Assembly: GCA_902761265.1 (NCBI GenBank)
Contig: CACWJV010000044.1
Span: 1-30,750 of the forward strand
Direction of reading: 5' to 3'
DNA length: 30,750 nucleotides
Source of the DNA: Oscillospiraceae bacterium
GTDB taxonomy: Bacteria; Bacillota; Clostridia; Oscillospirales; Acutalibacteraceae
Shown: one piece after another, positions 1 through 30,750 of the stretch
Layout of the letters: every line of letters begins with the position of its first letter
How positions within the stretch are numbered: the stretch's first letter is position 1
Notes under the pieces: model-generated
Told to the model about the DNA's origin: nothing
What the model saw: only the letters and a program-made list of their open reading frames with translations
Databases searched by the model: none
Made by a program: the position numbers and the translations under genes

Positions 1-2491
<2,491 letters not shown>

Positions 2492-2511
2492 TTATCCTTT
2501 CGGTGAAGCAT

Positions 2512-3068
2512 TTAAAAGCGGATCAAAAACAGGAGCAAGCCTGCCAGCGCGCAAAGGAACGTGATTCCCCAGCGTTCGAGATAAGCGCCGATATAGCAAC
2601 CGAGAAAACCGGGAGCGAAAATGATTTTTTGAAACAGATTGCCCTCACGGTAGATCTTTTCTTTCATATTCAGCGCATCCTCGATCGACGGATAGCTGTT
2701 GACATACAGCGAAAACGCAAACCAGTAGGCCACGATGTTCACCGCCGTCACGATCGGGTTGCTCATATGGAACACAAAGGTGCCGAGCACGGGACCGATG
2801 GCGAGCAGCAGCGCGAGCACCGCGTTGAACAGCGCCGGCACAAATCCGATGGCAAACGCGCCGCCGGCTTTCGGGAAAAGCTCATGTTCAATATGGGAAC
2901 ACAGCTCGTCACGCCTCAGCAGACGGGTGTCCTCCATCGGCCGCGCCGCAGCAGACGGGTGTCCTCCATCGGCACGCCGTGGATGCGGCAAACCATCTGT
3001 TCCCACAAACAGCGCACAAACGCACCCGGGAAGGTCAGATATCTTGTCAAAATATAAAATGCCGTCAT
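2512..3068 (-). CDS. Multi-pass membrane protein (~174 aa once a 32-nt duplication is removed); resembles a degenerate TFPGxxxHExxH membrane metalloprotease-like family
   Basis: ATG at 3068 overlaps the upstream TGA (TGATG). Frame 1 reads MTAFYILTRYLTFPGAFVRCLWEQMVCRIHGVPMEDTRLLRR; frame 2 reads PMEDTRLLRRDELCSHIEHE...YPSIEDA...LLLFLIRF. 557-32=525 nt restores one frame. The listed 188-aa ORF N-terminus is spurious. Confidence 0.7.
2910..2973. repeat. Tandem 32-nt direct repeat (30/32 identical) inside a CDS
   Basis: 2910-2941 cacgcctcagcagacgggtgtcctccatcggc vs 2942-2973 cgcgccgcagcagacgggtgtcctccatcggc. Confidence 0.95.
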
Positions 3069-4651
3069 CAGAATTCACCTCCGTCGTCCTGCAGGAGTTC
3101 CACCATTGTGATTTTTCCTTTTTGGAATTGTTTGATCAGTTTGGACGGCGCCATCCCGGCAGAAGCGAGCACCTGCGCCATCTCGTCATAGCCCTCCTGA
3201 TTGTTGCACAGTACGCTGCAAAGCGCGTACAGGTTGCACGAGGACACACTGTAGGCCGGCGTGCCGCGGGAGGTCGTAAAGGACATGTAGTCCTCCATCG
3301 CCTGCATCGCTTTTTCATAGTCGCCCTGCAGCAGATAGCCGACTGCGAACTGCTCCTGATAGGTCGGTGCGGAACCGGCGGACGACGCCAGATGCGCCTT
3401 TGCGTCTTCGGCAACAGCGAGAATTTTTTCGGCGTCGGGTTCCTTTTGGAATCGATAGACGTTGGCCAGCGATTTATAAGCGGCCGCCTCCTGCTTATTG
3501 ATGGCAAGACAGTCCTCCACGTACGCCTTTGTGCCCTCCACGTCGCCCAGCTTGGACGAGAGGTCGGCCATCGTGGACAAATACATCCACGGATGCCTGT
3601 TTTCGTCGAGCTGCTGTACAAGCTGCAGTTGTTTGAGCTGCTTCTCGTTCGGCGCGTTTTGCACATTTAACAGTACATAGCGGTAAAACTCCACGAACGC
3701 GGCGTTATGGACCGGATTGCCGTCCTCGTCCTTTTCCAGTTCGAGCGCCTGCAATTGGGCGTCGCGTTCTTCAAAATCAACGTCGGTCTCGCCGTAATAC
3801 AAAATATCCTGCATAATCTCGTTGATCGCACTCGACGTTTTGGAAAGCGCGGCGTATTCTTCGGTCATCGCAAGATAGGCTTTGTTCCACGGCCGTTTGA
3901 GCGCCTTTTCGCCGAGATAGGTCGTCAACACTTCGTTTGCGTCACCGAGATAACCCATATCCGAAAACGTCTTTGCAAGCTGTTTGACGGCGGTGATGGA
4001 GTACGCGTCCTGGAAACTGGTCAGAGTTTGCAGATCGGCGCCGCTCTTTTGCGAAATATAGGTGGAATAAAGCGCCGCGGCGTCGCTCAACTCACGCGCC
4101 TCATAATGCATTTCCGCCTCCATCAGCGTGCTGTAATCGGCGATATACGTCGCGCTGAAATACAACGCCGCACCTGCGAGCACAAAGGTCAAAAGCAGCA
4201 TCAGCACGGCCGGCACACGCAAGCCGGACGCCTTCATCACCTCGCGGCATTCGGTGCAATAGGGATAGTCCTCCCCAAAGCTCGTATCGCGTCTGCGTTC
4301 GCCGCAGCAGGTACAAAGTTCTTCTTCGGGGATCGCTTCGTCTTCCTGCGGTTCCTCCTGCGTTTCATCCAGCGCCTGAATCAGCGGTTCTTCGCCCGCT
4401 TTGTCCAGCTCCTGCTGCAACAAATCGCGGATGCCCTCCAGCTCCTGCACCAGTGCGTCTTCCATCGCCGGCGCCGCCTCGTTCTGTTGGGACGTTTGCG
4501 CATCGGTTGCCGGTTCTTCCGCCGCCGCTTCGCTCTCCGCCGTAAATTCTCCGGCGGGTTCAAGAACCGCTTCCGGCTCTGTTTTCGTTTCTGCAGGCGT
4601 TTGCAGTGCGTCTTCCTGCAGCGATTGTTCCTTGTTTTCCAACTCGTCCAA
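3068..4651 (-). CDS. Membrane-anchored protein: acidic disordered N-terminus, Cys-rich zinc-ribbon-like motif, one TM helix, helical (TPR-like) C-terminal region
   Basis: 527-aa ORF, TTG start with AGGGAGG RBS; CTCCG...CTEC; hydrophobic VPAVLMLLLTFVLAGAALYF; helical repeats such as AAAYKSLANVYRF and AVGYLLQGDYEKAMQAM. Confidence 0.75.
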   Translation of the reverse strand: MDELENKEQSLQEDALQTPAETKTEPEAVLEPAGEFTAESEAAAEEPATDAQTSQQNEAAPAMEDALVQELEGIRDLLQQELDKAGEEPLIQALDETQEEPQEDEAIPEEELCTCCGERRRDTSFGEDYPYCTECREVMKASGLRVPAVLMLLLTFVLAGAALYFSATYIADYSTLMEAEMHYEARELSDAAALYSTYISQKSGADLQTLTSFQDAYSITAVKQLAKTFSDMGYLGDANEVLTTYLGEKALKRPWNKAYLAMTEEYAALSKTSSAINEIMQDILYYGETDVDFEERDAQLQALELEKDEDGNPVHNAAFVEFYRYVLLNVQNAPNEKQLKQLQLVQQLDENRHPWMYLSTMADLSSKLGDVEGTKAYVEDCLAINKQEAAAYKSLANVYRFQKEPDAEKILAVAEDAKAHLASSAGSAPTYQEQFAVGYLLQGDYEKAMQAMEDYMSFTTSRGTPAYSVSSCNLYALCSVLCNNQEGYDEMAQVLASAGMAPSKLIKQFQKGKITMVELLQDDGGEF

Positions 4652-4797
4652 GAAAATACCTCCCTAAATGAATCAGTTCATTTTATTGTAACACTAAACA
4701 GGGAAAAATGCAACCAAAGCCGCATTTTATCTGTAAAATAATACCCTTTCTGCATCAAATGAAGTTTAATATTCGATATTCGAAATAAGAAGAGCAG

Positions 4798-4835
4798 CAG
4801 AAAGGCCATGCTCGTCACATGGCCTTTCTGTTTTT
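4798..4835. terminator. Intrinsic terminator-like hairpin downstream of noc
   Basis: 13-bp inverted repeat cagaaaggccatg / catggcctttctg with 7-nt loop; T-run on + side, weaker tttctg on - side. Confidence 0.6.
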
Positions 4836-4896
4836 GGGGGGTGTGAAAGAGAAAGATAGGATCTATCATAACACGGTTGCCCGTGCCGACAGCATT

Positions 4897-5706
4897 TCAG
4901 CCCGACGTTCGTTGCGCGGCTGTTTTCGGAATCCGGATCTCATAGATGAAGTCGTTCTCGTTTTCCGTGCGCTGCATCTGCGCGTCGATCCCGGCGCTTT
5001 TCATTGTGTCGAACGCATGGTCGATCGTATTCAAAAAGATGCGCACATCACTGAACAGCCGCTTTGTCGTCCGTTTTGCCGGACTTTTCTGTGCCAGAAA
5101 GTCCGCCACCAGCTTTTCCGTCTGTGCAACATTAAGCTGACGCGCAATGACCTTTTCCAGCACCGGCAGCACGTCTGCCGCGTCCAGCCGCAGCAGGGCG
5201 CGTGCGTGCCGTTCGGAGAGTCCGTGCTCCGCCAGCAGCAACTGCGCCTGCCCCGGGAGCGACAGCAGCCGCAGTTTGTTGGAGATTGTTGACGGCGCTT
5301 TGCCCAGCCGCCGGGCAGCCTCCTCCTGCGACAGACCGAAAGACTGCATGAGCTGCTCAATCGCCAGCGCTTCTTCAAAATAGCCGAGGTTTTGCCGCTG
5401 CAGATTTTCGATCAGCGAAAAGATCGCCGATTTCATCTCGTTGACGTCCACCACAATGCACGGAACCATCGCCATTCCGGCCAGACGCGACGCACGCAGC
5501 CGCCGTTCGCCGGACACCAGTTCATATCCATTTTCGCACGCGCGCACCGTGATCGGCTGCAGAATGCCGTTCATGCGGATGCTGATTGCCAGATTGACCA
5601 GTTCACTCTGGTCAAAAACGCGCCGCGGCTGGTGCGGATTCGGAACAATTTTTTCCGTCGGAATCAACAAAACCTGCCCTGCCGCACGCGGCTGTTCCTG
5701 AACCAT
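4897..5706 (-). CDS. noc: Nucleoid occlusion protein Noc (ParB family)
   Basis: PNPHQPRR, GERRLRAS (ParB CTPase motif), ENLQRQNL, HTH STISNKLRLL and Noc-type C-terminus DVRIFLNTI...EIRIPK; canonical position after rsmG; ATG 5706 with AGGGAGG RBS. Confidence 0.8.
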   Translation of the reverse strand: MVQEQPRAAGQVLLIPTEKIVPNPHQPRRVFDQSELVNLAISIRMNGILQPITVRACENGYELVSGERRLRASRLAGMAMVPCIVVDVNEMKSAIFSLIENLQRQNLGYFEEALAIEQLMQSFGLSQEEAARRLGKAPSTISNKLRLLSLPGQAQLLLAEHGLSERHARALLRLDAADVLPVLEKVIARQLNVAQTEKLVADFLAQKSPAKRTTKRLFSDVRIFLNTIDHAFDTMKSAGIDAQMQRTENENDFIYEIRIPKTAAQRTSG

Positions 5707-5806
5707 TAGAAAACCTCCCTTTGCTGCATTCATTCTAGCACACAAAGGGAGGCTTGTCCAATATATTTCGTCGACAAAAAGGGGGATGGCGTCTGCGTTT
5801 TCGGCG

Positions 5807-6520
5807 TTATCCGAGCGGAAAACGCGCGATTTTTGCCGAAGGACGCGGATATGGCGCAGGTGTGGGCGACTGTTTTTTGAGCTCCAAAATCGTCCGCTCC
5901 CCCGCCGTTTCCAGTTGCAGCGTGTGGACTTTCTCTACCCTGCCGCCGAGCTGGCCGATTGCTTTCTTTGCCCCGGCCAGTTCTTCCTGCGTTTTGGCGC
6001 TTTTCATCGCAAGAAACCGGCCGCCGACCTTGACGAACGGCAGACAGTATTCTGACAATACAGCAAGATTTGCCACCGCGCGCGCCGTCGCTATATCGTA
6101 TTGTTCCCGATAGGGTCTGCTCTGCCCCGCTTCTTCGGCGCGCTTGTGCAACAGTTCCACATCCAGTTCCAGCTTTTGACTGATATCATCGAGCACCATC
6201 AGCTTCTTTTTGGTACTGTCCAACAGCGTTACACGCAGATCCGGCCGTGCGATTTTGAGCGCAAGACCCGGAAATCCGGCGCCGGTGCCGACGTCGATCA
6301 GCTTTGCGTCCTGCGGAATCTCCACCTTTGCCAGCACGGAAAGACTGTCCGCAAAATGCTTGACACAAATCTCCTGCGGGTCTGTGATGGCGGTCAGGTT
6401 GATCTTTTCGTTCCAATCACACAGCAGCCTCGCATAGCGATCAAACCGTTCGAGCGCCCGGTCGTCCAGCGAAACGCCGAGCGACGCGGCAAGCGCCTTG
6501 AGATAGCTTCGGTCAATCAT
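5807..6520 (-). CDS. rsmG: 16S rRNA m7G527 methyltransferase RsmG (GidB)
   Basis: WNEKINLTAIT, KHFADS, DVGTGAGFPG, ARAVA, YPRPSAKI; follows mnmG. Confidence 0.96.
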   Translation of the reverse strand: MIDRSYLKALAASLGVSLDDRALERFDRYARLLCDWNEKINLTAITDPQEICVKHFADSLSVLAKVEIPQDAKLIDVGTGAGFPGLALKIARPDLRVTLLDSTKKKLMVLDDISQKLELDVELLHKRAEEAGQSRPYREQYDIATARAVANLAVLSEYCLPFVKVGGRFLAMKSAKTQEELAGAKKAIGQLGGRVEKVHTLQLETAGERTILELKKQSPTPAPYPRPSAKIARFPLG

Positions 6521-8260
6521 TGCCCTGTCCCTCCTGCTGCGCGTCCGTCCGGTGCTTTTCGGCGCGTTTTTGCGCCTCCTGTTTGCGCAGATAGATCATC
6601 AGCACCGAAATATCCGCCGGGCTGACGCCCGAAATGCGGCTCGCCTGCCCGAGATTTTGCGGTTTGACCCGGTTCAGCTTTTCCTGCGCTTCCATCCGCA
6701 AACCTGTGATGGTCTGGTAATCCAGCGTTTCATCAAGCTTTTTGCTTTCCAGCCGGCGCATCTCCTGCGCCTGTGCAAACTGGCGTTTGATATAACCTTC
6801 GTATTTGATGGAAATTTCCACCTGTTCGAACACGTCCGCCGGCAGATCCGGTCGATCCGGGTCGAACGGCGCCAGTAATTCATAGCTGAGCTGCGGCCGT
6901 TTGAGCAGTTCCACCAGCCGGCAGCCGGTCTTCATCGGCGATGTTTCACGTGAAACAAGCAGCGCGTTCAGCGCGTCGCTCGGCGCAACACTCACCAGCG
7001 CGACACGCGCTTTTTCCGCTTCGATCAACCGGATCTTTTCCTGCAGCCGCTGATACTTTTTTTCTCCGACAAGCCCGATTTCATAACCGCGGGCGGTCAG
7101 CCGCAGATCGGCGTTATCCTGACGCAGCAGCAGCCGGTATTCCGAGCGCGACGTCATCATGCGGTACGGGTCGGAACAGCCGCGCGTGACCAGATCATCG
7201 ATCAGCGTGCCGATATAGGAGCTGGCGCGGTCGAGGCATAGGCGGTGCGCATGACCTGCACATGCTCGAGACCCGGCACCGTGCGCAGGAGCTTGAGCTG
7301 TACATCTTCAGGCAGCGAGGAGGACATGCCCTGCAGATACATCTCTTCCGTATGTTCGCCGCAGGGTTCGATAAAGATTTGATGGCGTTCCTTTTCGGAA
7401 AAACGCACGATCTTGTCCTCAATGCTCGGGCAATAGCGCGGGCCCTTGCCGTCGATCTTGCCGGAAAATAGGGGAGAGCGGTGCAGATTTTCGAGGATGA
7501 TCCGCTTGGTCTCGCTGTTGGTATAAGTGATGTAGCACGGCAGCTTATTTTGCGGTTGAATCTCTCCGTCAAAGGAAAACGGCACAATATGTGGATCGCC
7601 GTCCTGCCGTTCCAGATTGGAAAAGTCGACGCTTTTGCGATTCACCCGCGCCGGCGTGCCCGTTTTGAACCGCCGGGTCGGCACACCCAGACGTTTGAGC
7701 GACGCGGCAAGCGCCGTCGCGGCAAACATACCGTCCGGGCCGCCGTCATAGGATACATCGCCCACATAGATGCGACCGCCGAGAAACGTACCGGTTGCAA
7801 GGATCACACAATCTGCTTGATAGACTGCTTCCAACCGGGTCAGACATTGCCAGCGGCCGTCGCCGGTTCGGGTCAGATCCACCACTTCCGCCTGGACGAT
7901 TTCCAGTCCGTCCTGCAGCTCCATCACATGCTTCATATATTCGCTGTAGCGCCGCCGGTCGATCTGGGCGCGCAGCGAATGGACGGCCGGGCCTTTGCCC
8001 AAATTCAAAATCCGGCTTTGCAGCGTATTGGCGTCCGCTGCCTTTCCCATCTCGCCGCCGAGCGCATCGATTTCACGCACAAGGTGACCCTTGGACGTGC
8101 CGCCGATCGACGGGTTGCAGGGCATGTTGCCGACCCAGTCCATATTGATAGTAAAGACGCCAACCTGCGCACCGAGCCGTGCGGCAGCCAGACCGGCTTC
8201 AATACCGGCATGGCCGGCGCCGATCACGATGACGTCATAGGATTTTGCAAAGTATTGCAT
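6513..8260 (-). CDS. mnmG: tRNA uridine-5-carboxymethylaminomethyl modification enzyme MnmG (GidA), split by a frameshifting deletion at ~7235
   Basis: ATG 8260 (MQYFAKSYDVIVIGAGHAGIEA) with GGGAGG RBS; GPRYCPSIEDK. First frame breaks after VMRTAYA; second frame resumes LDRASSYIGTLIDDLVTRG...PYRMMTSRSEYRLLLRQDNAD. About 50 conserved residues (IEYD...GQINGTxGYEEAAAQG) are absent. Confidence 0.92.
6942..6957. promoter_or_regulatory. parS centromere site inside the mnmG coding sequence
   Basis: Perfect 16-bp palindrome TGTTTCACGTGAAACA matching the Bacillota parS consensus TGTTNCACGTGAAACA. Confidence 0.85.
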
Positions 8261-8282
8261 AGTGCCTCCCGACGAATGCGCA

Positions 8283-8298
8283 TGTTTCACGTGAAACA
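8283..8298. promoter_or_regulatory. parS centromere site just upstream of mnmG
   Basis: Second identical copy of TGTTTCACGTGAAACA, 22 nt upstream of the mnmG ATG. Confidence 0.88.
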
Positions 8299-8441
8299 CC
8301 GCGCAGTTTCATTGGATAAAAAGAAGGAAAACGATCCGTTGTTCATTTGCGATAAAATAAAGCAACAGAGCGCTATATTTCGATATTAGAATTATATTGA
8401 CACGGCTAAGTCCGCTTTTTTGTTTTTAAATGTCGACAAAT

Positions 8442-9107
8442 TCACTGTCTGTCCTGTAAAACAAGCGGCAGCAGGTCGCCGGCAGCGGCAATGATATGCG
8501 TCGCGTTATGGGCGCGGAATTCTTCTTCGCTGCCGTAGCCGAACAGCACGCCGCAGCTATCAACCCCGGCGCCTGTCGCGCCGTCGAGATCATAGAGCCG
8601 GTCGCCGACCATCAGCACCCGGCGTTTGTCGGCGGCGCCGAGTTTTTCCATACTGCTTTCAATCAGGTCTGTCTTGCTCGCGTGGCGGCTGTCGTCAAAG
8701 GCGGTGCCGGTCACTGCGTCAAACAGATCGGTAATACCGAGATAGCCCATCACATCATAGATCAGCGTCTGCGGTTTGGAAGAAGCGATGCCGAGCCTGA
8801 CGCCGTTGGCGCGCAAAGCTTCCAGCGTTGCAAGCATTCCGGGATAGAGTGCGCATTCATAGATACCCTTTTCCCGGTAGCGGGCGCGGTAGCTTTTGAT
8901 ATAATCGTCTGCGCGGCTTTCCGGCACACCGTAAAAATGGGTAAAGCTGTAGTAAATCGGCGGCCCGATAAATTTGCGCAAATCCTGCAAATCGGGTACC
9001 GGATCGCCCTGATCGAGAAACGCGAACTGCAAGCTTTTGAGGATGCCTTCGCCGGTATCCACAACCGTTCCGTCAAAATCAAAGATTACATAGTCGTATT
9101 TTTTCAT
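8442..9107 (-). CDS. HAD-superfamily hydrolase (phosphoglycolate phosphatase / nucleotidase-like)
   Basis: Motif I DFDGTVVDT, ASSKP, MVGDRLYDLDGA; ATG 9107 with AAGGA RBS. Confidence 0.88.
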   Translation of the reverse strand: MKKYDYVIFDFDGTVVDTGEGILKSLQFAFLDQGDPVPDLQDLRKFIGPPIYYSFTHFYGVPESRADDYIKSYRARYREKGIYECALYPGMLATLEALRANGVRLGIASSKPQTLIYDVMGYLGITDLFDAVTGTAFDDSRHASKTDLIESSMEKLGAADKRRVLMVGDRLYDLDGATGAGVDSCGVLFGYGSEEEFRAHNATHIIAAAGDLLPLVLQDRQ

Positions 9108-9130
9108 AGGTTCCTTTTCTAGATATAAAC

Positions 9131-9158
9131 ACAAATAAGGGCGAACCGCGGTCCGCCC
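9131..9158 (-). terminator. Possible intrinsic terminator after the LCP gene
   Basis: Minus strand gggcgga-ccgcgg-ttcgccc followed by ttatttgt. Confidence 0.45.
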
Positions 9159-9166
9159 ACATTTTC

Positions 9167-10318
9167 TTATCTTAATGCTACCAACTGGAAGGGGATGACA
9201 CGGTCGTCGGCCAGCGTGATGTTGCTCTCACCGTAGATTGCGGTCTGGATCCGTTGGGCGGCAAGCTCAAAATCAATCAGCACAAGCGAAGTCCCGCCAA
9301 TCATACCGGCACGGAATACATCGTCATCCGCAATCGTGGTTTGCTGGATTTCAAAGTTGAGCCAGCCGTTTGCCAACCCTTGCACACCGTAGGAGAGAAT
9401 CTCCATACGCGTCAGATCCGTCTTGACATACTTGAACAGTGTGTCGAGCGCGTTGTTCAACTGGGAGATGCCGGCGCCCTTGGCGGATTCCATCAGCGCC
9501 ATAATGACCTTGCGCTGGCGGCGGGTACGGCTGACGTCAGAGTCGGAATCGCTTTTGCGGATCCGCGCATAGACCAGCGCCTCCCAACCGTCTAGCTTGA
9601 CCGCCGGACCGGATTCGATGGTGTGTACCGTCGTTCGGTTGATATATTCCGCTTCGTAATCCTCAACCTCGATCGTTAAACCGCCCAAAGCGTTGATGAT
9701 ATCGGTAAAGGAGCTGAAATCTACAGCGACGTAGTAGTCGATCTTGACTTTAAAATCGTTTTGGATCGTTTCGATCAACGTTTCCGGCCCGCCATAGAAA
9801 TAGGAGGAGTTGATTTTGCCGTACATATCCTTGCCGCGGGCGTTGATATAGGTCCATGTGTCCCGGAAAAGCGACGTCATGTTGATTTTTTTCGTCTTTT
9901 TGTTGAGCGACAAAATAATCAGCGTATCGCTGCGGCCGCCGTTTTCCAGCGCGTCGGCGGAGTCAAGCCCGATTAAAAGCACGTTGATCACATTTTTGCT
10001 GGAATAGGGCGTACCGCCGTTGTTTGCCCATTTATAAAGATAATCGTTGAGCGAGCCGGCTTGATTGATCGAGTTCATCGCATCGATTTCCTCGTCCTCA
10101 TAGATTTCATCCGTAAACGACGGCGCCGTCTGATTTTGGGCCGAATCTTCGTATTGGATCTTGCTGAGCTTCGCGTTGATATAGCCGATACCTACCGCGA
10201 ATATAACGACAAAGACCGCCAGCAAAAAATATAGATTTTTGGCTCTGCGCCGCTTGTTTGTCCAAAAGAAACGGGCGATGGGATTCCCTTTCTTTTTTTG
10301 AGCAGTTTCACCGTTCAA
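9167..10318 (-). CDS. LCP (LytR-CpsA-Psr) family glycopolymer transferase
   Basis: N-terminal TM helix, NVLLIGLDS, GRSDTLIILS, SLFRDT, KINSSY, ALVYARIRK, DVSRTRRQRKVI. Confidence 0.93.
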   Translation of the reverse strand: MNGETAQKKKGNPIARFFWTNKRRRAKNLYFLLAVFVVIFAVGIGYINAKLSKIQYEDSAQNQTAPSFTDEIYEDEEIDAMNSINQAGSLNDYLYKWANNGGTPYSSKNVINVLLIGLDSADALENGGRSDTLIILSLNKKTKKINMTSLFRDTWTYINARGKDMYGKINSSYFYGGPETLIETIQNDFKVKIDYYVAVDFSSFTDIINALGGLTIEVEDYEAEYINRTTVHTIESGPAVKLDGWEALVYARIRKSDSDSDVSRTRRQRKVIMALMESAKGAGISQLNNALDTLFKYVKTDLTRMEILSYGVQGLANGWLNFEIQQTTIADDDVFRAGMIGGTSLVLIDFELAAQRIQTAIYGESNITLADDRVIPFQLVALR

Positions 10319-10350
10319 CCGGTTCCCTTCTTTCTTTTTCTATGCATCTA

Positions 10351-12852
10351 TTATGCTTCGTCCTGGTTTTGGGTTTCCGTTGTTTTCGTTTCCGACATTT
10401 CGTCCTCGTTGGCGATCGGCGCAGCGGAGACAACCGTTTCGCCTTCGGACACACGCATCACACGCACACCCTTAGAGGTGCGTGAATTGATATTGATCTG
10501 GTTAGCCGGGATACGGATCACGATGCCGTCGGAAGAGATCAAAATCACGTCGTCCTTGTCATTGACCAAAGAAACCGAAACGACCTTGCCGTATTTGTCG
10601 GTCTTATAGTTGGTGGAACCCTTGCCGCCGCGGGTCTGGCATCGGTATTCGGAAAGATCCGAACGTCTGCCGTTGCCGGTTTCGCTGACAGTCAGAATAT
10701 AGGAAACGTCCGCCGCATCTTTTTCCAGCGCGCACATACCGACCACTTCGTCGTCCTCGCTCTTAAGCTCAATCGCACGCACGCCGCGGGCCGTTCTGCC
10801 GATGGCGCGGGCGTCCGATTCGTGGAACCGGATGCCGAAGCCGCCGCGGGTGGCAACATAGATATCGTCGTCGCCGGACGTCAGCTTCACCCATGCGAGC
10901 TCGTCCCCCTCGTCGAGATTGATCGCAATGATGCCGCCCTTGCGGATGTTGCGGTATTCGTCGAGCTTGGTGCGTTTGATCACACCTTTGCGTGTAACCA
11001 TGCACAGATAGTATTTGTCTTCGCCGAAGTCGGGCACTTTGATCATGGCGCTGATCTTTTCGCCGGCCTCGAGCGGCAGAAGATTGACCACATTCATACC
11101 CTTGCTCTGGCGGCTGCTTTCGGGAATCTCATAGCCCTTGAGCCTATAGGTGCGGCCGAAATTGGTAAAGAACATAATATAGTCGTGGCTCGAGCAAGAG
11201 AACATCGTTTGCACCACATCCTCTTCGCGCCGGCTCATGCCTTTGACGCCGCGGCCGCCACGTTTTTGGATCGAATATTCGCTCGTCGGCATCCGTTTGA
11301 TATAGCCGAACGTCGTCAGCGTATACATGCACTGTTCTTCGGGGATGAGATCTTCCACATCCACTTCGCCGCTGACGGAGGCGATTTCGGTCAGTCGCTC
11401 GTCGGCAAACTTTTGACGCAGCACCATCGATTCATCTTTTACAATCTCAAGCACCCGCGTTTCAGACGCGAGAATCTCGTTATATTCGGCGATCTTCGCC
11501 CGAATCGCTTTCAGTTCGTCCTCAATCTTGATCCGCTCCAAACCGGTCAACTGACCGAGTCTCATCTTGACAATAGCGTCCGCCTGGATCTCGTCGAGGT
11601 TGAAGCGTTCCATCAACTGCTGCTTGCCCTCGTTTTGGTCCTTGGCTTTGCGCAAAAGAGCGATGATCTCGTCGATATAATCGAGCGCGGTCTTCAAGCC
11701 TTCCAAAATATGCTCGCGCTCCATCGCCTTGCGCAGATCATACCGTGTGCGGCGTTCGATGACCTGCTCCTGGAAATGGATGTACTCTTCGAGAATCTGT
11801 TTGAGGGTGAGAATGCGCGGCACACCGTCCACCAGTGCCAGCATGATGATGCCGTAGGTGATCTGGAGCTGCGTCATGGAATACAGCGAGTTCAGCACGA
11901 CCTGCGGATTCGCGTCCTTTTTCAGATCGATCACAAGGTTCATGCCCTCGCGGTTGGAATAGTCGTTGATATCGGAGATACCTTCAATGCGCTTGTCCTT
12001 GACAAGATCGGCGATCGATTCGATCAGACGGCGCTTGTTGACCTGATAGGGGAGTTCCGACACCACGATCTGGAAGCGGCCGTTTTTCGCTTCCACAATT
12101 TCGGCGCGGGCGCGCACGGTGATCTTAGCGCGGCCGGTGCCATAGGCGGCGCGGATGCCGGCTTTGCCCATGATGATGCCGGCGGTGGGGAAGTCCGGGC
12201 CTTTGATATATTCCATCAGCTCTTCGAGCGAGGCGTCCGGATGGTCGATCAGATAGCACATGCCGTCGATCACTTCACCCATATTATGCGGCGGAATATT
12301 CGTCGCCATACCCACGGCGATACCCGTGGAGCCGTTGACTAGGATGTTGGGAAACCGGGAGGGGAGCACCGTCGGTTCTTTCAGCCGGTCGTCGTAGTTC
12401 GGAATAAAATCGACCGTTTCCTTGTCAATATCGGTGAGCATCTCCATCGAGATTTTGCTCATGCGCGATTCGGTATAACGGTAGGCCGCCGGCGGGTCGC
12501 CGTCGACAGAACCGAAGTTGCCGTGGCCGTCCACCAAAAGATAGCGCGTGGAAAACGTCTGTGCCAAACGCACCATCGCGTCATAAACCGACGCGTCGCC
12601 GTGCGGATGGTAGCGGCCCAAAACGGAACCGACGGTGTCGGCGCATTTCCGGTAGGCCTTATCGGGATACAGACCGTTTTCGTGCATCGTATAGAGGATA
12701 CGGCGATGCACGGGTTTTAATCCGTCGCGCACATCGGGCAGCGCACGCGACGTGATGACCGACATGGAGTAGCTCAAAAACGACGAGCGCATCTCCTTGT
12801 TGAGGTCAATATCTATAATCGTTTGATTTTCGTAATTCGAAGTGTTGTCCAT
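10351..12852 (-). CDS. gyrA: DNA gyrase subunit A
   Basis: [29 protein letters not shown] catalytic Tyr, GyrA-box QKRGGRG; ATG 12852 (or GTG 12861). Confidence 0.98.
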
Positions 12853-12878
12853 TGTAATCACCTTGCCTTTACCGAGCC

Positions 12879-14891
<2,013 letters not shown>

Positions 14892-14930
14892 TCATCCTCC
14901 GTATCTGTGTAGTTCATCTATCTGAAAATC

Positions 14931-15182
14931 TTAAAATGACTGATTTTTCTGTGTTCTGCCCATCAGCGTCGCCACGGACACGGGCGAGATATAAACGGTT
15001 TGATCCTTTGTCACAATGAAGGATTTCGGCAGATCGTAGGACACATACTTCACGCGTCCGCTTTTTTCCGCCTGTGCCAAAAAATCGCGCGTCGTTTTGC
15101 TGATGGTTGTGTTGTCCATATCGAAAAAGCCGACGATCTCCTGCGTGGTGATCACAGTGTTTTGTCCGAGATGCAAATACAT
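14931..15182 (-). CDS. remB: DUF370 / RemB (YaaB)-family protein, 83 aa
   Basis: MYLHLGQNTVITTQEIVGFFD...PKSFIVT...VYISPVSVATL; canonical recF-gyrB position. The upstream part of the 273-aa listed ORF is a shadow overlapping recF. Confidence 0.85.
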   Translation of the reverse strand: MYLHLGQNTVITTQEIVGFFDMDNTTISKTTRDFLAQAEKSGRVKYVSYDLPKSFIVTKDQTVYISPVSVATLMGRTQKNQSF

Positions 15183-15193
15183 GGCGTTCTTCC

Positions 15194-16285
15194 TTAAATG
15201 ATTCTTCCGTTCTTCATACGGATCGCTTTGCCGTACTGCAGATTCTGCACCGACGCAGGATCGCAGCAGGTGATAAATACCTGCCAGTCGCTGATGTGGT
15301 TGAGAATATAGTTTTGCCGGAAACTGTCCAGCTCGCTCATCACGTCGTCGAGCAGCGCCACAGGCTGTTCGCCGGTGAAGTTGCGGATGACCGCAGCCTC
15401 GCCGAGCTTGAGCGCCAGCGCCGCCGATCGCTGCTGTCCCTGCGAGCCATAGCTGCGGGCGGACAGATCGTTGATTTCGATCAACAGATCGTCCCGGTGC
15501 GGACCGACCGAGGTGCTGCCGGTGACAAGATCGGTCTTGCGTGCGGCACGCAGCAGATCGCGCATGCCCTGACGGATCTCTTCTTTGCTGTTGCCGCCGG
15601 TGCTGCTTGCTTCCTGGTAGGTGATGGCAAGCGTTTCCTTTTTGCCGGAGATGCCGCCGTAAATCTCGGTTGCAAATGTACCCAGCCGGTGGATATACCC
15701 GATCCGCTGGGTGATCAGCTCCGCGGCGTAAAACGCGATCTGTTCCTCCCACACGTCGAGCGTGTCATACAATTCGCTGTGGTACATCAGATCCTTCAGC
15801 AGCATATTGCGCTGCGCGAGCGCTTTGTTATACCCGGAAAGCGCCAGCGCGTATTTCGGTTTGAGCTGGCTGATTGCGGCGTCCAAAAACTTGCGCCGTT
15901 CATACGGCCCGTCCTTGACCAGCGACAGATGCACCGGCGAAAACACAACCGCCAGAAACGAACCCATCACCTTGGCGGGCGACGTGAGCTTGATGCCGTT
16001 TTTGGTAAACCGCCGCGTCTTTTCAATCGACAAAAGCAGGTTTTGGTCGCGGCCTTCGCCGAAGTAATCCAGCGACAGCGCCGCTTTTGCCTCGCCGAAG
16101 CCGACACATTCCGCGTCCTTCGCACCCCGGAAGCTGCGGCAGCCGGTAAACAGCCAGATGCTTTCCAACAGATTTGTTTTTCCCTGCGCGTTGTCGCCCC
16201 AGATCAGGTTGACGCCGTCGCACGGTTCGACCGCGGCAGACGCAATATTGCGGAAATTTTTCAGCTCCAACTGCGTGACTCGCAT
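15194..16285 (-). CDS. recF: DNA replication/repair protein RecF
   Basis: GDNAQGKTNLLE Walker A, GPHRDDL, SQGQQRS, LLDDVMSELD. Confidence 0.97.
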   Translation of the reverse strand: MRVTQLELKNFRNIASAAVEPCDGVNLIWGDNAQGKTNLLESIWLFTGCRSFRGAKDAECVGFGEAKAALSLDYFGEGRDQNLLLSIEKTRRFTKNGIKLTSPAKVMGSFLAVVFSPVHLSLVKDGPYERRKFLDAAISQLKPKYALALSGYNKALAQRNMLLKDLMYHSELYDTLDVWEEQIAFYAAELITQRIGYIHRLGTFATEIYGGISGKKETLAITYQEASSTGGNSKEEIRQGMRDLLRAARKTDLVTGSTSVGPHRDDLLIEINDLSARSYGSQGQQRSAALALKLGEAAVIRNFTGEQPVALLDDVMSELDSFRQNYILNHISDWQVFITCCDPASVQNLQYGKAIRMKNGRII

Positions 16286-16524
16286 GTTACAACCTCATAC
16301 TGCTGTTTCTCAAATTCAAAATAATCGCCGTTGCGCAGCTTTTTGCCGCGCTGGGTACAAACGATACCGTTAACCTTCACAAGGCCGTCCTGAATCACAA
16401 ATTTTGCTTCTCCGCCGGTGGAGACGACGCTCGAAAGCTTGAGCGCGGAATCCAGACGGATATATTCGGTTTTGATTTGCAGCGTCGCGCGTTTTTTCGG
16501 CGCAACTTTGACATGTATTTTCAT
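16261..16524 (-). CDS. yaaA: S4-domain RNA-binding protein YaaA
   Basis: EYIRLDSALK...TGGEAKFVIQDGLVKVNG...RGKKLR; canonical dnaN-recF position. Confidence 0.92.
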   Translation of the reverse strand: MKIHVKVAPKKRATLQIKTEYIRLDSALKLSSVVSTGGEAKFVIQDGLVKVNGIVCTQRGKKLRNGDYFEFEKQQYEVVTCESRSWS

Positions 16525-16550
16525 GATCTGTTACTCTTTTCGGGTTCTGT

Positions 16551-17645
16551 TCAGATTCTGACGGGCAGAACCAAAAACAGGAATGCTTCGCCTTCGACCG
16601 GCAAAATGAGGATCGGCTGATTGGCGCTGTTGAATTCAATCTTGATTTCGTCCGTTTCGCACGCTTTGAGCGCGTCGAGCATAAACTTACTGTTGAAACC
16701 GATCTCAAGATCCTGACCCTGAACGTCGGCTTCCATCTTATCGGTTGCCGTACCGATCGAGGTGATGGACGAAAACTTCATACGGTTTTGACCGACAACG
16801 CAGCGCACAGGGCTGGAACGGTCTGTGATGATCAGCGAGGTGCGCTCCACACATTCGATCACACGGCGGGTCTGCGCATGTACAGTGGTTGCGGCAGACA
16901 GCGGGATCGCCGCTTTGTAATCGATGAAGTTGCCTTCGAGCAGACGGGAGATGATGCGGTAGTCGCCGACTTCAAACAAAATGTGCCGTTTGCCGACGGA
17001 GATGGAATACATCGCCTCGTCGTCTTCGCTGAGCTTGACGATTTCACCGAGCGATTTTGCCGGTACAACAAAGCTGACCGGGTCGCCGCTGTAATCGATT
17101 TCTTCGCGGCGAATCGCGAGTCTTGCGCCGTCTACAGCCACCAACACGATCTTACCTTCGCTGATTTCAAACTTGACGCCGGAGTGCACCGGGTTCCGTT
17201 CGCTGGTGGAAACGGAGAAAATCGTTTTGCGGATCATATCTTTCAAAAGTCCCTGTTGGATCACGATCGGGAAGCCGCCGGAAATGGTAGGCAGATCGGG
17301 ATACTCCTCGGCGGAGGTGCCGATGATGGAATACTCCGTTTCGCCGCTCTTGATCTTGCAGATATTTCTTTCGTCGCTTTCGATGCTGACCGTCTCATCC
17401 GGGAGCATACGCAGAATATCGCAAAAATTCTTTGCATTCAGGATGATGCTGCCGTTTTCCTCCACTTCGGCTTCCAGATAGGTTTCCGTGCCGACCTCCA
17501 GATCGTAGCCGGTCAGGCGGATGGAGTCTCCGAGCGCGTCGATTAAAATACCTTCGATCGCCGGGATGGTGGATTTACTGGAAACGGTCCGCTGCACATT
17601 CATGCACAGCTTTGCAAGCTTTGCGCTGTCGCAAACGATTTTCAT
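16551..17645 (-). CDS. dnaN: DNA polymerase III beta sliding clamp
   Basis: 364 aa; STIPAIEGILI, GYDLE, AVDGARLA, RLLEGNFIDY, IGFNSKFMLDALK, LVLPVRI. Confidence 0.97.
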   Translation of the reverse strand: MKIVCDSAKLAKLCMNVQRTVSSKSTIPAIEGILIDALGDSIRLTGYDLEVGTETYLEAEVEENGSIILNAKNFCDILRMLPDETVSIESDERNICKIKSGETEYSIIGTSAEEYPDLPTISGGFPIVIQQGLLKDMIRKTIFSVSTSERNPVHSGVKFEISEGKIVLVAVDGARLAIRREEIDYSGDPVSFVVPAKSLGEIVKLSEDDEAMYSISVGKRHILFEVGDYRIISRLLEGNFIDYKAAIPLSAATTVHAQTRRVIECVERTSLIITDRSSPVRCVVGQNRMKFSSITSIGTATDKMEADVQGQDLEIGFNSKFMLDALKACETDEIKIEFNSANQPILILPVEGEAFLFLVLPVRI

Positions 17646-17659
17646 GGTTTTTGCCTCCT

Positions 17660-17876
17660 CGCAAGAAAAGTAAGAATAAAGAATGTAGTAGTCTTAGTAG
17701 GGGATGTGAAAACATGGAAAACAGCGATGACGCCGCAGAAACAGGGCGTTTTCTTTTCTCACCGGCCTTTGAAAAAGCATGTGCAGAAATTGCAAAACGG
17801 CAGGCGGCTGTTTGTCAAACATGAAAAATGTGGAATCTTTCCTGTTAAAAGTGAAATAAACTGTGGAAAACTTTGG
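17660..17876. other. oriC unwinding subregion (dnaA-dnaN intergenic): degenerate DnaA boxes, GC spacer, DnaA-trios, AT-rich tract
   Basis: + strand TAG TAG TCT TAG TAG (17686-17700), then GGGA, then box-like TGTGAAAAC (17705-17713); consensus-matching TGTGGAAAA at 17862-17870. Same layout as the B. subtilis basal unwinding system. Confidence 0.82.
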
Positions 17877-19147
17877 TTATTCGTTGATGTTTTTGATGAT
17901 GTCGTCCACGGTCGCTTTCAGCGTCATGTTTGTTGCAAGCTTGTTTTCCATTTCTTTGATCGAATAGATCATGGTGGAATAGTGCTTGTTGGAAAACTCC
18001 GCGCCGATCGCGCTCAAAGACAGGTTGGTCACTTCGTGAATGATATAAATCGCAACCTGCCGCGCCTGGGAGATGTTGGCGGAGCGTTTTTCCGACCGGA
18101 TGTCGGCCGGGCTGACGTTGAAGGTACGCGATACTTCATTGATGATGTTTTCAACGGTGACCGGCGTGGGCGGATTGTCACCCATAATATCGGAGATTGC
18201 GCGTTTCGCAATGGCGATATTCGGCCGGGCGCCTTCTACTTCCTGATAGGCCTTGATCTTTTTTACGGTGCCTTCGAGCTGGCGGATGTTCTTTTTGATG
18301 TTTTCCGCAATAAACGACACCACGTCGTCGCTGAGATCGACGTTGAGCTCTTCGGCTTTTTTCTTAACGATCGCCATACGCGTTTCCAGCGCAGCCGTTC
18401 TTCGAGCGTAAGCATTTCGCGCGGCGGACGGTCGGACGAAAGCACAATCTGTTTGCCGGCGTTTTTGAGCGCCTCAAACGTGTGGAAGAATTCCTCCTGT
18501 GTGGTCTCTTTGTTCGCAATAAACTGGATATCGTCCACCAGCAGCACGTCGCAGCCGCGGTATTTGTCGTGGAAGGTACTGGTGCTGTGTTCCTTTAAAT
18601 GGTGGATCAGCTCGTTGGTAAAGTGTTCGCCGCTGATATAAAGGATCACTTCGTGCGGCCGCTGGCGTTTGATCTCGTGCATGATTGCGGACAGCAGGTG
18701 CGTTTTACCGAGACCGGAGTGGCCGTAGATAAACAGCGGGTTATACGCTTTGCCGGGATTGTTTGCCACATTCAGCGCCGCCGCGTGTGCAAAGCGGTTG
18801 GACGGGCCGATGATGAAGTTTTGGAAGGTATAGGCTGTTTCCTCCTCCGCGGTCGGCGAAGACTGCGGTTCGGCGGAAAAGCCGGTTTTGAGTTGTGACG
18901 AATCGTCCGGTGTTACATAATGCACACGGACGGGAAACCCGAACGCGTCGGCGCAGGCTTCCTCAATCAGCGAGGAAAACTTGTCTTCAATAATTTTGCG
19001 TTTAAAATCACTGATCGACAGCGTGATGGTATCGGACTGGAAGCTGACAAATTCCAAAGGCGAAAGCCAAACGTTATAGGCAACTTCCGTCACGCGGGAA
19101 CGCAGCAGTTCTTTGATTGATTCCCAGATCTCAACAAACGAATCCAT
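17877..19147 (-). CDS. dnaA: Chromosomal replication initiator DnaA, split by a frameshifting deletion at ~18389
   Basis: ATG 19147 with AAGGAGGT RBS; YNPLFIYGHSGLGKTHLL, LLVDDIQF, SDRPP. Frame breaks after LEERLR and resumes LETRMAIVKKKA...ARQVAIY...KHYSTMIYS; about 15 aa (SRFxWGLxxDIxPPD) missing. Confidence 0.95.
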
Positions 19148-19272
19148 GATCGACCTCCTTAATTTTTTCAAAACCGATGTTGCAAGAATGAAAGAAGTAT
19201 ATTATAATAGGTATACTTACATAATTACAAAAATATATAGATAGGCAGAATACTCTAATATAATTACATTAC

Positions 19273-19302
19273 ATTATAACATGTTTCAAAAGAACGTGTC
19301 AA
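19273..19302 (-). promoter_or_regulatory. Sigma-A promoter for dnaA
   Basis: Minus strand TTGACA (19302-19297), 18-nt spacer ending TGT, TATAAT (19278-19273). Confidence 0.75.
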
Positions 19303-19306
19303 GCAT

Positions 19307-19356
19307 TTTTCCACATGTAAAAAACGAATGTGAAAAAAATGAAAGGTTGTGAAAAG
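19307..19356. promoter_or_regulatory. DnaA-box cluster upstream of the dnaA promoter
   Basis: TTTTCCACA 19307-19315 and TGTGAAAAA 19329-19337 match TTWTNCACA; one-mismatch boxes at 19316-19324 and 19348-19356; AT-rich tract 19190-19290. Confidence 0.75.
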
Positions 19357-19357
19357 A

Positions 19358-19984
19358 ATGACAAAAAAACAGCGGGCCGCCCTTTGCGTAGCCGCTTTAA
19401 AAGAGGAATATCCCGACGCGCTGTGTTCGCTGGAATATACCGATCCGCTGCAACTGCTGATTGCCACGCGCCTGTCGGCGCAGTGTACGGACGCGCGGGT
19501 CAACCAGGTCACGCCGGCGCTGTTCGAAGCGTATCCCACACTCGATGCGTTTTGCGACGCAAAGGTGGAGGACGTGGAAGGATATATCCATTCCTGCGGC
19601 TTTTTCCGTGCTAAAGCGCGCGATATTGTCGCTATGGCGCAAAAACTGCGCGATGAATTCGGCGGCGTGGTTCCCGATACGGTAGAGGCGCTGACAACGC
19701 TGCCCGGCGTCGGCAGAAAAACGGCAAACCTGATTGTCGGCGACATCTATCACAAACCGGCGGTTGTGGCTGACACACATCTGATCCGCATCACAAATCT
19801 GCTGGGACTTGTTGCGACAAAGGATCCGAAAAAGGTGGAATTCGAACTGCGCGAGTTGCTCGATCCCGCGGAGAGCAATGATTTTTGCCACCGCTGCGTG
19901 CTGCACGGCAGAGCGGTTTGCATCGCAAGACGGCCGCAGTGTGACGGCTGCTGTATGAAGCCGTATTGCAAAAGCGCGAAATGA
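19358..19984 (+). CDS. nth: Endonuclease III
   Basis: LLIATRLSAQCTDARVN, HhH LPGVGRKTAN, VADTH, Fe-S motif CIARRPQCDGCCMKPYC; start ATG 19358 or GTG 19349. Confidence 0.96.
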   Translation: MTKKQRAALCVAALKEEYPDALCSLEYTDPLQLLIATRLSAQCTDARVNQVTPALFEAYPTLDAFCDAKVEDVEGYIHSCGFFRAKARDIVAMAQKLRDEFGGVVPDTVEALTTLPGVGRKTANLIVGDIYHKPAVVADTHLIRITNLLGLVATKDPKKVEFELRELLDPAESNDFCHRCVLHGRAVCIARRPQCDGCCMKPYCKSAK

Positions 19985-20016
19985 TCGCAAAACAGAAAAA
20001 TTTTTTGAAAAAACTA

Positions 20017-20045
20017 TTGACAAACCAAACACGTTATAATATAAT
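20017..20045 (+). promoter_or_regulatory. Consensus sigma-A promoter of the tRNA operon
   Basis: TTGACA (20017-20022), 17 nt, TATAAT (20040-20045), with an A/T-rich UP-like tract upstream. Confidence 0.88.
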
Positions 20046-20077
20046 AATCGAGCGTTGCGGCAAGCAGTGCTCGTTGT

Positions 20078-20154
20078 GGCGGTATAGCTCAGTTGGCTAG
20101 AGCATTCGGTTCATACCCGGAGTGTCGTAGGTTCAAATCCCACTGCCGCTACCA
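20078..20154 (+). tRNA. tRNA-Met(CAT), elongator type
   Basis: GGCGGTATAGCTCAGTTGGCTAGAGC...TTCGG TTCATAC CCGGA...GGTTCAAATCC...GCCGCT ACCA. Lacks the C1:A72 mismatch and three anticodon-stem G:C pairs of the initiator; resembles the Bacillota elongator Met. Confidence 0.93.
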
Positions 20155-20161
20155 TCTTTTA

Positions 20162-20279
20162 AAATAACGGCTTCGGCTGTTGACATATAACAATAACAGC
20201 TCCGGCTGTTCACATATAGAAAATGACAGCTTCGGCTGTTCCAATATAAAAAACGAGAGCTTCGGCTCTTCACATATAA
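20162..20279 (+). repeat. Four tandem ~30-nt units, each a 6-bp stem with a C(UNCG)G tetraloop and an A/U-rich linker
   Basis: Hairpins at 20166-20181, 20195-20210, 20225-20240, 20255-20270; consensus RACAGC-TTCG-GCTGTT-CACATATA. Confidence 0.93.
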
Positions 20280-20354
20280 GGCCCGGTGGTCAAGCGGTTA
20301 AGACACCGCCCTTTCACGGCGGTAACACGAGTTCGATTCTCGTCCGGGTCACCA
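20280..20354 (+). tRNA. tRNA-Glu(TTC)
   Basis: GGCCCGGTGGTCAAGCGGTTAAGACACCGCC CTTTCAC GGCGGTAACACGAGTTCGATTCTCGTCCGGGTC ACCA. Confidence 0.96.
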
Positions 20355-20441
20355 CGCCCCTGTTGCTTGGCAGGGGCGCACCCTGCAGCTCAGGGCAGGA
20401 AGTTACTTTCTGAGGTTATCGTGTCTTGTTCGACTGAAATG

Positions 20442-20484
20442 AAAAAAGCGCAGGCAGTTCATAGCGAGCTGCCTGCTTTTTTTT
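20442..20484. terminator. Intrinsic terminator, probably bidirectional, ending the tRNA operon and the element's minus-strand operon
   Basis: aaaaaagc-gcaggcagttc-atagc-gagctgcctgc-tttttttt. Confidence 0.8.
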
Positions 20485-20681
20485 ATGCCGTTGCCGGTTT
20501 CGTTTTCGGAACCGGCGTCAGCTTTTCAATTTTGAGAATCTGAAAATGCACGGGCTTTTTCTCTAGTGGCGGAAGATGTTCCATATCAATCTTTCTGCTC
20601 AGCCTTGCATATTCCTGTTTTGTCCATTCTGCTGCGTTCATGTGGATAATTTGTTTGCTGCGATTCCCATTTTTTCTTCAA
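20483..20681 (-). pseudogene. Possible relic of a large serine recombinase N-terminus
   Basis: Strong RBS (GGAGG) before TTG 20681. The sequence aca gga ata tgc aag gct gag cag becomes KTGIYARLSR if 2 nt are restored; no further recognisable homology. Confidence 0.3.
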
Positions 20682-20725
20682 ATCGCGTCCTCCTTTCCTC
20701 ATAGAATCTATTATCTGCATCAAAA

Positions 20726-21562
20726 TCACCTTGCGTCCCTCTCCCGATTTCGAAGGTAGCGGGCGTAGTGTTCACAGGCTATTTCAATAAAATCTTGCAG
20801 CTGTTTAATCGAATAGTTCGGCCTGAAACGACGGACGGATGCAACAGGAATTTTGATTATTTCTGCCTGGTTCGGTTTTGGCTGATCCAAAATCTGTTTC
20901 AGGCTTTCGGTTGTGAGCGTACCGTCATTGCTGCGTTTTTTCATTTGATTCGCCTGCGAATATGAGGGCGTTACCTCATTTTCGGCATAGTAATCATACA
21001 CTGCCTTTTGTGCCGCTTCCGAAAGATAGGAAAGCTACACGGCCGGGCTGAGCGCGATCCGTCCTTCATCCACGAGATCAAGCAGCGGCTTGATCAAATA
21101 CGTCAAGCGGATATACCTCTGAATTTGAGTTTCACTTTCTCCGACATCGGCTGCAACCAGCCCGCGGGATGACTTCTGTCCGACTTGGACAGAAGTTTTG
21201 CCCTGATGAGCAAGCGCGTCAACTTTCATCTTATAAGCGAACGCTTTCTCGGACGGTAACAAACCTTCTCTCTGCAAATTGCTGTCTACCATACAAATCA
21301 CCGCCTCCTCTCGATCCATGGGACGAATAAAGGCAGGAATCATTTCGACCCCTGCCTTTTTACAAGCGTGTATGCGCCGGTGACCGCTGACAGTTTCATA
21401 GGTTCCGTTGGCCAAAGGTCTGACCAAAATCGGAAACATAACGCCGTAATCCGAAATGCTCTGAACGAGCAATTCCATAGCGAAATCATCCCTGACTTTG
21501 AATGGGTTTTCGCAAAACGGCACGCAGTGATCGACACGGATTTTTTCAAATTTCATATTCAT
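20726..21562 (-). pseudogene. Mobile-element ParB/RepB/Spo0J-family protein with an in-frame TAG at 21035-21037
   Basis: NPFKVRDD, SGHRRIHAC, MVDSNLQRE, PSEKAFAYKMK; GRIALSPAV*LSYL continues in frame into the 91-aa ORF (278 codons in total). Confidence 0.82.
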
Positions 21563-21647
21563 TTTTTATATTTCCTTTCTGCCCGTTCGGCCGATAGCGC
21601 AGCCAAGAATTCAAGATATTAAAAAGTTTAAGGGCCCGTCGAAAGCA

Positions 21648-22901
21648 TCAACGGTCAAGATCGTCCCGGTACCGATTTCGCGCATAATATTCGCGCCGCA
21701 TTCTTTCCCTTTCAGCCTTTTCTTCTGCCTCTTTGTTCGAAAACAAACCCTTGAGGTTATCAAGAAATCTATGAACGACTTCTGGAAAAGATTCCAGTGC
21801 GTCAAGAAACGGTTTGCACTTTTCGACAAGCTTATCGTACTTCCTTTGCAGGTTGCTGAGTGCATTCTGCACATCGTAATACAGACCGCGGTAATAGCGC
21901 TCGCTTTCCTGCAAACGGTTGATTTCTCCGCGGCTGGAAATGCCCTCTTTCGCAAGCGCCGTGAGTTGCTCATAGTCCTCTTTTGAAACAGAATACTTGC
22001 CGGTGACAGGACTTTTCTTTCCGGCTTTATCGATTTCAAGATAGGTCTTATGCAGCTCCTTTGCCGGTTCGTATGCGAGCTCGGCTTCTTGCTTTTTTTG
22101 CTCGATTTCATGCAGCCGTTCGGTATCTTTTTTGATCTGATATTGCAGCGATGAGAGATGCTCGACAGGGCTGCCTTTCATCCCGCGGGCGAATCCGGTG
22201 AAGCCGTGTTCGGTCATATGCTGATAGAATTCATCCTGCAAAACGCTGTAGGAAGCGCGGTACTTCTGCTTGCCGTTTGCACGAAAAATCTGCTTGCCGC
22301 GATCGTCATACATCGGTTCCGTTGACGCCCATTTTTTGGAATGACTGATCTGATGGATGACCTCTTTGACCGTACCGACCAAAGCCGGGTCTTTGCACCG
22401 TTTGCTATAGCGAACTTCTTTGTCAACCACCGGCATCGCGATCAGATGCATATGGTAATGATAGACCGCGCGGTCAAGGTCTTCACTGGCGGCAAGATTG
22501 ATCTCGTCGGCGTGCATGACGGCGGAAATGATGTTCCGTTCCCCATACTTTTCACAGGCATAATGGTACGCTTCTTCATAAAACTTTTTCGCGTATTCAT
22601 ATCCGCCGTGGTCTTCAAAATACATGGTGTTCACATCGAAGATCACCTCGTCAAAAAGCACCGCGTCGGCCCGTAATCCTTTGCGTGAAATCTCACCGGA
22701 CGCTTCCATTTCACGCAGAATATCCATATAGGATTTCTCTCCGGGATCTTTGAAATGGACGTTCATTGGGATCCGATACGGCTCAACATTTACGTTTCCG
22801 TAGTCCTTGTTTTTGCGCTCCACATGTCGCTCACACGCACCGATCTTTGCGGACGAATAGGTCTGTACACGGGCGCAGCTCATATTCTTTTCGTTTGCCA
22901 T
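21648..22901 (-). CDS. Plasmid recombination enzyme / MOBV relaxase (Mob_Pre)
   Basis: ERHVERKN, AVLFDEVIFDV, ISAVMHADE...YHYHMHL, SVLQDEFYQHM...GF.RG, coiled-coil C-terminus. Confidence 0.88.
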   Translation of the reverse strand: MANEKNMSCARVQTYSSAKIGACERHVERKNKDYGNVNVEPYRIPMNVHFKDPGEKSYMDILREMEASGEISRKGLRADAVLFDEVIFDVNTMYFEDHGGYEYAKKFYEEAYHYACEKYGERNIISAVMHADEINLAASEDLDRAVYHYHMHLIAMPVVDKEVRYSKRCKDPALVGTVKEVIHQISHSKKWASTEPMYDDRGKQIFRANGKQKYRASYSVLQDEFYQHMTEHGFTGFARGMKGSPVEHLSSLQYQIKKDTERLHEIEQKKQEAELAYEPAKELHKTYLEIDKAGKKSPVTGKYSVSKEDYEQLTALAKEGISSRGEINRLQESERYYRGLYYDVQNALSNLQRKYDKLVEKCKPFLDALESFPEVVHRFLDNLKGLFSNKEAEEKAERERMRREYYARNRYRDDLDR

Positions 22902-22937
22902 TGTCTGTCCTCCTTTCCTTCAGTTTTCTGCGAAGCA

Positions 22938-22980
22938 GGTTACACAACATTCTGCCGAATGTGTGTAACCCACTATGACA
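22938..22980. promoter_or_regulatory. Putative oriT (RSA-type) for the MOBV relaxase
   Basis: Inverted repeat ggttacac(a)acattc / gaatgtgtgtaacc. Minus strand CATAGTGGGTTACAC resembles the pMV158-family core TATAGTGTGTTATAC; lies just upstream of the relaxase. Confidence 0.7.
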
Positions 22981-23049
22981 CTTTCAGCGAAGCTGCAAAG
23001 ATGTCCGTGGGCAAGGGGAGAGCCCCTTGACTCCCATACGGGGCTGCGC

Positions 23050-24114
23050 TTAAAATGGCAGATCGCCGCCGAACAAGTCTTTCTGCCATTTCTCGTTTGC
23101 CGCATCGGCCGCCGGCATTGACCAGTACCAAACAAAGCCGTCTTTTTCTGACAAAACGCCGGCATTTCTTTTGGCTTTTTTGACGGTTGATTTTTTGAAT
23201 CCGGCGGCTTCCAGCTTCATTTCACAGTCATTCGCAAGCATTCTTCCGTCCTTCAGCATGCTTCGAATAAAGTCTGTTGCGGCGTCCAGTTTTTCGCACG
23301 GCCTACCTTGTTTCGGCACCAATGCGGATAGTGCCTGCTCCGCCGTCAGGTTAAGTTCATCGAGAAAATCAACGCCGTTTTCTTTCACCTCAAAGAGAAT
23401 CGCAGAGCCGGTCGGCGCGAGATTTGACTTCACCTGAACCATCACTCTTTCGCTCGAGTTTTCTTGATTTTTCGTTCGTGCAATCGCCAAAATACTTCGT
23501 ACCGATTCGGCAATATCGATCGAACCGGAGGTGCGATAAAGCGGCGAAGTTTCCCGAGATTTGTTCATATGTGCTATGATCACAACCGCGCAGCCGGTGT
23601 CTCTTGCAACGGTAATCAGATGGTTGAATGCTGCTCTTGTTTCGTTCGCAGCGTTCAAAGAACAACTGTCTCCGATATAAGAACTGAGCGGATCGAGGAT
23701 CAAAAGACCGGCTTTGTATTTTTCAATAGCTTCTCTGATTCGGTTGTCGCCAAAGGTCAGATTCTTTTTCTTTTCGCTGATAAAAATCAGTCGGTCCCGG
23801 TCTCCGGCAGAAGCAGTAAACCGAGGCACAACAGTGTCGTCCGCGTCGTCTTCTGTCGTCTGATAGATGATGGTCATCGGTTCGTGCGCTTCACTTTCAT
23901 CCGTAAACGGCAGTGGTTTTCCCCGCGACAAGGTTGCGGAAAGCGCGAGCATCAGTTTGCTTTTTCCGTCGCCCGGATCGCCCTGAAGCAGTGTCACTTT
24001 GCCGAAAGGAATATACGGATACCAAAGCCATTTTATTTCCTTCGGCGTGATTTCACTTGCCCGGATGACTTCAAGTTCGACGTCAGAAAGAGGGTTGGTT
24101 TGATTGCTGTTCAT
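23050..24114 (-). CDS. AAA_25 / RepA-like ATPase of mobile elements
   Basis: WLWYPYIPFGKVTLLQGDPGDGKSK Walker A, LLILDPL Walker B, IIAHMNK, GSIDI, QVKSNLAP. Confidence 0.85.
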   Translation of the reverse strand: MNSNQTNPLSDVELEVIRASEITPKEIKWLWYPYIPFGKVTLLQGDPGDGKSKLMLALSATLSRGKPLPFTDESEAHEPMTIIYQTTEDDADDTVVPRFTASAGDRDRLIFISEKKKNLTFGDNRIREAIEKYKAGLLILDPLSSYIGDSCSLNAANETRAAFNHLITVARDTGCAVVIIAHMNKSRETSPLYRTSGSIDIAESVRSILAIARTKNQENSSERVMVQVKSNLAPTGSAILFEVKENGVDFLDELNLTAEQALSALVPKQGRPCEKLDAATDFIRSMLKDGRMLANDCEMKLEAAGFKKSTVKKAKRNAGVLSEKDGFVWYWSMPAADAANEKWQKDLFGGDLPF

Positions 24115-24286
24115 ATTGGTTCACACTCCTTTTTGAAATATAATTTGGGCATTCGATGACAATAGCACGGAAGCTCTGTTTGCATTTCCGTTTGCATTGT
24201 CTGCAGAGTACGTTATACGATTTTCTGCCTCGCTCATTCAGAAAGATTGCCCATTCTTTCTTGAGGTATTTCGGCATTCTCGGCAT
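24083..24286 (-). CDS. Small Cys-containing hypothetical protein (67 aa) typical of clostridial elements
   Basis: ATG 24286 with GGGAGGTG RBS; MPRMPKYLKKEWAIFLNERGRKSYNVLCRQCKRKCKQSFRAIVIECPNY; overlaps the AAA gene start. Confidence 0.7.
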   Translation of the reverse strand: MPRMPKYLKKEWAIFLNERGRKSYNVLCRQCKRKCKQSFRAIVIECPNYISKRSVNQYEQQSNQPSF

Positions 24287-24486
24287 TCGATCACCTCCCT
24301 TTTTCCGTTCGTCTGCTGCCGACAGCCGAACCCGTTTTCTCCGGAACGCAGAAACGCCGGAACTCGTACCCAACTGTTGGTTTTCGGGGCGATTTCTGGC
24401 GTTTTTATTCGCTGTGAGGCACCGCTCAAGGATAAGCGATAGTATCCCTTTTCTTGCCTTCACATCAGAATTGCTGCATTTCGGGT

Positions 24487-24524
24487 ATAAAAAAGAAACC
24501 GGATCTCTTTACGGAACCGATTTC
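24487..24524 (-). terminator. Terminator-like hairpin in the leader of the rep/mob operon
   Basis: Minus strand gaaatcgg...ccggtttc followed by tttttt. Confidence 0.4.
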
Positions 24525-24608
24525 CATGTAATACTATAATAATACGTCTCAGCCCGGCGCGGCGAATGCTTCCATGGATGCGCCGACTTTATGACTTCTT
24601 GATCACTT

Positions 24609-24635
24609 GCCGGAGATAAAATCCGGCTTTTTTTT
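24609..24635 (+). terminator. Terminator-like hairpin on + strand with no CDS upstream
   Basis: gccgga-gataaaa-tccggc followed by 8 T. Confidence 0.5.
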
Positions 24636-24794
24636 ATCAGCCTCCTACTTTATCTATAGTCGAAAATTTGGTTTTTACCGACGACTGCGTGACAGACGAT
24701 TTTGAAGGAGTGTGACAAAAACGATTTCACACATTCGACGAATTTCTGACTCTGTGATAGGATGGAATCACCAAAGAAAACGGAGGTATGTTAT

Positions 24795-25220
24795 ATGGAA
24801 AAATTTATCATTGATGAGTGCACCGGGTGGGAATATGAATTGAAAGGCGACTACTATTATCCGACCGGCAGAGTCAGGAAAAACGGCGTAATGGTGCCGG
24901 AAGAAATGCCGGAAACTGATCCGGCGGAGGAGAAAAAACAGTCAATCGGTATTTGGGGAGAACGGCATTTACAGTACATCAAGCAATATAAAAAATCTAT
25001 GTATTTCGAACTGTATATTTCTGGCAAGTTGAACGCGTATCTTGTAAATGTCAACGTACAGGCAACGGATTTATTGCTTCGGCTGGAAAACGATATGGCA
25101 GAGCAGGAGGGTGTGACGGAACAGATCAAAGCTGAAGATCCAATGCGCTGGGTTGGGTTGATGAATAACATACGAAACAGGGCAATGGAAATTGTGAACA
25201 GCGAATTGATATTTGCATAG
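24795..25220 (+). CDS. tnpV: TnpV-family transposon-encoded protein
   Basis: ATG 24795 with GGAGG RBS; YELKGDYYYP, IGIWGERHLQYIK, GKLNAYL, EGVTEQIKAEDPMRWVGLMNNIRNRAMEIV. Confidence 0.88.
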   Translation: MEKFIIDECTGWEYELKGDYYYPTGRVRKNGVMVPEEMPETDPAEEKKQSIGIWGERHLQYIKQYKKSMYFELYISGKLNAYLVNVNVQATDLLLRLENDMAEQEGVTEQIKAEDPMRWVGLMNNIRNRAMEIVNSELIFA

Positions 25221-25231
25221 AACAATTTGTC

Positions 25232-25258
25232 AAAGCGGAGCCAAGCGCTTCGCTTTTT
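25232..25258 (+). terminator. Intrinsic terminator after tnpV
   Basis: aaagcggagc-caagc-gcttcgcttt followed by further T residues. Confidence 0.55.
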
Positions 25259-25298
25259 AGCTTATAAAAACATCACTACATATAAAAACACAAAACAC

Positions 25299-25334
25299 TT
25301 GATATTTAGAAGAAAATAATATATACTATTTTCT
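25299..25334 (+). promoter_or_regulatory. Sigma-A promoter with a 24-bp palindrome overlapping the -10 box
   Basis: TTGATA (25299-25304), 17 nt, TATACT (25322-25327); palindrome AGAAAATA-A-TATATA-C-TATTTTCT at 25311-25334. Confidence 0.7.
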
Positions 25335-25346
25335 GCGAGGTGCATT

Positions 25347-25952
25347 ATGAGCAGACCAAACTATTTACAAGTAACCAAAAAAAGAATTGAAGCCGCCCAA
25401 ATCGGCTCTGTTTTTGTTGCGGCAGATTTTGCTGACATCGCAGAAACAAAGAAAATTAGCGATTGCCTGAACCGGTTGGAAAATGAAAAAACTATTCGTC
25501 GTGTGATGTTCGGCGTGTATTATAAACCGGAATACAGCAAATTGCTAAATGAAATCATTGCTCCTGCGCCTGATGCAGTTGCACATGCGCTTGCACGCAA
25601 TTTCGGTTGGACCATCGTTCCCTGCGGCGATACAGCGTTATATTTTCTTGGCCTTTCTACACAAGTCTCTGCGCAATGGTCTTACGTCAGCGACGGAGCA
25701 TATAAAGAGTATTTCTTTTATGATACAACCCTAAAATTCAAACGCACCACAAACAAAGAGATTTCAAAGCTTTCTCCAAAAACGGCGTTGGTGATTCAGG
25801 CGCTGAAAGCGCTTGGCAAAGAAAACATCACCGATGAAACGATCGAAAAAATCCAATCTCATACAACCGCTGTCGAGCGCAGGGCGATGCTGAAAGAAGC
25901 GCAATATGCAACAGCTTGGATCTATGAAGTCATCAAACGAATCTGCAGATGA
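25347..25952 (+). CDS. DUF6088-family protein (wHTH, AbiEi-antitoxin-like)
   Basis: GSVFVAADFADIA, LNRL...IRRVMFGVYYKP, VAHALARNFGWTIVPCGDTALYFLGLSTQV, SDGAYKEY, LVIQALKALGK. Confidence 0.78.
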   Translation: MSRPNYLQVTKKRIEAAQIGSVFVAADFADIAETKKISDCLNRLENEKTIRRVMFGVYYKPEYSKLLNEIIAPAPDAVAHALARNFGWTIVPCGDTALYFLGLSTQVSAQWSYVSDGAYKEYFFYDTTLKFKRTTNKEISKLSPKTALVIQALKALGKENITDETIEKIQSHTTAVERRAMLKEAQYATAWIYEVIKRICR

Positions 25953-25974
25953 AAAAGTGTGGAGGAAATAAAAC

Positions 25975-26958
25975 ATGAGCGAAATGATGATCTTTCAAAC
26001 CGAAGACCGGGAAGTGTCTATTGATGTGCGTTTCGATACGGCCGCAGAAACAGTCTGGCTGACCGCAAATCAAATGGCAGAGCTTTTCGACAGAGATGAA
26101 AAAACAATTCGAAAACATATAAATCATATTTTTGAGGAAGGGGAACTCGTTCTTGAGAACAACACGCAAAAAATGCGTGTTGATGGTGTAAAACAACCCG
26201 TTTCATTTTATAACCTTGACGTTATCATTTCGGTTGGTTACCGCGTGAAATCTTTGCGTGGTACGCAATTCCGCCAATGGGCAACCAAACGTCTGAACGA
26301 ATATATCCGTAAGGGCTTCACCATAGACGATGATCGGCTGAAACAGCTTGGCGGCGGGGGATACTTCAAGGAACTGCTGGAACGCATCCGCGATATCCGG
26401 TCATCGGAAAAAGTGATCTATCGACAGGTTCTTGATATTTACGCCACCAGTATTGACTATGATCCCCGTGCAGAGATTTCTATTGATTTTTTCCGGAAGG
26501 TGCAAAACAAGATCCATTACGCCGTACATGGCGAAACAGCCGCTGAAGTCATTTTTCACCGTGCCGATGCGGAAAAGGAATTTATGGGACTGAAAACCTT
26601 CCGCGGGGATCGGCCGCATCTTGCAGACACGGAAATTGCCAAAAACTATCTTGACGAAAAAGAGCTGCGCGCCATGGGACAGATTGTTTCAGGGTATCTG
26701 GATTTTGCCGAACGGCAGGCCGAGCGGGAGATTCCGATGACCATGCAGGACTGGGCAGCGCATTTGGACGGAATTCTGACCGCCACAGGTGAAAAGCTGC
26801 TGCTCGGTGCGGGCAGCGTTTCTCACGCGCAGGCAATCGAAAAAGCACACACCGAATACAAAAAATATCAGCAGCGCACCTTGAGCGCGGTGGAGCAGGA
26901 TTATCTGGATGCGATCCGGCTGCTCGACAAACGTGTTGAACAGGACGGAGAAGTATAA
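25975..26958 (+). CDS. RhuM-family (COG3943) protein
   Basis: ETVWLTANQMAELF, KHINHIFEEGEL, YNLDVIISVGYRVKSLRGTQFRQWAT, GFTIDDDRLK, ELLERIRDIRSSEK, AKNYLDEKEL. Confidence 0.88.
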   Translation: MSEMMIFQTEDREVSIDVRFDTAAETVWLTANQMAELFDRDEKTIRKHINHIFEEGELVLENNTQKMRVDGVKQPVSFYNLDVIISVGYRVKSLRGTQFRQWATKRLNEYIRKGFTIDDDRLKQLGGGGYFKELLERIRDIRSSEKVIYRQVLDIYATSIDYDPRAEISIDFFRKVQNKIHYAVHGETAAEVIFHRADAEKEFMGLKTFRGDRPHLADTEIAKNYLDEKELRAMGQIVSGYLDFAERQAEREIPMTMQDWAAHLDGILTATGEKLLLGAGSVSHAQAIEKAHTEYKKYQQRTLSAVEQDYLDAIRLLDKRVEQDGEV

Positions 26959-27013
26959 ATAAAACATTTTTCGTGCTTCCTCATCAGTGAAATTGAGATA
27001 GGAGAAAAAAGTT

Positions 27014-28611
27014 ATGGCGAATAAACTTGAATTGACATGGTATGGGAAGGAACAGCCCATCGTCGTGGAACCGCGCCTTTTGATAGAAAATACAGCTTTG
27101 TCCAACTGCGCCAATGATCCGGACACGGAAAACATGTTGATCCATGGTGACAACCTATTTTCGAATACTATGATGACAATCTTGAACATAGTATCTGGCT
27201 CGGATTAATGCATTCACGTCTCACACTTTTAAGGAATATTCTTTCTGATGATGGCTTTTTTTGCTGCCAGATAGATGATTCCGAAGGGCACTATTTGAAA
27301 ACCATTCTTGATGAGATATTTGGGAGATCAAACTATTTGACAACGATATATGTTCGCGTCCGGTATCCCGAAAAGACCCTTAAACAAGACATGGCTTTTC
27401 ACAAGGAAATTGAACAAGTTCATATTTATAGAAAAACACCTTTGGCTAAACCTATTATGGACACTGTAGAAGACGGATATGATAAGTTCAAATACAGAAT
27501 CGATGTTAAAAGTGAACCATCTAAGGTGATCGAACTTGGCGGCAAAAAATTGGAGGTTTATTCTAAAGATTCATATCAGATAATGGAAGAAGAAGGCTCG
27601 GAGTATGGTCTTAAGGAGATTTGGGCTTCGGGGACTATACTGGACGGAAATTCTTCAGGTAGATTCTTCCGCGATTATTTAACTGGAAGATATGAAGAAG
27701 ATGGATATGGCGTTCTATATAAAGTCTATGGCATCGGTGATGACCGCTACGATTACCGTTTTTTTACCGGTCCTAATAGGGTTGGGGCGACAAAAGGTAA
27801 ATACTATCAAGGCGTACCTGTAGATAAAATTGAAAGTGGCAAAATGACAAAAGAAGTGCCAATCAACGGATTTCTCGACTTGGCTGCCAATTTTGGGAAT
27901 TGTCGTCAAGAAGGTGGTTCAGAGTTTAGAGGCGGCAAAAAGCCTGAAATCCTTATAAAATACCTTTTATCCCATTTTTCTATGCCCGGCGATGTTGTGT
28001 TGGATAGTTTCCTCGGATCAGGAACAACAGCAGCAGTGGCACATAAGATGGGAAGAAAATACATAGGTGTCGAAATGGGGGATCACGCATATAGTTTGTG
28101 TCAACCTCGTCTAAACAGGGTGATTGATGGTGATAAAACCGGCATTTCAACCTCTGTGAACTGGCAAGGCGGCGGTGGATACCGCTTCTATGAGTTGGCT
28201 CCATCCCTCATTAACGAAGATCCGTTTGGTGAATATGTGATCAACGCTGATTATGACGCGGATATGCTCGCTGCGGCTGTGGCTCTGCATGAAGGTTTCA
28301 CCTATCAGCCGGACAACGGCCTGTTTTGGAAACAGTCTGTGGGTAACGAGAACAGCTATCTGTTTGTCACTACGCGACACCTGAACAGTCCGTTCCTTGA
28401 TTCCATCCGAAATACTATGGAGGACGGAGAATATCTGATCATTGCCTGCCGGTCCTATGACAAAGGGCTCGAAAAGGCATACGGCAATATCACGATCAAA
28501 AAAATTCCGCAAATGCTGCTTGACCGTTGTGAATTCGGAAAAACAGATTATAATCTGAATATCGTTCATCCGCCGGTCTATGAAGATGAGGAGGAAGCAT
28601 TTGATGATTAA
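27014..28611 (+). CDS. mod: Type III restriction-modification methyltransferase Mod, split by a frameshifting deletion at ~27159 that removes the DPPY catalytic motif
   Basis: MANKLELTWYGK...NMLIHGDNL, then a new frame FEYYDDNLEHSIWLGLMHSRL...QIDDSE; KKPE, motif I VLDSFLGSGTT, GGGYRFYELA. No (D/N)PPY motif present. Confidence 0.88.
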
Positions 28612-30750
28612 TCATTTTCCTCAATACACCACTGATTATATCAGCGGCGTCATGTCGCTGCGCAAGCCGCAGACAAAATCTCTCAAGATTTTGGAAGAGA
28701 TTCTAAGCAGCGTATCGCTGCGCAAGGATATGAATCTGCGTGGTGCACTCGGCGCGGTTCATGCTTTGTATCCAACCTGCTCTGATTTTGAACGTGATTT
28801 CATGTCTTTGACCTTTGCATTGGCAACCGGCGTCGGCAAAACGCGGTTAATGGGCGCGTTTATTGCATATCTCTTTACACAGCGCAATATCCGCAATTTC
28901 TTTGTTGTTGCGCCGAACACGACGATTTATGATAAATTAAAGCGTGATCTCTCGGATTCCGGCAGTCCGAAGTATGTGTTCCGCGGCCTTGGCTGCTTCA
29001 GCCGCGCTCCGCAGATCATCACAGATGATGATTATAAAACAAAACAGATTTCGCTTTTTGAATCCGATATCCGCATCTTCATTTACAATATCGACAAGTT
29101 CAATAAAGAAGGCGCCAACATGAAGAAGATCAACGAGATCATTGGCGACTCTTTCTATCAATATCTTTCTGCGCTGCCGGACTTGGTGTTGATCATGGAC
29201 GAATCGCACCACTATCGAGCAGAACGCGGTGCAGCCGCTTTAAATGAGCTTCATCCTCTTTTGGGGCTTGAGCTAACGGCTACGCCGCTTGTTACAAAAG
29301 GCAGCAGACAGATTCCGTTCAAAAATGTTGTGTATGAGTATCCGCTTTCAAAAGCAATTGAAGACGGTTATACCCGGACGCCGTTTGCCGTTACCCGCTC
29401 TGACATCGACTTTTACAATTTCGGTGACGAGCAGCTCGACAAAATGATGCTTCTCGATGGCATTGCCTGCCATGAAAATACAAAGCGCAAACTGGAAGTC
29501 TATGCTGCCAATCACAACAAGCCAATCGTGAAACCGTTTATGCTTGTTGTCTGCAAAGACACCGATCACGCTACATGGGTAGAGAGTTTTATCCGTTCCG
29601 ATCAATTCCGCAATGGAGCATATGCAAATAAGACGATCATTGTGCACTCCAAGCAGAAAGGCTCCGAGACGGAGGCAAACACGAGATTGCTCCTTGGCGT
29701 TGAAGAACCGGAAAACCCAGTTGAAATCGTGATTCATGTCAATATGCTTAAGGAAGGCTGGGATGTGAATAATCTCTATACTATTGTGCCACTCCGCACG
29801 GCTGCATCAAAGATTCTGCGCGAGCAGATGGTTGGCCGTGGTCTGCGTCTGCCCTACGGAGAGCGCACCGGTGACCGTGATGTGGATGCCGTTATGCTTA
29901 CAGCACACGATAAATTTCAAGATATTCTTGAGGAAGCCCAGCGTGGCGATTCAATCTTCAAGGCCGGCAATGTGATCAATGCCGCTGAACTCGTTCCTGT
30001 TCAGACAACCCAAGCACAGATGTCTTTCCATATGCCGCCGACTACGACGGGACAGAGAAATCAACCACTCCCCGAACTTCCGCAAACAGAAAAAACGAAG
30101 GCAATCATTGACAAAGCTGATGATCTGATCAAAAAAGCAGTTGTACACACGATTCAGTCAACGTCAACACATGCGGTCACACAACAGGATATAAAACAAA
30201 TCACAGAAGATGTGGCTGCTTTCATTTCTGAAGACCATGCCCTTGGAGAAGCTTTCTCAGAGAATAAAACAGCTTTGACTGCATGGATTGAGCAAAAAAC
30301 GGAACAGACGCATCTTGCTGCAAAAGAAAAGTTTATTCCGATTCCTCGTGTCAGGATTACGGATTCCGGTGTGGAAGAATATGCTTTTGTTGATTTTGAC
30401 CTTGATACGGCAGAATTAAACCATGTACCTATCCGTAACGAACTATTGATTCAAAATCTTGAAGACATGTCTGATCGTCAGCGTATACAGGGTGACGTGA
30501 TTGATTTTGAAGGATATAATCCCAAAAAAGTCATTTTGAATGAGCTACGGAAAAAACCGGAGATTGATTATGAAAAATGCTCCGCACTTCTATTTAAGCT
30601 AATTACACAGCTTTGTGATCATTATGAATTTCAGCACGGGCCGAACGGTATGCTTAATATCGTTATGATGTTTAAACGCGATATAGCAAACAAGGTTTAT
30701 CTGCAGATGATGCAGCACTTCTATTGCAAAAACGGTTCGCTGAAAGAAGA
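28604..30750 (+). CDS. res: Type III restriction endonuclease/helicase subunit Res (runs off the window; absent from the ORF track because it has no stop)
   Basis: ATG 28604 overlaps the mod stop. My translation: MINHFPQY...MSLRKPQ, FALATGVGKTRLM (Walker A), IMDESHHYRA (DEAD-like), ELTATP, VNMLKEGWDV, EQMVGRGLRLP; the frame was open wherever I spot-checked it, up to the window end. Confidence 0.9.
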   Translation, partial: MINHFPQYTTDYISGVMSLRKPQTKSLKILEEILSSVSLRKDMNLRGALGAVHALYPTCSDFERDFMSLTFALATGVGKTRLMGAFIAYLFTQRNIRNFFVVAPNTTIYDKLKRDLSDSGSPKYVFRGLGCFSRAPQIITDDDYKTKQISLFESDIRIFIYNIDKFNKEGANMKKINEIIGDSFYQYLSALPDLVLIMDESHHYRAERGAAALNELHPLLGLELTATPLVTKGSRQIPFKNVVYEYPLSKAIEDGYTRTPFAVTRSDIDFYNFGDEQLDKMMLLDGIACHENTKRKLEVYAANHNKPIVKPFMLVVCKDTDHATWVESFIRSDQFRNGAYANKTIIVHSKQKGSETEANTRLLLGVEEPENPVEIVIHVNMLKEGWDVNNLYTIVPLRTAASKILREQMVGRGLRLPYGERTGDRDVDAVMLTAHDKFQDILEEAQRGDSIFKAGNVINAAELVPVQTTQAQMSFHMPPTTTGQRNQPLPELPQTEKTKAIIDKADDLIKKAVVHTIQSTSTHAVTQQDIKQITEDVAAFISEDHALGEAFSENKTALTAWIEQKTEQTHLAAKEKFIPIPRVRITDSGVEEYAFVDFDLDTAELNHVPIRNELLIQNLEDMSDRQRIQGDVIDFEGYNPKKVILNELRKKPEIDYEKCSALLFKLITQLCDHYEFQHGPNGMLNIVMMFKRDIANKVYLQMMQHFYCKNGSLKE

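What the first reader, a model, noticed from the sequence alone, without database searches (positions are those of the whole stretch)
20155..20279. Array of four covarying C(UNCG)G RNA hairpins filling the tRNA-Met/tRNA-Glu spacer
Seen: four units with 29-30-nt period: AACGGC-TTCG-GCTGTT, AACAGC-TCCG-GCTGTT, GACAGC-TTCG-GCTGTT, GAGAGC-TTCG-GCTCTT. They are joined by 13-14-nt A/U-rich linkers (GACATATAACAAT, CACATATAGAAAAT, CCAATATAAAAAAC); the last CACATATAA is the tRNA-Glu leader. Every stem substitution keeps pairing (A:U to G:U wobbles and one double C:G to G:C swap), and the only loop change (UUCG to UCCG) stays in the extra-stable UNCG class with a C:G closing pair. That pattern indicates selection on RNA structure rather than neutral slippage. 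The array is co-transcribed from a perfect consensus promoter, so tRNA processing would release an abundant ~125-nt multi-hairpin RNA or four mini-hairpins. I know no named family for it. Hypotheses (inference): a multivalent sponge for an RNA-binding protein; decoy or mini-helix substrates for tRNA-processing or anticodon nucleases; an orphan type III antitoxin-like repeat cut at A-rich linkers; or a processing or stability element.
Basis: partly seen in the sequence, partly recalled or inferred. Interest (0 to 1): 0.8.

Follow-up and report, generated by a model that had tools for sequence, protein, structure and literature searches.

The report
Tandem hairpin repeats in tRNA spacer
The four small RNA hairpins between the tRNA-Met and tRNA-Glu genes are real and kept foldable by selection, but they are a lineage-specific 2-5-fold tandem copy of an ordinary single spacer hairpin found throughout the genus, most likely a passive processing element, not a new regulatory RNA.

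Summary
Window 20155-20279 is the tRNA-Met(CAU)/tRNA-Glu(UUC) spacer. It holds four 16-nt hairpins (6-bp stem, UUCG or UCCG loop) at a 29-30-nt period, joined by A/U-rich linkers.

The structure is selected on the plus-strand RNA. In 40 distinct units from 17 loci, the four inner pairs form in 160 of 160 cells and three pairs show double compensatory changes. There are 10 G·U cells and no A·C cells, and loops switch between UNCG-like and GAAA.

The context lowers the interest:
- Most congeners examined (26 loci folded) have a ~50-nt spacer with one longer hairpin and the same flanks.
- One monophyletic clade carries 2-5 tandem copies of that whole module.
- In other families of the order, every Met-Glu spacer of 33 nt or more holds an unrelated strong hairpin.
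- The unit occurs nowhere else in the genome, has no Rfam match and no adjacent toxin gene.

Best reading: a copy-number-variable expansion of a structured internal transcribed spacer. The hairpins self-contain the spacer RNA, block exonucleases, and present AU-rich linkers to RNase Y and a 9-nt leader to RNase P. Sponge, decoy and antitoxin ideas have no support. No expression data could be obtained. The scan has noted tRNA-linked hairpin repeats on other DNA before.

The parts
20017..20045 (+). Sigma-70-type promoter of the tRNA operon (TTGACA, 17 nt, TATAAT), preceded by an A/T-rich stretch
   Evidence: 12 of 12 consensus matches; sequence
20053..20077 (+). 5' leader of tRNA-Met with its own hairpin
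   Evidence: the 45 nt upstream of tRNA-Met fold at -14.6 kcal/mol
20078..20154 (+). tRNA-Met(CAU) with encoded CCA. Probably the elongator type; the other two CAU tRNAs in the genome look like the initiator and tRNA-Ile2, judged from memory of consensus sequences.
   Evidence: (Rfam tRNA, 59.3 bits)
20155..20165 (+). U/A-rich single-stranded trailer between the CCA end and the first hairpin; conserved as U-run plus AAAAU in congeners. Candidate endonuclease entry site.
20166..20181 (+). Hairpin unit 1: AACGGC / UUCG / GCUGUU, with one G.U pair
   Evidence: -5.8 kcal/mol
20182..20194 (+). Linker 1, 13 nt, with the invariant ATATA core
20195..20210 (+). Hairpin unit 2: AACAGC / UCCG / GCUGUU
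   Evidence: -7.5 kcal/mol
20211..20224 (+). Linker 2, 14 nt. It carries a GA dinucleotide in AU-rich context 5 nt before the next hairpin, which fits the weak RNase Y motif.
   Evidence: motif from PMC11780869
20225..20240 (+). Hairpin unit 3: GACAGC / UUCG / GCUGUU, with a G.U pair at the base
   Evidence: -6.9 kcal/mol
20241..20254 (+). Linker 3, 14 nt
20255..20270 (+). Hairpin unit 4: GAGAGC / UUCG / GCUCUU. It keeps the ancestral G:C at the third pair.
   Evidence: -7.1 kcal/mol; comparison
20271..20279 (+). 9-nt leader of tRNA-Glu (CACAUAUAA). The same motif ends every repeat unit and is conserved across the genus.
20280..20354 (+). tRNA-Glu(UUC) with encoded CCA; the only tRNA-Glu gene found in this assembly
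   Evidence: (66 bits)
20450..20486 (+). Intrinsic terminator closing the operon: 11-bp stem plus U-run, with an A-run upstream, so probably bidirectional

Best explanation
The array is a lineage-specific tandem expansion of the whole tRNA-Met/tRNA-Glu internal transcribed spacer module. It holds 4 copies here and 2-5 in sister lineages.

The module has three parts: a short A-rich stretch, a stable hairpin, and the motif YACAUAUAA that serves as the tRNA-Glu leader. The module is single-copy in the rest of the genus.

The expansion arose by slippage or unequal recombination in the ancestor of one clade. Units have since been gained, lost and partly homogenised.

Each copy is kept by selection as a fast-folding, tetraloop-capped hairpin in the plus-strand precursor RNA.

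Proposed working (inferred):
- The hairpins lock up spacer sequence, so it cannot mispair with the neighbouring tRNAs.
- They act as roadblocks to RNase J (5'-3') and PNPase (3'-5').
- They leave AU-rich single-stranded linkers just upstream of a structure, which is the context RNase Y prefers.
- They leave a fixed 9-nt leader for RNase P.
- The spacer is then cut out and discarded.

The extra copies are probably nearly neutral repeats of a functional single element, not a new trans-acting RNA.
For: Shown:
- 26 congeneric loci have a 48-55-nt spacer with one bipartite hairpin and the same flanks.
- Arrays of 2-5 units occur in G000, G001, G006, G463, G469, G473, G477 and G524 out of 117 genus genomes, and in 12 metagenome contigs, always in this spacer.
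- On a tree of the upstream nth gene, the array-bearing loci form one clade (100/100) next to single-hairpin species, despite up to about 25% nth divergence.
- Covariation: 93.3% of cells are paired, against 84.8% in shuffles. The inner four pairs form in 160 of 160 cells. Three of six pairs show double changes. No shuffle out of 500 reaches the covariation score.
- Strand: 10 G.U cells and no A.C cell, and the fold z-scores.
- Loops are TTCG 29, TCCG 13, CTCG 3, GAAA 2, CCCG 1 and GTCA 1. Stability is conserved, not loop identity.
- In 16 other families of the order the Met-Glu adjacency is kept. All 11 spacers of 33 nt or more contain unrelated hairpins (z -2.7 to -8.4), and spacers of 0-29 nt contain none.
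- The unit is absent elsewhere in the genome and in 400 family genomes.
- RNase Y and RNase J are present.

From the literature: RNase Y prefers purine-A in AU-rich unstructured RNA with structure downstream (PMC11780869; PMC5449607).
Against: - No transcript or cleavage data. Contigs of four RNA runs gave zero coverage over 20161-20259, which is uninformative.
- The linker core ATATA is invariant in all 40 distinct units, and the arrays persist in every member of the clade. This hints at sequence-specific recognition, or at a benefit of multiplicity, that a passive role does not require.
- The equilibrium fold prefers a nested alternative by 3.7 kcal/mol.
- The nuclease assignments rest on an 87.6%-complete MAG and on rules from Bacillus and Staphylococcus.
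- Hairpins in a 3' trailer should slow tRNA-Met 3' trimming, so the net benefit is not obvious.
Confidence: 0.55

Rival explanations
1. Spacer-derived functional RNA. After RNase P and endonuclease cuts, the exonuclease-resistant multi-hairpin fragment or its monomers accumulate to tRNA-like levels. They then titrate an RNA-binding protein, a nuclease or a small RNA through the repeated ACAUAUA linker. This is a multivalent sponge or decoy, analogous to tRNA spacer sponges in E. coli.
For: - A strong promoter and an essential operon imply high synthesis.
- The hairpins should protect the fragment. No RNase R, II or PH hit was found.
- The ATATA linker core is invariant across 40 distinct units.
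- Arrays are retained in all 13 sampled lineages of the clade.
Against: - No Hfq found.
- The linker motif and its complement are not enriched in the genome: 5 occurrences on both strands against about 14 for shuffled 9-mers.
- Copy number drifts from 2 to 5, and the rest of the genus manages with one.
- Loop sequence is not conserved.
- No RNA detected (uninformative).
Confidence: 0.12
2. Purely DNA-level, neutral repeat. Slippage made the copies, and apparent compensatory changes come from template switching within quasi-palindromes and from gene conversion between units, not from selection on RNA.
For: - Perfect inverted repeats are hotspots of templated correction (established knowledge, from memory).
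- Units 1-3 of the G000 clade share the same C:G swap, which shows concerted evolution.
- Copy number varies.
Against: - Strand asymmetry: 10 G.U cells and 0 A.C cells.
- The plus strand is far more stable than the minus strand.
- Loops stay within stable tetraloop classes, including a four-base change from UUCG to GAAA.
- Unrelated hairpins fill the same spacer in other families.
- The arrays persist across about 25% divergence of the neighbouring gene.
Confidence: 0.1
3. Multiplicity is itself adaptive in cis. More hairpins lengthen and stiffen the spacer, delaying or uncoupling maturation of tRNA-Met and tRNA-Glu, or buffering them against processive exonucleases. This would tune the ratio or quality of the two tRNAs.
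For: - Every clade member keeps at least 2 units.
- Other families also stack 2-3 different hairpins in long spacers (L135 and L136).
- The exonuclease set appears limited.
Against: - Copy number is not fixed (2, 3, 4 or 5).
- Many relatives have spacers of 0-7 nt between the same two tRNAs.
- No data on tRNA levels.
Confidence: 0.1
4. Orphan type III antitoxin-like repeat RNA cut at A-rich linkers by a cognate endoribonuclease toxin.
For: Tandem short repeats with A-rich junctions resemble ToxI superficially.
Against: - The array lies inside a housekeeping tRNA operon and derives from its own spacer.
- The next gene is tRNA-Glu, not a toxin.
- No ToxN_toxin hit in the genome (the control genomes also lacked it, so this is weak).
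- The units are simple 16-nt hairpins, not about 36-nt pseudoknot-forming repeats.
Confidence: 0.01
5. Minus-strand function: four weak intrinsic terminators that stop antisense transcription from the convergent mobile-element genes, or palindromic DNA operators.
For: The pattern scan lists minus-strand hairpin-plus-T-run sites at three units, and downstream genes are on the minus strand.
Against: - The minus-strand fold is not better than shuffles.
- The G.U pairs become C.A mismatches on that strand.
- A strong bidirectional terminator already lies at 20450-20476.
- Symmetric base swaps would destroy a protein operator.
- The hairpin predates and is independent of the mobile element.
Confidence: 0.02

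Closest known systems
Structured internal transcribed spacers of polycistronic bacterial tRNA precursors (spacer stem-loops flanked by AU-rich endonuclease sites)
   Same: The position between two co-transcribed tRNAs, a hairpin flanked by A/U-rich single strands, and removal expected by RNase P plus an endonuclease. The same spacer in 11 other families of the order also holds hairpins.
   Different: Here the module is repeated 4 times head to tail with tetraloop-capped 6-bp stems. The cutting enzyme is presumed to be RNase Y rather than RNase E, which was not found.
E. coli tyrT distal repeats / RtT RNA
   Same: A tandem duplication of spacer or trailer sequence within a tRNA transcription unit, transcribed with the tRNA and of unclear function.
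   Different: The tyrT units start with a piece of the tRNA 3' end and are about 6 times longer. The present unit contains no tRNA sequence and lies between two tRNAs.
tRNA spacer-derived sRNA sponges (3'ETS of leuZ and the ITS of metZ-metW-metV in E. coli; from memory; concept appears in papers listed)
   Same: An abundant by-product of tRNA processing that could act in trans.
   Different: Those act by Hfq-dependent base pairing with specific sRNAs and are not hairpin repeats. No Hfq and no complementary partner were found here.
Type III toxin-antitoxin antitoxin RNAs (ToxI, CptI, TenpI)
   Same: Tandem short RNA repeats with A-rich junctions.
   Different: There is no adjacent toxin gene, no ToxN hit, simple hairpins, and an origin from a housekeeping spacer.
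Tandem-repeat intergenic spacers between mitochondrial tRNA genes (gadiform T-P spacer, PMC4236577, listed; title and abstract start only)
   Same: A spacer between two tRNA genes that is reported to generate a noncoding RNA.
   Different: An organellar genome, a different processing system, and no homology.

Membership tests
Any Rfam family | Covariance-model match in the spacer | tested here: not met
   at E up to 10, only the two tRNAs and weak chance hits outside 20155-20279
Type III TA antitoxin RNA | Repeat array directly upstream of its endoribonuclease toxin gene, usually separated by a terminator | tested here: not met
   the next gene is tRNA-Glu; no toxin-like ORF follows on the plus strand.
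Type III TA antitoxin RNA | Cognate ToxN/AbiQ-like toxin in the genome | tested here: inconclusive
   no PF13958 hit. However, the family rang in no control genome, the MAG is 87.6% complete, and the CptN and TenpN families were not searched.
tyrT-type tRNA-distal repeats | The repeat unit includes a segment of the tRNA 3' end | tested here: not met
   the tRNA-Glu 3' end occurs once; the unit sequences contain no tRNA-Met or tRNA-Glu segment.
REP/BIME-like dispersed palindromic elements | Many copies dispersed in intergenic regions of the genome | tested here: not met
   the only other match (2 mismatches) lies inside a coding region; no dispersed copies in relatives.
Intrinsic terminators (plus strand) | GC-rich stem followed by a U-run | tested here: not met
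   no plus-strand terminator-like site inside the spacer. The hairpins are followed by CACAUAUA.
CRISPR array | Constant repeats separated by unique spacers of about 30 nt | tested here: not met
   the 13-14-nt linkers are themselves conserved
Structured tRNA internal transcribed spacer | Lies between two same-strand tRNA genes with no promoter or terminator between them | tested here: met
Structured tRNA internal transcribed spacer | RNA secondary structure conserved in orthologous spacers | tested here: met
Structured tRNA internal transcribed spacer | Co-transcription and endonucleolytic removal demonstrated | not testable with these tools
   the RNA contigs do not cover the spacer, and no read-level data were available
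tRNA spacer-derived sRNA sponge | A stable spacer fragment that base-pairs with sRNAs via a chaperone | tested here: inconclusive
   no Hfq; no enrichment of the complement. The stability of the fragment is unknown.

The most novel reading that the evidence does not exclude
The clade has turned a throw-away spacer into a product. The array is made in tRNA-like amounts and cut at the conserved AUAUA linkers into exonuclease-resistant mini-hairpins, or kept as one multi-hairpin RNA. These then occupy or titrate a specific factor. One candidate is RNase Y or PNPase themselves, giving a built-in decoy that buffers RNA decay against tRNA transcription rate. Another is a linker-binding protein.
Probability: 0.1. 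Interest if true: 0.65.

Novelty: new variant of a known kind. Interest (0 to 1): 0.3.

Why it matters
It is a clean natural example of selection acting on the foldability of spacer RNA rather than on its sequence. The evidence is compensatory swaps, strand-specific wobbles and tetraloop class switching in about 50 young repeat copies, plus unrelated hairpins filling the same spacer across an order.

It suggests a simple rule, that long tRNA spacers must be locked into hairpins. It also offers a defined substrate series (1 to 5 units) for testing how RNase Y, RNase J, PNPase and RNase P handle structured spacers in Clostridia.

It does not reveal a new class of RNA or system.

Tried and rejected
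1. Rfam at permissive threshold: nothing in the spacer.
2. Other copies in the genome: none. The C25 hit is coding sequence.
3. Family-wide pattern scan of 400 genomes: only scattered 2-mismatch singles, at the level of the reversed-pattern control.
4. Metagenome scan: 63 of 75 loci were single chance matches. Most sit in sequence without tRNAs.
5. The G497 hit is an unrelated 5'-UTR hairpin.
6. RNA runs: contigs of four runs cover the nth gene at depth 2-6, and the tRNAs mostly from other organisms. They do not cover 20161-20259, so they give no evidence either way.
7. oriC idea: dnaA and dnaN lie 1-3 kb away, but DnaA boxes do not cluster at the array.
8. att-site idea: the tRNA-Glu 3' end is not repeated in the window.
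9. Search for a target of the linker motif: no enrichment.
10. Type III antitoxin, antisense terminators, DNA operators and CRISPR: rejected, as set out under the rival explanations and membership tests.
11. A small ORF across the array (20180-20413) overlaps tRNA-Glu, and the 29/30-nt period breaks the frame, so it is judged spurious.

Full report
**1. Observation**

The window holds tRNA-Met(cat) at 20078-20154 and tRNA-Glu(ttc) at 20280-20354 on the plus strand (Rfam tRNA scores 59 and 66 bits). The 125 nt between them contain a period-30 repeat of 4.0 copies.

Read directly, the spacer is laid out as follows:
- an 11-nt U/A-rich trailer
- four 16-nt hairpins at 20166, 20195, 20225 and 20255, each with a 6-bp stem and a UUCG or UCCG loop closed by C-G
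- three linkers of 13-14 nt
- a final 9-nt CACAUAUAA that abuts tRNA-Glu

Several checks show this is more than chance:
- The 10-nt core occurs three times in the window against 0.14 expected.
- The plus strand folds at z = -4.66 and the minus strand at z = -1.23.
- A perfect TTGACA-17-TATAAT promoter (20017-20045) and a strong terminator (20450-20476) bracket the two tRNAs. Nothing promoter- or terminator-like lies on the plus strand inside the spacer.

One caveat applies. Because the units are near-identical palindromes, the equilibrium minimum pairs arms of different units (-33.4 kcal/mol, against -29.7 for four local hairpins). Local hairpins are expected on kinetic grounds only.

**2. What it is**

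The genome is an 87.6%-complete MAG of 304 contigs. Its nearest relatives are titled Ruminococcaceae bacterium RUG MAGs. The unit occurs nowhere else in the genome; the one 2-mismatch hit lies in coding sequence. The other long tRNA-tRNA gaps in the genome are terminator-plus-promoter junctions.

In 26 congeneric loci that were folded, the Met-Glu spacer is 48-55 nt. It contains one bipartite hairpin: a conserved AAAGAG/CUCUUU base with a variable upper stem. A U-run plus AAAAU precedes it, and in most of these loci YACAUAUAA follows it.

The repeat unit of the array is therefore the entire ancestral spacer module with a shortened hairpin. Evidence on its distribution:
- A scan of all 117 genomes of the genus found the short hairpin type at this locus only in G000, G001, G006, G463, G469, G473, G477 and G524.
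- Inspection gives 2, 3 or more, and 4 units in those genomes. Often the longer ancestral hairpin is retained as the last unit.
- Twelve metagenome contigs add arrays of 3, 4 and 5 units.
- On a maximum-likelihood tree of the upstream nth gene, all array-bearing loci form one clade (100/100). Its sister group is three single-hairpin species. Within the clade, nth identity to the window falls to about 74%.

So the expansion is old, has been retained in every sampled lineage, and varies in copy number.

**3. Selection on RNA structure**

I aligned 49 short units, of which 40 are distinct, without gaps. Counting the 6-bp helix gave these results:
- 93.3% of cells are paired, against 84.8 +/- 1.1% in shuffles.
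- The four inner pairs form in 160 of 160 cells.
- Three of six pairs show changes on both sides: G:C 29 and C:G 11 at one pair; A:U, G:C and U:A at the next; G:C and A:U at the third.
- No shuffle out of 500 reaches the covariation score. Sliding the partner by 1-3 columns lowers pairing to 30-54%.
- There are 10 G.U cells. None of the 16 unpaired cells is A.C (they are C.U or U.U at the two outer pairs). The helix is therefore a plus-strand RNA feature, not a DNA palindrome or a minus-strand RNA.

Loop counts are UUCG 29, UCCG 13, CUCG 3, GAAA 2, CCCG 1 and GUCA 1. A complete change from UUCG to GAAA keeps an extra-stable tetraloop while discarding the sequence. This argues for selection on hairpin stability and against loop-specific recognition.

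Units are related and partly homogenised within arrays. For example, units 1-3 of the G000 clade share one swap. The counts therefore overstate the number of independent events. Template switching in quasi-palindromes could also produce some double changes. That mechanism does not explain the strand asymmetry or the loop classes.

The linkers behave differently from the stems. The ATATA core and most of the A-rich stretch are invariant or nearly so in all 40 distinct units, while the three bases before ATATA vary. I have no firm explanation for this sequence constraint.

**4. Wider context**

In 16 genomes from other families of the order the tRNA-Met to tRNA-Glu adjacency is conserved. All 11 spacers of 33-85 nt contain one to three strong hairpins with unrelated sequences. 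Their z-scores run from -2.7 to -8.4 against mononucleotide shuffles. The five spacers of 0-29 nt have none.

Other multi-tRNA operons of G000 also carry hairpins in their longer spacers. A structured spacer is thus the norm. This clade fills the spacer with repeated mini-hairpins instead of one long hairpin.

**5. Mechanism (inferred)**

All tRNA genes here encode CCA. The nuclease searches gave:

| Enzyme | Result in G000 |
|---|---|
| RNase Y | found above cut-off |
| RNase J | found above cut-off |
| RNase E/G | not found |
| RNase Z | not found above cut-off |
| RNase R | not found above cut-off |
| RNase PH | not found above cut-off |

A 735-aa ORF with PH and S1 matches is probably PNPase. 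All absences are subject to the 87.6% completeness of the MAG.

Published mapping in B. subtilis describes RNase Y sites as a weak purine-A (best GA) motif in AU-rich, unstructured RNA, frequently with structure just downstream (PMC11780869). In S. aureus a downstream duplex directs cleavage 6 nt upstream (PMC5449607). The linkers fit this picture; linker 2 has UAUAG-AAAAU 5 nt before hairpin 3.

I therefore propose three roles for the hairpins:
- They self-contain the spacer RNA so that it does not interfere with tRNA folding.
- They stop RNase J and PNPase.
- They position RNase Y cuts in the linkers and in the trailer after the CCA end, and preserve a 9-nt leader for RNase P.

None of these steps is shown. 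Four RNA runs that contain the neighbouring nth gene at low depth gave no contig over the repeat. That proves nothing, because assemblers drop repeats and small RNAs.

**6. Rivals**

- A trans-acting sponge or decoy remains possible. The points in favour are high synthesis, a protected fragment, the invariant linker core and retention of arrays. It has no positive support: no Hfq, no enriched complementary motif, and a drifting copy number.
- A purely neutral DNA repeat is contradicted by the strand-specific signals.
- An antitoxin-like array, antisense terminators, DNA operators, an oriC element and an integration scar are each rejected on specific tests.

**7. Comparison and novelty**

No Rfam family matches. 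The closest known things are ordinary structured tRNA spacers and the tandem tyrT-distal repeats of E. coli. This array differs from the tyrT repeats in lacking any tRNA segment and in being a mini-hairpin repeat between two tRNAs.

I class it as a new variant of a known kind, with modest interest (0.3). The structural conservation is unusually clear and gives a usable model substrate. Nothing points to a new system.

Noticed in passing
window 16551-19171 (minus strand): dnaN (16551-17645) and dnaA lie just upstream of nth and the tRNA operon, so the window is at or near the replication origin. dnaA is split into two overlapping ORFs in different frames: 18263-19171 with DnaA_N plus the ATPase domain, and 17877-18377 with the C-terminal HTH. 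This suggests a frameshift or an assembly error in the MAG. DnaA-box-like sites lie at 17862 and 19307.
   Followed up: partly
window 20483-25220: A mobile-element-like block lies directly after the tRNA-Glu terminator. The minus strand carries a ParB_N protein (21035-21562), a Mob_Pre relaxase (21648-22901) and an AAA_25/KaiC-like ATPase (23050-24114); TnpV is on the plus strand (24762-25220). GC falls from about 0.55 to 0.43-0.49. No repeat of the tRNA-Glu 3' end occurs within the window.
   Followed up: partly
window 20355-20400: Two strong hairpins lie directly after the CCA end of tRNA-Glu (-25.1 kcal/mol for 45 nt), before the terminator at 20450. Their function was not examined.
   Followed up: no
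window 20053-20077: The 5' leader of tRNA-Met also forms a stable hairpin that ends 4 nt before the mature 5' end. It may protect the primary transcript's 5' end.
   Followed up: no
G000 contig C52:5202-5365 (outside the window): The Asp-Gly and Gly-Gly spacers of another tRNA operon each carry a hairpin; the downstream context of tRNA-Gly(gcc), which contains the 52-nt Gly-Gly spacer, folds at -21.1 kcal/mol. This fits the rule that longer tRNA spacers in this organism are structured.
   Followed up: partly
L136 (G046:C32:11200-11500): The 85-nt Met-Glu spacer of a genome from another family holds three different strong hairpins in a row (-33.7 kcal/mol, z -6.5). This is a non-repetitive counterpart of the array.
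   Followed up: partly
window 2912-2973: A 32-bp tandem repeat of 1.9 copies at 96% identity, reported by Tandem Repeats Finder. Not examined.
   Followed up: no
whole genome G000: No hit above cut-off for RNase E/G, RNase Z, RNase R, RNase PH or Hfq in this 87.6%-complete MAG, while RNase Y and RNase J are present. All tRNA genes examined encode CCA.
   Followed up: partly
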